DNA of 64,000 nucleotides. Origin: Candidatus Hydrothermarchaeum profundi (lineage in GTDB: Archaea > Hydrothermarchaeota > Hydrothermarchaeia > Hydrothermarchaeales > Hydrothermarchaeaceae). The DNA is taken from the NCBI GenBank assembly GCA_002011125.2, contig MTMF02000009.1, positions 1,160,989-1,224,988 on the forward strand, written 5' to 3'. The position numbers and the translations under genes were made by a program. Below the pieces are notes generated by a model. It was given only the letters and a program-made list of their open reading frames with translations, searched no databases and was not told where the DNA came from. Shown piece after piece: positions 1 to 64,000 of the stretch; position 1 is the first letter of the stretch; each line of letters begins with the position of its first letter.

Positions 1-539
1 CCATTACGGAGTAAGGCAGGGTCGATTATATCTGGGCGGTTGCTTCCTCCAATCGTAATAACTTTATCATTTTTTGCAGATTTATCGATTTCACGTAAGA
101 ATCTCCTAGTAGTGTTAGGAGGAGCTATTTTACGTGGGGGTTCTAAAAGACCCGATTGAGCTTCTCGCCTTGGGGCTAATACTTCGATTTCATTAATGAA
201 AATAACACATGGGGCAATCTTAGTTGCATCTTTGTACAGGTGTGTTATCTGATGTTCGTTTTCAATTATCCTAGAAGCTTCTACGGAGATATACATAGCA
301 TTGGCATCTGAAGCAGCCGCTTCGGCTAAAGTACGCATGCTTGTTTTTGGGGGACCCCACATTAGTATTCCATTTCTTGGTCTTAGGTCAGCTTTTTTAA
401 AAGCCTCTGGATATTTTAAGGGTAAGGATACCATTTCTTCTAATCTTTTTTTTACCTCTGTAAAGCCTCCAATATCTTCAAATTTGATTACCGCTTCCCT
501 TATTTTATAGCACTGACCGGGATCGAGTATCTCGCACAT
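1..539 (-). CDS. CDC48/PAN-like AAA+ domain protein with degenerate Walker motifs (3' end runs off the window)
   Basis: Manual translation from ATG at 539: MCEILDPGQCYKIREAVIKFEDIGGFTEVKKRLEEMVSLPLKYPEAF...GILMWGPPKTSMRTLAEAAA...CVIFINEIEVLAPRR...IGGSNRPDIIDPALLRNG; FEDIGG and NRPDxIDPALLR (SRH) are classic AAA-clade motifs; starts 2 nt after the upstream stop. Confidence 0.85.
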   Translation of the reverse strand, partial: MCEILDPGQCYKIREAVIKFEDIGGFTEVKKRLEEMVSLPLKYPEAFKKADLRPRNGILMWGPPKTSMRTLAEAAASDANAMYISVEASRIIENEHQITHLYKDATKIAPCVIFINEIEVLAPRREAQSGLLEPPRKIAPPNTTRRFLREIDKSAKNDKVITIGGSNRPDIIDPALLRN

Positions 540-541
540 AG

Positions 542-1603
542 TTAGGCCTTCCCAAATTTTCTTGAAGCATTTACCATTGCATAAAGGTTTTTAAAAGGAG
601 TCTGCGAGTGGAGACCACAACTACTAGAGACTATATAACTATACTTCCCAGCTTTATTGATGCAGTTTTTGACGTTCTCTTCAACATCTCGTTCAGACCC
701 CTTGTGGAGAGTGCCCACAGAGACGTTTCCGAAAAGAGCGACTTTATTTCCAACTTCTTTCATTGCTTTATTAAGATCTACTGACTCATCTACACTCAAG
801 CAAACTGCCCCAGTCTTTGCGAGGTCTTTGAGTATAGGGGAAGTGTCTCCACATATGTGTATAATAACTTCCCCCCCGTACTTCCTTAGAGCGCTACAAA
901 CTTTTTTTTCATAAGGATATGCGAACTCCCTATAATGTTTTGGTGAGATAACTTGCGATGCTGCAGAAGGATCTTCGATCATGATTCCGTGAGTACCTAT
1001 ATCTATTTGCTTCTTCCCGATCTCTATAGCAGCCTCAGCCATGAAATTTAAGAGCTTGTGAACTTCATTTTTTCTTATACTCATATCCAGCATGAAGTTT
1101 TCCATACCTCGAATCCATTCAGCGGCATAATGAAATGGTGCAGGCACTTTACTGCAGATATATACCTCCCCCTTAGTTATCTTAAGTAGTTCTTGCAGGG
1201 GCTCCCACCTTTCTTCATTATCTGTGTCGGGCATTTTTAATTCGTCTAGCTGTGAATAGTCACTTATAGCAGGTTCCCTCACAGCAGGTCCTCCATTAAG
1301 AGGTATCTTAAGCTTAGTTCCCCACTCAGTTGGCAATACCGCATATCCATCAATTATTTTTAAGCTCTTACGTTCCTCTTTGGTAATTCCTTGTATTGGC
1401 TGATGATTGAATATCCAGTCGTATCCGTACTTCCTCTGTGCTTTTAACTGTCCTTTTACGTAGAGTTCATTATTAGTAACGTATTCCCAAGGCTTTACTC
1501 CTAAAACTTTAGAGGCATGAGGGACATTGACCATTGGGGCTACCGGTAGATAATCTAGTGAATCTCCTTCTAACGCAGCTCTGAATCTTTCAACAGATTT
1601 CAT
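542..1603 (-). CDS. MtaA/CmuA-family methyltransferase (uroporphyrinogen decarboxylase fold)
   Basis: IHICGD and SSCG (His-x-Cys...Cys Zn ligands), ISPxxYREF, FGNV; adjacent to corrinoid protein. Confidence 0.85.
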   Translation of the reverse strand: MKSVERFRAALEGDSLDYLPVAPMVNVPHASKVLGVKPWEYVTNNELYVKGQLKAQRKYGYDWIFNHQPIQGITKEERKSLKIIDGYAVLPTEWGTKLKIPLNGGPAVREPAISDYSQLDELKMPDTDNEERWEPLQELLKITKGEVYICSKVPAPFHYAAEWIRGMENFMLDMSIRKNEVHKLLNFMAEAAIEIGKKQIDIGTHGIMIEDPSAASQVISPKHYREFAYPYEKKVCSALRKYGGEVIIHICGDTSPILKDLAKTGAVCLSVDESVDLNKAMKEVGNKVALFGNVSVGTLHKGSERDVEENVKNCINKAGKYSYIVSSSCGLHSQTPFKNLYAMVNASRKFGKA

Positions 1604-2226
1604 TTCTTCTCCCTCATGATCCTCTCGCAGAGAAGTACTGCTTTTCTAGCGTCACTGCCATAACCTTGGACACCAAGCTCTTTTGCATACTCTTCAGTAG
1701 CGGCAGCTCCCCCAATAATAAAAGCATATTTTTCCCTTAAACCATGTTTTTCGAATTCTTCTATTACCCTTTTCATCCCCTCAATAGTGGTGGTCATCAT
1801 TGCGGATAATCCTACAATATCCGCCCTGAACTCTTTTGCCTTCTCTACGAAGTCTATGGCAGGTATATCTCTTCCAATATTGTACACCTTAAAGCCTGCT
1901 CCTTCTAAGAACATTGCTACGAGGTTCTTTCCTATATCATGAACATCGCCTTCGACACTTCCTATTACTATTCTTCCTGTGGCCTCTGATTTTTCATAGT
2001 CTAATAGAGGCTTAAGGATATCAAGGCCTCTCTGCATAGCATAAGCAGATAATAATGTTTCAGGAACATAGTACTCTTTTTTCTCAAATTTTTCTCCTAC
2101 TATCTCCATGCCTGAGATCATTTCTCTGAGGATTTCCTCAGGTTTAAGGCCATTATCAAGAGAGTTTCTAATGAGAGTTTCTATGTTATCTATATCCCCA
2201 TTAATGACGGCTTCTTTAATGGACAT
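1600..2226 (-). CDS. Corrinoid (B12-binding) methyl-carrier protein, MtaC/MtbC-like
   Basis: GDVHDIGKNLV (DxHxxG), LSAMMTTT, IIGGAA; N-terminal cap domain GMEIVGEKFE. Confidence 0.92.
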   Translation of the reverse strand: MSIKEAVINGDIDNIETLIRNSLDNGLKPEEILREMISGMEIVGEKFEKKEYYVPETLLSAYAMQRGLDILKPLLDYEKSEATGRIVIGSVEGDVHDIGKNLVAMFLEGAGFKVYNIGRDIPAIDFVEKAKEFRADIVGLSAMMTTTIEGMKRVIEEFEKHGLREKYAFIIGGAAATEEYAKELGVQGYGSDARKAVLLCERIMREKK

Positions 2227-2341
2227 TCTACACCTGAATTCTACTTATTATTAACAATGGAAAAAGCTGCTATTGGTCTCTCTCCTTCCATTCTTATATA
2301 CTTTTTATATTTTCCCGTTAATATGTAAATTTATAAGATTA

Positions 2342-3358
2342 TTAGCGTCTTGTATTGTAGGAGACTTTCACCATCTCTGTTATATTTTCTTCTCTAGCAC
2401 TTCGTGGGACTACGCATCCAGAACTTAGGACTACCCTTTCCTGTAGTTCCACGACTTTCTCAGAGATTTTTCTAATTTCTGATGGAGTGCCTCTAAAGAG
2501 TAGATTGGAAGGTACATTTCCCCATGCAGGTATTTTTTCCCAGACTAATTTTATGTCAGTCATTTCATCGAAACTCAAGCAACTCGCTCCGGTTCTACTC
2601 ACATCGTCTAGTATTTTACTGATATCTCCGCATATATGGAGTATTACTGGTACATCCTTTGTTATTTCTTTTATAAGTCTGCGTTCATATTTGAAGACAA
2701 ATTTTCGGTAATCTTCAGGGGAAATTAGTGATGAAGAAGCTGATGAATCTGGTATAAAAATCGCATGTGCTCCTACTTCAATCTGAGCTTTGGCGATTTC
2801 TAGGCAGCGATCAAGTGAAAAATCGAGTAGTTTTAAGATAAAATCTCTATCTTTTTTCATCTCTACCAAAAATTTTTCAAGAGGATATAAGAAGGTTGAA
2901 GCAAAAGTAAATGGAGCTCTAGTTGTACCGCAAACAAAATCTTCTTTTTCAAGCATATATCTTAGCGGCGCCGTCCTTTCTTTTGAGAATTGATCTGGGA
3001 TATTAATTTTGTCAAGCTCTTCCTTGCTTTTTAACGCAGGCTCTAAAGTTTGAGGCGACCCATGGGAAGATAGCAGTATCTTAGTTCCTAACTCTAACTG
3101 TAGAATAACTCTATCGTCTTGGTAAATTACATTTTTCCTCTCCCACTTGGTGATTCCTTGAAACGGTTGATGAGCCCAGACCCAATCATACCCATGATGA
3201 CGTTTACATGCAATCTGGGCTTCTGCATATTTTTTATTATCCAACACATACTCTTGGGGACTAATACCATATATTTTTGAAGCATAACCAGAGGTTATTA
3301 GAGGCGCAACCGGGACTCTCTCAACTTTCTTGCCTGTGAGGGTTTCTAGTATATTCAT
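2342..3358 (-). CDS. MtaA/CmuA-family methyltransferase (UroD fold), paralog of 542..1603
   Basis: ILHICGD, SSGC, ISPEDYRKF, WGNV; shares GYDWxxxHQPxQGITK motif with the first copy. Confidence 0.82.
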   Translation of the reverse strand: MNILETLTGKKVERVPVAPLITSGYASKIYGISPQEYVLDNKKYAEAQIACKRHHGYDWVWAHQPFQGITKWERKNVIYQDDRVILQLELGTKILLSSHGSPQTLEPALKSKEELDKINIPDQFSKERTAPLRYMLEKEDFVCGTTRAPFTFASTFLYPLEKFLVEMKKDRDFILKLLDFSLDRCLEIAKAQIEVGAHAIFIPDSSASSSLISPEDYRKFVFKYERRLIKEITKDVPVILHICGDISKILDDVSRTGASCLSFDEMTDIKLVWEKIPAWGNVPSNLLFRGTPSEIRKISEKVVELQERVVLSSGCVVPRSAREENITEMVKVSYNTRR

Positions 3359-3418
3359 TCTAACTGGAATTTGCTACAAAATTATTTAAACATTTATCAG
3401 CGCAATTATTTCGGAGAA

Positions 3419-4336
3419 ATGATAGAAGTAAGTAAGGTTTCAAAAAGCTTTGGTGGTTATAGTGCAGTAAAAGATGTTAGCTTTAATGTTGAGGAGGGGG
3501 AGATATTTGGGATTTTAGGTCCTAATGGTGCAGGTAAAACCACTCTGATATCAATGCTTTCTACTGCTATAATACCTGACTCAGGGGAAATTACAATATT
3601 CGGCCTAGATGTATCTACTCATGCAAAGGAGATTAGAAGATCTATCGGGGTTATTTTTCAGAATTCAAGTCTAGATGATAAACTAACATGCAGAGAAAAT
3701 CTTTGGATAAGCGCATCTCTTTATGGAGTATCTAGAGTGGAAAGGCTAAAGAGAATACAAGAAAAGCTGGAGTTAGTCGGTCTTGACGAGTGGGAGAATA
3801 CCCTCGTAAAGAAGTTGTCTTGGGGAATGAAAAGACGTCTTGAGATAGCTAGAGCCTTGATCTCGAACCCTAAAGTTCTTCTGATGGATGAGCCTACCTT
3901 AGGTCTTGATCCAAAGGCGAGATTTGATTTATGGGAGCATTTAGAGAATCTTGGGGTAACTGTTGTTTTGTCTACTAATTATATGGAAGAGGCAGATAGG
4001 CTTTGTAATAAAATTGCTTTAATGGATGCGGGAAGATTAGTTGCTATAGATACGCCACAGGATCTTAAAAACACTATTAAGGGCGATGCTATAACCTTGA
4101 GAGTGAGAGACTATAAAAAGATAGCTTCAAAATTAAAGGAAGAATATGCTAGTCTAAAAGTGGTTGGGGAAAAAATAATCATATATACTGGTGGGGGAGA
4201 GGGGGAAGTTTCTAGGCTGGTTAGGAGGATAGGGGAAGACTTAGTATCTATAGAGATGAGGCAGCCAAATCTTAACGATGTATTCCTTGAGTATACTGGA
4301 AAAGAGCTTAGGAGTCCAGAGTTGAATGAACATTGA
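3419..4336 (+). CDS. ABC-2 (DrrA-like) transporter ATP-binding subunit
   Basis: Walker A GPNGAGKT, Walker B LLMDEPT, C-terminal PNLNDVFL; start moved to ATG 3419 behind GGAG. Confidence 0.88.
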   Translation: MIEVSKVSKSFGGYSAVKDVSFNVEEGEIFGILGPNGAGKTTLISMLSTAIIPDSGEITIFGLDVSTHAKEIRRSIGVIFQNSSLDDKLTCRENLWISASLYGVSRVERLKRIQEKLELVGLDEWENTLVKKLSWGMKRRLEIARALISNPKVLLMDEPTLGLDPKARFDLWEHLENLGVTVVLSTNYMEEADRLCNKIALMDAGRLVAIDTPQDLKNTIKGDAITLRVRDYKKIASKLKEEYASLKVVGEKIIIYTGGGEGEVSRLVRRIGEDLVSIEMRQPNLNDVFLEYTGKELRSPELNEH

Positions 4337-5084
4337 AATTATAAGTACAATATGGATTAGGGAACTTAAGCGGTATTTTCGCGAGCGAGGGCAATTTTTG
4401 AGTACTATCTTTATATCTTTGCTCTGGCTCCTAATCTTCGGGATTGGGATAGGTTCGATGAGAGTAGGTCGATTGTCAAATTATCAGTCCTTTATTTATC
4501 CAGGAGTTATAGGTATGGCATTATTGGTGACTTCGATTAGGTCTGGTATAACAATAATAAGGGATAAGGAACTCGGATTTATCAATTTTCTTCTTATAGC
4601 CCCTGTATCAAGGAGTACTATCCTCATTGGCAAGACAATGGGGGCTATAACTATCACGTTGATCCAAGGTTTAATACTACTTGGGCTATCTTTTGTGGTA
4701 AATGTTGGTCTAAGTCTTTCAGCTGTGGCGTCTTCGATAGTTATTATGGCTCTAATGAGTATAGGGCTTGTTAGTATAGGGCAGGTGATAGCTTCTAGAA
4801 TGGAATCATTTGAAGGGTTCAATATGTTCATGAGTCTTTTAATAATGCCTATGTTTTTTTTAAGCGGGGCTTTATTTCCTATTAAGGGCCTCCCCGAGTG
4901 GCTGAGGATACTTAGTTATCTGAATCCCCTTACCTACGGTGTTGACGCTTTAAGAATAGTACTGATAGGTTCAGATTTCGCAGTTTTAGATTTGGTGGGA
5001 GATGTAATAATACTATTTTTCTTTTCTTTGATTATGCAGTTCTTTGCTTTAGTAGCTTTTAAAAAAATGGATATATTACCATAA
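4326..5084 (+). CDS. ABC-2 transporter permease
   Basis: About six hydrophobic segments, FLSGALFP, NPLTYGVDALR motifs. Confidence 0.88.
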   Translation: MNIEIISTIWIRELKRYFRERGQFLSTIFISLLWLLIFGIGIGSMRVGRLSNYQSFIYPGVIGMALLVTSIRSGITIIRDKELGFINFLLIAPVSRSTILIGKTMGAITITLIQGLILLGLSFVVNVGLSLSAVASSIVIMALMSIGLVSIGQVIASRMESFEGFNMFMSLLIMPMFFLSGALFPIKGLPEWLRILSYLNPLTYGVDALRIVLIGSDFAVLDLVGDVIILFFFSLIMQFFALVAFKKMDILP

Positions 5085-5085
5085 G

Positions 5086-7038
5086 TTACTTAGAGAGATT
5101 AGATTCTCTCGTAACTCCCGGTAATGTAAAAGTTCCTTCCTTATATGCTAGCCTAGCAAATAAGTTGGGGTCAGGTACTTTCTCCAGATGCCACAGGAAA
5201 ATGTTATCATACAATAGATCGCTTGCAAGATCATGAACTACTTGAGCCTTGGAAGGTAACATCCCCATTCCTTGTAGCTTCATCATCATAGGGATCCTAT
5301 TCAGCGACCTTCCTCTATACTGGCTTCTTCTAGCTTCTAGGTATTCATCTGCAGAAAGACCCCTCGCCGCCCTCGCATATGCTTCCAACCATAACTTCTT
5401 CTCGGAAAATCCTCCGCTAAGTTTTTTGGCTTCCTCGACAGATGTAAGCTTTTCTAGATTATCCAGCAAAATAAAGCCTCGTATGTAGGTCCCCGTTAAC
5501 TCTTTAAGAGTCATAAAGTCCGGTTTTTGGATTAGTGATTTTTCAAGCTCTTGTCCTTTAACTACATTTTCTGTTAGATTAGTTAAGAAAATATCAAGAG
5601 GGGGGGTTGTAGCCTTTTCAGCCTCTTCTTTAATAATATCGACATCCACATCCAAGTAAAGTGGTCTATCTTTTATCATGTCTGAAAGAAATCTTGTTTT
5701 CTGAAGTTGGAATGCTTTCCTCTGACTACCTACCAATCTAAAATTCACTCCATCCACTAGGAATATGTGTCCCGTAGGGGTCCCATCTTCAATAATATCG
5801 AAGATATAGTTTGGTTCTCCATCATAATAATAAGGACCTCTTACGATTATTCCTTCGCCTTCTAATAGGAGGGGATATCCCTTCAAGACATCTCTAGCGG
5901 TCTCCAAGTCGATACCACCTGCTTTTATCGTTATGTCTACCGTATCTACATTTTTTATCTTATGGGATATCAGTTCCATTGGAGAGGGTACACGGAATTC
6001 ATCCGACGAGGCATAAGATTGAGAAGTAAATCCCAGAGTTATTGCTCCGATCACAAGTAGGGCTATAATAAACATTGGCCGTCTCCTCGTTAATATCAGC
6101 ACCGATATAGCCAATAGGATAATGATAGTAGGGCCACATACGGCTTTTCCACTTTCAGCTACTTTTTGAACACCAAGGCGTTTTTTTGCATTTTCAATTT
6201 CAGGAAGATAGTCATATGATAGAATATCTTTCCTTAAAGATATCTCACTATCTAGTATTTTCGCATTCTCTCCTACAAGCTCTACTTCCCTTAGAATACT
6301 CTCTTTAGTAACTACTATATCCCACTTCTCCCTAATAGTAGTACCTGGAGGATACTCTTCTAATTCCCCCGTGAACACCTTTAAATCTAGTCCCAGTTGT
6401 AAGTAATCCGAGAATACTTTGTCATATGCTTCAATTAGTTTTTGAAATCCTTCATATGAGTACTTACCTGTTGCTGAGGATTCATGGATTTCTATTAAGA
6501 GGTTAGGGGGCGTTCTGCTGTACCTGAAGGTGTAAGAATCTTCAGGATAAAGTATAGAGTTGGTAATTCTACTTACTTCGGCAATATCTTCTGCGAGTTT
6601 CTCATAGTCTGTCAGGAAAGTTTCTAATTGTACTCTCTCCTCGTCTGTTAAGGTTGAAAAACTGGCGAAGTTTCTCACATTTTGTGTTTCATATTTTGCT
6701 GCAAGAGGTATCTTTGTATAATCTCCTATAGCATAGAATAACGGATCCCAGAGAGTCAGAGTTTTAAGGTCTCTTGTTGCGAACACTTTTCGCATGACTT
6801 CTGCATCGGTAACGAACTGTGATTTTAATTCATCATAAACTAACGACCCCTTCTTCTCCCCCATTAGCATATAATCAGCTATGAAATAGGGGTTGTTATC
6901 AACGTAAAACGGTCCCTCTATTAAAATAGCCTCTCCATTAGAGTATTTAGTTGCGGATTCTCTTACTTCGTTTGGTGATGCATATACGGGAGATATCAGT
7001 AAAATAACAGCCAATAATGTACAAAGTACTTTCATCAT
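5086..7038 (-). CDS. Secreted protein of unknown function with two homologous domains separated by an internal CGP-CTERM and a second signal-like segment
   Basis: N-terminal signal peptide (..SPVYA/S); VCGPTIIILLAISVLILTRRR mid-protein; repeated GExIxxxGPxYxDxxPxxIxD motif. Confidence 0.75.
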   Translation of the reverse strand: MMKVLCTLLAVILLISPVYASPNEVRESATKYSNGEAILIEGPFYVDNNPYFIADYMLMGEKKGSLVYDELKSQFVTDAEVMRKVFATRDLKTLTLWDPLFYAIGDYTKIPLAAKYETQNVRNFASFSTLTDEERVQLETFLTDYEKLAEDIAEVSRITNSILYPEDSYTFRYSRTPPNLLIEIHESSATGKYSYEGFQKLIEAYDKVFSDYLQLGLDLKVFTGELEEYPPGTTIREKWDIVVTKESILREVELVGENAKILDSEISLRKDILSYDYLPEIENAKKRLGVQKVAESGKAVCGPTIIILLAISVLILTRRRPMFIIALLVIGAITLGFTSQSYASSDEFRVPSPMELISHKIKNVDTVDITIKAGGIDLETARDVLKGYPLLLEGEGIIVRGPYYYDGEPNYIFDIIEDGTPTGHIFLVDGVNFRLVGSQRKAFQLQKTRFLSDMIKDRPLYLDVDVDIIKEEAEKATTPPLDIFLTNLTENVVKGQELEKSLIQKPDFMTLKELTGTYIRGFILLDNLEKLTSVEEAKKLSGGFSEKKLWLEAYARAARGLSADEYLEARRSQYRGRSLNRIPMMMKLQGMGMLPSKAQVVHDLASDLLYDNIFLWHLEKVPDPNLFARLAYKEGTFTLPGVTRESNLSK

Positions 7039-7092
7039 CTTTCAATTTTAAAAATTATATTTAAATAAGTTTGTGGAAAAGTATATAATATA

Positions 7093-9174
7093 ATGAAAGA
7101 AACAAGCCGTCCCCCTCTCTTAGAGGGCGATGAGAATTTCTCGAACATTGACTATTTTAATGCACTCATATCCAACATGGCAGACGGAATTATGCTTATT
7201 AATAAAAATTATATCATAACAGAGGCTAACCCCGCAGCTTGTAGGTTATTGAGGCTTAATAGGAAGGATGTAATAGGAAAGAATTGTTACACTGTATCTC
7301 ACAAAAGGACGAGACGTTGTTTTCCTACTAGAAATTGTCCTGTGAAAAAAGTCTTTGAAAGTTCTAAGCCCTGTAGAGTTGTTCACAAACATTTTGATGC
7401 TGCAGGGAATCCCTTTATTGTAGAGTTAACAGCGTCTCCTCTCTTCGGTAAAAACGGGGAAGTTATTCAAGTATTGGAAATTTCGAGGGATATTACGGAG
7501 AGAATGAAAATTGAACAGAAACTTGAGAAGTATAGTAAAGAGCTTGAAAAAAGGGTAGTAGAGAGGACGAAAATTATACAAAAACATGCAGAAGAGCTGG
7601 CTTTACTTCAGAAAGTGAATAATGCAATTAATAGAGCACTACCCCTAGAAAAAGTCCTTCAAATAGTCGTTGATGGGTTAACGTCTTCTTTTGAATACGA
7701 TGCCAGTGGCATTACCCTTCTCGATAAGAATAAAAGATATTTATATTCAATTGCAGTTTCATCTAGCTTGGATCTAATTAGGAAAGTAGAAGACTTTACC
7801 GGCATGACTCTTAAAGATTACAGGACTCCTCTTTTTGAAGGTAGCATATATAAAAAGCTAGTAGAGTATAAAGAGCCTCTTTTCACAGAGAACATAGTTA
7901 AAGTTTTTGAGCATTTTACGGATAATAAAGATCTTAGAGTCCTCGCTGAGGGTATAGCTGAGATAACAGGATTCAAGTCTGCTATCGGGGTCCCTCTAAC
8001 TGCGGGCGATAAGGTTATAGGTATACTTGGAGTAGCAAGTTCAAAAAAGCTTACTGAAGAAGATGTTGAAAGACTTAAGAGAATTGCTTCTCAGTCGGGT
8101 ATAGCGATTGAGAAGGCCAAACTTGAAAATGAGATAAGGGAATCTGAAAAAAAATTCCATAGTATTTTTGAGTTTGCATATGATGGGATTTTCTTAATCA
8201 ATGAGGAGGGGGCTTTTACTATGGTTAATAAGAAAGCATGCCAGATGACGGGTTTTTCAAAGGAAGAGCTGCTTAAAATGGATATAAGAGAGCTTATCAT
8301 GGAGGAAGATTTCAATACTTTTAATTTTAATAAAGGGGAAGATTTCGTAAATGAAACAAAAATTAGGAGAAAGAATGGAGAATTCATTTTCGTAGAGCAA
8401 AGCATAGCACCAATTGTAATAGGAGGTAAAAAATACTATCAGATTATTGCAAGGGACATTACTGAAAAGAAAAAGTTAGAAAAAGAAAAAGAGAAGCTAG
8501 TAAGGCAATTATACCAAGCTGATAAACTTGCTTCTATTGGTCTACTAGCTGCGGGGGTTGCCCATAGCATTAACAATCCTTTAACTTCTATATCTCTGAA
8601 TGCTGAAATTCTAAAAAGAAAAATTAAAGATAGGGATATAAAAAAGAAAATAGAGACAATTGAAGAGCAAGTAAATATAGTTGCTTCAATTACAAAGAGT
8701 CTCTTAGATTTTTCTATGGAAATAAGATCGGAAGATAAAATGGTAGATTTAAATGAAATTATTAAAAAAGACCTTGAAACATTATCTTTTTCATTAAAAG
8801 AAATATATGTATACAAAGACCTTGGAAAAATACCTAAAATAAAGGGGAATGCAAGTAAGCTACATCAGCTATTCATGAACTTATTCATGAATTCAATTCA
8901 TGCGATGCCTACTGGTGGGAACTTAAAAGTTTCAACTGTAAAAGAGGGGGTTAATGTTATAGTCACAGTATCAGATACTGGGCAGGGTATACCCAAGGAA
9001 TATTTGTCTAAGATCTTTGATCCCTTCTTCACTACAAAGGAAGTTGGAGAGGGTACTGGACTAGGGCTGAGCATATGTCATGGAATTGTTAAAGAGCATG
9101 GTGGAGTGATAGATGTTGAAAGCGAGTTGGGAAAAGGCACGACTTTCAAAATAAGGTTTCCTGTAAGGAGCTAA
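7093..9174 (+). CDS. PAS-GAF-PAS sensor histidine kinase (cytoplasmic)
   Basis: H-box AGVAHSINNPL, N-box NLFMNSIHAM, DTGQG, FDPFFTTK, GTGLGL; PAS/PAC ends SRDITER, ARDITEK. Confidence 0.93.
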   Translation: MKETSRPPLLEGDENFSNIDYFNALISNMADGIMLINKNYIITEANPAACRLLRLNRKDVIGKNCYTVSHKRTRRCFPTRNCPVKKVFESSKPCRVVHKHFDAAGNPFIVELTASPLFGKNGEVIQVLEISRDITERMKIEQKLEKYSKELEKRVVERTKIIQKHAEELALLQKVNNAINRALPLEKVLQIVVDGLTSSFEYDASGITLLDKNKRYLYSIAVSSSLDLIRKVEDFTGMTLKDYRTPLFEGSIYKKLVEYKEPLFTENIVKVFEHFTDNKDLRVLAEGIAEITGFKSAIGVPLTAGDKVIGILGVASSKKLTEEDVERLKRIASQSGIAIEKAKLENEIRESEKKFHSIFEFAYDGIFLINEEGAFTMVNKKACQMTGFSKEELLKMDIRELIMEEDFNTFNFNKGEDFVNETKIRRKNGEFIFVEQSIAPIVIGGKKYYQIIARDITEKKKLEKEKEKLVRQLYQADKLASIGLLAAGVAHSINNPLTSISLNAEILKRKIKDRDIKKKIETIEEQVNIVASITKSLLDFSMEIRSEDKMVDLNEIIKKDLETLSFSLKEIYVYKDLGKIPKIKGNASKLHQLFMNLFMNSIHAMPTGGNLKVSTVKEGVNVIVTVSDTGQGIPKEYLSKIFDPFFTTKEVGEGTGLGLSICHGIVKEHGGVIDVESELGKGTTFKIRFPVRS

Positions 9175-9179
9175 ATTAG

Positions 9180-9854
9180 ATGGCTAGAATATTAATAATT
9201 GACGACGACCCTAATATCTGTGAGTCGCTCTCTGAAATACTTAAAGATGAAGGGCATGAAGTTGTTACAGCACTTTCTCCTGAAGCCGGTTTAAAAGAAC
9301 TTACTAAAAGCGAGTTTCAGCTAGCTTTGGTTGATTTAGTCATGCCGAAACTGAGCGGTATAGAAGTACTAAGTTATATCAAAAGGACTAGTCCGAAAGT
9401 TCAGGTGATTATGATCACAGCGTTTGGTACAATCGAGAATGCCGTTGAGGCGATGAAAAGAGGAGCAAGCGACTATATTTCAAAGCCCTTCAAAGTAAAT
9501 GAGATACAGACAAGCATAAACCGTGCATTGGAAGAAGCTAAGTTTAGTGATCTAGAAAAAAAGATTGAAGTAAAAAAACTTAATGAAATCTCGATTGAGG
9601 ATGCGGGGGAACTATTGGATGCACTAGCAAATCCGATACGAAGAAGTGTAGTAGAATTGTTAGGAAAATCTGGAAGGGCAAGTTTTACGAGAATACGCAC
9701 TAACCTTAAAATCGATGATCCTACAAAATTGAGCTTCCACCTAAGAAAACTGAAAAAAAGTGGGATAGTAGAGCAAGATGAAGATAAAATATACTCCTTG
9801 AGTATTACCGGAGAGAAAGTCTTGAATATTCTGAGAAAATTGATGGTAGATTAG
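9180..9854 (+). CDS. Response regulator: receiver domain plus C-terminal winged-helix (ArsR-like) domain
   Basis: ILIIDDD, DLVMP, TAFG, KPF; C-terminal ALANPIRR...LSFHLRKL...YSLS. Confidence 0.88.
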   Translation: MARILIIDDDPNICESLSEILKDEGHEVVTALSPEAGLKELTKSEFQLALVDLVMPKLSGIEVLSYIKRTSPKVQVIMITAFGTIENAVEAMKRGASDYISKPFKVNEIQTSINRALEEAKFSDLEKKIEVKKLNEISIEDAGELLDALANPIRRSVVELLGKSGRASFTRIRTNLKIDDPTKLSFHLRKLKKSGIVEQDEDKIYSLSITGEKVLNILRKLMVD

Positions 9855-9967
9855 GAAGATTGATGTATTCAAAAAATATAGAAGATGTTGAAAGAATATT
9901 TTTCTTGTTTATTATCAAATTTTACGTTCCTGAAAGCTTTTTATAGGTATTTGGCGGATTTTCAATT

Positions 9968-10615
9968 ATGCAACTTAAGCAGAGATTTGTTTTGGATACG
10001 ACCGCATTAACTTCAGTCGAACTCAGGGAAGGAAAAACATTGTGCGAGACGATAGAAAAAATTTTAAATCTTATAGCTGAAGCTAGGATAAAACTGAATA
10101 TATCATGTCACATTCCTTATCCAACGGTCTATAATGAGCTGGTCGGTTTCATGAAGAGGTACAATTGTCCTGAAGAACTCTTTGTTGAAGTTGATACTTG
10201 GCTGGTTAAAAAGACTCCAGATAGATATGAGGTAAAGATCCCTGCAGCAGTATTTTATGAGTATATAAAAGATATGAGAGAAAGGATGAACAAAGGAATG
10301 AAGGTTGCCGAGGGGGGTATTTGGTTATCTTCAGAAGAAGCGCTTAAGCAAAGAGATAAGAAAAAAACTGGTGAAGAAGATTCTACCGGAGCGATTATAA
10401 AGGACTTCCGAGCTAAGTATAGAAATGCCTTAAGATACGGTACTTTGGATTCTGCACCGGATCTTGACGTTCTCCTGCTTGCCAAAGAAATGGATGCTGG
10501 TGTGGTTGCGAGCGATGAGGGTATTAAGAAATGGGCAGAGAGTCTAGGCCTCAGATACGTAGAAGGACATACTTTCCCTAAAATGCTTGAAGAGTACTTG
10601 AAGCATATGAGGTAA
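9968..10615 (+). CDS. Protein-only RNase P, HARP (PIN_5; 'RNA ligase partner' MJ0950 family)
   Basis: FVLDT N-terminus, [36 protein letters not shown] motif. Confidence 0.85.
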
Positions 10616-10619
10616 CCCT

Positions 10620-11906
10620 ATGGAATTTTCGAGACCTAGAGGTACTAGAGATTTTTTGCCGGAGGAGACTTCTAAGAGAAGGTGGGTTGAAAATATAATT
10701 AGAGATACATTTGAGAGATATGGTTATAAAGAAGTCCAGACTCCTACTTTTGAGCACTTAGAGCTAATAACAGCCAAATCTGGAGATGAGATAAGGGCGC
10801 ACTTATATCACTTCAAAGATAAATCTAATCGGGATATTGCATTAAGGCCGGAATTTACTGCGCCTGTGATGAGATTATACGTTAATGAATTACAGTCTAG
10901 ACCTAAGCCATTGAAATTATACTATTTTGGCAACTGTTTTAGATATGAAAGACCTCAGTCAGGCAGATTTAGAGAATTTTGGCAGGCAGGAGTAGAGTTG
11001 ATAGGTTCAGGGTATCCTGAAGCAGAAGCAGAGGTTATCGCTCTGACGGTTGAAACCTTGAAAAAGCTTGGATTGCAAGAGTTTGAAACTCATATAGGTC
11101 ACATAGGAGTACTGCGGAAGGTGCTTAAAAAAAGTGGAGTCGAAGAAAATGATCAAAATCTTGTTCTGGGCCTTATAGATAAGGGTGAGATAGAGGAATT
11201 GAAGAACGTTCTTGATGAACTGAGACTAAAAGAAAAGGATAAGCAACTTATTTTTAATCTGCTTAATTTGGTGGGGAGGAACGAGGTAATTTTGAAAGCT
11301 GAAACTCTTCTTAGAGGTAATATTGATGCGTTGAAAGAGCTGGAAAGGCTTAGAGAAGTTCTGAGATGGCTGAAAGAATTTGGTGTAAGTGATTATCATG
11401 TTAATTTTGGGATTGCTAGAGGATTAGATTATTATACTGGTGTAGTCTTTGAGATATACTCAAAGAAGCTAAAAGCCCAAAAACAAATTTGCGGTGGAGG
11501 CAGCTATTCTCTGGCGGAGGTATTTGGTGGCGAAAAAGTAGCTACATGTGGATTTGCGTTTGGTTTCGATAGAGTCGTTCTGGCACTAGAGGCGGAGGGG
11601 GTAGATCTGGGTGCAAAAGCAAAAAAAGAGTTCCTAGTAGTAATGACGGGAGAGAGTCTTCTTCCTAAAGCGATTGAAATAGCTAGCATGATACGCAATA
11701 GGTTTCCCTGCCATGTTGATTTAATGCGGCGGCGGCTTGGTAAGGCTTTAGCTTATGCCAATAGCATCGGCATACCTTTCGTAGTTATCGTAGGTGAGGA
11801 AGAGTTGAAAGAAGATAAAGTCATACTCAGAGACATGAAGACAGGATCTCAAAAAGAAGTTTCTATTAAAAACATAGAAAAAGATATTTTGAAAGTGATA
11901 GAATGA
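10620..11906 (+). CDS. hisS: Histidyl-tRNA synthetase
   Basis: RPRGTRDF, LRPEFTA, FRYERPQSGRFREFWQAG, RGLDYYTG, GGG; C-terminal anticodon-binding domain. Confidence 0.96.
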   Translation: MEFSRPRGTRDFLPEETSKRRWVENIIRDTFERYGYKEVQTPTFEHLELITAKSGDEIRAHLYHFKDKSNRDIALRPEFTAPVMRLYVNELQSRPKPLKLYYFGNCFRYERPQSGRFREFWQAGVELIGSGYPEAEAEVIALTVETLKKLGLQEFETHIGHIGVLRKVLKKSGVEENDQNLVLGLIDKGEIEELKNVLDELRLKEKDKQLIFNLLNLVGRNEVILKAETLLRGNIDALKELERLREVLRWLKEFGVSDYHVNFGIARGLDYYTGVVFEIYSKKLKAQKQICGGGSYSLAEVFGGEKVATCGFAFGFDRVVLALEAEGVDLGAKAKKEFLVVMTGESLLPKAIEIASMIRNRFPCHVDLMRRRLGKALAYANSIGIPFVVIVGEEELKEDKVILRDMKTGSQKEVSIKNIEKDILKVIE

Positions 11907-12295
11907 AAAATATTATTGAAGAAGTAAATTTTAGGATAAAGCGAGACGGGGAGGACTTGGCTATAGCTGTTGCACAAGATTTTAAGACCAATGAAGTTCT
12001 TATGGTGGCGTTCATTAATGCTGAGGCATTAGAAAAAACATTGAGAACCGGAAAAATGCATTATTTCAGTACTTCTAGGAAAAAAATCTGGTTAAAAGGT
12101 GAAAGTTCGAGACATTATCAACTGGTAAGGGAGATATTGATCGACTGCGATGGCGATGCCTTACTTTTTAAGGTTGATCAACAAGATGCTGCATGCCACG
12201 AGGGATACTACTCTTGTTTTTTTAGGAAAATCGAAAATGGTCAGATTAAGGTGGTTGGAAAGAGAATTTTTGACCCAAAAGATGTTTACGGATAA
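11903..12295 (+). CDS. hisI: Phosphoribosyl-AMP cyclohydrolase
   Basis: WLKGESS, DCDGDALL, ACHEGYYSCF. Confidence 0.95.
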   Translation: MKNIIEEVNFRIKRDGEDLAIAVAQDFKTNEVLMVAFINAEALEKTLRTGKMHYFSTSRKKIWLKGESSRHYQLVREILIDCDGDALLFKVDQQDAACHEGYYSCFFRKIENGQIKVVGKRIFDPKDVYG

Positions 12296-12331
12296 AAATA
12301 TTTAGTATACTTTAGAAAAAAATATTCGGGG

Positions 12332-14134
12332 ATGTTGAATAATATGAAAATAATTATACCAGACACTTCGGTGATAATAGATGGAAGGATCACTCAATTA
12401 GTTAAAAGGAAAGAATACAGGGGATGTAAGGTTTTAATTTCTGAGGCAGTAGTAGCCGAATTAGAGAATCAAGCAAATAAGGGAAAAGAGAGCGGGTTTA
12501 AGGGATTAGAGGAGCTTGTAAGGCTGAGGGATTACTCTAAGGAGGGTATTATTGAACTAGAACACGTAGGGAGGAGACCAAGGATTTCAGAGTTCAAAGA
12601 CATAGACGACATCATAAGAAATACGGCTAAGGAGGCAGATGGTCTATTAGTCACAAGTGATAGAATCCAGGCCAGAGTTAGCGAGACTAAAGGGATTAAT
12701 GTTCTTTATCTTAGGAAAAAAAGGGTAAAAAAGGAACTTCGTATATTAAAATACTTCGATCACGACACTATGTCAGTTCATCTGCGTGATAAAGTAGTGC
12801 CTATGGCAAAAAGAGGTAAGCCAGGGAATATAAAACTGGTAAAGCTGTCTGATAAGCCCTTAAAAGAAAGGGAGCTAGTAAAAATCGCGAGAGAGATTAT
12901 TGAGTATGCTAGAGTTGACCCTGACAGTTTTATTGAAATAGAAAGGAAAGGCGCAACCGTAGTACAGCTTAAGCAGATTAGGATCGCTATAGCTAGACCT
13001 CCTTTCGCTGATGGCTTTGAGATCACTGCCGTTAGACCTATTGCAGATGTCAAGTTAGATGACTATAAACTCTCTGAGAGACTTTTAAATAGACTTAAAG
13101 AAAGCGCAGAAGGAATATTTGTAGCAGGTCCTCCCGGTGCTGGAAAGTCAACTTTCTCGCAGGCATTAGCTGAGTTCTACAAGAATCAAGGTAAAATAGT
13201 GAAAACAATGGAGTCGCCTAGAGATTTAGTGGTATCGGATGAAATTACCCAATACGGTCCATTGGAAGGGGAGATGGAGAAAACAGCAGATATCCTCTTG
13301 CTAGTTAGACCGGACTACACAATCTACGATGAGGTAAGAAAAACCAATGACTTCCGGATTTTTGCAGATATGCGATTAGCTGGGGTTGGCATGGTAGGAG
13401 TAACCCATGCAAATAAGGGCATAGACGCAATACAAAGGCTAATAGGTAGAGTAGAACTTGGAATGATACCCCAGATAGTAGATACGGTTATCTTCATCAA
13501 AGACGGCAGGATAGAAAAAGTGTATAAAGTAATGTTCACAGTTAAAGTTCCAGCGGGAATGATGGAGGCAGATCTAGCAAGACCCGTAATAGAAGTTAGA
13601 GATTTTGAAACAGACATAGCTGAATATGAAATATACACATTTGGCGAAGAGACCGTGGTTATGCCTGTTGGAAAGGAGGAGAGGACTGTTACAGAAAAAC
13701 TCGCCGCTGAGAGGGTTTATCAAGAGATCAAGAAGTATGCTCGGAATGCGCGTATAGACGTAGAGGTAACAGGATCAAGTGCAATTGTTTGGATAGATGA
13801 TAAATATATCCCTAAAATTATTGGTAGGCAGGGGAAAAAAATTGAGAAGATAGAAAGGGCTTTAGGCATTGGCATAGATATACGGCCTCTTGAAAATAAA
13901 TCCGAAAGGGAAGAAGTAATCAAAATAACGTTAGAAGAGACAGATAAGTATGTGCACCTGATTGCCGGACCTGAATATGCTGGAAAAATGGTTGAGATTT
14001 ATAAAGATGGAGAATACCTTTTTACTGCTACAATAGGTAGAAAAGGCGAGTTAAAGGTAGCCAAAAATTCTGATTTTGGTAGAGAGCTAATAGATGCTAG
14101 GGAGATCACTGCGAAATCAATTCGAAAGGTTTAA
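12332..14134 (+). CDS. PIN-domain ATPase with KH domains (PINA family)
   Basis: PIN motif PDTSVIIDG, Walker A GPPGAGKST, YDEVR, KH motif IIGRQG. Confidence 0.9.
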   Translation: MLNNMKIIIPDTSVIIDGRITQLVKRKEYRGCKVLISEAVVAELENQANKGKESGFKGLEELVRLRDYSKEGIIELEHVGRRPRISEFKDIDDIIRNTAKEADGLLVTSDRIQARVSETKGINVLYLRKKRVKKELRILKYFDHDTMSVHLRDKVVPMAKRGKPGNIKLVKLSDKPLKERELVKIAREIIEYARVDPDSFIEIERKGATVVQLKQIRIAIARPPFADGFEITAVRPIADVKLDDYKLSERLLNRLKESAEGIFVAGPPGAGKSTFSQALAEFYKNQGKIVKTMESPRDLVVSDEITQYGPLEGEMEKTADILLLVRPDYTIYDEVRKTNDFRIFADMRLAGVGMVGVTHANKGIDAIQRLIGRVELGMIPQIVDTVIFIKDGRIEKVYKVMFTVKVPAGMMEADLARPVIEVRDFETDIAEYEIYTFGEETVVMPVGKEERTVTEKLAAERVYQEIKKYARNARIDVEVTGSSAIVWIDDKYIPKIIGRQGKKIEKIERALGIGIDIRPLENKSEREEVIKITLEETDKYVHLIAGPEYAGKMVEIYKDGEYLFTATIGRKGELKVAKNSDFGRELIDAREITAKSIRKV

Positions 14135-14151
14135 TAGTAGGGAATAGAATA

Positions 14152-14230
14152 AGGCACCAGGAGGCCTGAGCGAGGAGGTAGGAGATTGTTTTTTAGAAAT
14201 AGGGAGGTGATCTCAAACCTCCTAGTGCCT
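14152..14230 (-). ncRNA. Candidate hairpin small RNA with anti-Shine-Dalgarno loop
   Basis: 19-bp stem (14152-14170 / 14212-14230) whose three imperfections are all G-U pairs on the minus strand; loop contains AUCACCUCCC and CUCCUACCUCCUC; TTTAAG box about 25 nt upstream. Confidence 0.55.
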
Positions 14231-14276
14231 CATTTCCGTAAAAAAGGAATAACGACTTAAATGATTTGTGCATAAA

Positions 14277-15536
14277 TTAAGCACAACTGCTTTTGGGGGT
14301 ATTAGTACGCAATTCTCTTACTAGGGGCTTGCTTATATGGCGCATTGCTCTTGGAGGGACTTGGTAAATCCTTTCCTCTAGTTCTCGGGGATATTTTACT
14401 CTCACTTTATCGCCTTTAAATGTCTTACAAATTCTGCATCGAAATCCTTGATTCTTACCCGCTGATTCCATACGTCTTCCACATTCGCATAGGGGATTCT
14501 CTTCCCTATACATCTCAGCTAGCTTCATAACATGGATCTTTTCGAGATTAATAGTTTTTTTAGGATCAGATCTTACGCCACCGTATACTCTCACTTTATC
14601 GCCTGGAACAAGTTTCTTGACTATATGCCTAAACTCTTTTGTTGGCTCGTATGCAGCGCATTCAATGGAATCACTTCCGTCAGTTACTGTGAATATTACG
14701 TGTCCTCCTTTTATGACTCTTGGGAGGGAGTTAACTTCCCCCTCTAGGATGACAGAGGAGTAGGGCTTGATATCACTGATTCTTTTGACGTTTATTAAAT
14801 GCGCGTCTGTCCCCTGATTTGTTTCATAGATTATTTTTCTTTCTATTCGCTCTCCAAGTTTAATCATGTTAAAAGCTCTTTTAAGAGTTTCAGGATCTTC
14901 TCCACGAATACCGAAAAGTACGGGGCAGGGTGAGTGTGGCGCTATTAATATGCGTTCATTATCTACGTTATTAAAGGTTAGGGGGAAGGTTCTCTCATTC
15001 ATTTTGAATACTGATTTTTTATCGATTTTTCTTTCTTTTCCCCAATTTTTCTTTTCTCGGTAGGCTATTAGCTCATAAGTTTTATCTTTAAAAATACTTC
15101 CGATAGATGCAAGAGCACCGATGATCCCTCTACCTTTTTTAAATTTACATATTTCTGCTCCATAGCTTATGGCGAGATTTTCAGCTTCATCTATAGTAAC
15201 GACTTCATGAAGACATTTTTCATAAAATCTAGAAAATTCTTCTGGAACTTTATCTCCCTGATAAAATACTACCCCTGGATGGGTGTTACTGTCGTCTATT
15301 TCTGCATATTCCTCTACCGTTTCGAGTACTAAGTTTTCCACTCCTTTAGGCTTCTTTCTCATCTCCAGGCAAATTCCGGCGTTTCCTCTAGTCTTCCACC
15401 TAATATTTGGGTTAAGTCTTACTAGTTTTGGTTTAATTGATGTGTACCGCGACAATTCATCCGCAAGGAGAGCCCCTAAATATGTAGTGCACATTCCCTT
15501 TTTGGAGTCCGTGTCATCTATCCCTACGTAGAACAT
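14277..15536 (-). CDS. tiaS: tRNA(Ile2) 2-agmatinylcytidine synthetase
   Basis: GIDDTDS..GMCTTY, LVRLNPNI.WKTRGN, TNQGTDAH, CAAYEPTK, Zn ribbon CECG...CRIC. Confidence 0.95.
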   Translation of the reverse strand: MFYVGIDDTDSKKGMCTTYLGALLADELSRYTSIKPKLVRLNPNIRWKTRGNAGICLEMRKKPKGVENLVLETVEEYAEIDDSNTHPGVVFYQGDKVPEEFSRFYEKCLHEVVTIDEAENLAISYGAEICKFKKGRGIIGALASIGSIFKDKTYELIAYREKKNWGKERKIDKKSVFKMNERTFPLTFNNVDNERILIAPHSPCPVLFGIRGEDPETLKRAFNMIKLGERIERKIIYETNQGTDAHLINVKRISDIKPYSSVILEGEVNSLPRVIKGGHVIFTVTDGSDSIECAAYEPTKEFRHIVKKLVPGDKVRVYGGVRSDPKKTINLEKIHVMKLAEMYREENPLCECGRRMESAGKNQGFRCRICKTFKGDKVRVKYPRELEERIYQVPPRAMRHISKPLVRELRTNTPKSSCA

Positions 15537-15537
15537 G

Positions 15538-16143
15538 TTATGATTTCAGTATTATAACGTCGTTGCTTGTTTCTATGTCTTCTTCTCTAAAAACCTTCTT
15601 TTTGGATCCCCTACTAGCAGTAAATTCTAAAACTTTTCCTTCACTATCCACATTAACATTATCTACTTTCCCGAGGTAAATTCCTTTTTTTGTATATACT
15701 TCCTTCCCTATGAACTCATGCCTTCTCTCGTGTTCAACCGGCTCTTCTTCTTTAACGATTACGACATCATCTACGGCAATGACCTCATCCTTATCTAATA
15801 TCTTATCCTCAATCTCAAATTTTTCTACTTCGCCTTCCTCTATTTCGACTCCTTTAAGCATTCCGATGTACTTTCCAGATTCCGAGAAAACCTTTATCTC
15901 TGGAACTCTCTCCATCTTTTTTCCAAGTGCGAAAAGGGCTCCTCCATTCAAAAAGAGTATGATAGACGGGAAAAGCATAAAGAAAGTTAGAGTCCTCACA
16001 GCACCAATATCGAAAGGCGGGGAAACCTCCGGGGTAAAAAGTTTCATAGAAATAGAGTAGAATTTAAGGGGAACGATAAGCCATATGACTCCAAGAATTC
16101 CGTTTATTACTCCAACAACCTGAATAGACCTCATCTCAATCAA
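15538..16143 (-). CDS. Membrane protein with two PRC-barrel domains
   Basis: Two N-terminal TM segments; KVFSESGKYIG and IGKEVYTKKGIYLGKV repeats, DVVIV/DVIIL ends. Confidence 0.72.
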   Translation of the reverse strand: MIEMRSIQVVGVINGILGVIWLIVPLKFYSISMKLFTPEVSPPFDIGAVRTLTFFMLFPSIILFLNGGALFALGKKMERVPEIKVFSESGKYIGMLKGVEIEEGEVEKFEIEDKILDKDEVIAVDDVVIVKEEEPVEHERRHEFIGKEVYTKKGIYLGKVDNVNVDSEGKVLEFTASRGSKKKVFREEDIETSNDVIILKS

Positions 16144-16198
16144 TTTTTTAAAAATACTAAAATATATAAACTTTGTGAGCTTTTTTGAGCAAATTTAT

Positions 16199-16948
16199 CT
16201 AAACCTTCATCCTTTTAAAAGCTTGCGTCCCGATACCTATCATAAACGCCGTAAATGAAGATAAGACGGCAAGATCAACAAGAAATGGGAATCTCTGGGT
16301 ACCGAGCATCGTCCCCCTAAGGGCATCGACTCCGTAGGTTAATGGGTCGAGTAACACTAATGAGGAGAGCCATGATGGAAGGTCCTCAGTTGGGAATAAT
16401 GCCCCACTTAGGAAAAAGAGAGGATAAATTACAAAACTAACTACCATACCAAATCCTTCTGGAGACTCCATCTGAGACCCTATGATTAGTCCGAGGCTAA
16501 CTAGTCCGGCAGCCATTATCAGTATCACGAGATACGCTTTAAGAATAACGATTATTGTATAATGCACACCGAATAAAGGCCCCAGTAATAGGAGGATACT
16601 CCCTTGTATTAGAGAATCAGTCATCCCTCCTAAAACCTTTCCGATGAATATGGTTGACCGTCGTAGTGGTGCAACCAAAACTTCCTTTAAAAAGTCTATT
16701 TTCCGATCCCACACTATGTAAACTCCAAAAAAGACTGACGTGAAAAGCACGCTCATAGAAACAACGCCAGGGTATATGAATGTCTGGTAATTAACTCCTT
16801 TAATGATGATGCTTGAGCCTAGGCCTCCACCAAAAACAACTAGCCATAGGAGTGGAGTGAATATGGATGAAACAACTCTTGAATGCTCCCTAGTAAAAAC
16901 CTTGAACTCCCTCAGCCAAAGGGCAGCAATGCCATTTACTTCACTCAT
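16199..16948 (-). CDS. ABC-2 transporter permease
   Basis: FLSGALFP, DPLTYGVDALR, multiple TM segments. Confidence 0.9.
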   Translation of the reverse strand: MSEVNGIAALWLREFKVFTREHSRVVSSIFTPLLWLVVFGGGLGSSIIIKGVNYQTFIYPGVVSMSVLFTSVFFGVYIVWDRKIDFLKEVLVAPLRRSTIFIGKVLGGMTDSLIQGSILLLLGPLFGVHYTIIVILKAYLVILIMAAGLVSLGLIIGSQMESPEGFGMVVSFVIYPLFFLSGALFPTEDLPSWLSSLVLLDPLTYGVDALRGTMLGTQRFPFLVDLAVLSSFTAFMIGIGTQAFKRMKV

Positions 16949-17928
16949 CTTTTTTTCACCTGTCTCATTATTCTCTGCATATACCCTCCTTCAGCAGTGC
17001 CTCCCTCCCTTATACTTCTCCCTGTATATTTCAAAAAAACATCATTTAAAGTAGGATGCACTATTTCTACTTTCTCAAAGGTTGGGAAGGTCTCTAAAAT
17101 TCTCTTTAGCCTCATGCTAGCATCGTCAACACAGAGTTCTATTCGGTCATTTTCCTTAGTATAACCCGTTAAGAATGGTAGGGAATCTGTAGTATTAGGG
17201 ACTTCTTTAACCCCCATTAAGATTATCTTCTCTCCGATCTCGCTTTTAAGGGCTGAGGGCTTGTCCATAACCTTGATTTTCCCATAATCTATAATTGCAA
17301 CTCTATCACAGAGATGGTCTGCCTCTTCCATATAATGGCTTGTTATTACTACGGTAACATTTTCAACTTCCACAAGCTCCCTTATATACTCCCAAACATG
17401 CTCTCGGGACTGAGGATCGAGTCCTAAAGTAGGTTCATCTAAAAAGAGAACGTTAGGCTTATGTAGCAGTCCTCTCGCTAACTCTAATCTCCTCCTCATT
17501 CCTCCAGAGTAGTTTCGAACTCTATCATGTGCTCTTGATTCTAGTTCTACAAGACGTAGAACTTCTCTTATTCTACTTTTCCATTCAGCCCTTGGAACGC
17601 CATACATCATCGCATGGAGCATGAGGTTTTCATATCCTGTGAGGATATCGTCTGAACTGGGTTCCTGAAAGACTATTCCTATGCTTCTCCTAACTTTTCC
17701 TGGCTCTCGTATAATGTCATAGCCATTTACCGTTGCTGTACCGTAGGTTGGCTTAATAAGAGTTGCAAGCATATGTAGTAGCGTAGTCTTCCCTGCACCA
17801 TTTGGTCCTAGTAACCCAAAAACCTCGCCTTCTTCTATCTCAAAATTTAGATGGTCTACCGCTGTTATTTTCTCATATACCTTTGTAATTTCCTTAACTT
17901 CTATTATCCCCATTAGCTTTGACCTCAA
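16945..17928 (-). CDS. ABC-2 (DrrA-like) transporter ATP-binding subunit
   Basis: GPNGAGKT, YSGGMRRR, LFLDEPT, TSHYMEEA; true start may be the second Met (MGIIEV). Confidence 0.92.
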   Translation of the reverse strand: MRSKLMGIIEVKEITKVYEKITAVDHLNFEIEEGEVFGLLGPNGAGKTTLLHMLATLIKPTYGTATVNGYDIIREPGKVRRSIGIVFQEPSSDDILTGYENLMLHAMMYGVPRAEWKSRIREVLRLVELESRAHDRVRNYSGGMRRRLELARGLLHKPNVLFLDEPTLGLDPQSREHVWEYIRELVEVENVTVVITSHYMEEADHLCDRVAIIDYGKIKVMDKPSALKSEIGEKIILMGVKEVPNTTDSLPFLTGYTKENDRIELCVDDASMRLKRILETFPTFEKVEIVHPTLNDVFLKYTGRSIREGGTAEGGYMQRIMRQVKKR

Positions 17929-17981
17929 TAAAAAGCAATTGTACCGTTATATTATTAATGTTATAATAAGTGGGTTAATAT

Positions 17982-19064
17982 ATGAGTACGGTTTATTTCT
18001 CTAGTTCTCGGGTCCCGGAATTCAGAAGATGGTGGGTGCCAGAGAGTAGTCTACTTAGAAAAATGGAAAAGGTCTTTTATTCTGCAGGGTTAGATAAAGT
18101 AGTTAGTGGCACAGTGGGAATAAAGGTTCATATGGGGGAACCCGGTGATGTTCACTATTTGAGGCCTATATATGTTTCAAAGATTGTAGACCTCATAAGA
18201 GACCTAGATGGTGAACTCATTGTAGTAGAAACGAGTGGATTAGGATGGATTCCCGGAAGAACTTCAGCTGAGAAACACCTAGAGGCAGCTCGAAGGAATG
18301 GCTTCTGTGAAGAGACGATTGGAGCACCAGTTCGAATGCTAGATGGGGCTTATGGAATAGAAAGTATAAAAGGAAGTATCGTGGCGAGAGGGATTCAGGA
18401 GTTAGACTCACTGATAGTCTTATCCCATGTTACTGGACATATTCAAGCAGGGTTTGGAGGTGCAATAAAAAACCTAGGATTAGGGTGTGTAACAAAGACA
18501 GGTAAATATAGGGTGCACTATGATGGTCCACCAGAGTTAAATAAGAGATGTGATTTATGTGGGGAATGTGTAGCAGTCTGTCCAGTTGGGGCTATAGAAG
18601 ATGGGCGTATAAATCCTGATAAATGTATATGCTGTAATGCTTGCCTTGATGTGTGCAGTAAGGATGCCGTGTCTGTTAGAGAAGTATCCAATAATGAACT
18701 CGCGGCTAGGATAGCCGAGAATGCGTATAAAGTACTTCAAAATTTGGGTAAAGTAGGGTATATTAATTTCCTAGTGGATATACTACCGCACTGTGATTGT
18801 CATCCACATTCAGACATACCCATAGTGCCAGATATCGGATTGCTATCCTCCCTTGATCCAGTAGCCTGTGATAGAGCCTCGATTGACCTAGTAAATAGTA
18901 GCCCAGGAGTATTAACAAGTGAAGCCGAGAATTGTAACGCCTTAGCCTCCGGTGCTGATAAATTTAAACTAATTAATCCAGAGACAAATTGGAAAGTCCA
19001 ACTATCTACAGCCGAAAAACTTGGTATAGGGACGCAGGAATATATTTTAGAAAAAGTAGAATAA
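17982..19064 (+). CDS. DUF362 iron-sulfur protein with 2x[4Fe-4S] ferredoxin insert
   Basis: KVHMGE, HVTGH..GFGGAIKNLGLGC, CDLCGECVAVCP, CICCNACLDVC, CDC, DPVACD. Confidence 0.85.
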   Translation: MSTVYFSSSRVPEFRRWWVPESSLLRKMEKVFYSAGLDKVVSGTVGIKVHMGEPGDVHYLRPIYVSKIVDLIRDLDGELIVVETSGLGWIPGRTSAEKHLEAARRNGFCEETIGAPVRMLDGAYGIESIKGSIVARGIQELDSLIVLSHVTGHIQAGFGGAIKNLGLGCVTKTGKYRVHYDGPPELNKRCDLCGECVAVCPVGAIEDGRINPDKCICCNACLDVCSKDAVSVREVSNNELAARIAENAYKVLQNLGKVGYINFLVDILPHCDCHPHSDIPIVPDIGLLSSLDPVACDRASIDLVNSSPGVLTSEAENCNALASGADKFKLINPETNWKVQLSTAEKLGIGTQEYILEKVE

Positions 19065-20141
19065 TTACGAGAAATCAGCAAGTGAAGTCTGGTTTTCTCC
19101 GATTTTTAAGAGTCCTGAGACACGCACTCCTAGTAATCTAATCTTTTTCTCCTTGTCAAGAAACTCTCTACTAAGGTCTCTAACAATACTTGATAATGTA
19201 GTTAAGTTAGAAGTATGATGCTCCAATGTTCTAGACCTAGTGTATGTAGTAAAGTCCTCGAGCCGTACCTTTAAAGTAATAGTTCTGTATAGATACCTCT
19301 TCCGCTGAATATCTTCAGAAACCTTTTTAGTGAGTTCGTCTAGAGTATTGTATATTTCCGAAGGTTCTAAAGTATCATGCTCAAAGGTCGTTTCCCTACC
19401 AATGGATTTTTGATCTTTTCTTTCTCTAACCTCTCTCTCGTCAATTCCCAGTGCAAGTCTATGCAACTCGTAGCCCCACCTACCAAACTCAGAGATGAGT
19501 AGCTGCCCGTCCATTTCTGCCAGCTGGCCTATTGTTTTAATACCCTTATCTTTCAATATAGCTTCAGTTTTAGGCCCTACTCCAGGTATGCATCGAACTG
19601 GTAGAGGCGACAGAAACTGAGATACTTCTTCTGGCTTTACAATGGTTAAGCCGTTAGGCTTATTAACGTCACTGGCTATCTTAGCTACTAATTTATTAGG
19701 CCCGATTCCTATAGAGCATGTTAGTTTTTCCTTTCTTTTTATCTCAGCCTTAATCTTTTTAGCTAGCTTCTCAGCTTCCTTGTAGTCTTTAACCTTCCCT
19801 GTGACATCTAAATATGCCTCATCAATACTAACCTGCTGAAACTTGTAGGCGTATTTCTGCAGAATCGCCATAATATTCTGTGAGACTCTTCTGTAAAACT
19901 CGTAATTTACAGGTAGGAAAACAGCATGTGGTATAAGGCGATATGCTTTTGAGATAGGCATACCGCTTCTCACTCCATGTCTTCTTGCCTCATAAGAGCA
20001 GGTGCTGACTACACCTCTACCTTTGCCGCCTTTCGGGTCTGCTCCAACGATTACAGGTTTACCAGCGTATTCAGGGTTCTCTCTGACTTCTATTGACGAA
20101 AAGAAACTGTCCATATCGACGTGTAATATTATCCTCATCAT
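19065..20141 (-). CDS. dinB: Y-family DNA polymerase IV (DinB/Dpo4)
   Basis: HVDMDSFF, SYEAR, SIDEAYLD, KIASD..KPNG, little-finger RLLGV; start moved to MMRII. Confidence 0.95.
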   Translation of the reverse strand: MMRIILHVDMDSFFSSIEVRENPEYAGKPVIVGADPKGGKGRGVVSTCSYEARRHGVRSGMPISKAYRLIPHAVFLPVNYEFYRRVSQNIMAILQKYAYKFQQVSIDEAYLDVTGKVKDYKEAEKLAKKIKAEIKRKEKLTCSIGIGPNKLVAKIASDVNKPNGLTIVKPEEVSQFLSPLPVRCIPGVGPKTEAILKDKGIKTIGQLAEMDGQLLISEFGRWGYELHRLALGIDEREVRERKDQKSIGRETTFEHDTLEPSEIYNTLDELTKKVSEDIQRKRYLYRTITLKVRLEDFTTYTRSRTLEHHTSNLTTLSSIVRDLSREFLDKEKKIRLLGVRVSGLLKIGENQTSLADFS

Positions 20142-20404
20142 ACTAATAATAAAAAACTGGCAAATGAAAAACAACAAAATACTGTAATGTTATAGCGTAT
20201 TATATCAAGGGTTGGGTAATAATTTATGTTTGCCTGCAATGCGTCTTGATATTCTAATTTTAGTGGGGAAATAAGTATCGAGGAGCACATAAAGACCTAC
20301 ATTTGGAACGTGAGAGCTATTATTGCATAAAGGTTCTTAATACATGCCCCTTAATTTGTGGGTTACTGTAGAATGTTTAAACGTTCAATTAAAGTCGTGG
20401 GTCT

Positions 20405-21001
20405 TTGGTTAAGAAATACACAGAAAAGGACGAAAAACCGATCCCACAGGTTGCAGGGATGTTCCGAGGGCTCTCTTCACCACCCTTTATTATGTCCATC
20501 ATTCAGAAGTTGATGGATGCTCGCGGACAACGGCATCTTGCTTATATGCTTCAATTTATGGGTCCACGTTCGACAGAAAAGTACTGGGAGCTGGTTGAGG
20601 CCCGCACAGAGTACCGGGCAAATTTTCATCATTTGCTGGATGAGGGAGGCTTTGACGCTATTATCTGTCCACCAGTGGCACTTCCGGCTCTTACTCACGG
20701 AAGCAGTGAACACCTTTTCCCGGCTCTTAGTTACGCATTTATGTATAATGTGATCGGAGCACCGGCGGGGGTGGTGGCTGTTACTCGGGTGCGTCCCGGA
20801 GAAGAAAGTGATCGGGTAGTCAGCAAAGACATGGCAGACATTACTGCGCAAGCCGTGGAGCGGGGTAGTACCGGCCTGCCTGTGGGAGTACAAGTTGTTG
20901 CCCGGCATTGGCAGGAAGACATTGTCCTGGCAGTGATGGCAGCCATAGAAGATGTTGTAAAGAAAAAACCAGATTACCCTAAGACCCCAACGATGTGTTG
21001 A
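20405..21001 (+). pseudogene. C-terminal fragment of an amidase-signature family enzyme
   Basis: FDAIICP, YNVIGAPAG, GLPVGVQVVARHWQEDIVL; the GGSSGG signature and N-terminal half are absent, no good start; GC-richer than flanks. Confidence 0.75.
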
Positions 21002-21094
21002 TTAAATTGTACTTTGAGAAAAGGGAGGATACTTGGCACATAGATATTTAGGCCGTATTTGCTTAAAATAAGCATGTGCTTTGATAAAGGATTT

Positions 21095-21111
21095 TAATGA
21101 GCGTCGGGGAC
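21095..21111. repeat. 17-bp direct repeat of the tRNA-Ser 3' end and trailer (att-like site)
   Basis: TAATGAGCGTCGGGGAC at 21095-21111 is identical to 23018-23034. Confidence 0.8.
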
Positions 21112-21425
21112 TAGGTAATACTCAGGTCTGAACTCATAACCCCTTCATCATTCGTCAAATCTATGGTCTTCTCTAAGTCTTGAACTTTTTATTAGTCTTA
21201 GTTCTTTTCTTGCTTAAAGAAAAGCATTTTGAGTTAATTCTGAGGTGAAAACGTAACAAAATAAAAGAATCAAAACCGATAATTGTGGAAAGAGTTGCTT
21301 GGCCATTCTCTCGATTCTCCAGCCCTCGGCCTAGACCTTCAGTTCTATAGATGGGACGGAGAGAATTAAGAAAAAAGGGGAAAAATGTGTTTATCTGGAG
21401 AAGTCATAATTCGTAAGTCTTAAAG

Positions 21426-22451
21426 TTAAGCATTCATCTTCAGCTTTACGAATTCCTTGAAGATATTCTGTATCTCTGGAAAAGTCCTCACCTCTCTCTT
21501 CATTATTTTCTTATGAATCTCCTCTAATATGGCGCTGTGCTGCTCAAGATACACCTCATACAGGAGATCCATTATGGGCTTATAGTTCTCCTTGTTTCCC
21601 TCTGCAACAGCGTCGAGATATCTCTCTCTGTGCTCCAGCCCTAGATAAAGCGCGGGATACCCATGCTTCTCAAGCACAAAATTGTTCAGAGCCCTTGCAA
21701 TTCTCCCATTTCCATCCACAAAAGGATGTATCGTCACAAATTTTGTATGCAGCAGGACTGCAAGTTCGAAGGGGTGCATCCTCCTCCTATTCTCCCTGTA
21801 CCACCTTATTAATTTCTTCATGAGTTCTGGCACCTCAAAGGCAGGGGGCGGTTCGTGCTCAGCCTTCTCAATCAATACCTGAATCTTCCTGTACTCCCCA
21901 GGCGCATCAAGCAGGTTCCCCATGATGATCCCATGGATCTTCTTTATCAGTTTCTCCGAGACATCTCCCTTATACCTGCTGAGGAACCCTCTAAGGCTCC
22001 TGAAGTTTACAATCTCATAAACTTCTCTGAGAGACTTCCCTGGCGGGGTGACATCGTGCTCTAAAAGCTCTTCAGCCTGCCTCAGAGTTAGGGTGTTACC
22101 CTCTATGGCCGTAGTACCTTGAACGTAGCGGGCAAAGGAGGACTGCTCGTACCTCCTTAGCTCATCAGGGTAATGCCTCCCAAAGAGCTGGTAGCTGTAA
22201 TGGAGAGCCTCAATGTCGAGGGTTTTCCTATCGTCAAGATATTTTCGTTGCTTTTTAAGCCAGAAGTCTGTGAAGGTTTTTAACCTGATTATCTGATATT
22301 TTGTGAGTTTATCAAAAAAGCGTCTTGGAGTTGTTTTCTCCAATCTACCAATATAAAAGGATATTACTTTGCTTTTATCGTTAACCTTCACTTTATCTTT
22401 GATATAGATGTATTTTTTATCTTTAATCCTCTTTATCTCAAGTTTTAACAT
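21426..22451 (-). CDS. Fic-domain protein (AMPylase family)
   Basis: HPFVDGNGRIAR catalytic motif; TTAIEGN inhibitory motif; Lys/Tyr-rich N-terminal extension. Confidence 0.92.
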   Translation of the reverse strand: MLKLEIKRIKDKKYIYIKDKVKVNDKSKVISFYIGRLEKTTPRRFFDKLTKYQIIRLKTFTDFWLKKQRKYLDDRKTLDIEALHYSYQLFGRHYPDELRRYEQSSFARYVQGTTAIEGNTLTLRQAEELLEHDVTPPGKSLREVYEIVNFRSLRGFLSRYKGDVSEKLIKKIHGIIMGNLLDAPGEYRKIQVLIEKAEHEPPPAFEVPELMKKLIRWYRENRRRMHPFELAVLLHTKFVTIHPFVDGNGRIARALNNFVLEKHGYPALYLGLEHRERYLDAVAEGNKENYKPIMDLLYEVYLEQHSAILEEIHKKIMKREVRTFPEIQNIFKEFVKLKMNA

Positions 22452-22610
22452 ATAATCTATAAATTAATTTAACTTTGAAAAAAATAGATAAATCTGGTTA
22501 ACTAACAGCTTCGCAACTATCACGTCGCCGTTGAGGTCGAGCTGAGACCCCGGCAAGAGGATACTTCGAGAAGACCATTTAGGACTCTATTCACCTCCTG
22601 GAAACTCTTC

Positions 22611-22990
22611 TTAGCAACCTTCCCAGTAACGTTTCAAGTATTCACTATTCACCGTTCCTTGGGTATCAGCGACGATTAAATCATCACTCTCACGATCATG
22701 CAGGTATTTCAGAGTATCCACAAAGGGGGCATCAAAAAGCTCGGCATCCCCGCCATCCTCTAGCCTGATGTTACGCTCCAGACTTGGCCTCACATAACTA
22801 TTGCAGTGTAGGCGGTGTAGAAGCTGCGAAGCCTCCTCTATTCTTCCATTAATCGCTACAGGGAGCAACAGGCGTTTTTCACCTCCGCTAATATTGAGGT
22901 AAACTGCTGATAAAATTATGTTCTCTAGGGCCTCCTCAACTCGAGTTTGGAATTCTATTGCGGTTTCCTTCAGCCTTCTCTTTCTAGTTA
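22611..22990 (-). pseudogene. Unassigned ORF fragment inside the tRNA-Ser element
   Basis: Frame stays open upstream of the TTG at 22868 (..RKRRLKETAIEFQTRVEEALENIILSAVYLNISGGEKRLLLPVAING..) but lacks a proper start; no family recognised. Confidence 0.35.
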
Positions 22991-23024
22991 ATTAAAGGGT
23001 AAGGCTTTGTTTGCAGCTAATGAG

Positions 23025-23109
23025 CGTCGGGGACGGGATTTGAACCCGTGCGGACCTAAGGTCCATCAGCTTAGCAGGCTGACGCCATACCTGGCTTGGC
23101 TACCCCGAC
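23025..23109 (-). tRNA. tRNA-Ser(GCT)
   Basis: Cloverleaf: acceptor GTCGGGG/CCCCGAC, anticodon arm TCAGC-CTGCTAA-GCTGA, long variable arm GGACC-TTA-GGTCC, T-loop GGTTCAAATCC; CCA not encoded. Confidence 0.96.
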
Positions 23110-23113
23110 ATTT

Positions 23114-23425
23114 GCGGGCACGTCCAGAGGTGAGCCTCTCTCCCTTAGGCCAGTTGTCCAAGCCCTAACTCGGTCCCGCGACCCTACAAGCATCAGCTGT
23201 CCCGTCTACCGTTGCTCCCTTCCGGGCCTAGCGGGTTCGACGGGTTAAACCGCTTCTCCTCAGCCTTCCAGCTGGTTAAAGCGGCACCGCTGATCCTGTA
23301 GGACGAGACTTCAACGCTCGGGCTTGGGCTGACCAAAGGTCAAGAAAACCGCCCTCTGGACTTCGACCCCTGCATATCGACGATTTCAGGTTACAGGGGA
23401 CGCCGAACCCCCCGGTCTAGCCCGC
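23114..23425 (-). ncRNA. ffs: Archaeal SRP RNA (7S RNA)
   Basis: 5' GCGGGCTAGACCGGGGGGTTCGGCGTCCCCTGTAACC Alu-domain pattern, helix 8 AGGCCCGGAAGGGAGCA, terminal helix GCGGG/CCCGC, about 312 nt. Confidence 0.93.
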
Positions 23426-23449
23426 TTATTAAAAAGAGAATGTTAACCA

Positions 23450-23464
23450 TTTTAACTTTTTCGG
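23450..23464 (-). promoter_or_regulatory. BRE-TATA promoter of the SRP RNA/tRNA-Ser unit
   Basis: Minus strand CCGAAAAAG-TTAAAA about 25 nt upstream of the SRP RNA 5' end. Confidence 0.65.
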
Positions 23465-23495
23465 CGTTACAGCTATTTTTCAGCGTGACTTATAA

Positions 23496-25124
23496 TTAAT
23501 CTGTGAAGAGCTCTATGATGTTAAATTTTTCCACATCAAATAGTCCTCTATCAGTAATCTTTATTTCCGGAATCACGGTTAAACTCATAAAGGATAAGGT
23601 TATAAACGGCGAACTTAAACTTGATCCGAGTGAATGTGCTAGGCGCTTTAATTCTCTATAAATTTGGGCTGTAGCTCTGTGGTCTCTATTACTCATAAGT
23701 CCTCCTACTGGCAGTGATAAAACCAATTCTTTTTCTTTTGATACCACGCACAGACCTCCTTTAGAGCGAATAACTAAATTAATTGCACGGGAAATATCTT
23801 CGTCAGTGACTCCAACAGCTATTATATTATGGGAATCATGACTTATGCTTGTTGCGATAGCTCCTTCTTTAAGGCCAAAATTTTTAATAAAACCAATTCC
23901 CATGCTCTTTTTCCCGTATCGATTTAAAACTGCTATCTTGAGAATATCTCTTTCAATGTCAGATATCACTAGTCCATTTTTAACCGTAGGAGTTGTGATT
24001 AGTCTGCGTGTTAGTAATTGGCCATTCTGAGCTTCGATTACATTGATTTTGTCTCCTGCATATTCTAATCGAAGATTTGTAGTTTCTACTTTTTCAGCTT
24101 TGAAGTTGTTTATAGTCTGACAGAAGCGCCAAGGGATAAGAGTCTTCCCTTTTTTACTTACAATTTCACCGTTAATATAAGTCTCTAATACATTAAATTC
24201 CTCATCTACTACAACAAAATCAGCGCAATCATTTATTTGAAGCAATCCCACATCGAGGTTGTAGTGTTTTATAGGGCATACACTAGCAGAATATAGGACT
24301 TTTAGGGGGTCTATTCCATATTCTATTGCTTTTTTAACCATTTCATTTACATGTCCTTTTATTAAGTCGTCAGGGTGAATATCATCAGTGCAGAACATAC
24401 AACTTTTATAGTATTTATCGACCAACGATATCAGTTCATCTAGATTTCGTGAAGCAGAGCCCTCTCTTATCTGAATTTTTACTCCAAGCTTTATTTTCTC
24501 TAACGCTTCATCTTTATCTACTACTTCATGATCCGTAGATATCCCCGCGGCTGCGTATTCCCTTAATAGCCTACCCCTTAGTCCTGGAGCATGTCCATCT
24601 ATAGGCTTACTATTTCTTCTTGCAGCATTTATTTTTGCAATAATTTCAGGGTTCCCTTCTAGCACTCCAGGAAAATCCATAACTTCTCCTAGAAATTTTA
24701 TCTCGTCTAATTTGAGAAGGCCATCTACCTCAACACTATTTAGAGTCGCTCCACTACTTTCAAATGGCGATGCAGGGACGCATGATGGTGCACCAAAATA
24801 GAATTTGAAAGGAGTAAGAGAGGCATTTTCAATCATATATCTAACTCCTCTCACCCCAAGGACATTTGCAATCTCATGAGGGTCTGATAATGCAACTATA
24901 GTACCATGGGTCACAGCTAATCTCGCAAACTCTAATGGAAGAAGCATTGAACTCTCTATATGTACATGGGAGTCTACAAACCCGGGTATTATGTAATTTT
25001 TATATGTACCGCTAGTTTCTCGGATGTCTTTTATTTTACCATTCGAGATCTTTATTTTACCCGGATATATCTCTAAGTTTAGAACATCTATAATATTGCC
25101 TGAAATTATCTTAGTGTTCTCCAT
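23496..25124 (-). CDS. ade: Adenine deaminase
   Basis: PGFVDSHVHIESS, DPHEIANV, DGHAPG, TDHE, IREGS, CTDD, HDSHN. Confidence 0.95.
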   Translation of the reverse strand: MENTKIISGNIIDVLNLEIYPGKIKISNGKIKDIRETSGTYKNYIIPGFVDSHVHIESSMLLPLEFARLAVTHGTIVALSDPHEIANVLGVRGVRYMIENASLTPFKFYFGAPSCVPASPFESSGATLNSVEVDGLLKLDEIKFLGEVMDFPGVLEGNPEIIAKINAARRNSKPIDGHAPGLRGRLLREYAAAGISTDHEVVDKDEALEKIKLGVKIQIREGSASRNLDELISLVDKYYKSCMFCTDDIHPDDLIKGHVNEMVKKAIEYGIDPLKVLYSASVCPIKHYNLDVGLLQINDCADFVVVDEEFNVLETYINGEIVSKKGKTLIPWRFCQTINNFKAEKVETTNLRLEYAGDKINVIEAQNGQLLTRRLITTPTVKNGLVISDIERDILKIAVLNRYGKKSMGIGFIKNFGLKEGAIATSISHDSHNIIAVGVTDEDISRAINLVIRSKGGLCVVSKEKELVLSLPVGGLMSNRDHRATAQIYRELKRLAHSLGSSLSSPFITLSFMSLTVIPEIKITDRGLFDVEKFNIIELFTD

Positions 25125-25141
25125 AATAATAGGAAGGAGTT

Positions 25142-25687
25142 CTAAATTTTATTATATCTAGGTGAAGTGAGATTTAAAGCGGAGATTGTTACACAAAACA
25201 CAGATAACGGAGTAGTTAACAGAAATCCAAAGGTTGTATAGCTTCCAATAGCTCCTAACATCCATACCACAATAGCTAATATTATGGTGAATGACAGATT
25301 AGAGGTCCCTAAGATGTAACTTTTCTTCAGCGAATCTATTGCACTAAGTCGCTCGTTTACGGCAATAGGTATTGCGTATATAAATAGAGCAGCTATTAGT
25401 AATCCGGGCAATATTAGAAAAACAAGCCCTACTGCTATTGCTAGGATTGCAAGGATGCTCATAATCCAGCTTGTTCCAAAGAAGTCAAAACCCCTGAATA
25501 TATGTGCGACCTGTATTTCCTCTCCTCTTATTGCCTTCACTGCCATAATATAGATGCCGAATAGAAGAGGAGGCGCGGTAATTATTAGAAGAGATCCTAT
25601 AGCAAATACCATTGTTGCAAGGATCATAGAGACCCAAGTTCTCTTCAATACTTCAAATGACTCTTTTAAAACGTCTTCTATCTTCAT
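25142..25687 (-). CDS. Integral membrane protein of unknown function
   Basis: Four to five hydrophobic segments; AIDSLKKSY motif typical of DUF975-like membrane proteins. Confidence 0.65.
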   Translation of the reverse strand: MKIEDVLKESFEVLKRTWVSMILATMVFAIGSLLIITAPPLLFGIYIMAVKAIRGEEIQVAHIFRGFDFFGTSWIMSILAILAIAVGLVFLILPGLLIAALFIYAIPIAVNERLSAIDSLKKSYILGTSNLSFTIILAIVVWMLGAIGSYTTFGFLLTTPLSVFCVTISALNLTSPRYNKI

Positions 25688-25722
25688 TTTAGCTTTTATT
25701 TCCGCAATTGGGGTTTTCTATA

Positions 25723-27294
25723 TCAAGAGATATCTGCCTCTATTGTGATAAATACTGGCCCTCTAATATCGATTTTCTTATTTTTGCCTTGTATGTAGCG
25801 GAGTGCCAAGGGATCTAATGATAAATTTATATCGCTTAGGCTTTTTACGATAGGTACGCGAACTTTGACTCCTAAGGTGCCAGATGATAGCCCTTTTTCT
25901 ATTTTATATGCTGCCAAGAGAGCAATTGAGTCAAGGTATCTTATATTGCAGTTAATGCCTTTAGACCTCAGTTCTATTTTTTTCTCTGGGGGGATTCCAT
26001 AAATGTTTCCTTCATTTACATAAATCTCATTCAACGCAGCCGGTCCTAGTAATCTTTTGCCTTCTTCATTTTCAATGATTCTAACTCTAATGTGTTTTCC
26101 ATTTATTTTGCCTGAAAATACTTCAAATTTACAAGGCCCTACCGCATTGCCGTATTTCTCTCCCCCTTCTATAATTCTCCTCGCTATTTCTTTGCCAATC
26201 TCTGTTTTAGGTTGTCTATCGATTTTAATCATAGAGGCAATCTCCTCATCTTTAAGCTTAAGGTCTAAGTAGAATTGTGGATACACCAGCTCTCTGATAT
26301 CCCTATACCCTTCAAGCACCATAGCTAGTCTCTCTACACCTAGACCGAGATTCATGACAGGATATTCGATACCATATTTTGAGAGAGCTACAGGGCTATA
26401 CATACCAAAGGTGGCGACTTCTACCCATCCTGTTCGCTCGTTATATGCATAGACTTCTGTTTGAGTATTCGGAGCATAATATTTTGACCGTTTTTCATCA
26501 AGCTTAAATTTGAGATCAGTAAACTCGAATTGTTTAAGAAGAGCCTCGGCTACGCCCTTACCGTCTTCAACTCCGATATCTTCTCCCATCACCACACATG
26601 ATGCGGAATGATGAGTGCGTAGGTGGGTTTCATCTTCTTTTTGCTCTCTCCTAAAGCATCTATCAACCGAGAACAGTCTTAAAGGCAGAGGTTTTTTGCC
26701 TACCAGTTTACTAAGCGTTAAAAACCAGCCGCTGGTCATATGAGACCTCAATGTTATCCTCGTTGCTTCTGGCTTGAGGTCTTTGAACTCCGAAAATACC
26801 TCGTCTAAAATCCTAGCGGCAGTAGAGTCGCTAACTTTAAGACTCTCTGCTAACCGATAAATTAAGTCATCTCCAGATATCTCTCCCTTTTTGTAATAGT
26901 GCAATATACCCTGCAGTTTATCTCTCTCGACTTTACCTCCCATCTCTTTTATTTTTTCAATCTTTTCCTCGCTTAAGCCAATATCTGGCCGGGGTAGTCC
27001 GCCTATATAATAGCATCTATCAAGGATAGCATTTGCTTCTGGACCGAACTGCCTTTTTATCTCCTTATCTTCTATGAATAGTGGATTGACTACCTCTTCA
27101 AAACCCATCCTAAGATAGGCTTCCCTAAGCTTTTGAATTGTATTGAAAATAGCATGAGATTTCCCGACAGGTTTATCTGCGGCAGAGTATCTTGAAGAGT
27201 CCCCTTTCCCTAAGAGTTTACTAGTTTCGAGCCATGCTTTTTCAAAGTTTTTCTTAGATTCATCAACAATCTTTTTGCTGTGCCATCTCCCCAT
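25723..27294 (-). CDS. sepS: O-phosphoseryl-tRNA(Cys) synthetase
   Basis: QFGPEA.AILDRCYY.GGLPRP, LRSHMTSGWF, DRCFRREQ.ED, EVATFG.YSP, IDIRGPVF. Confidence 0.96.
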   Translation of the reverse strand: MGRWHSKKIVDESKKNFEKAWLETSKLLGKGDSSRYSAADKPVGKSHAIFNTIQKLREAYLRMGFEEVVNPLFIEDKEIKRQFGPEANAILDRCYYIGGLPRPDIGLSEEKIEKIKEMGGKVERDKLQGILHYYKKGEISGDDLIYRLAESLKVSDSTAARILDEVFSEFKDLKPEATRITLRSHMTSGWFLTLSKLVGKKPLPLRLFSVDRCFRREQKEDETHLRTHHSASCVVMGEDIGVEDGKGVAEALLKQFEFTDLKFKLDEKRSKYYAPNTQTEVYAYNERTGWVEVATFGMYSPVALSKYGIEYPVMNLGLGVERLAMVLEGYRDIRELVYPQFYLDLKLKDEEIASMIKIDRQPKTEIGKEIARRIIEGGEKYGNAVGPCKFEVFSGKINGKHIRVRIIENEEGKRLLGPAALNEIYVNEGNIYGIPPEKKIELRSKGINCNIRYLDSIALLAAYKIEKGLSSGTLGVKVRVPIVKSLSDINLSLDPLALRYIQGKNKKIDIRGPVFITIEADIS

Positions 27295-27884
27295 CAGTCA
27301 TTCTCCAGTTCCTTAATTAGCTTTGTCTGTTTTAAAGCTATGGTCACATCTCCGCGTGTCTTTTCGAGGAGAATCCTCATCATATCCTGCTTTCTCCGTA
27401 TGGGTAGGATAGCAGCAGGATAGTCTAGTGCCATAACACCGTGATAAATTTCATCCATTAAGTCTAAGAAGTAATCTATATCCTCAAATCTATCTCGTCG
27501 AATACAATCTAAGATGTAACGTCTAATTTCTCCAATTGAGTCAGCCATACCGAGTACGTAAGCATTTGAAGGTATTCCTAGGTCAGTAGGGCTTGGGACT
27601 TCTTTTTTATTCAAAAAAGAATAGACCAAGATAGCCTCGCTATACTCTTGAAAAGCCTCTTGAAGAAAGCTGAATTCAAAGTCGGTAGGTTGCAGTTTAC
27701 TTACCATGTTTTTTGCTTTACTAATTAACTCATCTGCTTTTTCATAGTTTTCTTTATGGATCTCCCTGATCGCCTTCGTTGAAAGCCTCCGTATTTCTCT
27801 AGCTTCTTTAAACACGTTTTCTCTCCTTTTGTCTCTAATATCGAGTTCTTCTTTTATTGAACTAATAATACCGTTTAAGTCCAT
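27294..27884 (-). CDS. Translin/TRAX-family protein
   Basis: AFQEYSEA, YVLGMADSIGEIRR, IRRKQD. Confidence 0.88.
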   Translation of the reverse strand: MDLNGIISSIKEELDIRDKRRENVFKEAREIRRLSTKAIREIHKENYEKADELISKAKNMVSKLQPTDFEFSFLQEAFQEYSEAILVYSFLNKKEVPSPTDLGIPSNAYVLGMADSIGEIRRYILDCIRRDRFEDIDYFLDLMDEIYHGVMALDYPAAILPIRRKQDMMRILLEKTRGDVTIALKQTKLIKELEND

Positions 27885-27945
27885 CTCTTACACCTTTTTG
27901 AATTCTCAAAAATAATAATGTTTTGGGCATTAATAAAAATGAGGG

Positions 27946-28350
27946 CTACCTAATTATCTTTCCGATGTACATCTCTTTCGTTATATTCACCGGCTCTACG
28001 TGAGGTATGGCGTCTCCTTTTACAACCAAAGAGCCATCTTCATTGATGGCCACAATTCTCCTTACCAGTAACAGTCCCCTGCCTCCCGAGAAAAGAATTA
28101 CATCTCCAACCTCTAAACTTTCAAATGGCACCTCTTTATAAGTCCACGTAGAATCTTGCATCATAGTGGGCTCCATGCCTTGGTCCACTATTCTTACAAT
28201 CTTTTCGTCACCTTTTATTACATGCAGAAGCCTCAAGATATTAAGGCCCTCACTTTCAGTTGTGATAGCATTTACCACTAAAGCGCTAACAATTAATACG
28301 CCTGCCGCAAGAAATATTGGCTTCTTACTCATTTTTTCACCTTTTTCCAT
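27946..28350 (-). CDS. Signal peptidase I (S26)-like protein lacking catalytic residues
   Basis: N-terminal TM; DQGMEPT (vs SGSMxPT), LEVGDVILF, VRRIV (vs HR/KR), KGD. Confidence 0.65.
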   Translation of the reverse strand: MEKGEKMSKKPIFLAAGVLIVSALVVNAITTESEGLNILRLLHVIKGDEKIVRIVDQGMEPTMMQDSTWTYKEVPFESLEVGDVILFSGGRGLLLVRRIVAINEDGSLVVKGDAIPHVEPVNITKEMYIGKIIR

Positions 28351-28359
28351 AACCCTATA

Positions 28360-29163
28360 TTACCGTGATAAAAGAAGATTATTTCTTCTAATACTTTTCT
28401 GTTTACTTATCCATCCGAGGAATTCGTCTAAGAATTCAAGATTTTCTGGAGAATTAGCTGCATTTATATGGATTGAAAGCCTAAAAATTCCTCTAGTTTT
28501 TTGGTAATCTATTTTCGCCTTTTTTATTCCCCCCATATTTGAATTGTACCATGTATATTCGTGGGTTTGGTAGGGAAGAGTACCGTTTGGTAAATCAATG
28601 AAAAAAGCATAATACACGAAATCGAACTCTTCTCTTAAGAGCGTAGATACTTCAGGGCTAGTATACCATCCTGGAGGGGCAAAATATCTTGGCTCTTTTA
28701 GACCTGAAGTATTAAACTCTTTTTTTGCCCTCTCCACCAGCAATTGAGCACTTTTAGAGCTTGTAAAAAACTCTGGGTTAGCAAAGGATATTTTATGCGT
28801 ATACCCATGGGCACCTATAATAAATCCCTTATTTGAGAGTTCCTGTAACGTTAAAGTAAAATCTTTATAATCACTTAATAGGGCGTTCCCCCCATGATTA
28901 GGGATTACAAAGAGCACCACCTTATCGACAGAATTAGAATGCTCCTCTATTATACTTGTTATCTCCATAAGCTTATCAACTCCATAACAAGGGGAGACAT
29001 CATGGATCTCAATCCATAGTTGCGGAGGAGAATCCTCAAATTCTATCCTGCTGAGACCATGAATAAGCGTATGGGCAAATACACTAAATTCATCAACAAA
29101 TACTATTGCTAAGAAACCTATCACTATTCCTAGGAGTACTAATGTAGTTTTTTTCGTAGCCAT
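28360..29163 (-). CDS. Membrane-anchored DUF2334/polysaccharide deacetylase-like protein
   Basis: IHDVSP, LFVIP, HGYTH, FAPPGW, RLSIH; N-terminal TM. Confidence 0.78.
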   Translation of the reverse strand: MATKKTTLVLLGIVIGFLAIVFVDEFSVFAHTLIHGLSRIEFEDSPPQLWIEIHDVSPCYGVDKLMEITSIIEEHSNSVDKVVLFVIPNHGGNALLSDYKDFTLTLQELSNKGFIIGAHGYTHKISFANPEFFTSSKSAQLLVERAKKEFNTSGLKEPRYFAPPGWYTSPEVSTLLREEFDFVYYAFFIDLPNGTLPYQTHEYTWYNSNMGGIKKAKIDYQKTRGIFRLSIHINAANSPENLEFLDEFLGWISKQKSIRRNNLLLSR

Positions 29164-29246
29164 CGCTCAGACCTTCAATGAAACAACATATCTAGAGAGG
29201 CGGCAGTTACATCTCCTTAGCAATATACCCTGAATATCCAGTAAAA

Positions 29247-30143
29247 TTATTTTGTAAGCAAAAAAACTTTACTTGCTCTTGAGAAATTCTTTATCTCATA
29301 TCCAGTAGCTTCACTTAAAGCTTTGGAAAAAGCCTCAACTTCTTCAAAGGAGGGCATGTCTTCTCTTTTAAGCCTTTTACGAGAGTATCCCACATGAACG
29401 TACCCCTTAGGTTCAATAAAATCTGGGTCTGCCCTAGAGATTAAATCAGCAAATTTCTCAGGATGCTCTAGATTGTATCCCCTTACTAATGTAATCCTCA
29501 CGACTTTCCTGATTTTTCTTCCACCAATAATATCGATGCTTTCATTAAGCTTTTCCCACCCGTCTGGTAATTGTGGGTTATTGATTTTCTTATATAATTC
29601 CTTATCATATGCTATAAGTGAGAGGTAAAGCTGAGTAGGCGCTACCTTGTACAGAGCCTCAGGGTTTTGTCCATTGGTAACCAAGTAGGTAGTAAAGTTC
29701 CTCCTATGGAATTCATCTATTAGCTCGTCTATATAGGGATAAGTAGTTGGCTCTCCTGCAAGGGAAATTGCAGCATGCCTAGGATTGTATGCTTCTTTCA
29801 CTTCTTCTCTTAAAACTCTCTTTTCTCCCCAGTACCCGCTAAGAAGCTTCCTTTGATTTTCAATGGACTTCTCTACTATATATGAAGGTTCATCAGCTGG
29901 AAAATCAAATTTTGTTCCAAGGGTATGTTCTATCGGGCGCCAGCAGAAAATACACCTATGCTGGCACCATGAGACACTAGGTGTCATTTGAAGGCATCTG
30001 TGACTCTCAATTCCATAGAATTTAGATTTGTAGCATGATCTTTTTCTAAGCAGTCTCTCTCTAGTCCAGTGGCAAACTTTAACAGCGGAATGTTTTCCTA
30101 CCATCCTATATCCTTGCTTTTCAAGAAGACTAGTTACTTTCAT
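29247..30143 (-). CDS. taw1: 4-demethylwyosine synthase (radical SAM)
   Basis: HSAVKVCHW, CYK.KFYGI.SHRC, C..RC.FCWR, AISLAGEPT, EPKGY. Confidence 0.95.
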   Translation of the reverse strand: MKVTSLLEKQGYRMVGKHSAVKVCHWTRERLLRKRSCYKSKFYGIESHRCLQMTPSVSWCQHRCIFCWRPIEHTLGTKFDFPADEPSYIVEKSIENQRKLLSGYWGEKRVLREEVKEAYNPRHAAISLAGEPTTYPYIDELIDEFHRRNFTTYLVTNGQNPEALYKVAPTQLYLSLIAYDKELYKKINNPQLPDGWEKLNESIDIIGGRKIRKVVRITLVRGYNLEHPEKFADLISRADPDFIEPKGYVHVGYSRKRLKREDMPSFEEVEAFSKALSEATGYEIKNFSRASKVFLLTK

Positions 30144-30149
30144 CTTTTC

Positions 30150-30200
30150 ACTCAGAGGAGGTCCCTTTCTTTTAGAGGGGCAGTTTACTTCATCATTTTA
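30150..30200 (-). ncRNA. Candidate box C/D guide sRNA
   Basis: Box C ATGATGA (30196-30190) and box D CTGA (30155-30152) in a non-coding gap; first guide AAACTGCCCC resembles the complement of a conserved 23S domain V segment; internal D'/C' boxes are degenerate. Confidence 0.45.
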
Positions 30201-30248
30201 AAATTCACATCAATAAGCTTTGCTTCCAGGTCTAAGAAACATCGTGTT

Positions 30249-30671
30249 TTATTGGCCTCCCGCTGCGTTTAGGAATTCCCAAGCTTTTTTAAGAGTTTCT
30301 TTAGCATTTTTATAGGTCAATTTCTTTATTGCGTCCTGATAATTAAGCCATACGTAATCCCTGTGCTCGTATGAGAGGCTCACAGTATCCGTTGTTGTTT
30401 CAGCTAGGTAGAAGGTTACTTCTTTGTAGATGGTTTTTCCTTCTCTTTTGTAGAAGTAGCTTATCTTATTTTCAAACCCTTCTATAATTTTTATATTCTT
30501 TAAACTGGTCTCTTCTCTTATCTCCCTAATCGCAGTTTCTCTTTTATCTTCTCCTTTTTCAACGTTACCTTTGGGGAAATCCCAGTGGCCTGACTCATAA
30601 TTTAATAAGAGAAACTTTATATCTTTATTTCTCTTAAAAACCACAGCCCCAGCTGATATCTCTCTCGCCAT
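30249..30671 (-). CDS. NUDIX hydrolase (Ap4A hydrolase-like)
   Basis: SAGAVVF, HWDFPKGNVEKGE...TAIREIREET, LSYEH. Confidence 0.88.
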   Translation of the reverse strand: MAREISAGAVVFKRNKDIKFLLLNYESGHWDFPKGNVEKGEDKRETAIREIREETSLKNIKIIEGFENKISYFYKREGKTIYKEVTFYLAETTTDTVSLSYEHRDYVWLNYQDAIKKLTYKNAKETLKKAWEFLNAAGGQ

Positions 30672-30688
30672 ATAACTATCGGTACAAT

Positions 30689-31672
30689 TTAACTTTTAGT
30701 TCCATTTTTTAATAACATGCTAACCTGCCTTATGCACTCCTCTAATATTTCTTCTACGCTACCAGCACCCTTAGCTCCAGCTGCACCGGGATGTCCTCCT
30801 CCTCCCCCTCCGATTGATGTTCCTATCCCCTGCATTAAATCGCTTCCAAGGTGTATTCCCGTAGACCTTTGGAAATCGGGTGAAGCTCTCACCGATAAAG
30901 TTATTTTTCCATTATTTTCAGAACCTACAAAGGCACAATCCGCACCTAGTTTAACTAAAGCACTCGCGGAACTAGCTTCGAAAGATCCTACATGGGAGGC
31001 TACTATTATCCATCCATCCATTTTAATTATCTTCATTCTCTGTGCTGCTTTTAACTGTGCGATTTTCTGGGATTTATCTTTAGGAGTTTCCAAAAGCTCC
31101 ACGGCACTTGCGAAGTCTATCCCAGAATCTAATATACTTGCAATCGTCTTAAGAGTATCTGAGGTAGCATATCTAAGATGCCCGGTATCGCTTATTATGC
31201 CTAGGAGGAGAGCTAGTCCAATTTTTTTACCTACTGGAACCTCCATTTCCAGTATTAGTTTATATACCACTTCTGCTACAGAGGAGAATTCTTCAACTAT
31301 ATAAAAGTCCGCGATTCCCCTTGTTTCTTCATGAGGGCTATGATGATCTATTACGGCTATTTTGGATGCTTTTTTAATATTTTCAGATATGGGGGATAAC
31401 TGCCTCAAAGTTGAAGTATCCAGCAGGATTACCAGATCCGTATCAAGATTAGGATTAACAATGAAATTATCCCCTAATTCTTCGGCTATCCTCTTAGATA
31501 CTTTTGAGGTTCCATTAGCAACGCCAATATCGACGGTCGCCCTAGAGTTATATGTAGTTATAGCTTCTTTTAAGGCTATGGAACTTGCGATTGCATCAAC
31601 ATCGGCATTTTGATGAGATAGAATAACTACTTTCCCAGACAGCTTTTTAAGGTAATTTAGAAAGTCTTTCAC
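30689..31672 (-). CDS. DHH/DHHA1 phosphoesterase
   Basis: HQNADVD, LLDT, IDHH, SDTG, GGGHPGAAG. Confidence 0.9.
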   Translation of the reverse strand: MKDFLNYLKKLSGKVVILSHQNADVDAIASSIALKEAITTYNSRATVDIGVANGTSKVSKRIAEELGDNFIVNPNLDTDLVILLDTSTLRQLSPISENIKKASKIAVIDHHSPHEETRGIADFYIVEEFSSVAEVVYKLILEMEVPVGKKIGLALLLGIISDTGHLRYATSDTLKTIASILDSGIDFASAVELLETPKDKSQKIAQLKAAQRMKIIKMDGWIIVASHVGSFEASSASALVKLGADCAFVGSENNGKITLSVRASPDFQRSTGIHLGSDLMQGIGTSIGGGGGGHPGAAGAKGAGSVEEILEECIRQVSMLLKNGTKS

Positions 31673-32031
31673 TACCCCGCCCTCTGCTGGTAACCTTTAA
31701 GAGTTTCTTGAATCTTAGCTTGCATTTCTTTTAAGCGTGTCTGGAGCTTCTCTTCTTGTTTTTTAAGGGTTTTCACTCTCAACGCTAACGTTTCTTTCTT
31801 ATCCGAAAGTTCTTCCTGTATCTTGTTCTTATCCCCTTTAACTAGAAGAGCTCCAATACTCTTATAAACTTCTGCTTCGTCTTCAAGCTTTCCAAGTTCT
31901 TCTAGAGCTCTCTCAACTTCTTTCATTTGCAGTTCAAGTTGAACCCTCTGATTCGTCGTCGTTTGAAGTTGTTGTTGTAGACCTTGAAACTGTGCTAACT
32001 GATGCTGTAAGTTGGGTGGTATTTGCTCCAT
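31672..32031 (-). CDS. pfdB: Prefoldin beta subunit
   Basis: Coiled-coil with VYKSIGALLVK hairpin; superoperon position. Confidence 0.92.
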   Translation of the reverse strand: MEQIPPNLQHQLAQFQGLQQQLQTTTNQRVQLELQMKEVERALEELGKLEDEAEVYKSIGALLVKGDKNKIQEELSDKKETLALRVKTLKKQEEKLQTRLKEMQAKIQETLKGYQQRAG

Positions 32032-32276
32032 TCATCAACCTCCATTAAAGATTTAGATACTTTAATCCATCTTGATAAAGTATTTATCGCAGCCCTAAAG
32101 GCTGTCGAGTCGGTAGAGGATAATAGTATAGAGAGTTTTTTGCCATATAAGTTTAGTTTAGTAGCTGTTTTATCTGATGGCGATGTAAGTATCTCAGGCT
32201 TAATAGCCCTATAAATTATAGAAGCTTCTTTTTCCTCATTGAAGTATATTTCAATCACCGCCCTAGCAGATTTCAT
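31995..32276 (-). CDS. pcc1: KEOPS complex subunit Pcc1
   Basis: IIYRAIKPE, D.TAFRAAINT..RWI; superoperon position. Confidence 0.82.
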   Translation of the reverse strand: MKSARAVIEIYFNEEKEASIIYRAIKPEILTSPSDKTATKLNLYGKKLSILLSSTDSTAFRAAINTLSRWIKVSKSLMEVDEWSKYHPTYSIS

Positions 32277-32671
32277 GGTTCACTTACCTCCTCTACTCTA
32301 ATTGCTAGTCCATTCTGGAATATTAATGTATTATTGGACTGTTTTATAATATTGTCCTCCGTTCCCAGTTTTTCCGAGATTAATTTTGAAAGTTTTCCGA
32401 TTTTAGCTTCTGTCATCCTCCTTCCCTCTCTACTAAGCTTGACTCCTGTGATTACTATATGGAGGAGGCGTTTACCTTTCTCATATATTTCAATTGTTCT
32501 TGGATTACCTTTACTCTCGGTAACGTAAACAGTTCTTTCTTGGTGTAATAAATCCTGTAATCTCGCTTTTCCTCTAGTCTTATATACTGATCCAGGTATG
32601 GCCTTTTGGAGGTCCTTGCAAAAGCTCCTAGTTCTGTTACTCGGCTTTCTCGAGGTTGTTATGAGGATCAT
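32273..32671 (-). CDS. Brix/Imp4-like rRNA maturation protein (short)
   Basis: MILITTSRKPSNRTRSFCKDL, RGK, GNP. Confidence 0.82.
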   Translation of the reverse strand: MILITTSRKPSNRTRSFCKDLQKAIPGSVYKTRGKARLQDLLHQERTVYVTESKGNPRTIEIYEKGKRLLHIVITGVKLSREGRRMTEAKIGKLSKLISEKLGTEDNIIKQSNNTLIFQNGLAIRVEEVSEP

Positions 32672-32805
32672 CTAGCCTTGATCTTCTTGATTATACCTGG
32701 CCGGGTCTTATATAGTATTTTGTATCCGCAGAAGGGGCATCGTACTTGAGCATCGGCCCCAAGTTCAACCATCCTACCGCAATTTCCACATTTATACAGT
32801 GACAT
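32668..32805 (-). CDS. rpoP: RNA polymerase subunit P (Rpo12); not in the ORF track
   Basis: Manual translation MSLYKCGNCGRMVELGADAQVRCPFCGYKILYKTRPGIIKKIKAR (45 aa zinc ribbon). Confidence 0.93.
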   Translation of the reverse strand: MSLYKCGNCGRMVELGADAQVRCPFCGYKILYKTRPGIIKKIKAR

Positions 32806-33067
32806 CTCCGCCACCTACTCTTCTAAGTGCTTTCTCAACAGTTTTCATCATACCCGTAGTGGGAACATATGCCCCACCAGTAAACTTAGCTCCACATCTC
32901 CTACAACCCCATATTCCGCTAGCTATTCTTTTTACGGCAAGCCTTTTACAGGTAGGACATTCATGATACCTGCGCTGTTTTTCTTCTATCTCTTGCCATC
33001 GTCTGCGTAGCCTCATACCATATCTGGCTCCAAATTGCCTAGGATTCTTAGTTTTCTTTTTTACCAC
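32792..33067 (-). CDS. rpl37ae: 50S ribosomal protein L37Ae (eL43)
   Basis: FGARYG, CPTC...GIWGCRRCG..FTGGAY. Confidence 0.95.
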   Translation of the reverse strand: MVKKKTKNPRQFGARYGMRLRRRWQEIEEKQRRYHECPTCKRLAVKRIASGIWGCRRCGAKFTGGAYVPTTGMMKTVEKALRRVGGGDVTV

Positions 33068-33068
33068 T

Positions 33069-33881
33069 TTAAACCTCCTTAAATGGAATATGCTTTCTTA
33101 GTTCTTTTGATTTTTCTAGCCCTCGATCTATTACCTCTAATATCTCTTTCTCTGTGAAAGTTCCAACGCCGCCCTTCTGCATTGCACATATATCGCCTTT
33201 CTTAGTATAAGCGACAGTGAGTCTAGCGTCCATTACCTGCTCTTCATCTAATATTGGGTCTACTACTATGTTATCCCCTATTTTAGCGAAGGTTGTTTCT
33301 ACGGGCAGATCTTTAATAGGCAACCTTTCATCAGTTTTTTCCTTGTATATTATCATGCCGTCTTCAACTTTGGGAAGCCTAGTATCAACTAATGCTGATA
33401 TTGCTCCTAATTCGCATGCGTCAAATAAGTTGCCGTCGTAGTCTAATATGTGGAGATCTATGAATACTATCCAGACTTCCTCTCCTTCAACCCTGCATAA
33501 CTTTTCAAGGTCAATACATTCCGACTCCCGGATTCCTCTGTCAACTACTCTTGCCAGTTCAATGGTATCTTCCCCGGGTGGCCCTTTCTCGAAAGTTGGA
33601 CTAGCAAGAGGTCTTAACTCCGCATTGGTTGTTAAGACCCCGGAATTAGGCATATCTGGAAAAGGCTCTCCGATAGCAAGCTTAACTCCTGCCATCACCC
33701 TGGTTTTTCCTATTTGAACAATAGCTGAGCCCTCGGCTTTCTCTCCTACTCCAACTTCTACAGCAATTGGCCTATATTCGTCGAATCCTCTGTTATCCAC
33801 ACGTTTTCCAGCTTTCAGTGTTTGTATAATGTTGTCTCTTTTTATTTCAGCGATTAAATCGTACATTTTATGTTCCTCCAT
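33069..33881 (-). CDS. rrp42: Exosome subunit Rrp42
   Basis: [36 protein letters not shown]. Confidence 0.95.
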
Positions 33882-34587
33882 ATTTCTTTCGCAAAGCCTC
33901 TTTTTGTATTTTGTGAACTTTCTTACATCCTTTTATTGCTAGTTTAAAGGCCTTCTCAAATTCTTCTCTAGTAAAATTACCGTCCATCTGAAGGAGAGTC
34001 ACTTCTCCTTTTTTAGGTGTTATAGCTACGGGTAGATCTGCTTCTCCGTAGTTATCTTCAACATCGTTTAGGTCTAGTACTATTTCTCCTCCTACCTTGC
34101 CTGCAGCACAGGCAGGTACTAGATCAGCCATAGGGATACCTGCGTCTGCTAGAGCTACTGAGGCAGCTGTTATTCCAGAGCACCTAGTACCCGCGTTAGC
34201 TTGAAGAATCTCTATGAAGACATCTATTGCTGTCCTCGGAAATAGATGAGTAAATACCACATGCTCAAGGGCCTCTCGAGTTACTTTTGAAATCTCAACA
34301 CTTCTTCTATCTGGTCCAGGTCTTTTTCTATCGCTTACTGAAAATGCCGCCATATTATATATACATCTCAATATAGCGCTGTCTGGCCGCGCAAGATGAC
34401 GCGGATGAACTTCTCTCGGACCATAGCAGGCGGCCATAACTTTATTCCCTCCCCATTCTAAATAGGCTGAGCCATCAGCACGTTTTAATACTCCTGCTTC
34501 TATTTTTATGGGTCTTAATTCATCAAAGGCTCTTCCATCTAGTCTTTTGCCATCTATGATTAGTCTTTCAGGTTCTCCAACTTTCAT
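33868..34587 (-). CDS. rrp41: Exosome subunit Rrp41
   Basis: [44 protein letters not shown]. Confidence 0.96.
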
Positions 34588-35255
34588 TTCTTTTCCCTCT
34601 CTGAAATTATCATATTTTTAACTCTATCCGTTAATCCCGCTGTATGAGCTTCTCTTTCAATCATCTCAATAGCTTTAGTAACTAAATCAGTTTGCTCTGG
34701 CGATCCATCAAGCCATATCCTACCGTTTTGTCCCACTAAGATGTTAATTCTTGTTTTCTTTTTTATCATCGACAACATGGAACCTTTACGTCCAATTATC
34801 CTTGGGACTTTGGTAGGGGTTACTTCAATTACTTTTCCCTTTTTTATTATCCTCGCACCTTTTTCTTGCATGGTAATATAAACTTTTTTTCTAGGAGTAA
34901 TCTCTCTTACTTTGGCATAAATCGTGTCGCCCAAAGATAATATTTTAGAGAGATCTGTCTGAAAAGGGTCAATATCACGAAAATAGTCACTCGAATTAAG
35001 CACAGCAGAGTGTGCAGAATTTATATCAACGTACCATCTGGAAAATTCTATATCGCTTATTATACCTATAACAAAGTCGCCTACTTTAGGAACGTATTTC
35101 CCGGTAAGAGGGATTATTCTTATGGTTCTCCCTCTTATATCTAGTAGGCCCATTACTGAGGAATATATTTTATTATCTTCTCGATATACCCCATTTTCAA
35201 GCTTGAAATCTCCTTCTGCGACAAGTTCGCCTGGAATAACCAATTTCCTTGACAT
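34584..35255 (-). CDS. rrp4: Exosome RNA-binding subunit Rrp4
   Basis: VIPGE, YVPKVGD (S1), [12 protein letters not shown] (KH), GQNGRIW. Confidence 0.95.
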
Positions 35256-35266
35256 TTAATATTCCT

Positions 35267-35959
35267 CTACAGTATTTTACTCTCTACTTCACCTTTAGTA
35301 AGGGAATTGAGTTCTCTAAGGAAGTCGTCTATCATGCCAGCCGGTATCTCAATAAGAAATATCCATGAGCCATCTTTTTGCCATTCCTCCTTCTTTACCT
35401 CTCCGTACGGCTTTATCACAGGATAGGCTTTAGCAGCATACTGAGGAGGTATCTTCACAGCTATTGTTTTGTTCTCAATTCTAATAGGTATTAAAGGTCT
35501 TATAGCTTTGATAACGTTTGGCACTTGCTCTTCAGCAGTTTTCCATAAATCAACTCTTACCTTCGCCTCCTCCATAGCTTTCTCGATTCGCTTCGGAGGA
35601 TGAGGGGTGTTGGTTTGAGGGTTTATAGAATTTCTAGCTATTATATTCACTATCTGTTTTCTTTTATCCTCTAACATCTTTCTACGTTGCTCGGTAGTAA
35701 GCTGGATCTCACCTTTCTTTATTATCACTTTCGCTACTTCTAGGGGGTCACTATAACCAAACGTTTCTTTTAAGCTCTCTTCACTGGCTTTATCACCTTT
35801 CCGAGCATCTTTGAATATAGTTTCAACCGCAAGGACATTTGACATATCTACCTCTTCACCTCTTCTTACCCTCAAGGCTAGATCAGGGTCCACTAATATC
35901 TCGAATCTTTTGCCATGAGAATCTAGATGGGCGATTACAGCTTCTTCTAGCGTTACCAA
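35267..35959 (-). CDS. Ribosome maturation factor SBDS/Sdo1
   Basis: [31 protein letters not shown]. Confidence 0.95.
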
Positions 35960-36703
35960 TTACTCCTCTCCCTTAGGAGGCTCTTTCTTTTTAACTTTAG
36001 AAATATATTTTTTCACTTCCTCTGGTGTTAGTTTTCTAAATTCTTTAGTCTCCAGTTCTATTACTGCAACCTCAATGGTTTCTTCTGTCATCCTCCCTTC
36101 AGTTACCTCGTTCATCACAGTTAAAGCAAGTTCAATAGCCTCGTCTTTTGTCATATCTTCTCTATATTTATCTTCAAAGATCTCCATAGCCGTGGCTCTC
36201 CCGGCTCCAATAGCAGTTGCTTTATATTCAATAAGAGCTCCACTAGGGTCGGTTTCAAAAAGCCTAGGCGTATCATTTACTCCAGCTATGAGGAGTGCTA
36301 TACCGAAGGGTCTAACTCCCCCATGCTGAGTATAAAGCTGTTTAAAATCACACATTTTCTTCGCTAGGATTTCTATATCAATTGGTTCATCATAAGTAAC
36401 TCTATTTGTTTGAGCTTCTACTCTAGCTCTATCTATCAGAACCCTAGCGTCAGCTACTAATCCAGATGTTGCGGCTCCAATATTTTCATCTATCTGAAAG
36501 ATTTTCTCAATAGATTTTGCTTCGACTAATCTACTTGTTATCCTCTTATCAACACATAACACAACTCCGTCTTTATATCTGATCCCAAGAGATGTTGTAC
36601 CTCTTTTAACAGCTTCTCTAGCGTATTCTACTTGGAATAGCCTACCATCTGGACTAAAGACAGTAATTGCTCTATCATATCCCATGCTGGGTACCGGCTG
36701 CAT
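35960..36703 (-). CDS. psmA: Proteasome alpha subunit
   Basis: [31 protein letters not shown]. Confidence 0.97.
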
Positions 36704-37220
36704 TTTCTTTCCCTCCTAAATCATTTTTCATGAGACCTAAGTATTTCACTTTAAGGCGTTTCAGCCTTCCTTGCAATTCTTTATCCCTGGGAAGTGCATC
36801 GACACACTCCCCCATGCTACGCACTATTTCTACTTTTTTTCCTATAAAGAATCCCTCTTTTTTCTCACTTTTAAATATTGGCCTCTTATTTAAAAACTTT
36901 CTTCTCAATGATTTTATTGTTCCAGAAACTCCTAACGTCTTTAAATGAACCTTTTCATCTCCTATGTAACCTATTAATCCTAAACATGCTTTTATCTTGC
37001 CTACGGATTTATGGTTACATACTAGGAATCCTTCCTGAGTGTCTTTGTTGAAATCAACTATCCATAGGTTAAAATCACTTGCAGTGCATTCTCCAAAAAA
37101 TCCTAAGGTCTGACTCAGTATTTCTCTAACTACAGCGTCCTTACCGTAGGTTTCCCCGCTTTCGACTCTAAAGGCTATGTATCTTTTTTTTTCTCTTAAT
37201 GAAGGCTTTAATTTTTTCAT
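36675..37220 (-). CDS. rnp2: RNase P protein Pop5/Rpp14 with C-terminal extension
   Basis: [19 protein letters not shown]. Confidence 0.88.
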
Positions 37221-37221
37221 T

Positions 37222-37830
37222 TTATGTTTTCCTCAATTTTTTTCTTGGAACTTCCTCCATAGACATTTTTATTTCTTCTTCGGTGAAGCCGATAGCGGTT
37301 AAGATTTCTCTAACAACATCTGAACTTCGCAAATCGAGATTAGATTTAGCGCCAGTAGAAACGATAATATCGAATCCATATTTTCGAGAAAGCATAAGAT
37401 TTCTTTTTATATTTTTCAAAGCATAGACCCGGGCATTCCACTTTGTAGAGGTCAGGCTGCTAAGATTTACTTCAATTGCTACATCATTTTCAGCGGCTTT
37501 TCGGCTGATAAAAGAATCAATACCTGAGTCTCTCCTGCCTCTATCGGGATGCGCGAGTATACCCACTCTGCTATCACTTACCGCTGCTCTATTAACAGAC
37601 TCTTTACCCCCATGCACGATTATATAATCCATTTCGTCGAATTTTTTGACTTTCTTATCTAAGTCCTTTTTACCTTTGATTTCGACCTCTACTCCTGAAG
37701 GGCACTCATATCTTATTCCATCACAGATTCCAATTTCTATTCTCAGTTCTTTTGCATGATATAGTAATCTTGCCGGCGAATCTACGCCCGAAGAAAAGAT
37801 TGAATGAGTATGGAGGTCTACGAATCTCAT
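37222..37830 (-). CDS. rnp3: RNase P protein Rpp30
   Basis: DLHTH, NRAAV...VGIL.HP, AAENDVAIE, GA.S.LDLR. Confidence 0.88.
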   Translation of the reverse strand: MRFVDLHTHSIFSSGVDSPARLLYHAKELRIEIGICDGIRYECPSGVEVEIKGKKDLDKKVKKFDEMDYIIVHGGKESVNRAAVSDSRVGILAHPDRGRRDSGIDSFISRKAAENDVAIEVNLSSLTSTKWNARVYALKNIKRNLMLSRKYGFDIIVSTGAKSNLDLRSSDVVREILTAIGFTEEEIKMSMEEVPRKKLRKT

Positions 37831-38237
37831 GAAAAAGTCTGCTTTAATTCTTCTATAATTTTCTTTCTGTTAAAAGGATAAGTAGTTATCTTAAAGGTAA
37901 TCTGGATTCCCTCACCTAGTGAAATCGTCTCGTCGCATGCCTTCATTTTGTCTAGCCGTAGGTAGAAATTTCCATCTTGAAATCTTTTCTCGATCTCTCC
38001 GGAAATTTTTTTTCTTTCTGTTAAGGATAAGTTATTGAGTATTTGGTTTAATAACTGCTCTGCTTCTTTCCTCCCAAAGGATATAGTTATTATATCTATA
38101 GGGTTACCAAAGTGGCCATAGCTTCTTTCTATAGTTGGAGTAAAATCTGCGAGAATATTTTTAAGACAATTAAGGACTTTTTCTATATCTTCTGTAGCGT
38201 ATACGAAAGTTTGAACACTTGCTCCTAGGATTCTCAC
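37827..38237 (-). CDS. DUF54-family RNA-binding protein of the exosome superoperon
   Basis: ATED..KV, GHFGNPI, FYLRLDK. Confidence 0.82.
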
Positions 38238-38812
38238 TTTCCTAAGCCTTTATTGGCCCTTATACTGGGCCTAATTTTTTCAGCACCCTTCCCTTTGTTT
38301 CTCAACCCTCTAGATCTCTTACCGGCAGAGGTCAGCCCCCTAAATACTCTCTTTCTGTGAGCTTTCCCGGTTATCCATCTTAGCTCTTTATCGCTTTTTA
38401 TAGCTGGATGGTTGGGGTCAACGAAAATAACTTCATAATACTTATATTGGCCATCTTCTCCGATCCAATAAGAATTTAGAACTTCAAGATTTGGAAACTT
38501 TCTTTGGGCTCTCTCTTCGGCTATCCATTGTAGGCTTTTTTTAGGCGTTATTTTGTTGACTCCCATTTTGCTGGGTTTTCTACCGCCTCTTGGTCTTGCT
38601 TTTCTTCTACCGCCTCTTCGCACTTTTACTCTTGCGACAATTATGCCTTGTTTAGCTTTATATCCAAGAGCCCTAGCCCGGTCTAGCCTAAGAGGATGTT
38701 CTACTCTCACAACGGTTGGGCCTTTCCTCCATATAGGGATTCGTGTCTTTAGAAGCTCCTCGATATAAGATTCTTCAGGCTTCTTCCATGCTTCTCTTAT
38801 ATAACTGTACAT
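38234..38812 (-). CDS. rpl15e: 50S ribosomal protein L15e
   Basis: [29 protein letters not shown]. Confidence 0.97.
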
Positions 38813-38868
38813 GATACTAGCTCCATCGATTTCCTCTTAAATTTTGCCTTCATAAAAATATTTTAAAC

Positions 38869-40440
38869 TTACATTCTAACCGTTTTAACAGCTTTTATTC
38901 CATCGATCTTACATATGGCGTCAGAGACTTCTGGAGGGACCTCATGATCTACAGTTAGAACCATAAGTTGCAGACCGCCTACTTCTTTTCGTCCTACTTG
39001 CATAGACCCAATATTAATTTTATGGTCTCCGAGGGTTGAGGCCACCTTTCCTATCATGCCTGGTTTATCTTCATGTAATACTATAAGAATCTCGCCTTTG
39101 GGAGCGAGGTCTATTTCATATCCATCGATTCCAATTATCCGTGGTTTTTCACCGAGTAGTGTTCCATCGACTATTGTTTCATCTTCTGTGGTCTTCACAT
39201 TTAATATCACCATGTTCCTATAGTCTCCTGAGTCCTCTCTCTTACCTTCTGTGATTCTAATTCCCCGGTTCTTTGCAAGGATGCCAGCATTGAACATATT
39301 TACTCCTCCCGTTAGAATCGGTTCTAATATCCCTTTCAATATGGAGTTCGTGAGCGCAGTAAATTCGAGATTTAATAATTCGCCACAATAGGTTATAGAG
39401 ATATCAGTGATTCTGCCCTTGGTTAGCTGAACTGTGAATCTACCTAGGTTCTCTGCTAGGGGTAGATAACTCGAAATCTCTTTTAATACCTCTGGGGGAA
39501 TAGCTGGCATATTGACGGAATATTTTGGTGGTTCATTTCTAAGCACCTTAAGTACCTCTCTGCAGGCCACGACAGATGCAAATATTTGAGCTTCTTGGGT
39601 GCTAGCCCCGAGATGGGGCGTTACTACTATATTATCGAGGGTAAGTAGGGGGTTATCGATAGGTGGTTCTTTTTCAAAGACATCGAGCGCTGCTCCAGCA
39701 AGCTTCCCAGATTTTAAGCCCTCGTACAGGGCTTTTTCGTCTACGATTCCTCCTCGAGCACAGTTTATTAAATATGCGCCGTCTTTCATTTTTTGAATCT
39801 CTTTTTTACCTATTAGTCCTTTAGTTTTATCTGTTAAAGGAATGTGGAGGGTTATGAAGTCTGATTTACTCAATAATTCGTCAAGGCTTACAATCTTAAC
39901 AGTCAGATTCTTGGCATGTTTCTCAGTAACATAGGGATCGTAGGCTATTACTTCCATTTCAAAGGCTTTCGCCTTCTTGGCCACTTGGGAGCCTATTCTG
40001 CCTAAACCTATTACTCCTAGGGTTTTTCCTCTTATCTCGATTCCAAGGAATTTCTTCTTTTCCCATTTATTCGCTTTTAATGATGAATGCGCGAAAGGTA
40101 TCCTTCTTGCTAAGGAAAGGATTAACCCCATCGTATGCTCAGCCACAGTAATAGAAGAAGCTTCTGGAGCATTTACTACGACAATCCCATGTTTTGTGGC
40201 TGCTTCTAGGTCTATATTATCAACGCCCACTCCTGCCCTGCCTATCACTTTTAGCCTCTCTGCCGCTTCAATAACATCTGCGGTTACCTTAGTTGCACTC
40301 CTCACTAGAAGGGCATCTTTGTTTTTTATTTTTTCTATCAGCTCTTCTTTACTGAGGCCTGTTGCTACTTCTACTTCAGCTTCTGTTTCCAATATTTCTA
40401 TTCCTGCTTTGTGTATATTGTCGGATACTAGGATTTTCAT
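38869..40440 (-). CDS. serA: D-3-phosphoglycerate dehydrogenase (with ASB and ACT domains)
   Basis: GRAGVGVDNID, GLGRIG, NCARGG, DVF..EP, TPHLGAST, ACT motif DKPGMIG. Confidence 0.95.
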   Translation of the reverse strand: MKILVSDNIHKAGIEILETEAEVEVATGLSKEELIEKIKNKDALLVRSATKVTADVIEAAERLKVIGRAGVGVDNIDLEAATKHGIVVVNAPEASSITVAEHTMGLILSLARRIPFAHSSLKANKWEKKKFLGIEIRGKTLGVIGLGRIGSQVAKKAKAFEMEVIAYDPYVTEKHAKNLTVKIVSLDELLSKSDFITLHIPLTDKTKGLIGKKEIQKMKDGAYLINCARGGIVDEKALYEGLKSGKLAGAALDVFEKEPPIDNPLLTLDNIVVTPHLGASTQEAQIFASVVACREVLKVLRNEPPKYSVNMPAIPPEVLKEISSYLPLAENLGRFTVQLTKGRITDISITYCGELLNLEFTALTNSILKGILEPILTGGVNMFNAGILAKNRGIRITEGKREDSGDYRNMVILNVKTTEDETIVDGTLLGEKPRIIGIDGYEIDLAPKGEILIVLHEDKPGMIGKVASTLGDHKINIGSMQVGRKEVGGLQLMVLTVDHEVPPEVSDAICKIDGIKAVKTVRM

Positions 40441-40490
40441 AGCATTCCATCCAAAAAGTAAGTAAGAAAATTTCCTTTTAATATTTATAG

Positions 40491-41690
40491 TTATCTCGTT
40501 AGTATCTTGATTATATCTCCATTTTTAAGCTCTTTATCTCCTGCTATCTTTCTCTTTGTTCTAGCGTCTATAGCTCCTATAAATCCTTCTCCAATCTCAC
40601 TATGTATTTTAAAGGCGAGATCACGTGGTGTGGAGCCTTTCTCCATAATATAAGCATCTGGCAGGACGTTTCCCTCTTTATCTGAAAACTTGTTTTCATC
40701 TTCTACAGGAAATACTACTATTCTCTCAAGTAGGTCAAATACAGCTTTGTTTATACATTCTTGAACTCCTGTCCCACCGAATCTTCCGAACACATTCTTA
40801 TCTATTATCTCTAGTGCCTTGCGATGCTTATCTGTAATCTTGGTTTCATCGACTATTTTATAATTTGAATCACCTGGCAGATATCTTATGGCTCCAGATC
40901 CCGCCAAGCTTACCAGTATATTCTCAGCCATAGAGCTGGTGGGTACAACAATATCATGGGGGAAGTCATTCTTAAGCTTAGCGATGTTTTGTTCAGTTAT
41001 CCCTATATCTGTTTTATTAGCTGCGATTATCATAGGTTTGGATAGTTTCCTTAAAATCCTCGTGAAAGTGAAGAGATCAGAATCGCTCCATTCTGCAGGC
41101 TTATCGGGATTTACATCTGCCGTCCGCACCGCTTCAACTATGTCTTTTTCTCTAAATCCCAGCCCAGCGAATACGTCTCCTAAATATTTCATAAAATCCC
41201 TTCCTTCGATCTGCGCTCTCCTCGCTATCTTATCCCAGTTACGCTTAAAAATGTTGAAAAACCAAAGTTCAATCTCTTCTTCTAAAAAATGCACATCCTC
41301 AGAGGGGTCATGAGAACTCGGTGGAATAGGGTTTCCTTCAAAGTCCGTTCCACCAGAGGCGTCTACTACGTGTATTAGAGCACTAGCTTGTCTGAGGTCG
41401 TCCAGAAACTTATTCCCGAGCCCTCTACCTTCATGGGCTTTAGGAACAAGTCCGGCAACATCTATCATCTCAACCGGTACAAACCTGTTTCCTTCTATAC
41501 ACTTAGAGTTTTTTGGATTACATTTAGTTCCAAGCTCTTGCTCAGGGCACGGGATTCTTATAAATCCTATTGCTTTATTGGCATCAACGGTTGTGAAAGG
41601 ATATCCCGCTACTGTTGCGCCACTCAGAGTAGAGGCATTAAAAAAAGTACTTTTCCCTACATTGGGTTTCCCTATTACTCCTATCTCCAT
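40491..41690 (-). CDS. ychF: YchF/OLA1-family (Obg-like) NTPase with TGS domain
   Basis: GKPNVGKST, YPFTT, DVAGL, GLGNKFL, NKTD. Confidence 0.9.
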   Translation of the reverse strand: MEIGVIGKPNVGKSTFFNASTLSGATVAGYPFTTVDANKAIGFIRIPCPEQELGTKCNPKNSKCIEGNRFVPVEMIDVAGLVPKAHEGRGLGNKFLDDLRQASALIHVVDASGGTDFEGNPIPPSSHDPSEDVHFLEEEIELWFFNIFKRNWDKIARRAQIEGRDFMKYLGDVFAGLGFREKDIVEAVRTADVNPDKPAEWSDSDLFTFTRILRKLSKPMIIAANKTDIGITEQNIAKLKNDFPHDIVVPTSSMAENILVSLAGSGAIRYLPGDSNYKIVDETKITDKHRKALEIIDKNVFGRFGGTGVQECINKAVFDLLERIVVFPVEDENKFSDKEGNVLPDAYIMEKGSTPRDLAFKIHSEIGEGFIGAIDARTKRKIAGDKELKNGDIIKILTR

Positions 41691-41795
41691 GATTTTACTT
41701 TATAGCCTCGTACTATTTAATATTGATGAAAATGGTACAAGAAAAAATTAAGGTTCAGATAAAAAATTTTATAATTTCTAGAGGGATAGATACAG

Positions 41796-42320
41796 ATGAG
41801 ACTTTTGATGTTGCTATTTTTAATTCTGTTGGTGGGATGTACTTCACAACCTATGGGTACTCTTGTTATTGAGGTAAATAGCGAGGCCAAGGGGATAGCT
41901 CTACTATATGTAGCATTTTCTGAAATCGAACTCAGGAAAGTTGGAGAAACTGATGAGTGGATTAAGATAAGCGATAAGCCTAATCTAATAAGTTTTGTTT
42001 CAAGTAACGAGTCCCAAACAATTTTACAAACAGAGTTAACCCCTGCGATGTATTCTCATATTAGACTAAAGCTTGATTCAGCAACTGCAGTAATAGGAGA
42101 TAGGAATGTACTTTTAGAAATCCCTAAAGGAGGTTTGCAGTATATTATTTTAAATAAGCCATTTGAAATTAAAAAAGGTGAAACAACTTTAATAACACTT
42201 GCTCCTTTTAAAAACATGAGCTATATAGAAGCTGATGATAGAAGTGTTCTACTGGGTTGTGGGGTTTCTCCAACAGTTTATAGGCTAACTCCTATTTTTC
42301 CAAATACTACAATTAAATAA
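41796..42320 (+). CDS. DUF4382-like lipoprotein
   Basis: Lipobox LVGC after hydrophobic stretch; YSHIRL, FEIKKGETT. Confidence 0.65.
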   Translation: MRLLMLLFLILLVGCTSQPMGTLVIEVNSEAKGIALLYVAFSEIELRKVGETDEWIKISDKPNLISFVSSNESQTILQTELTPAMYSHIRLKLDSATAVIGDRNVLLEIPKGGLQYIILNKPFEIKKGETTLITLAPFKNMSYIEADDRSVLLGCGVSPTVYRLTPIFPNTTIK

Positions 42321-42367
42321 TAATTTTTACATCCAATAGAGATAGTTTTTAGTGAAGGCTGTGGTAA

Positions 42368-43615
42368 TCAAAATTGTTTGAGAATATAGATTATTAGGAA
42401 TATTGATAGTAGTCCAACGAATGTAAAGCTCAAGGTAGAGGCGATAGCGGCACCTACTATTCCAAGTTTTGGTATTAGTATTATATTCAAAACTACATCA
42501 ATCCCTGCCGTTATTCCTAAGAGTCTCATGGGGACCTTTGGTTTTCCTAATCCCTGAAGTATACCTGAGTTGACTGTAAAAATACCGAGGAAAGCGGTTC
42601 CTAAAACTAGTATCCTAAAAGGCACTGCAGCTTCTATGTAAGTGGCACCGAAAAGAAGGGATATTATTTTCTCTGAAAATATGATGGATAATGTTGTAGC
42701 GGGTATTAGCACAGCAAGGGAAATTTTGTAGGAATAGATAATGCTCATTCTAATTTTTTTTAGGTTTCTCTTATGTCTTAACTCTGATATAGAAGGTATT
42801 AGAGTTGCATATAGTGCAACTGAGAATGCAAGCACTAGTCTCGATGTGGGTGAAGCAGCAGAGTATAATCCGACATCATGTGGTGTAAGGAAGTATCCTA
42901 ATAGTAGGATATCAATATAAGCTAAAACAAAAGATGAGATAGAGGTAGCACTTACTGGTAAGGAAAAAAAGAAAACTTCTTTAAAAACTTTAAAATCTGG
43001 ATTGCCTAATCTCTGGTCTAACCTCCAGAATAGAATGAAAGCTAATGGCACAGCTACAATAAATCCTAGTGTAGAGCCAAGTATAGCGGATGTAGCAGTG
43101 GCGCTTATCACGGTGAATATTACCGCTAACGCGATTCTCGCTATTTGCTGAAATATGAGAACGGCGGCCATGTAGTTCATCCGCATAAATCCTTGAAATA
43201 CTCCGGTATAAACTGAGATAAGGAATCCAAAGGGCATTGCTAGCGCTGATATCTTAAAAGGGAAGATGACTTCCTTTGTTCCAAAGAAGTAGACCCCTAT
43301 AGGCTTAGATAATATAAAAAAAACAGTACCTAGCGCGAGGCCTATTATAGAATAATATACTAAGGATGAGGATATAACCAGCTTCAGAGCTTTTTCATCT
43401 TCTTTTTTTTCAGCAACAAATTTTGCAATAGACGGCGCTATCCCAGAAGACGCTAAAATAATCACCAAGTACTGGATAGGGAGAGCCATATTAAGGATGC
43501 CAAATTCGGTTGTTGATAGCATTCTCCCCATGAGAATTCGGTAAATGTAGCCTGAGACTCTTACAGCCAAGTTACTGGCAGTTAGTATGATACTTCCCTT
43601 TAGGAGTGCTTTCAT
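42368..43615 (-). CDS. Wzx/MATE-like oligosaccharide flippase
   Basis: About 12 TM segments; IDILLLGYF...VGLYSAA, LQGLGK, LNIILIP..GIVGAAIA. Confidence 0.88.
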   Translation of the reverse strand: MKALLKGSIILTASNLAVRVSGYIYRILMGRMLSTTEFGILNMALPIQYLVIILASSGIAPSIAKFVAEKKEDEKALKLVISSSLVYYSIIGLALGTVFFILSKPIGVYFFGTKEVIFPFKISALAMPFGFLISVYTGVFQGFMRMNYMAAVLIFQQIARIALAVIFTVISATATSAILGSTLGFIVAVPLAFILFWRLDQRLGNPDFKVFKEVFFFSLPVSATSISSFVLAYIDILLLGYFLTPHDVGLYSAASPTSRLVLAFSVALYATLIPSISELRHKRNLKKIRMSIIYSYKISLAVLIPATTLSIIFSEKIISLLFGATYIEAAVPFRILVLGTAFLGIFTVNSGILQGLGKPKVPMRLLGITAGIDVVLNIILIPKLGIVGAAIASTLSFTFVGLLSIFLIIYILKQF

Positions 43616-44124
43616 GGGATAGGCGTCTAAATACTAGACTTAAAATCCTTTTGGTTTTGACACAAGAATAACATTTCTTTATTTTATTAGGATCTTGGGT
43701 CTCCCCGACTCAGCATAAGGAAGGGTCATGCATCTTATCTATAAAGAGTCTTTATACTACCGCAGAGGCGGTACTAGGGATTTTACTTGTGACCGAAGAT
43801 ATATCTAGACGAACGCTAAGCACCTTCTAATCCGTAAAATCTTTTATTGTATTACAAGTCTTCCTTGTTTATTCTTTTTTAGGTTCTATGGCGTATGAGA
43901 TTTTAATCACTCTATTTTATAGAAGATTATTCATATTACTCTTATTCCGGAGTATTTTAGTCTTCTCATAAAGGATAATTGAACATTGAACTCAGAGTCT
44001 AACATTAACTAAGATTGGCTCATTGCGCTTTTATTATCCGCTTCTCTACTAAACCATAATACTTAAGTTATTTAAGGTTAAATATCATCCTCAAAACTTT
44101 AGTGACTTTAAAAAGTGATATGAC

Positions 44125-46206
44125 ATGGATTATCAATTTAGAAATAAACTCTCTGCTGAGGAACTGAAAAAGAACAAAATCATACCTATATTATTCGGAA
44201 TTTTCTTCGTTGGATTTTCCATCAGATACATAACACATCATGATCTGTTATTTGACCCGGACTCTTATCTCTGGTACAGAATGGCGAATTACTATGCGGG
44301 TATAAATACAGAGCATATTATAGAAAAAGGGGGGAATCTAATCGATACTCTCGCCTATTATCCCACAGGCAGAAATCTAGATAAAGAACTATTCCTGCTC
44401 CCCTGGGTCATTGGGTACTCCTATAAGCTATTATCCTTTGTAGGATTAGCTAATATGGATATGATGGATTACATGTTTATTTTTGGACCTTTTTTCGGAG
44501 GATTGACGGCAGTAGCAGGTTTTTTTGTGATGAGAGAACTTACAAATGTAAGAGTAGCAGCATTTTCCTCTACTTTCTACGCTTTTTCATCTAATGCTTT
44601 TACGAGGAATACGGCGGGGGATACAGGTCAAGAAAGTCTTGGTACTTTCCTTATATTTATGTGGATATACTTTTTTATAAAGGCTGCAAAGGAAGAACCC
44701 CTTAGTAGGAAACAGATATATTACTCATTAGCCGGAGGCATCATTCTTGCTCTAGCTAATTCAACTTGGGGCGGGAATTTCTTTTATTATGGTATGGTAT
44801 TAGCTTCTGTGTTTTTTTACACTTTATTAGGTATTTTAAGGGAAGACAATTATAAAACTGAGAAGGTATTGGTACCCTTTAGTATAGTCTATGTTACAGG
44901 AGCGGTATTTTCATATTTGCTGATACCCTATAGGTATCCATTAAAGGCATTCTATACCAACCCACCTAATATGATGGTTACTTTTATGGTGCTTCTTTCT
45001 CTGGCGCTGGTTGTTAATTTTAGGCGAAAGCTAGGTATAAGGCCTATTTATATCGTAGCTGGTTTATTTACCATATCACTTGCAATAGCTTATACTATGG
45101 GCAAGCTTGACCATGTTATAGAATTCTTTCAGGGATTCATTCATGGCAAAAAAAGCTTGACTGGTGAAACAGTCGCCTATTACAGAATGGTTGGCTGGGA
45201 CGAGTTCAAAAACACTTATGGAGTGATTCTAATAGGGTTAGTCTTTGCTCCTCTGCTATTAGCTTATGAGTATTGGAAGGATGGAGATTTTAGGTGGGTA
45301 TTCCTCTTCATGTGGCTTATACTTGGTGCGGTTGCTTTTAGATGGATGGTTAGACTCTCCTTCTTATTAGCTTTGATTTTGCCCACTGTTACTTTTTTGC
45401 TAGCAGACAGGTTTACATTAGGAAAAGAGGTCTCATTTAGCGGTAAAAAAAAGGCAGAGAAATCCTTGGTAAACCCTGGGAAGTTTAATGCGCTAGTGCT
45501 CATTGCCGTTGTCTTTTTGATAGCAGTTCCTAATCTTAATGATGGAGTCGCAGCTGCGCGTGCACTAAAATTTAGTGATAATGGCGTTAAACCATGGCAA
45601 GATGCAGGGCAATGGATTAAGGAAAATACGCCAGAGAACGCTCTTCTGATTCACTGGTGGGACTATGGATATCATCTCCAGACCTTCGCAGAGAGGAGGA
45701 CTATCGTGGACGGAGGCAATGCTGGTCCTCCAGTTCCGGGAGGTAATGTTAATAGGAATGTTGATGTAGCTAAAATGTTCACTTCAACTGAAGATTATTT
45801 TCCAAAATTTTTAGAGATATATAATCCTGAAGATTTGCCAGTCTATGTATTAGTTAGTGTAGAAGAATTTGGAAAAAGTGGTGCAATAAACTTCCACGCT
45901 GGAGATGAATTATTTATAACAAGTTTTACCGTACCCGCATCAGGCAATCAAGATCAGGATCAGAGGACTATTGGCGATATTCTCAAGAGAAATCAACTTA
46001 GTACTTATCATATTATCAATTATGGAAGCTATTATCAGATTTGGACTCAGATATTGCGTGATAATCAAGGAAACTACCATCCCGAGTGGAGCGAGAAGTT
46101 GCTGGCAAAGTTGTTGCCTTTCAATACCGGTTACGGACAAGGGTTAAAACATTTTCAATTGGTATATCAGAATGGATGGGTGTATATATACAGGTATTTA
46201 TCTTAA
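44125..46206 (+). CDS. aglB: STT3/AglB-family oligosaccharyltransferase (divergent)
   Basis: Multi-TM N-terminal half, DPDSY..YR, WWDYG, RRTIVDG. Confidence 0.82.
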   Translation: MDYQFRNKLSAEELKKNKIIPILFGIFFVGFSIRYITHHDLLFDPDSYLWYRMANYYAGINTEHIIEKGGNLIDTLAYYPTGRNLDKELFLLPWVIGYSYKLLSFVGLANMDMMDYMFIFGPFFGGLTAVAGFFVMRELTNVRVAAFSSTFYAFSSNAFTRNTAGDTGQESLGTFLIFMWIYFFIKAAKEEPLSRKQIYYSLAGGIILALANSTWGGNFFYYGMVLASVFFYTLLGILREDNYKTEKVLVPFSIVYVTGAVFSYLLIPYRYPLKAFYTNPPNMMVTFMVLLSLALVVNFRRKLGIRPIYIVAGLFTISLAIAYTMGKLDHVIEFFQGFIHGKKSLTGETVAYYRMVGWDEFKNTYGVILIGLVFAPLLLAYEYWKDGDFRWVFLFMWLILGAVAFRWMVRLSFLLALILPTVTFLLADRFTLGKEVSFSGKKKAEKSLVNPGKFNALVLIAVVFLIAVPNLNDGVAAARALKFSDNGVKPWQDAGQWIKENTPENALLIHWWDYGYHLQTFAERRTIVDGGNAGPPVPGGNVNRNVDVAKMFTSTEDYFPKFLEIYNPEDLPVYVLVSVEEFGKSGAINFHAGDELFITSFTVPASGNQDQDQRTIGDILKRNQLSTYHIINYGSYYQIWTQILRDNQGNYHPEWSEKLLAKLLPFNTGYGQGLKHFQLVYQNGWVYIYRYLS

Positions 46207-46845
46207 TGGGTTTAGCTTTTTATCTCTTATTTTACCGTTTATTGGTATTCTCAAAATAAACAGGCGGCACTATAGTGATTTGTTTTTGATGGTATGGTTA
46301 TTTTTACCTCTCCTGTTTTTTTATGTTTATAACAACCCAAAAGCATCCCAGATTTTCTAATTATTGTGCCAGCGATAATTCTGTTAACAAGTAAAGCATC
46401 CATTACTGCTAAATCTAAGAAAGTTTTTATCATCCTTATTATAGCTTCTCTTTCTGGAATTTTATTTTCTCTTGATTCTATAGCCCTAGAACATGACGGT
46501 TATAAGAACGCTGGATTATTTTTAAAAAATATGCAAAAGAAGGTGATATTATATTTCATACTCTACAAGGTCCTCATTTACTCTTCTACTATCCTAAGGG
46601 AAATTGGCGGGATCCTGATAAATATTCAACGGGTGAAAATGTAACAATTGTTGTTTTAGATCATCATAAGTATTTGGGGATGTATTGAGATATATCCGTG
46701 TAAATAATATAGGAGATAATTTAAAACCAGTTGCAATATTTAGAGATGAAATGTATTTTTATAGATTTAGTGATTTATTTAACTCCAGCGATTTTAATAT
46801 TAAAATATACAGGATCCCTATAACAGATAGGATTGAATACTTGAT
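46206..46845 (+). pseudogene. Frameshifted remnant of a membrane protein, probably the C-terminal part of a GT-C/ArnT-like glycosyltransferase
   Basis: Consecutive fragments in different frames: WLFLPLLFF, LIIVPAIILL, GYKNAGLFLK, KEGDIIF. Confidence 0.4.
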
Positions 46846-46943
46846 TTATTGATTTTTGCACTTGGAATAAGTAGAAGTCTAATGCATTTAATTTTCTTAT
46901 TTTTGTTTTCGAAATAGTTTAATTTTTTTTATGTGTAGGGATG

Positions 46944-47691
46944 CCTGTCCAAATAGAAGGGTAAGCTATAAATCAGCTAGTAGCTAAGCTTCTCTTATGC
47001 ATGAGGTTTGATGTTCGAAGCTGCATGCTGAGCTTGGGCATCTTTCAGAGGAAGAAGATTTTCCCTTGGAGCTAAAAGTTTTTGGGGATCGTGAACTACA
47101 TATTTTTTATGACCTGTTTTCACAGGACAGTTAAGGTGTTATCTCTTTTTAAAAACGAGCAAGGGTGCAGTACACTACTGAATGGCCGGATTCAAGGGAG
47201 AAGGCTTAGGGCTAGGGATTGAGGCCAAAATCGAGAAGACGATAGCTTTGAACAAGACGATGATAAAAGTGAATGGGAGGCCTTCTACCTCTATGCAGCT
47301 CTGGACGTAGAGAAGAACGGGATAGTGTGGATGCGCGATATGCTGTGAGGAACTACCTCACGGCATTGGGCTTTATTAAGACGGTGCTACGATACTGCGA
47401 GAACAAGCCTTGTTTCGTCGTAGATATGGCCCTGGTATACTGGAGTCTTCCGGAGGCTTGATGTAAGGCATGAGCACGAGACCTTCGGCGAGAGGAACAA
47501 GGCCGAAGCCGCCTTCTCCTCTTATAAGTAGCGAGCAGGGTCTACTTCAATAACCTCGACATCAACTTCAGGGAGTAGCTGAAGAAAGAGGATAGGAGGC
47601 TATGATGAAGGCAAGCACTGTGACATGCCAATTTCTTCGCCTTCACTTTCATAATGCTACAATCAACTGAGGTAGTGCTTATCTGGACAGG
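46944..47691 (+). mobile_element. Degenerate IS6-family insertion sequence
   Basis: Terminal inverted repeats CCTGTCCAAATA / TATCTGGACAGG (11 of 12 match), 748 bp; broken transposase fragments KTMIKVNG, YLYAALDVE, FVVD, GPWY, HETFGERNKAEAAFS. Confidence 0.78.
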
Positions 47692-47810
47692 TCTGGAGGG
47701 TTACGTAGTTCTACAAAAGCTACAAATAGTTGAGTTAATAACAAATAATATAATAAAAAAATTTTCCTCAGATAAACGTTTATCAAGATTTACAATAGGA
47801 GGTTGAAGAA

Positions 47811-48573
47811 ATGAGTAGAATTACAACGATTTTTATCTTGTTTTTTTTCTAATTAATGTTGGGGGAGTAGGTGCCTCCTCTTCGTTTTCCAAAAGCAAGT
47901 TCTTTTTTTTGATGATTTCGAAGACGGTGATATATCAGATTGGTATATCCATGGTGGGGGAGTTTCATTTTCAGCCTCAACGGAAGAAGCTTATGAGGGA
48001 TTATATTCTCTCAAGATGCAAAGAACATTAACAAGGGTTGAATCTGGAATTTATAAAGCTTTTCAAGAAAATAACCCAAGTTCATTTAAAATTTTTTTAA
48101 TGATCAGGGACTTAACCGATTCATACATTTATTTTTATCTCGGAGATAACCCCGGTACAGTTCACATGGGTCAAGATTATAGGATAGGTTTTACATGGTA
48201 TGGCGGAAGTCTTTACTACTTCGATACTAATAATGATAGGGTGGCTATTGCTTCTGGTCTTAAGCCGAATACTTGGTATGAGATTACGATTAGGAATATT
48301 GACTATTCTGCAGATACCTATGACATATATCTTGATGGAGAATTAAAGATGGAAAATGCTCCGTTTAGGAGCTCTGAGGGCAATATAACGCATTTACAAA
48401 TAGACTTAGACATGTGGCGAACCAGAACTTTTTATGTAGATTACATACAGTCACCAGTAAGCGATGAAAATAGGGGTCATGGTAATGACCCTGACGGTTC
48501 TGATGAAGAAAATCCAGGACAAGGTTGCGATCACAAAAATGATAACGGAAATAAAAAGCGTTGCTCAACCTAA
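47811..48573 (+). pseudogene. Secreted beta-sandwich (lectin-like) protein interrupted at two T8 tracts
   Basis: AGGAGG RBS and ATG at 47811; one extra T in each of the T8 runs at 47841-47848 and 47903-47910 joins a signal peptide to DDFEDGDISDW... and the 48016 ORF. Confidence 0.6.
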
Positions 48574-49265
48574 AGAATACAATCCCAAAAGTCTATAAAT
48601 GCAAAATAATAGCTACCTGAAAGTAGAGGATATACTCTATGGGACTCATAGCTATTGGGCATAAAAATATAGTGGAGGTAAAAATCCTAAAGGGCAAGTT
48701 TAGATTCTCGTGCATTAACCTATATTGACTATTAAAGGCCAATTTTCGTGCATTAAAAATTCTTGAGGATATATAAAACCTCTTCATTATAGGTTTCTAG
48801 AAGCAGAAGCTTAGTAGAAAAAAACGTAAAGTTAAAAGGGATACCTCAAAAAGGTAGATCTAAATGTTATGTGTACTGAAGAAATTCTTTCTAACGTAAA
48901 AAATTAAAGTTTGTTCTAATCCTATACTCCCGCTGGGTGGTTATTGATCCGCGAGTTATTACAACTTCAAATAGCGATAGAATGCTTGTCATATAAATTT
49001 CATAGGTTCCTATTCCACAAGAGTGTAAGGATTGCTTGAATCATTATGGCAGATGCTCTTGAAATCCATGAAATATCTAATGTTAAATTAATATTGAGTA
49101 ATTTAGCATGCTCTCCCCTCGAATATTAGCCATTAGCTATTAGGTTCAAAATAAGAAATTTTGAGTACTATGTTTTTTCCTCAATAATATTTGGTAAACT
49201 ATGGTATTGCACTGGTTCAGATATTAACTAAAGATGATCCCTATAAATATCTACAGATATGAACT

Positions 49266-50396
49266 TTATTTAAAACTTTTTTGTAAAAAAGGAAGAAAGG
49301 GACTTGACAAAGAATACTTTGACTTACTGGTTTCTGTAAGTTTTTTGGTTGTCCTCAAAATACATGATTTGGGTTTCCATTTTTCATTTTGATCCATACT
49401 TGTCACTAAGGCCTTTTTTATTTTTCTTGTCTCAAGACCGAATTTTATGAGTGAAGTTACTACTCCTCCATCTTGTGAGTTTTTAAGAATTTCCTGCATT
49501 GTTGAACGTGCTGAATAAATCTTCTTTGCATCACTGTTTGTATAAAATTTTGTAATTAACTGGATCTCATCGCATCCAAAAGCAAGATTAGCCTTAGGGC
49601 ATATTATGAAACATGCTCCACATATTTTTTTATGGCATTCCCCCTTTATCCTAGGAAGTTCTCCTTCAAATTCAAAAGCTTGTGTTGGGCAGATGGAAGC
49701 ACAAGCTCCACATTTTATACAAATATTTCGTGAAATTACGAAAAAATCTAATACATAGCAGTTTTGATTAACCGTTAATTCATAAATTTCCTTCTTTTTT
49801 ATGTCAGAGAAGTTATTATAAAAAATCGGAAGTCCTTCCAGATGTTTATTCATCTCTTTGATTGCAGATTCTCTCTTTTTTATATCCATTTTTCTAATCC
49901 TATCTAACTGTTTCTTATCAACTTCAGAAACTTCTATGTATCCTCTGCGAATAGCTTCCAATACAAAACTTGACCCTTTTTCAGAGCGTGTTATTAAGGT
50001 TGACCATCCTGTTGGAGAACCCATTGAACCCACAGAGATATCAGAAAAGTTAGAACTAAAATCTGAGCAAATTCTACAGCCTTCATGTACCAATTTTCTG
50101 AGTTCATATATCTCAAGGTCTATTCTTTCGTCTCCAAAAAATAATTCTATCGAGTTATTTTCAATTGTCATTTTAGTAAGACAGTTTATTTCTCTTACTT
50201 CTTCAATTAATTTCTTCAAATATTTGTACTCTATATTTTCCTTACAGAACAGACCTATTGTTATATCTATATCTTTAAACCAGCTTAAACTTTGGAATGC
50301 AACTGAATCCGTGCTATCTTCTTTGAGATTATATTGATAAAAGCTCTGAATTTTCCTGATAGCTTGTATATGGCAGGGGAGTCCAACAAATAACAT
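49266..50396 (-). CDS. F420-dependent hydrogenase/dehydrogenase beta-subunit (FrhB)-like protein with permuted domain order
   Basis: FrhB C-domain motifs first (VGLPCHI, IGLFC.EN, C.IC.DF, DISVG), then ferredoxin (CIKCGACASICP, CGACFIICP), then N-domain (QDGGVVTSL, SKYS). Confidence 0.75.
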   Translation of the reverse strand: MLFVGLPCHIQAIRKIQSFYQYNLKEDSTDSVAFQSLSWFKDIDITIGLFCKENIEYKYLKKLIEEVREINCLTKMTIENNSIELFFGDERIDLEIYELRKLVHEGCRICSDFSSNFSDISVGSMGSPTGWSTLITRSEKGSSFVLEAIRRGYIEVSEVDKKQLDRIRKMDIKKRESAIKEMNKHLEGLPIFYNNFSDIKKKEIYELTVNQNCYVLDFFVISRNICIKCGACASICPTQAFEFEGELPRIKGECHKKICGACFIICPKANLAFGCDEIQLITKFYTNSDAKKIYSARSTMQEILKNSQDGGVVTSLIKFGLETRKIKKALVTSMDQNEKWKPKSCILRTTKKLTETSKSKYSLSSPFLPFLQKSFK

Positions 50397-50504
50397 ATTT
50401 TGTGATGAGGTTTTTTAACTTTAAAATTATTTTTGTTAGAGTAGAGCTCTATGTGTTATTTAATGTTAATATTTATTTAATCTTACATATAAAGAATATT
50501 TAGA

Positions 50505-51905
50505 GTGATTTTAATGAAGGTTACATTGATTAATCCTATGATATCTCGGAAAGAACTAAGGTGGGATATTGAGGGATCTTACCCTCCATTAGGGCTTTGT
50601 TATATAGCTTCTGTATTAGAGGAAAAAGGTCATAAGGTAAACATAATAGATGCGGAATGCCTCCATTTATCTGGAAAAGAACTTGAGGCGGAATTAAAGA
50701 GACAAAGTCCTGATATTGTAGGTATCACTTCAGTTACACCAAAATATGAGAGATTTGTTGAAACGATTAAAGTAGTAGAAAAAATAGATAGAGAGATACC
50801 TATTGTACTAGGGGGGCCCCATGCTACTCAAGTTCCAATAGAAACAATGCAAAGCTTGAGTGAAGTAGACTTTTTGGTAAGAGATGAAGGCGAGCATACT
50901 ATGGCAGAGTTGGTGCATGCCATTGAAAAAGATATTCCTTTTAATGAAATAAAAGGGTTGGTCTACAGGAAAAATGGAAAGATAAAATGTAATGAGCGAA
51001 GACCGTTTATAGAAAATCTCGATGAACTTCCGTTCCCTGCAAGACATTTGATTCCAGATCTTAAAAGATATAAACTACCTTTTAGATATAAGAGACTTCC
51101 CGTTACTACTATGATAACTAGTAGAGGATGTCCGTTTGGTTGTTTATTTTGTGATAGGATTTTCGGGAAAAAATATAGGATGCATTCTGCAGATTACGTT
51201 ATTGAAGAAATCGAGCACCTTATTGAACGATATAAAATTAGGGAAATTCATTTCGTCGATGATATGTTTCTTCTAGATCATAAAAGGACTGAAGAAATAT
51301 GCAAAAAGATAATAGATAGAGGTATTGATATCTCATGGTCTTGTAATGGAAGGATTAATACGATGAGCAAAGAACACGCTAAATTAATAAAAAAAGCAGG
51401 ATGTTGGTATGTGAGTTTTGGAATTGAAAGTGGGAATCAAAGGATTTTGAATTTTATTAGGAAAGGCACTACTTTATCCCAAATTAAAAAAGTTGTAGGT
51501 TGGACGCATGAGGCTGGGATTTGGACTAAAGGATATTTTATGATAGGGCATCCAACTGATGATGAAGAAAGTATTAGGGATACAATAGAATTTGCAAAAT
51601 CATTGCCGCTAGATTCTGTCCAATTTAGTATAACGGTACCTTATCCAGGGACAGAATTATATGAAATTGCTCCAAATTATGGTCATTTTGAATATCAAAA
51701 CTATTCTAAGATGTCAGGGCATTCAAATGAACCTGTATTTGTTCCAAATGGTTTAACAAAGGATTTTTTAATAGAAATTCAAAAAAAAGCTTATAAAGAA
51801 TTTTATTTAAGGCCCTCATATATCCTAAGAAATATTCTTAAAATACGAGATTTGACTTCTCTTAAAAAATACTTAGAGAGAGGGCTTACTTATATTAAGG
51901 CATAA
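50505..51905 (+). CDS. Cobalamin-dependent (class B) radical SAM enzyme
   Basis: PPLGLCYIAS, GGPHAT, EGE; TSRGCPFGCLFC; GIESG; PYPGT. Confidence 0.92.
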   Translation: MILMKVTLINPMISRKELRWDIEGSYPPLGLCYIASVLEEKGHKVNIIDAECLHLSGKELEAELKRQSPDIVGITSVTPKYERFVETIKVVEKIDREIPIVLGGPHATQVPIETMQSLSEVDFLVRDEGEHTMAELVHAIEKDIPFNEIKGLVYRKNGKIKCNERRPFIENLDELPFPARHLIPDLKRYKLPFRYKRLPVTTMITSRGCPFGCLFCDRIFGKKYRMHSADYVIEEIEHLIERYKIREIHFVDDMFLLDHKRTEEICKKIIDRGIDISWSCNGRINTMSKEHAKLIKKAGCWYVSFGIESGNQRILNFIRKGTTLSQIKKVVGWTHEAGIWTKGYFMIGHPTDDEESIRDTIEFAKSLPLDSVQFSITVPYPGTELYEIAPNYGHFEYQNYSKMSGHSNEPVFVPNGLTKDFLIEIQKKAYKEFYLRPSYILRNILKIRDLTSLKKYLERGLTYIKA

Positions 51906-51922
51906 ATCAAAAAAGGTCTTTT

Positions 51923-52822
51923 ATGTTAGGGATCACAATAACTTTTTTGTTCTATTTTTTAACAGCTCTTTTTGTAAATATTATTGCTTTGCTCGTTCTA
52001 TCGTTTAGATTTCAAATAATAATGAATTCTCTAAACGAAAGACTCTCCCTTCTGAATTCATTTAATTCTCTTTGCTTTGTACAATTTACAAGTTATCTCA
52101 CTCCATTCAGAAGTGGTTCTGTTATAACAAGACCCTTAGCTATAAAGTTGCTTTCGGGGAATCCTATAAGAAAATCAGTAGTGCCTTCACTGTTCGAGCA
52201 ACTTTATGATCTGGGCTGGCAAATGTTGATACTGCCTTTTCTTTTACTAGTTGCAGGTGAAAAAAAACTACTCAATAATGCAATATTTGAGATTACTATT
52301 CTCTTATTGATGATTATAATATTTTCTTTTATCCTCAAGGATTATGAAAGTTATATTGAATTTATTTGGAAACTGAAAAATATTTTTCCAAATTTTATTA
52401 AAAGAAAAGTTATAAAGATCGGGGTAACTAAAAAAAATATAAAAAATATGATTAAAGAAATTTCTATATTTACGTCAAATAAGAATTTAATAATTAGAAT
52501 TTCAATTCTTACGCTTGTGTTAATTATCATTTTACCATTTATTGTACAATTAGCAGGCTCAATGTATTCACTAAAAATTTCTTATCAAAAATCTTTTCTA
52601 ATTTACTGGATATCAATGATAATCGGAAGACTATCAGGCATCCCTGGCGGCTTTGGGTCAAGAGATGTAACAATGATAGGTCTGTTAAATCTTTATTCTA
52701 TTGATTCAATTTTAGCAGTTAAAATCACTTTAGTGTATAGAATAATAGCTATGTTGCCTCATATAGTAGTAGGCGGATTTTTATCCTTATATTTCGGAAA
52801 AAAAATATATTCCCGTGTTTAA
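51923..52822 (+). CDS. Lysylphosphatidylglycerol-synthase-TM / UPF0104 flippase-like membrane protein
   Basis: Multi-TM; TPFRSG, IPGGFGSRD, VYR motifs. Confidence 0.75.
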   Translation: MLGITITFLFYFLTALFVNIIALLVLSFRFQIIMNSLNERLSLLNSFNSLCFVQFTSYLTPFRSGSVITRPLAIKLLSGNPIRKSVVPSLFEQLYDLGWQMLILPFLLLVAGEKKLLNNAIFEITILLLMIIIFSFILKDYESYIEFIWKLKNIFPNFIKRKVIKIGVTKKNIKNMIKEISIFTSNKNLIIRISILTLVLIIILPFIVQLAGSMYSLKISYQKSFLIYWISMIIGRLSGIPGGFGSRDVTMIGLLNLYSIDSILAVKITLVYRIIAMLPHIVVGGFLSLYFGKKIYSRV

Positions 52823-54314
52823 CTTCAAGGTGATACTAATGCATAGAAAAGAGTTTTATTCTTCTCAGATTAAGAAATTTTTTCCAAAACTACTAACCCT
52901 CCAAGATATTAGAAAAAACTCAGATACCTATGGATGTTTTGATCTTCCTTATTGGGAGGGCGAAATAGATTTCCCCAATGCGAGATGGCAAGAAGCTGTA
53001 GCGGCTATATCTTGGTTATATCTAAAAAAAAAAGATCGGATATTAGGAAAAAGAATAGAAGGTGGAATTTCCTTTTGGAAATCTCTACAAAATAAAGATG
53101 GGTCATTTCCAGAATATAATAAGAGAGATAGAAGTTTTTCTGCAACAGCTTTTTCTTCGTTAGCTGTTGCGTTAGCAATAAGACTAACTAATAACAACGA
53201 AGAGGAATGGCTCGACGCTTTATATAAAGCCGGTAAATGGTTGGCAAAGAATAACGAGCATATATACCTGAATCAACAGGCAGCAGCTTCATTAGCTCTT
53301 TTATATATATATTATCTTACTAAAGAGGAAAAATTTCTAGATGAATCGGAAAAAAAATTAAATGAAATTCTTAGAAATCAAACTGAGGATGGGTATTATC
53401 CAGAGAAAAAAGGCCTAGATTTAAGCTATTCTTCTCTTACTTTGGCTTTATTAGGAAACTATTATGTTAATGTAAAAGATCGCAGGATAATTAATTCAGC
53501 AAAAAAATTTATCAGTTTTGCGTCACATTTTATTTTTCCTGACGGTTCTTTCGGAGGCTACTACAATACAAGGACGGTAGGATGGTTAATTTTAGATGGT
53601 TTCGAAATTTTTTCTAAAAGTATTCCTCTGTCTAATTTTTTATTAGAAAAAATAACTAAGGCACATGTTGAACAAATTTGCAGGATAGAACATCTGCCGG
53701 ATAATCGCCACTTATGTACTGATTTAATTTGGTTATGCTTGGCGTATGATCACTGTAAAAATAAATTCCAAATGCCAGTTGTGGACTTTCCTGAGAGAAA
53801 GATTTTCAACGCAAGTAATATTAAAATAATTAGGAATAGAAACTACATCATTATTACTGATATGTCAGAAGAAAGACTGTTTTCACTCTGGACTACTAAT
53901 GGTTTTAGGATATTTGTTAATCCATTTGAAAGAGAGGAAAAAAAAGTTTCGCCGCTTATAAGGAGGTTCGGTGTCCACAAGTTAAGAAGATTTAAATACC
54001 TCAAATTCAAAAAATTTACAACACCCTTAAAGATTAGTATGCTGTCTAACGAGAGGGTAGTATTAACAGGTGATAAAATAATCTTAGCAACAAGACCAAA
54101 CGAACTCTCGATTTCAGGGAATAACTTTAATATGTTGAGATTATCAAGTAAAGATGGTTATATTGTTATTAAAATCGAAGATGGTGATTTGAGTTATCTT
54201 GATAGAGGAGTAATATCAGTTTCTGATTCCATTTTTTATGGTGATAAAGCTTTACATTTCATTGAAGTATTCTCGGTAGATAAAAAAAATATTAACTTTC
54301 ATTTGATAATATGA
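52815..54314 (+). CDS. Hypothetical protein with (alpha/alpha)-toroid-like repeats
   Basis: Repeated QxxDGxF/Y motifs (QNKDGSFPE, QTEDGYYPE, FPDGSFGG) separated by helices. Confidence 0.55.
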   Translation: MFNFKVILMHRKEFYSSQIKKFFPKLLTLQDIRKNSDTYGCFDLPYWEGEIDFPNARWQEAVAAISWLYLKKKDRILGKRIEGGISFWKSLQNKDGSFPEYNKRDRSFSATAFSSLAVALAIRLTNNNEEEWLDALYKAGKWLAKNNEHIYLNQQAAASLALLYIYYLTKEEKFLDESEKKLNEILRNQTEDGYYPEKKGLDLSYSSLTLALLGNYYVNVKDRRIINSAKKFISFASHFIFPDGSFGGYYNTRTVGWLILDGFEIFSKSIPLSNFLLEKITKAHVEQICRIEHLPDNRHLCTDLIWLCLAYDHCKNKFQMPVVDFPERKIFNASNIKIIRNRNYIIITDMSEERLFSLWTTNGFRIFVNPFEREEKKVSPLIRRFGVHKLRRFKYLKFKKFTTPLKISMLSNERVVLTGDKIILATRPNELSISGNNFNMLRLSSKDGYIVIKIEDGDLSYLDRGVISVSDSIFYGDKALHFIEVFSVDKKNINFHLII

Positions 54315-55300
54315 TTTCAGAGTACCCGTTTATTTCAATAGTTATAATTACTCAAAATGAAGAAAAAAATATTAAAGACTGTCTAGATTCTATTATGGCT
54401 ATAGATTATCCCAAAGAAAGATATGAGATAATCATAGTGGATAGTTCTTCTGATAAAACTGCCGAAATAGCTAATAAATATAGTGTAAAAATTTTAAAAA
54501 CCAGTCCTAATAATTTTGCTTTTTCACGAAATATAGGAATTAACGAAGCTAAGGGAGAATTTGTAGCTTTTACTGATGCTGATTGTATTGTGCCTAGAGA
54601 TTGGCTAAAAACCTTAGTAAAAAATTTTGATAGTAATACGGCTGGAGTTGGAGGAAATGCATTTCCACCTAAGAATTCAACTTACTTTGGAAAATGTGTT
54701 GCAAGTCTAGGATTTCCTGCAGGTGGTTCTATTGGTCTAGATAGCCTCGTCAAAAAAATAGATAGTGGGGTTAGTGCACTATCTACATGCAATGCTATCT
54801 TTAAAAAAGATGTGATTTGTAAAATTGGAGGGTTTAATGAAAAATTAAATTATGGTGGAGAAGATTTTGATTTATCCCGAAGGCTGAGAAGTAAGGGGTA
54901 TATTTTAAAATATGAGCCAAAATCGTATGTTTACCATAAGCCTAGAGAAACCATTGCCGAATTTTTAAAATGGAATTATCGTAGGGGTAAAGCCAAATAT
55001 AAATACAATAAATTAAATTCTTTATTTGTTTTCTTAAATCCTTTTTCAATAACTTGGATTGGCTTTTTATTTTTTCTGAGTTTGGTTAATATAAGATACT
55101 CTCTTTTTTTTATACTCTGCATATGGCTCTTTACAATATTAGTGATGTTTTTAGGTACTAAGAGGTATAGGATGTTAATAAGCCGTAGAAAAAAAAGTGG
55201 TATAGATCTACCCTCTATTTTTATTACTGTAGCATTTTTATTTTATCTAAGACAAATGTTTTTAAACTTAGGCCAAATGAGGGAGATGCTTTCTAAATGA
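54311..55300 (+). CDS. GT2 glycosyltransferase with C-terminal TM segments
   Basis: ISIVI, IIVD..SDKT, RNIGI, FTDAD, GGFNE, GED. Confidence 0.9.
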   Translation: MISEYPFISIVIITQNEEKNIKDCLDSIMAIDYPKERYEIIIVDSSSDKTAEIANKYSVKILKTSPNNFAFSRNIGINEAKGEFVAFTDADCIVPRDWLKTLVKNFDSNTAGVGGNAFPPKNSTYFGKCVASLGFPAGGSIGLDSLVKKIDSGVSALSTCNAIFKKDVICKIGGFNEKLNYGGEDFDLSRRLRSKGYILKYEPKSYVYHKPRETIAEFLKWNYRRGKAKYKYNKLNSLFVFLNPFSITWIGFLFFLSLVNIRYSLFFILCIWLFTILVMFLGTKRYRMLISRRKKSGIDLPSIFITVAFLFYLRQMFLNLGQMREMLSK

Positions 55301-56667
55301 CGAAGTTATTCCTAGAGGATGTATTAAAAAAAAGGAGAAGCATTAGAAAATTCAAAAAAGAAAAAATAGATTTAGCACTGATTCGGGAGGTAGTGGAAGC
55401 TGGGAGGTGGGCTCCCTCTGCATGCAATATGCAACATTGGGAATTTGTAGTAATAACTGATGAGAAAAAAATCAAAAATATATACGAGAAAGCTGGAGGA
55501 CAAAATATAATAAAAAATGCACCAGCGATTATTGCTGTTTTTTTCCATAAAGAATTAAACTCACAAAATTACGCTAATATCCAATCAGCATCAGCAGCAG
55601 TGCAAAATATGCTATTAAAAGCTTATGAGTTGGGTTTGGGAACATGTTGGGTCTGTGGTTTTGGAGATAAAAAGGAAATTAAAAAATTATTAAAGGCACC
55701 TGAAAATTTTGAACTTTTATGCTTAGTTTTGATAGGAAAGCCTTTGGAAGAACCTTACCCTCCCCCCTCAAGAAGACCATTATCGAAAATAATCTATTTA
55801 AATGAGTTCTCTCCTACTCCTCCTAAATTTCCCACGGGGATAAGAACTTCTTTATGGGATATTAGTGAAGTTTTGGAGTATCAAAAATACTCCTCTAGGG
55901 CAGGTGGACTGGGGAAAGATTATGAAAAATATGACGCTGAAGAAATAGAGGCGATTAGAGAGACTCTAAAAAAAATCTTACCGCGAGATAAATTAAGGAT
56001 CTTGTCTCTTTACTCCTATGATGGGACAATATTAAAAAAAATTATGAAAATCTTTGAAAACCATGAAATGTTTGATCTTGAGTTAAGTAAGGAAGCTTGT
56101 CTTTATATTGAAAGTAAAGTGGGGTATATGAATTTTTCAGTAGGAGCCCTCAAATTGCCATTTAAAAAAGAATCCTTTGATATTATAGTAGCGATTTTTT
56201 CTTTAGAAAAGATACCACAATGGGAAAAACTTATAGAAGACTCTTACTTTTTTTTAAAAAGAAACGGTAAAATGATAATATTCTTTAAAAATAGCATTTC
56301 ATTATATGGATTGATATATCTTGGGATTGAAAAAATATTAAAAGTTAGAGATGTTCAGAGTTTTTATAGCTCTGGGCCATTTGAACCTATTAATTCAATA
56401 AAACTGAAAAAAATTTTGGTAAAATATGGTTTTTATCTAAAAACGAAAGGATTCTTTTTGGTACCTCCAGATGTATTGATCTATTCAAAAAAAATAGATA
56501 GATATTTAAAACGTCATGGAAAAGAGATATCTCATTTTAAGTTCTTATTGAAATATATAGCAAGTATATTGGTATATTTATTTAGAATAACGAAAAGAGT
56601 TAGGTTAACGGAAATATCATCCACTATGCTGATAATAGCAGAAAAAATAGATAATAGATATTTATGA
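55297..56667 (+). CDS. Nitroreductase-family domain fused to a class I SAM-methyltransferase-like domain
   Basis: RRSIRKF, APSACNMQHWEF, QNMLL.AYELGLGTCW; C-terminal LPFKKESFDII..., LKRNGKMII. Confidence 0.78.
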   Translation: MTKLFLEDVLKKRRSIRKFKKEKIDLALIREVVEAGRWAPSACNMQHWEFVVITDEKKIKNIYEKAGGQNIIKNAPAIIAVFFHKELNSQNYANIQSASAAVQNMLLKAYELGLGTCWVCGFGDKKEIKKLLKAPENFELLCLVLIGKPLEEPYPPPSRRPLSKIIYLNEFSPTPPKFPTGIRTSLWDISEVLEYQKYSSRAGGLGKDYEKYDAEEIEAIRETLKKILPRDKLRILSLYSYDGTILKKIMKIFENHEMFDLELSKEACLYIESKVGYMNFSVGALKLPFKKESFDIIVAIFSLEKIPQWEKLIEDSYFFLKRNGKMIIFFKNSISLYGLIYLGIEKILKVRDVQSFYSSGPFEPINSIKLKKILVKYGFYLKTKGFFLVPPDVLIYSKKIDRYLKRHGKEISHFKFLLKYIASILVYLFRITKRVRLTEISSTMLIIAEKIDNRYL

Positions 56668-57596
56668 AACTAGTTGTAACTATTCCGGCTTTTAATGAAG
56701 AAAAAACGATTGGAAAAGTAATTAGAAATATTCCTAGAGATTGTTGTGATGAAGTAGAAGTTCTGGTTATCGATGACGGTTCTACTGATAAAACTGTAGA
56801 ACGAGCCAGAGAAAATGGTGCTGATAAGATAGTGACCTTTAAAAGAAATTTAGGACTTGCTACGGCTTTTAGGAAAGGAATAGAAACGGCTTTAGAGATG
56901 AAAGCGGATATAATAGTAAATATAGATGCTGATGGGCAATACGATCCTAACGAGATTCCTGTGATCATACAGCCCATACTAGAAGGAAAAGCGGATATAG
57001 TTTTAGGTTCTCGGTTCTTAGGTAATATTGAATACATGCCTATCCAAAAGAAACTGGGAAATAAACTTGCAACAAAAATAACTAGCTTCCTTGTGGGTAT
57101 ACCCATATCAGATGCACAAACTGGGTTCAGAGCCTTCACAAAAAATGCAGCAATGAAGATTCATGTTTTGTCAAAATATACCTATGTACAGGAAACTATA
57201 ATACAAGCTGTTTATAAAAATTTAAAAATACTTGAAGTTCCTTGTAGTTTCAGAAAAAGAGAAGGAAAATCTAGGCTAATCTCAAATATCTTCACATATG
57301 CAATAAAAGCGGGACTTGTTATATTTAAGACCTATTTAGACTATAAACCTTTAAAAGTTTTTTTGTTTCTTGGGGGGGCGCTGTTTCTAGTGGGGCTACT
57401 ATTTGGAGCTAGGGTATTAATAGATTTCTTGCAAACCGGGGGAGTGCACTTTCTGCCTTCGGCAATACTTACAGCTATTTTCCTAATTATAGGATTTCAG
57501 ATAGTTGTTTTGGGATTAATTGCGGCAATGATCGGAACAAATCGGAGGATAATGGAAGATATACTCTATTACCAGAAAAAATCGAGGTATAAATGA
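56664..57596 (+). CDS. GT2 glycosyltransferase (polyprenol-phosphate mannose synthase-like)
   Basis: IPAFNEE, IDDGSTD, IDADGQY, GSRF, DAQTGFRAF, R.GKSRL, two C-terminal TM. Confidence 0.92.
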   Translation: MKLVVTIPAFNEEKTIGKVIRNIPRDCCDEVEVLVIDDGSTDKTVERARENGADKIVTFKRNLGLATAFRKGIETALEMKADIIVNIDADGQYDPNEIPVIIQPILEGKADIVLGSRFLGNIEYMPIQKKLGNKLATKITSFLVGIPISDAQTGFRAFTKNAAMKIHVLSKYTYVQETIIQAVYKNLKILEVPCSFRKREGKSRLISNIFTYAIKAGLVIFKTYLDYKPLKVFLFLGGALFLVGLLFGARVLIDFLQTGGVHFLPSAILTAIFLIIGFQIVVLGLIAAMIGTNRRIMEDILYYQKKSRYK

Positions 57597-57655
57597 ATCA
57601 AGACTATCTTTTAGATATTTTTTCATATTTGTTGATTTAGCTAAAACCTAAAACC

Positions 57656-58562
57656 TGTTCTATCTTACCACATGTGTCTGCTTTTAAATCCTTGGAAGTG
57701 AGAACAGATGTGGGGTCATATTGGAGCGAGAACTGAAACGTAGGAGATGGACAGTTCACAAGAAACTCCAAGGCTGGAAGGAGAAGGATATCGCTGGGGC
57801 TCTTAAAAATATGTGCCAGGACTGTGAGAAGCTGGTGGAAGGCTTACCACCAGTACGGATGGTCAGGATTGGAGTTCAAGACCCAAAGACCTAAGACTAT
57901 CCATAGAAAGGACGAGAAAGCAGTTAGACCGAGCCATAGAGTTAAGTACAAGATACGGCTGGGGTCCAAAGCAAGGATAGCGGCCTACATGAAAGGGGAG
58001 GGCATACGCATATAATACAGTCTTATAGATATCTCTGTGATACGGGGCTCAACAGGCCGCAAGACAAGCCCCGGATAGACCTAGAGCAAAACACGGTTCC
58101 AGAAAGAATATCCTAATAGCTTGTGGTAGGCCGACTTCAAGCTGGCTGAGGACGACTAATTGGATGCTCACCTACCTGGATGACCACTCAAGGTTTGTCC
58201 TAGGATCTGAGAAGTTCTACGATCCCCTCTAAGAATGTCCTATGGCTCTTGGAAGAGTGTGTAGATACATATGGTAGGCCAGAGTAGATCCTCAGCGATA
58301 AGGTACGCAGTTCTATCCGGCTAGGAAGAAGGGCTGCCAGGGGCTTGGTATAGAGCATATTGTGGCAAGTAAGAGAAGACCGTCCATGATAGGTAAAGGT
58401 AAGGTAATGGACTTCATAAGGCCTATGTGTTTGAGGCCTGGATGTTTAACAGTCTCAGTAAGTTAGTGTACTACTGGAACTATGAGAGGCCTCACCAAGG
58501 GATCCACTATATGTCTCCTGCCTAGTTATACTTTAACAGGACATATGTCCTAGGATAGAACA
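57656..58562 (+). mobile_element. Degenerate IS481-family insertion sequence
   Basis: 23-bp imperfect TIRs TGTTCTATCTTACCACATGTGTC / GACATATGTCCTAGGATAGAACA (TGT...ACA ends); broken transposase YPNSLW*ADFK, LTYLDDHSRFV, ILSD, GIEHI, NYERPHQG; flanks CTAAAACC / ATAAAACC. Confidence 0.82.
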
Positions 58563-58627
58563 ATAAAACCCTAAAACCCAAAAATTTTAAATACCATTAA
58601 TATTGGCAACTAATAAAATTTAAGATA

Positions 58628-60031
58628 ATGAAGGTTTTGCTTATTGTGCCAAACGCAATAGGGAAATATTACAAACCAACTTCCCCACATGTTGGGATCG
58701 CCTATCTGGCAGCTTTTTTGATGAAAAATGAGATTGCTGTAGAAGTTATTGATCTGAGACTAGACTCAAAAATTGAAAAACTATTTGATAAAATTCAAAA
58801 TTTCTCTCCGGATCTTATAGGTATTACTTGTGCCAGTAGAGAATACGATATAGCCTATGGTATTATTAGCCAAATCAAAGATAATTATAGCACCCCTGTC
58901 GTAATCGGTGGGCCTCATCCCTCTGTAATCCAAGAAAAGATATTACTAGAATCCAAGGCGGATTATGCTGTTATAGGTGAGGGAGAATATACGTTATTGG
59001 ATTTGGTTACTGGGAAGGATCTTGAGAATATAAATGGGTTGGTTTGGCGGGATAATGGAAAAATCGTGAAAAATCCGAAGAGAGAACTAATAGAAGATTT
59101 AGATTCGCTCCCCTTCCCAGCATACGAAAAATTTGAGCTTGAAAAATATCTTGATAATAAGATTCCAATAGTTTCATCTAGAGGATGTCCCTTTAGATGT
59201 ACGTATTGTTCCATAAAACTAATAATGGGCAATAGATTTAGGGCAAGAAGTCCAGAGAATGTAGTGGATGAGATAGAGTATTGGCATAATAAGGGGTATA
59301 ATTATTTCACCTTTACTGACGACAACTTCACATGCGACATAAATAGAGCTATTAGAATATGTGAGTTAATCATTGAAAGAGGATTAAAAATTAAATGGGA
59401 TTTGAGAAATGGAATAAGAGTAAATCGTGTAAATAAGGAACTCTTAGAAAAAATGAAAAGAGCTGGCTGCTTTTATCTTGCCTATGGCATTGAATCCGGG
59501 CATCCCGAAGTATTAAAAAACATAAAAAAAGGTATCACTACGAAACAGGTTAGAAATGCCGTAAAATTAGCCAAGGATGTTGGAATAAAGGTGGGCGGTT
59601 TCTTTTTAATTGGTGCCCCAGGTGACACCTTTGAAAGATTTAGGTACACCCTTAATTTCGCAAAATCATTAAGACTTAATGAAGCTATGTTTTATAATAT
59701 AGTTCCTTACCCGGGTACAGAGTTACAAAAATGGGTTTCAAAAAATGCAAAATTCCTGTATCCCCCAGAGATTTACTTAAACGAAATATCCTATGATGCT
59801 CATGAACCTGTATTTGTAACTGATGATTTTTCCAAAGAAGAAAGAAGACTAGCTCATGAATTGGGTGAAGTGTATACTATGAAATTATTCTTTAAAAGCG
59901 AGTTTGGGACAGTTTTAGGACCGATCTTCTACGGTTTCTGGAAAAACAAGTTAATTAGAAAATATGGTTTAAATGCTGGTCTTAGATTCTGGGCATTTAC
60001 GAGAAAACTAAAGACGAGAATTAAGTCGTGA
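58628..60031 (+). CDS. Cobalamin-dependent (class B) radical SAM enzyme
   Basis: PHVGIAYLAA, GGPHPS, GEGE; SSRGCPFRCTYC; GIESG; PYPGT. Confidence 0.92.
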   Translation: MKVLLIVPNAIGKYYKPTSPHVGIAYLAAFLMKNEIAVEVIDLRLDSKIEKLFDKIQNFSPDLIGITCASREYDIAYGIISQIKDNYSTPVVIGGPHPSVIQEKILLESKADYAVIGEGEYTLLDLVTGKDLENINGLVWRDNGKIVKNPKRELIEDLDSLPFPAYEKFELEKYLDNKIPIVSSRGCPFRCTYCSIKLIMGNRFRARSPENVVDEIEYWHNKGYNYFTFTDDNFTCDINRAIRICELIIERGLKIKWDLRNGIRVNRVNKELLEKMKRAGCFYLAYGIESGHPEVLKNIKKGITTKQVRNAVKLAKDVGIKVGGFFLIGAPGDTFERFRYTLNFAKSLRLNEAMFYNIVPYPGTELQKWVSKNAKFLYPPEIYLNEISYDAHEPVFVTDDFSKEERRLAHELGEVYTMKLFFKSEFGTVLGPIFYGFWKNKLIRKYGLNAGLRFWAFTRKLKTRIKS

Positions 60032-60050
60032 GGAACTTTTGATTATTCTC

Positions 60051-60416
60051 TAAAAATACTTGAAGTTCCTTGTAGTTTCAGAAAAAGAGAAGGAAAATCT
60101 AGGCTAATCTCAAATATCTTCACATATGCAATAAAAGCGGGACTTGTTATATTTAAGACCTATTTAGACTATAAGCCCTTAAGAGTATTCTTGATTCAAG
60201 GATTTCTTTTGATATTCGTGGGAATGTTATTTGGGATGGATGGTATTAATAGATTTTATTGAAACGGGAGGAGTGCATTTCTTTCCTTCGGTGATACTGA
60301 CAGCGATATTTTTAATGATAGGATTTCAGATAGTTGTTTTGGGATTAATTGTAGCAATGATTGGAACAAATCGGAGGATAATGGAAGATATACTGTATCG
60401 TTTGAAAAAAATCTAA
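60051..60416 (+). pseudogene. Truncated, frameshifted duplicate of the 3' end of the GT2 gene 56664..57596
   Basis: 60051-60174 is identical to 57223-57346; the rest is diverged but alignable (GGVHF..S.ILTAIFL.IGFQIVVLGLI). Confidence 0.85.
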
Positions 60417-60427
60417 TTATAAATAAT

Positions 60428-61294
60428 TCAGTATTTATCCTTTATGTATTCCTCAATATATCCAATTTGTTGAAGAATAAAACTTAAGAATAATAGTACT
60501 AGGATAAGCGGGAATTTTGGATCTCTGTGAAATTTTTTTATTATGTTTTTCGTTGACCAAAATCTAAGTTTTACAAAATCTCCGACATAACCGACTTTCT
60601 TTTTAAAATAATAGTTGCTTCTTCCTCTTGTCAACTGCCATTTGACGAAAGATGAAAAGCTCTCTCTAGGCTCATGTATAACAATTGCATTTGGCAGATA
60701 TTTTATTTTGAATCCTTGTTTTGACAGTCTATAGGAAAACTCAGAGTCTTCTCCACCCGGGGTCTTAAATGTTTCGTCAAAAAATCCAATTTTTAGAAAT
60801 AAATCTTTCCTCACTGCGCAGTTACATGTAGTTATATGATCTGTGAACCCTTCTTTGGAGACATGCCACATGTTTTCAAAACCGACAGATCCACCAGCAG
60901 GGAATCCTAACGCTGAAATAGAGTCACCGAGAAAGTTAGATTTAGGAATTTTCACGTGACCTTGAACAGCATGGATATTTTGATCATCAAAGGCTTTTGC
61001 GATATTTTTCAACCAGTCTTTTTTAGCTACGCAGTCAGAGTCTGTGAAAGCAATGATTTGTCCATTAGCTTCTCTAATTCCGACGTTCCTTGCACCAGCA
61101 GGACCTTTTTTGTTTTTTAGCTTCACTACTTTGGCATATTCTTTTGCAATCTCAGAGGTTGGATCCGAGGAGTTGTCATCAATTACGATAATCTCATAAT
61201 CATAAAAATCCTGAGTTTTTAGGGATTCCAATAAATTATGTATTTTAGTAGAAGCATTGTGAGCTGGAATTACAACAGAAATATATGGTTTCAT
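60428..61294 (-). CDS. GT2 glycosyltransferase, paralog of 54311..55300
   Basis: ISVVIPAHN, IDDNSSD, ARNVG, FTDSD, GED; start moved to MKPYISV. Confidence 0.9.
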   Translation of the reverse strand: MKPYISVVIPAHNASTKIHNLLESLKTQDFYDYEIIVIDDNSSDPTSEIAKEYAKVVKLKNKKGPAGARNVGIREANGQIIAFTDSDCVAKKDWLKNIAKAFDDQNIHAVQGHVKIPKSNFLGDSISALGFPAGGSVGFENMWHVSKEGFTDHITTCNCAVRKDLFLKIGFFDETFKTPGGEDSEFSYRLSKQGFKIKYLPNAIVIHEPRESFSSFVKWQLTRGRSNYYFKKKVGYVGDFVKLRFWSTKNIIKKFHRDPKFPLILVLLFLSFILQQIGYIEEYIKDKY

Positions 61295-61412
61295 ACAGAG
61301 TTCACTTATTTTTGACATTTGACAAATAATGTCCATCTCTTGAATGTATCCCCATCCCATAAGAAATCGCATTTATTTTCCATTTTTCTTTTTTAAAAGA
61401 GAAACTAGAATT

Positions 61413-62864
61413 TTAATCGCATGCGTCTTTACTACTTTTGTAGAAGGTCATTTTTCCAATAATAGTGCTCTTTGCTGATCTTAAAACTCTACCTACATCG
61501 GTGAGTGTTCTTATATTTTTTAAAGTCTGCAGGAAGAACTGGGGCCTAAAGTAGAACTCTCTATAGGCACGGCTAAGGATATCTTCTAGATCTTCCCTGT
61601 TCATATCCTGAGTTTTTAAAACCGGACCATGAGTCATATCGTACTCCTCCCATTCCTTCGCTAATACCCAATTGTTTTCCTTTGCTTGTTCATATAAAAC
61701 GGTGCCAGGATAGGCCATGGCAATTGAAAACTGAGCAGAGTCAGGTGCAAGTTCTTTTGCTATTTCTAAAGTCTTTTCTACAGTTTCCTTCGAATCAAAT
61801 GGGAATCCAAACATAAAACCAGCGTGGACAAGGATTTTATGTTTTTTTGTTAATTCGAAAGCTTTTCTTACTTGATCAAGAGTGTAACCTTTTCTTATTT
61901 TTTCCAATACTTCTTGAGATCCGGATTCAACACCATATTTGAGCATCTTACAACCAGCAGATTTCATAGCTTGAAGCATTTCATCGTCAACTGTATCAAC
62001 TCTCGCATTACATGACCACATAAGATAATCTAGCCCTTCCCTTTTCATTTTATTACAAAAATCTAGTACTCGTTTTTTGTTTACAGTAAAAGTATCATCG
62101 TCTATATATATCTCCTTGGCCCCATATTTATCAGCGAGATAATGGATTTCATCTACAAAATTATCCAGGCTCCTGTATCTAACTTTATGCCCGTACATCG
62201 CATTAGGCCACAAACAGAAAGTGCAATGGTAGGGGCAACCTCTCGAGGAAATGATATATAGGAAAGGTTTTTTTGAATGCCAGGCTTCGCAATACCACTC
62301 GTGCGGGATAGTTTCTCTATCAGGATAAGGTAGGGAATCGAGATCATCAAATAGTTTCGCTTCTCCGGTGTCCTCGATTTTGCTATCATCTCTAAAAACA
62401 ATCCCTTTTATTTTTTTCAGGTTATGAAGATTATCAAGAACTTCTACAATGCGGGTGTCAAATTCTTTTTTGATTATTATGTCAATACTTTTGCATTCTT
62501 GGAGGGACTCTCTGGGGAATACTGTTACGTGAGGCCCCACGGCAATGATGATGGCCCCAGTTGAGTTTTTCATTGATTCCATGGCTTTGAAGTCATATTT
62601 AATAGAAGGGGTTGTAGTTTCCATTAAAATGACATCAGGGTTGGACTTCCTTATTTTTTCGTCAGTCTCTTGTTGATCCAGATTCTGGACAACAGAATCA
62701 ATGTAGTCTACCTTGTAACCTGCTTCACGAAGCTGAGAAGCAGCATATCCAAGAAAAATAGGAAACTGGAGATACATATCTCCTCTCTGCTTTATTATTC
62801 TATTCTGTGACCTTGTACCAATCCCTTTACCAGGCCAGGGGGGATTGATTATCAATACCTTCAT
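61413..62864 (-). CDS. Cobalamin-dependent radical SAM enzyme (HpnJ-like N-terminus)
   Basis: INPP...R.Q.R...FPIFLGYAAS, GPHVT; SSRGCPYHCTFC; GVESG; YPGT. Confidence 0.9.
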   Translation of the reverse strand: MKVLIINPPWPGKGIGTRSQNRIIKQRGDMYLQFPIFLGYAASQLREAGYKVDYIDSVVQNLDQQETDEKIRKSNPDVILMETTTPSIKYDFKAMESMKNSTGAIIIAVGPHVTVFPRESLQECKSIDIIIKKEFDTRIVEVLDNLHNLKKIKGIVFRDDSKIEDTGEAKLFDDLDSLPYPDRETIPHEWYCEAWHSKKPFLYIISSRGCPYHCTFCLWPNAMYGHKVRYRSLDNFVDEIHYLADKYGAKEIYIDDDTFTVNKKRVLDFCNKMKREGLDYLMWSCNARVDTVDDEMLQAMKSAGCKMLKYGVESGSQEVLEKIRKGYTLDQVRKAFELTKKHKILVHAGFMFGFPFDSKETVEKTLEIAKELAPDSAQFSIAMAYPGTVLYEQAKENNWVLAKEWEEYDMTHGPVLKTQDMNREDLEDILSRAYREFYFRPQFFLQTLKNIRTLTDVGRVLRSAKSTIIGKMTFYKSSKDACD

Positions 62865-62936
62865 ATCATGTTACCATGAGATTATCTTTTATAAAGATTT
62901 TCTAAAATAAGAGGCATAACTCCTAAGGAGCAGGAT

Positions 62937-64000
62937 ATGGAAGCACTTAAAATTTGTCTTCTAACTTCTGAGTACCCCCCCAATATCGTTTCTGGACCTG
63001 GAAGATATACAGAGAACTTGGCGATAGGACTCAGAGATAAAGGCTACAGAGTAACTGTTGTTACACCTTTAACTAATGGGAGTAAAGAATATGAGGAATT
63101 AAATGGAATTGAAGTGTATAGAATAAAGATTCCAAGATCATCTACATTGGAAAAAATAATACCAAATATTTTAGATAGAAGAGTTTTTTTCGGAATAAAA
63201 GCCAAGAATTTTTTGACTAAAGAAAGAGTAGATGAATATGACTTGATTCATGTTACAAATTTTACTGAATCTTTTGTTTTAACTAATGAAATCTTTAAAA
63301 AAATTCCGACTGTAGTCTCTGTAAATGAGTATTATTATTTAAAAAGTACATGGAATATCCTTAAATTTCCATATAAGACAATGGACTTGCCTTTACGATA
63401 CTTACAACATAATATTTTAAGGCAGATAAATACCCGAGTGTTGAATAAAGCTACAAAAATTTTGGCGAATTCAAAATATACTGCAAAAGCAATAGAATCC
63501 TGCGGAATACCAGAAGATAAAATACAAACAGTGTATAGAGGAATTAATACTAAAAAGTTCGATGTAAAACCAACTGAGGATAAATATACAAATCACTCTA
63601 TTTTATTTGTCGGAGGTAACATGGAAAGAAAAGGAGGAAAATATTTAATTCAAGCTGCGCCAAGTATTCTAAGAGATTTCCCTGACTCAACATTCATACT
63701 TATAGGTAGAACTTCTTGGATGTACCGACAACTTCTAAATAGATATATTAAAAAATATAATCTAAGAAAAAAAGCTAAAATTTTAGATTATGTTGCCCCA
63801 AATGAATTACGACATTTTTATGCTCGAGCTAATGTTTTTGTAATGCCAGCTATAGTGGAAGCTCTTGGGCAAGTTTTTATGGAGGCAATGATGAGTAAAA
63901 CTCCCGTAATTGGTTCTAATGTGGGAGGGATACCAGAAAACATATCAGATGGCGAAACAGGGTTTTTAGTAAAACCCAAGGATCCCACGGATATCAAAGA
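62937..64000 (+). CDS. GT4 glycosyltransferase (3' end runs off the window); not in the ORF track
   Basis: MEALKICLLTSEYPPNIVSG..., ILFVG...RKG, VFVMPAIVEALGQVFMEAMM...IGSNVGGIPENI.DGETGFLV. Confidence 0.9.
   Translation, partial: MEALKICLLTSEYPPNIVSGPGRYTENLAIGLRDKGYRVTVVTPLTNGSKEYEELNGIEVYRIKIPRSSTLEKIIPNILDRRVFFGIKAKNFLTKERVDEYDLIHVTNFTESFVLTNEIFKKIPTVVSVNEYYYLKSTWNILKFPYKTMDLPLRYLQHNILRQINTRVLNKATKILANSKYTAKAIESCGIPEDKIQTVYRGINTKKFDVKPTEDKYTNHSILFVGGNMERKGGKYLIQAAPSILRDFPDSTFILIGRTSWMYRQLLNRYIKKYNLRKKAKILDYVAPNELRHFYARANVFVMPAIVEALGQVFMEAMMSKTPVIGSNVGGIPENISDGETGFLVKPKDPTDIK

Follow-up and report, generated by a model that had tools for sequence, protein, structure and literature searches.

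C-rich loops of Staphylococcus aureus regulatory RNAs serve as single-stranded seeds against the Shine-Dalgarno (SD) regions of several mRNAs. RNAIII and the Rsa sRNAs, which carry such loops (UCCC), are cited in a study of the cuckoo RNAs of Alphaproteobacteria (PMC4615179). As described there, the cuckoo RNAs (CcsR1-4, RSs0680, alpha-r14) are paralogous and have anti-SD-like loops on stems that vary widely, and pairing of the C-rich loops with ribosome-binding sites (RBSs) has been proposed (PMC4615179). According to the same source, they consist of two to four adjacent short hairpins (24 to 50 nt, with loops of 9 to 27 nt), each with CCUCCUCCC. Among archaea, sRNA41 and loop 2 of sRNA154 from Methanosarcina mazei are described as belonging to intergenic sRNAs whose anti-RBS loops mask the ribosome-binding sites of their targets (PMC5867862). 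Hairpins with a ribosomal sequence in the loop are also handled by proteins: the archaeal PIN nuclease PhNob1 cleaves hairpin RNAs that have the D-site in the loop (PMC3326319), and aDim2p binds a fragment of the 16S rRNA 3′ end (Jia et al. 2010, cited in PMC3326319). PINA, another PIN-domain protein, has a described role in Holliday-junction and fork processing (PMC6061704).

We analysed a 64,000-nucleotide stretch of the genome of Candidatus Hydrothermarchaeum profundi (contig MTMF02000009.1, positions 1,160,989 to 1,224,988 of the forward strand), which we call the window and number from its first letter. An inverted repeat occupies the intergenic gap between two convergent genes, PINA (12332-14134, plus strand) and tiaS (14277-15536, minus strand). 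An earlier note, made from the letters alone, had read it as an independently transcribed minus-strand RNA of about 80 nt that displays two anti-SD sequences. The identities that the note gave to the neighbors agree with their Pfam domains. PINA combines PIN, T2SSE-type ATPase and KH domains, and its stop codon lies 13 nt before the hairpin base; tiaS, the upstream neighbor on the same strand as the candidate RNA, has FLD, TCKD, OB and zinc-ribbon domains. The repeat also lies exactly where the note had placed it, with its left arm at 14152-14170, the loop at 14171-14211 and the right arm at 14212-14230. Judged from its sequence, the extended unit at 14148-14234 most likely encodes a small non-coding RNA, read from the minus strand, and most likely belongs to a paralogous group with at least seven promoter-driven loci in this genome.

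The resemblance to sRNA41 and sRNA154 of M. mazei would be one of function only: these are archaeal, intergenic and equipped with an anti-RBS loop. They are multi-loop RNAs with experimentally defined targets, whereas the candidate has one 23-bp stem and one 41-nt loop with two tracts, comes from another phylum and belongs to a sibling group. With the cuckoo RNAs, the Hydrothermarchaeum siblings have in common that they would be paralogous sRNAs with anti-SD-like hairpin loops and varying stems. Unlike these bacterial RNAs with their several short hairpins, the Hydrothermarchaeum group has one long hairpin per gene, a loop of 30 to 60 nt, a BRE/TATA promoter, a CACCUCC-type motif and no Rfam match; at 14148-14234 itself there is a single hairpin, and the cuckoo motif CCUCCUCCC is absent. 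RNAIII and the Rsa sRNAs of S. aureus resemble the candidate in the C-rich single-stranded tracts of the loop, but the organisms, sequences and architectures are unrelated. A further likeness is to helix 45 with the 16S tail and to engineered Nob1 substrates, in which, as here, a stable stem is followed directly by GAUCACCUCC. Identity with the 16S rRNA precursor is limited to 10 letters, after which the sequence continues with CUAUUU here and with UGUGCA there.

On the minus strand, the full hairpin consists of 23 contiguous base pairs between a 5′ arm at 14212-14234 (AAUGAGGCACUAGGAGGUUUGAG) and a 3′ arm at 14148-14170. As the note had pointed out, each of the three mismatches of the repeat (14158/14224, 14165/14217 and 14166/14216) is C.A when read on the plus strand but a G.U pair in a minus-strand RNA, and the same holds for the fourth non-Watson-Crick pair, 14151/14231 in the extended stem. 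The minus-strand fold reaches -39.5 kcal/mol (z -5.6), a value equalled by 0 of 200 shuffles, and the 93-nt unit folds on this strand with a z of -6.3. Plus-strand folds have z values of -2.6 and -3.1, and the preferred fold there is a different, internally paired one. The 41-nt loop (14171-14211) is predicted to be unpaired on the minus strand only. To place this structure in the genome, we scanned both strands of the 2.19-Mb assembly for contiguous stems of at least 14 bp, made of Watson-Crick and G.U pairs, with loops of up to 60 nt. Among the 310 hairpins found, most of which sit in coding sequence, the one at 14148-14234 has the longest stem and the third-best energy. The hairpin is a real and unusually strong structure. 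Since only 310 such hairpins occur genome-wide, long hairpins are not the usual 3′ end signal in this organism.

Two anti-SD tracts are present in the loop. It begins with AUCACCUCC, which together with the G that closes the stem reads GAUCACCUCC (14212-14203; nine letters within the loop, ten with the closing G), and this sequence plus CUAUUU makes up tract 1 (14197-14212, minus strand). Tract 2 (14171-14185, minus strand) is UCUCCUACCUCCUCG and holds a second CUCCUACCUCCU tract. The earlier note took the first tract for a mimic of the 16S rRNA 3′ end, and the comparison bears this out: GATCACCTCC is identical in 10 of 10 letters to the 3′ end of the organism's own 16S gene, which lies at the end of contig C9. 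This 10-mer has six copies in the genome on both strands, one of them in the rRNA and one in a CRISPR spacer, and about four would be expected by an arithmetic estimate. Its frequency is therefore near chance, and the motif by itself is not significant. The loop as a whole is 68% pyrimidine and contains eight anti-SD-like pentamers, the most among the 4106 hairpins scanned. Shine-Dalgarno sites are in real use in the Hydrothermarchaeum genome: of 106 occurrences of GGAGGTGA, 47 precede a start codon with an ORF of at least 60 aa, compared with 4 to 8% for control words.

The TTTAAG box that the note had reported at 14261-14256 is found at that position; taken alone, it is a modest TATA box. 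It is part of a BRE/TATA-like promoter on the minus strand (14254-14271), composed of GCACAAATCA (14271-14262) and TTTAAGTC (14261-14254). Counted from the core stem base at 14230, the first T of TTTAAGTC is 31 nt upstream, and from this TATA spacing we infer a transcription start in the region 14231-14234. A paralogous locus, C9:1348397, has ACAAAAATTG-TTTAAGTC-ATTA 32 nt before its stem, compared with ACAAATCA-TTTAAGTC-GTTA 31 nt before the stem at 14148-14234, and at both loci ACAAA precedes TTTAAGTC[G/A]TTA. Given the same box and nearly the same spacing, the element that the note had singled out is common, and in register, to a paralogue. Other siblings carry TTTTATAT or TTATAAAT 31 to 32 nt upstream of the stem, and tRNA promoters in the same genome resemble the promoters of the hairpin loci. 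Between the TATA box and the predicted start is a minus-strand T6 (14240-14245), 32 nt past the tiaS stop. Termination at T-runs is established in archaea, so this T6 is likely the termination signal of tiaS. On the plus strand, another T6 (14189-14194) within the variable middle of the loop is possibly a stop signal for PINA. The minus-strand 3′ arm is followed only by U-rich, UUAUUCUAUU-type sequence with no clean U-run, and the plus-strand stem is followed by CAUUUCC. With no clean U-run to end it, the transcript could continue beyond the stem and overlap PINA in antisense.

The siblings were found by the long-hairpin scan, by a stem-end pattern and by inspection of context. On contig C9 they lie at 1348397-1348475 (+), 1348603-1348682 (+), 1487836-1487923 (-), 495266-495337 (-) and 1788851-1788929 (+), where the sign gives the strand of the pyrimidine-rich loop; one more was added from contig C8 (95792-95870, minus strand). 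C9:734793 and C9:92642 are weaker candidates, and C3:18612 was rejected as a member on context. Sibling loops are 30 to 60 nt long and C/U-rich, with words of the CACCUCC/CCUCCU type. The 5′ arms of four siblings begin with AGGCAA[A/T]GG, and that of the 14148-14234 locus begins with AGGCACUAGG. By eye, a TATA octamer whose first T stands 30 to 32 nt before the stem, after an A-rich BRE, is seen in seven of nine candidate members. A run of at least four U within about 20 nt of the 3′ arm, also judged by eye, follows four of seven siblings, where the locus at 14148-14234 has only UUAUUCUAUU. The sibling loci adjoin unrelated genes. At C9:495266, C9:1348397 and 14148-14234, no co-directional gene lies downstream, and the hairpins of these three loci are thus not 5′ leaders.

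Aligning the full sibling set with MAFFT gave structurally inconsistent results, and none of our models was based on them. We built a covariance model, R1, from four siblings and left the 14148-14234 locus out. With filters off, R1 gave this locus 29.3 bits on the minus strand (E 6e-9, 2.5 kb) versus 11.6 bits on the plus strand; two further loci, likewise outside the model, received 21.0 and 19.1 bits. A filtered search of the whole genome with R1 did not list the 14148-14234 locus, which was found with filters off only, so the match is real but not strong. Part of its score reflects a generic hairpin with AGGCA...UGCCU ends. An alignment made with R1 that combined the two strands was set aside. 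Covariation of the stem, which the note had asked for in relatives, is seen among the siblings: of the 14 stem pairs in the alignment of the four model sequences, 4 differ at both partners, and 98.2% of the cells are paired, versus 41 to 60% when the partner is slid. Taking nine hairpins together, eight non-Watson-Crick stem pairs read as G.U on the strand of the promoter, and the reverse arrangement does not occur. We then looked at promoters and loops jointly in 4105 hairpins with stems of at least 11 bp, searching for a TATA octamer at -35 to -27. The octamer was present at 34 of them. A pyrimidine-rich loop with at least three anti-SD-like pentamers occurred in 6 of these 34 and in 50 of the 4071 others (Fisher 5e-6, a value that is too good because some of the octamers searched for had come from the siblings). 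In the mirror control with purine-rich loops, the count was 2 of 34 (p 0.18). At least eight consecutive letters of the 16S tail are found in the loops of four of nine members, compared with 6 of 4097 other hairpin loops.

No Rfam family matches the locus, and neither C/D box nor H/ACA sRNAs account for it. An Rfam scan with E values up to 10 gave four sub-threshold matches, the best with 16.9 bits against a gathering score of 47, and scans of five sibling loci gave nothing relevant except a tRNA adjoining one sibling. For a C/D box sRNA, UGAUGA was sought by eye on either strand of 14135-14276 and is absent. The sole Rfam match to a C/D-box family, DdR2, has 16.5 bits against a gathering score of 80 and lies inside the PINA coding sequence (14004-14074). 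An H/ACA sRNA does not fit either: the 23 bp follow one another without an interruption that could form a pocket, and neither strand has an ACA 3′ of the stem. Nor is this an intrinsic terminator of the usual form, with no U-run directly after the stem on either strand and the plus-strand T6 inside the loop. A literature search, which did not use the name of the phylum, found no description of such a hairpin family. Regulatory RNAs with anti-SD loops are a known kind; the sibling family itself is new and absent from Rfam.

For conservation, we used a phylum sample of 38 species-level genomes, whose members are distant, with coding DNA 64 to 72% identical. In G006, G008 and G036, the relatives with matches to both genes, PINA and tiaS are carried by separate contigs, and none of 12 PINA loci in phylum relatives has a similar hairpin downstream or GGAGGTGATC. 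The loop-architecture pattern was found in the organism's own genome only, among 35 genomes of the order and 38 of the phylum. In the 37 other phylum genomes, R1 gave 10 weak matches (19 to 25 bits) in 10 genomes. One of them, in G027, is member-like by its context, with a stem AGGCC..., a C-rich loop and ACAAAGTTTATCC upstream; the other nine were rejected on context. An exact-pattern scan of metagenome contigs gave no match. The 15 exact-pattern loci in genome contigs, 14 in unrelated bacterial MAGs and one in a Cenarchaeum, were judged to be chance or another element. Four matches to GGCAAWGG...CCWTTGCC in other genomes were all chance-like, in coding-like sequence (the context was read for G007, and three were judged by the matched sequence). 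We also rejected the idea that the element is the decayed start of a small gene that follows PINA in two relatives; this gene is intact elsewhere and has its own, unlike upstream region. GAGG[A/T]GGTAG and GGAGATTG are nevertheless shared with L009.

A divergent metagenome relative in a public sequencing run, X4, provides a further comparison. Its 2509-nt contig aligns to 14005-14074 and 14121-14230, and the rest of 13400-15000 falls mostly below the 80% alignment threshold on both flanks. Flanking sequence has thus diverged more in this relative than the hairpin itself and its two anti-SD tracts. Over 14121-14230 there are seven substitutions and five indel events. The indels and most of the substitutions are confined to the loop middle (14186-14196), and unchanged blocks extend over 14153-14165, 14171-14185 (tract 2) and 14197-14230 (tract 1 and the right arm). 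Conservation of the loop, which the note had also wanted to see in relatives, takes the form of two unaltered tracts. Two stem substitutions suit the minus strand and would each be a mismatch on the plus strand: with 14166 C>T a G.U pair becomes A-U, and with 14170 G>A a C-G pair becomes U.G. A third, 14152 A>G, is located at the base of the stem and suits the plus strand. The 30 letters of the X4 contig upstream of the stem contain no TATA box, but the expected box would begin just outside those letters; GTCGTTA is the sole stretch shared there.

Two metagenome loci, L038 and L039, encode the PINA closest to that of the window (66.7% identical), and 23 nt past its stop lies a hairpin of 9+5 bp. 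On the minus strand its loop begins (GGGAU)CACCUCC, with GAUCACCUCC at the loop 5′ side. TTTATATA lies about 40 nt upstream of the stem, a distance that would put the start about 10 nt before it, and U5 follows the stem. R1 gives the L038 hairpin 7.5 to 8 bits on both strands. Since the model does not recognize it, we count it as analogous, possibly homologous, to the 14148-14234 unit and not as a member. Counting the 14148-14234 locus, X4 and L038/L039, a hairpin accompanies the PINA 3′ end in three lineages.

The main rival to a regulatory RNA is a passive hairpin at the 3′ end of convergent genes, which would terminate or stabilize the PINA transcript, stop read-through from tiaS, or both, with the SD- and anti-SD-like words a by-product of a stem rich in GGAGG/CCUCC. 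The distance of only 13 nt to the PINA stop, the T6 in the plus-strand loop and the recurrence after PINA in X4 and L038/L039 are what such a hairpin would predict; the L038 copy, flanked by A5 and T4AAT5, even resembles a two-way terminator, and the 10-mer alone occurs at chance frequency. Yet hairpins with stems of at least 14 bp are rare in this genome (310 on both strands), the plus-strand stem has four C.A mismatches and prefers a different fold, and X4 keeps the loop tracts and not the stem alone. The family model, the common promoter and the G.U asymmetry all favor the minus strand, and no comparable hairpin stands at any of the 12 PINA loci from phylum relatives. We regard the passive role as unlikely. 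The recurrence behind PINA bears also on a role in cis, in which an antisense minus-strand RNA or a plus-strand element of the 3′ UTR would control stability or translation of the PINA mRNA; the minus-strand RNA would overlap the PINA 3′ UTR and be fully complementary to it, instead of acting on many genes in trans. We leave this reading some probability, as three lineages have the hairpin in its place after PINA. The block conserved in X4 (14121-14230) continues from the region of the PINA stop, and antisense overlap is likely here, where no clean terminator exists. The siblings, however, adjoin unrelated genes, the conserved parts of the loop are the anti-SD tracts, which presumably have no partner in the PINA start region, and in none of the 12 phylum relatives is PINA followed by a hairpin of this kind, all of which makes control in cis quite improbable.

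The note had stated that no ORF follows the GGAGG motifs on the plus strand. This is not quite so: a TTG ORF of 24 codons (14186-14260) begins 7 nt past GGAGG at 14174-14178, an ideal distance, and in principle the GGAGG motifs could serve translation of a peptide of 24 aa. An AGGAG-led ATG ORF of 15 codons in L038 reads the same GAG GTG ATC in frame (by reading). Against this, the ORF is absent from X4, where the TTG is missing and the differences at 14186-14196 introduce an in-frame stop (by reading), neither length nor end of the peptide is conserved, and all strand evidence favors the minus strand. The small-ORF reading is close to excluded. So is the possibility, which the note itself had raised, of a mobile or repeated MITE-like element, or of a chance palindrome. 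Several hairpins in the genome do have related stem ends, but the siblings differ in stem and loop and are diverged genes with their own promoters, not repeats. The sequence is single-copy, as blastn-short over the 2.19 Mb finds only the locus itself and next-best matches of up to 18 nt; there are no near-identical copies and no flanking direct repeats, and 0 of 200 shuffles fold as well. The remaining alternative is that, instead of masking mRNAs or in addition to it, the RNA mimics helix 45 with the 16S 3′ tail and D-site and is read by a Nob1-type PIN nuclease, an aDim2p-type KH protein or PINA. This reading is drawn by analogy from the stem followed by the 16S tail sequence, and we think it very unlikely. 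PINA itself joins a PIN to a KH domain.

The explanation that we prefer, and consider probable, is an independent sRNA of about 85 to 95 nt, a member of the sibling group, that would mask ribosome-binding sites in trans. The minus-strand RNA with anti-SD tracts that the note proposed is thus partly supported, by the family model, the promoter, the G.U asymmetry and the tracts kept in X4; no clear terminator follows the stem. The BRE/TATA promoter at 14271-14254 would direct transcription on the minus strand from about 14231-14234. The RNA would fold as one 23-bp stem, with four G.U pairs, closing a 41-nt single-stranded pyrimidine-rich loop that presents two anti-Shine-Dalgarno tracts, the first a 10-of-10 copy of the 16S 3′ tail. 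Through this open loop, it could pair with GGAGG(UGAUC)-type ribosome-binding sites of mRNAs and block binding of the 30S subunit; if abundant, the RNA would act as a trans-acting translational repressor. Target prediction, which the note had recommended, did not single out mRNAs: the duplex energies of the loop with 4737 candidate start regions were no better than those of 10 shuffled loops. Exact loop matches of 11 to 15 letters proved to be ordinary RBSs or A/T-rich words; an example is a 13-nt match of tract 2 at C9:459010, which covers the RBS and the start of a dehydrogenase-like gene. As neither a specific nor a global target emerged, the function that the note suggested, masking of ribosome-binding sites or a decoy for the 16S tail, is put forward by analogy with known anti-SD RNAs.

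To our knowledge, the mode of action is known for few regulatory sRNAs of archaea, and no such RNA has been described from this small uncultured phylum. The kept linkage of the hairpin to PINA, with its PIN and KH domains, is an additional feature. If proteins read the hairpins, the siblings would form a small decoy or titration system linking ribosome maturation, or the activity of PINA, with RNA levels. On the preferred reading as RBS-masking sRNAs, the siblings, which can be recognized from sequence alone by a promoter, a long stem and an open loop that copies the 16S tail, would offer a concrete case for anti-SD translational control in an SD-using archaeon.

The window places hisS (10620-11906), a PRA-CH (hisI-type) gene (11903-12295) and PINA (12332-14134), which encodes PIN, T2SSE-type ATPase and KH domains, on the plus strand between 10620 and 14134. 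Since the three genes follow one another in tight head-to-tail order and the hisS and PRA-CH genes overlap by 4 bases, this arrangement suggests that they form one transcription unit.

In two relatives from the same phylum (loci L009 and L010), the gene directly 3' of PINA encodes a conserved protein (MK[KR]E[IL].G...LVYNLFDG...) with a length of about 50-56 aa. Its counterpart in Candidatus Hydrothermarchaeum profundi is found at C9:1498955-1499125, 324 kb from the PINA locus on the same contig, and has its own promoter and SD. In a metagenome locus with a PINA relative of 54% identity (L045), GGAGGTGACC occurs 30-80 nt past the PINA stop. There it belongs to another hairpin, with a different stem of 10 bp (GGTGACCACA/TGTGGTCACC), which is placed just 3' of PINA and before a co-directional gene.

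Elsewhere in the Ca. H. profundi genome, outside the window, two sibling hairpin RNA genes stand in tandem on the plus strand (C9:1348397-1348475 and 1348603-1348682; locus L051). They are separated by 127 nt, each has a TATA box of its own, and a convergent tRNA-Asn gene comes after the pair. A 15-bp hairpin at C9:707231-707287 (+), with a promoter ahead of it and ACCUCC within its loop, may be a further sibling.

The genome-wide matches to the 16S-tail word, the 10-mer identical to the 16S rRNA 3' end, are in part explained by a CRISPR array on the 2638-base contig C1 (around 2095 and 369). The repeat of this array is 37 nt long, and ATCACCTCC-type words are present in two of the spacers. 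The 16S rRNA gene itself is divided between two contig ends: that of C8 (134282-134981) carries the 5' 705 positions, and that of C9 (about 1917000-1917200) carries the 3' end, followed by a spacer tRNA-Ala.

Two pairs of gene-start regions on C9 are identical in sequence (1475577-1475645 and 1858458-1858526; 1841414 and 1843053), which indicates that genes in other parts of the chromosome have been duplicated recently. Finally, ARAGORN called a tRNA-Pyl gene at C9:1321583, outside the window, which is preceded by a clear TATA box; the call is a hint that Ca. H. profundi uses pyrrolysine.
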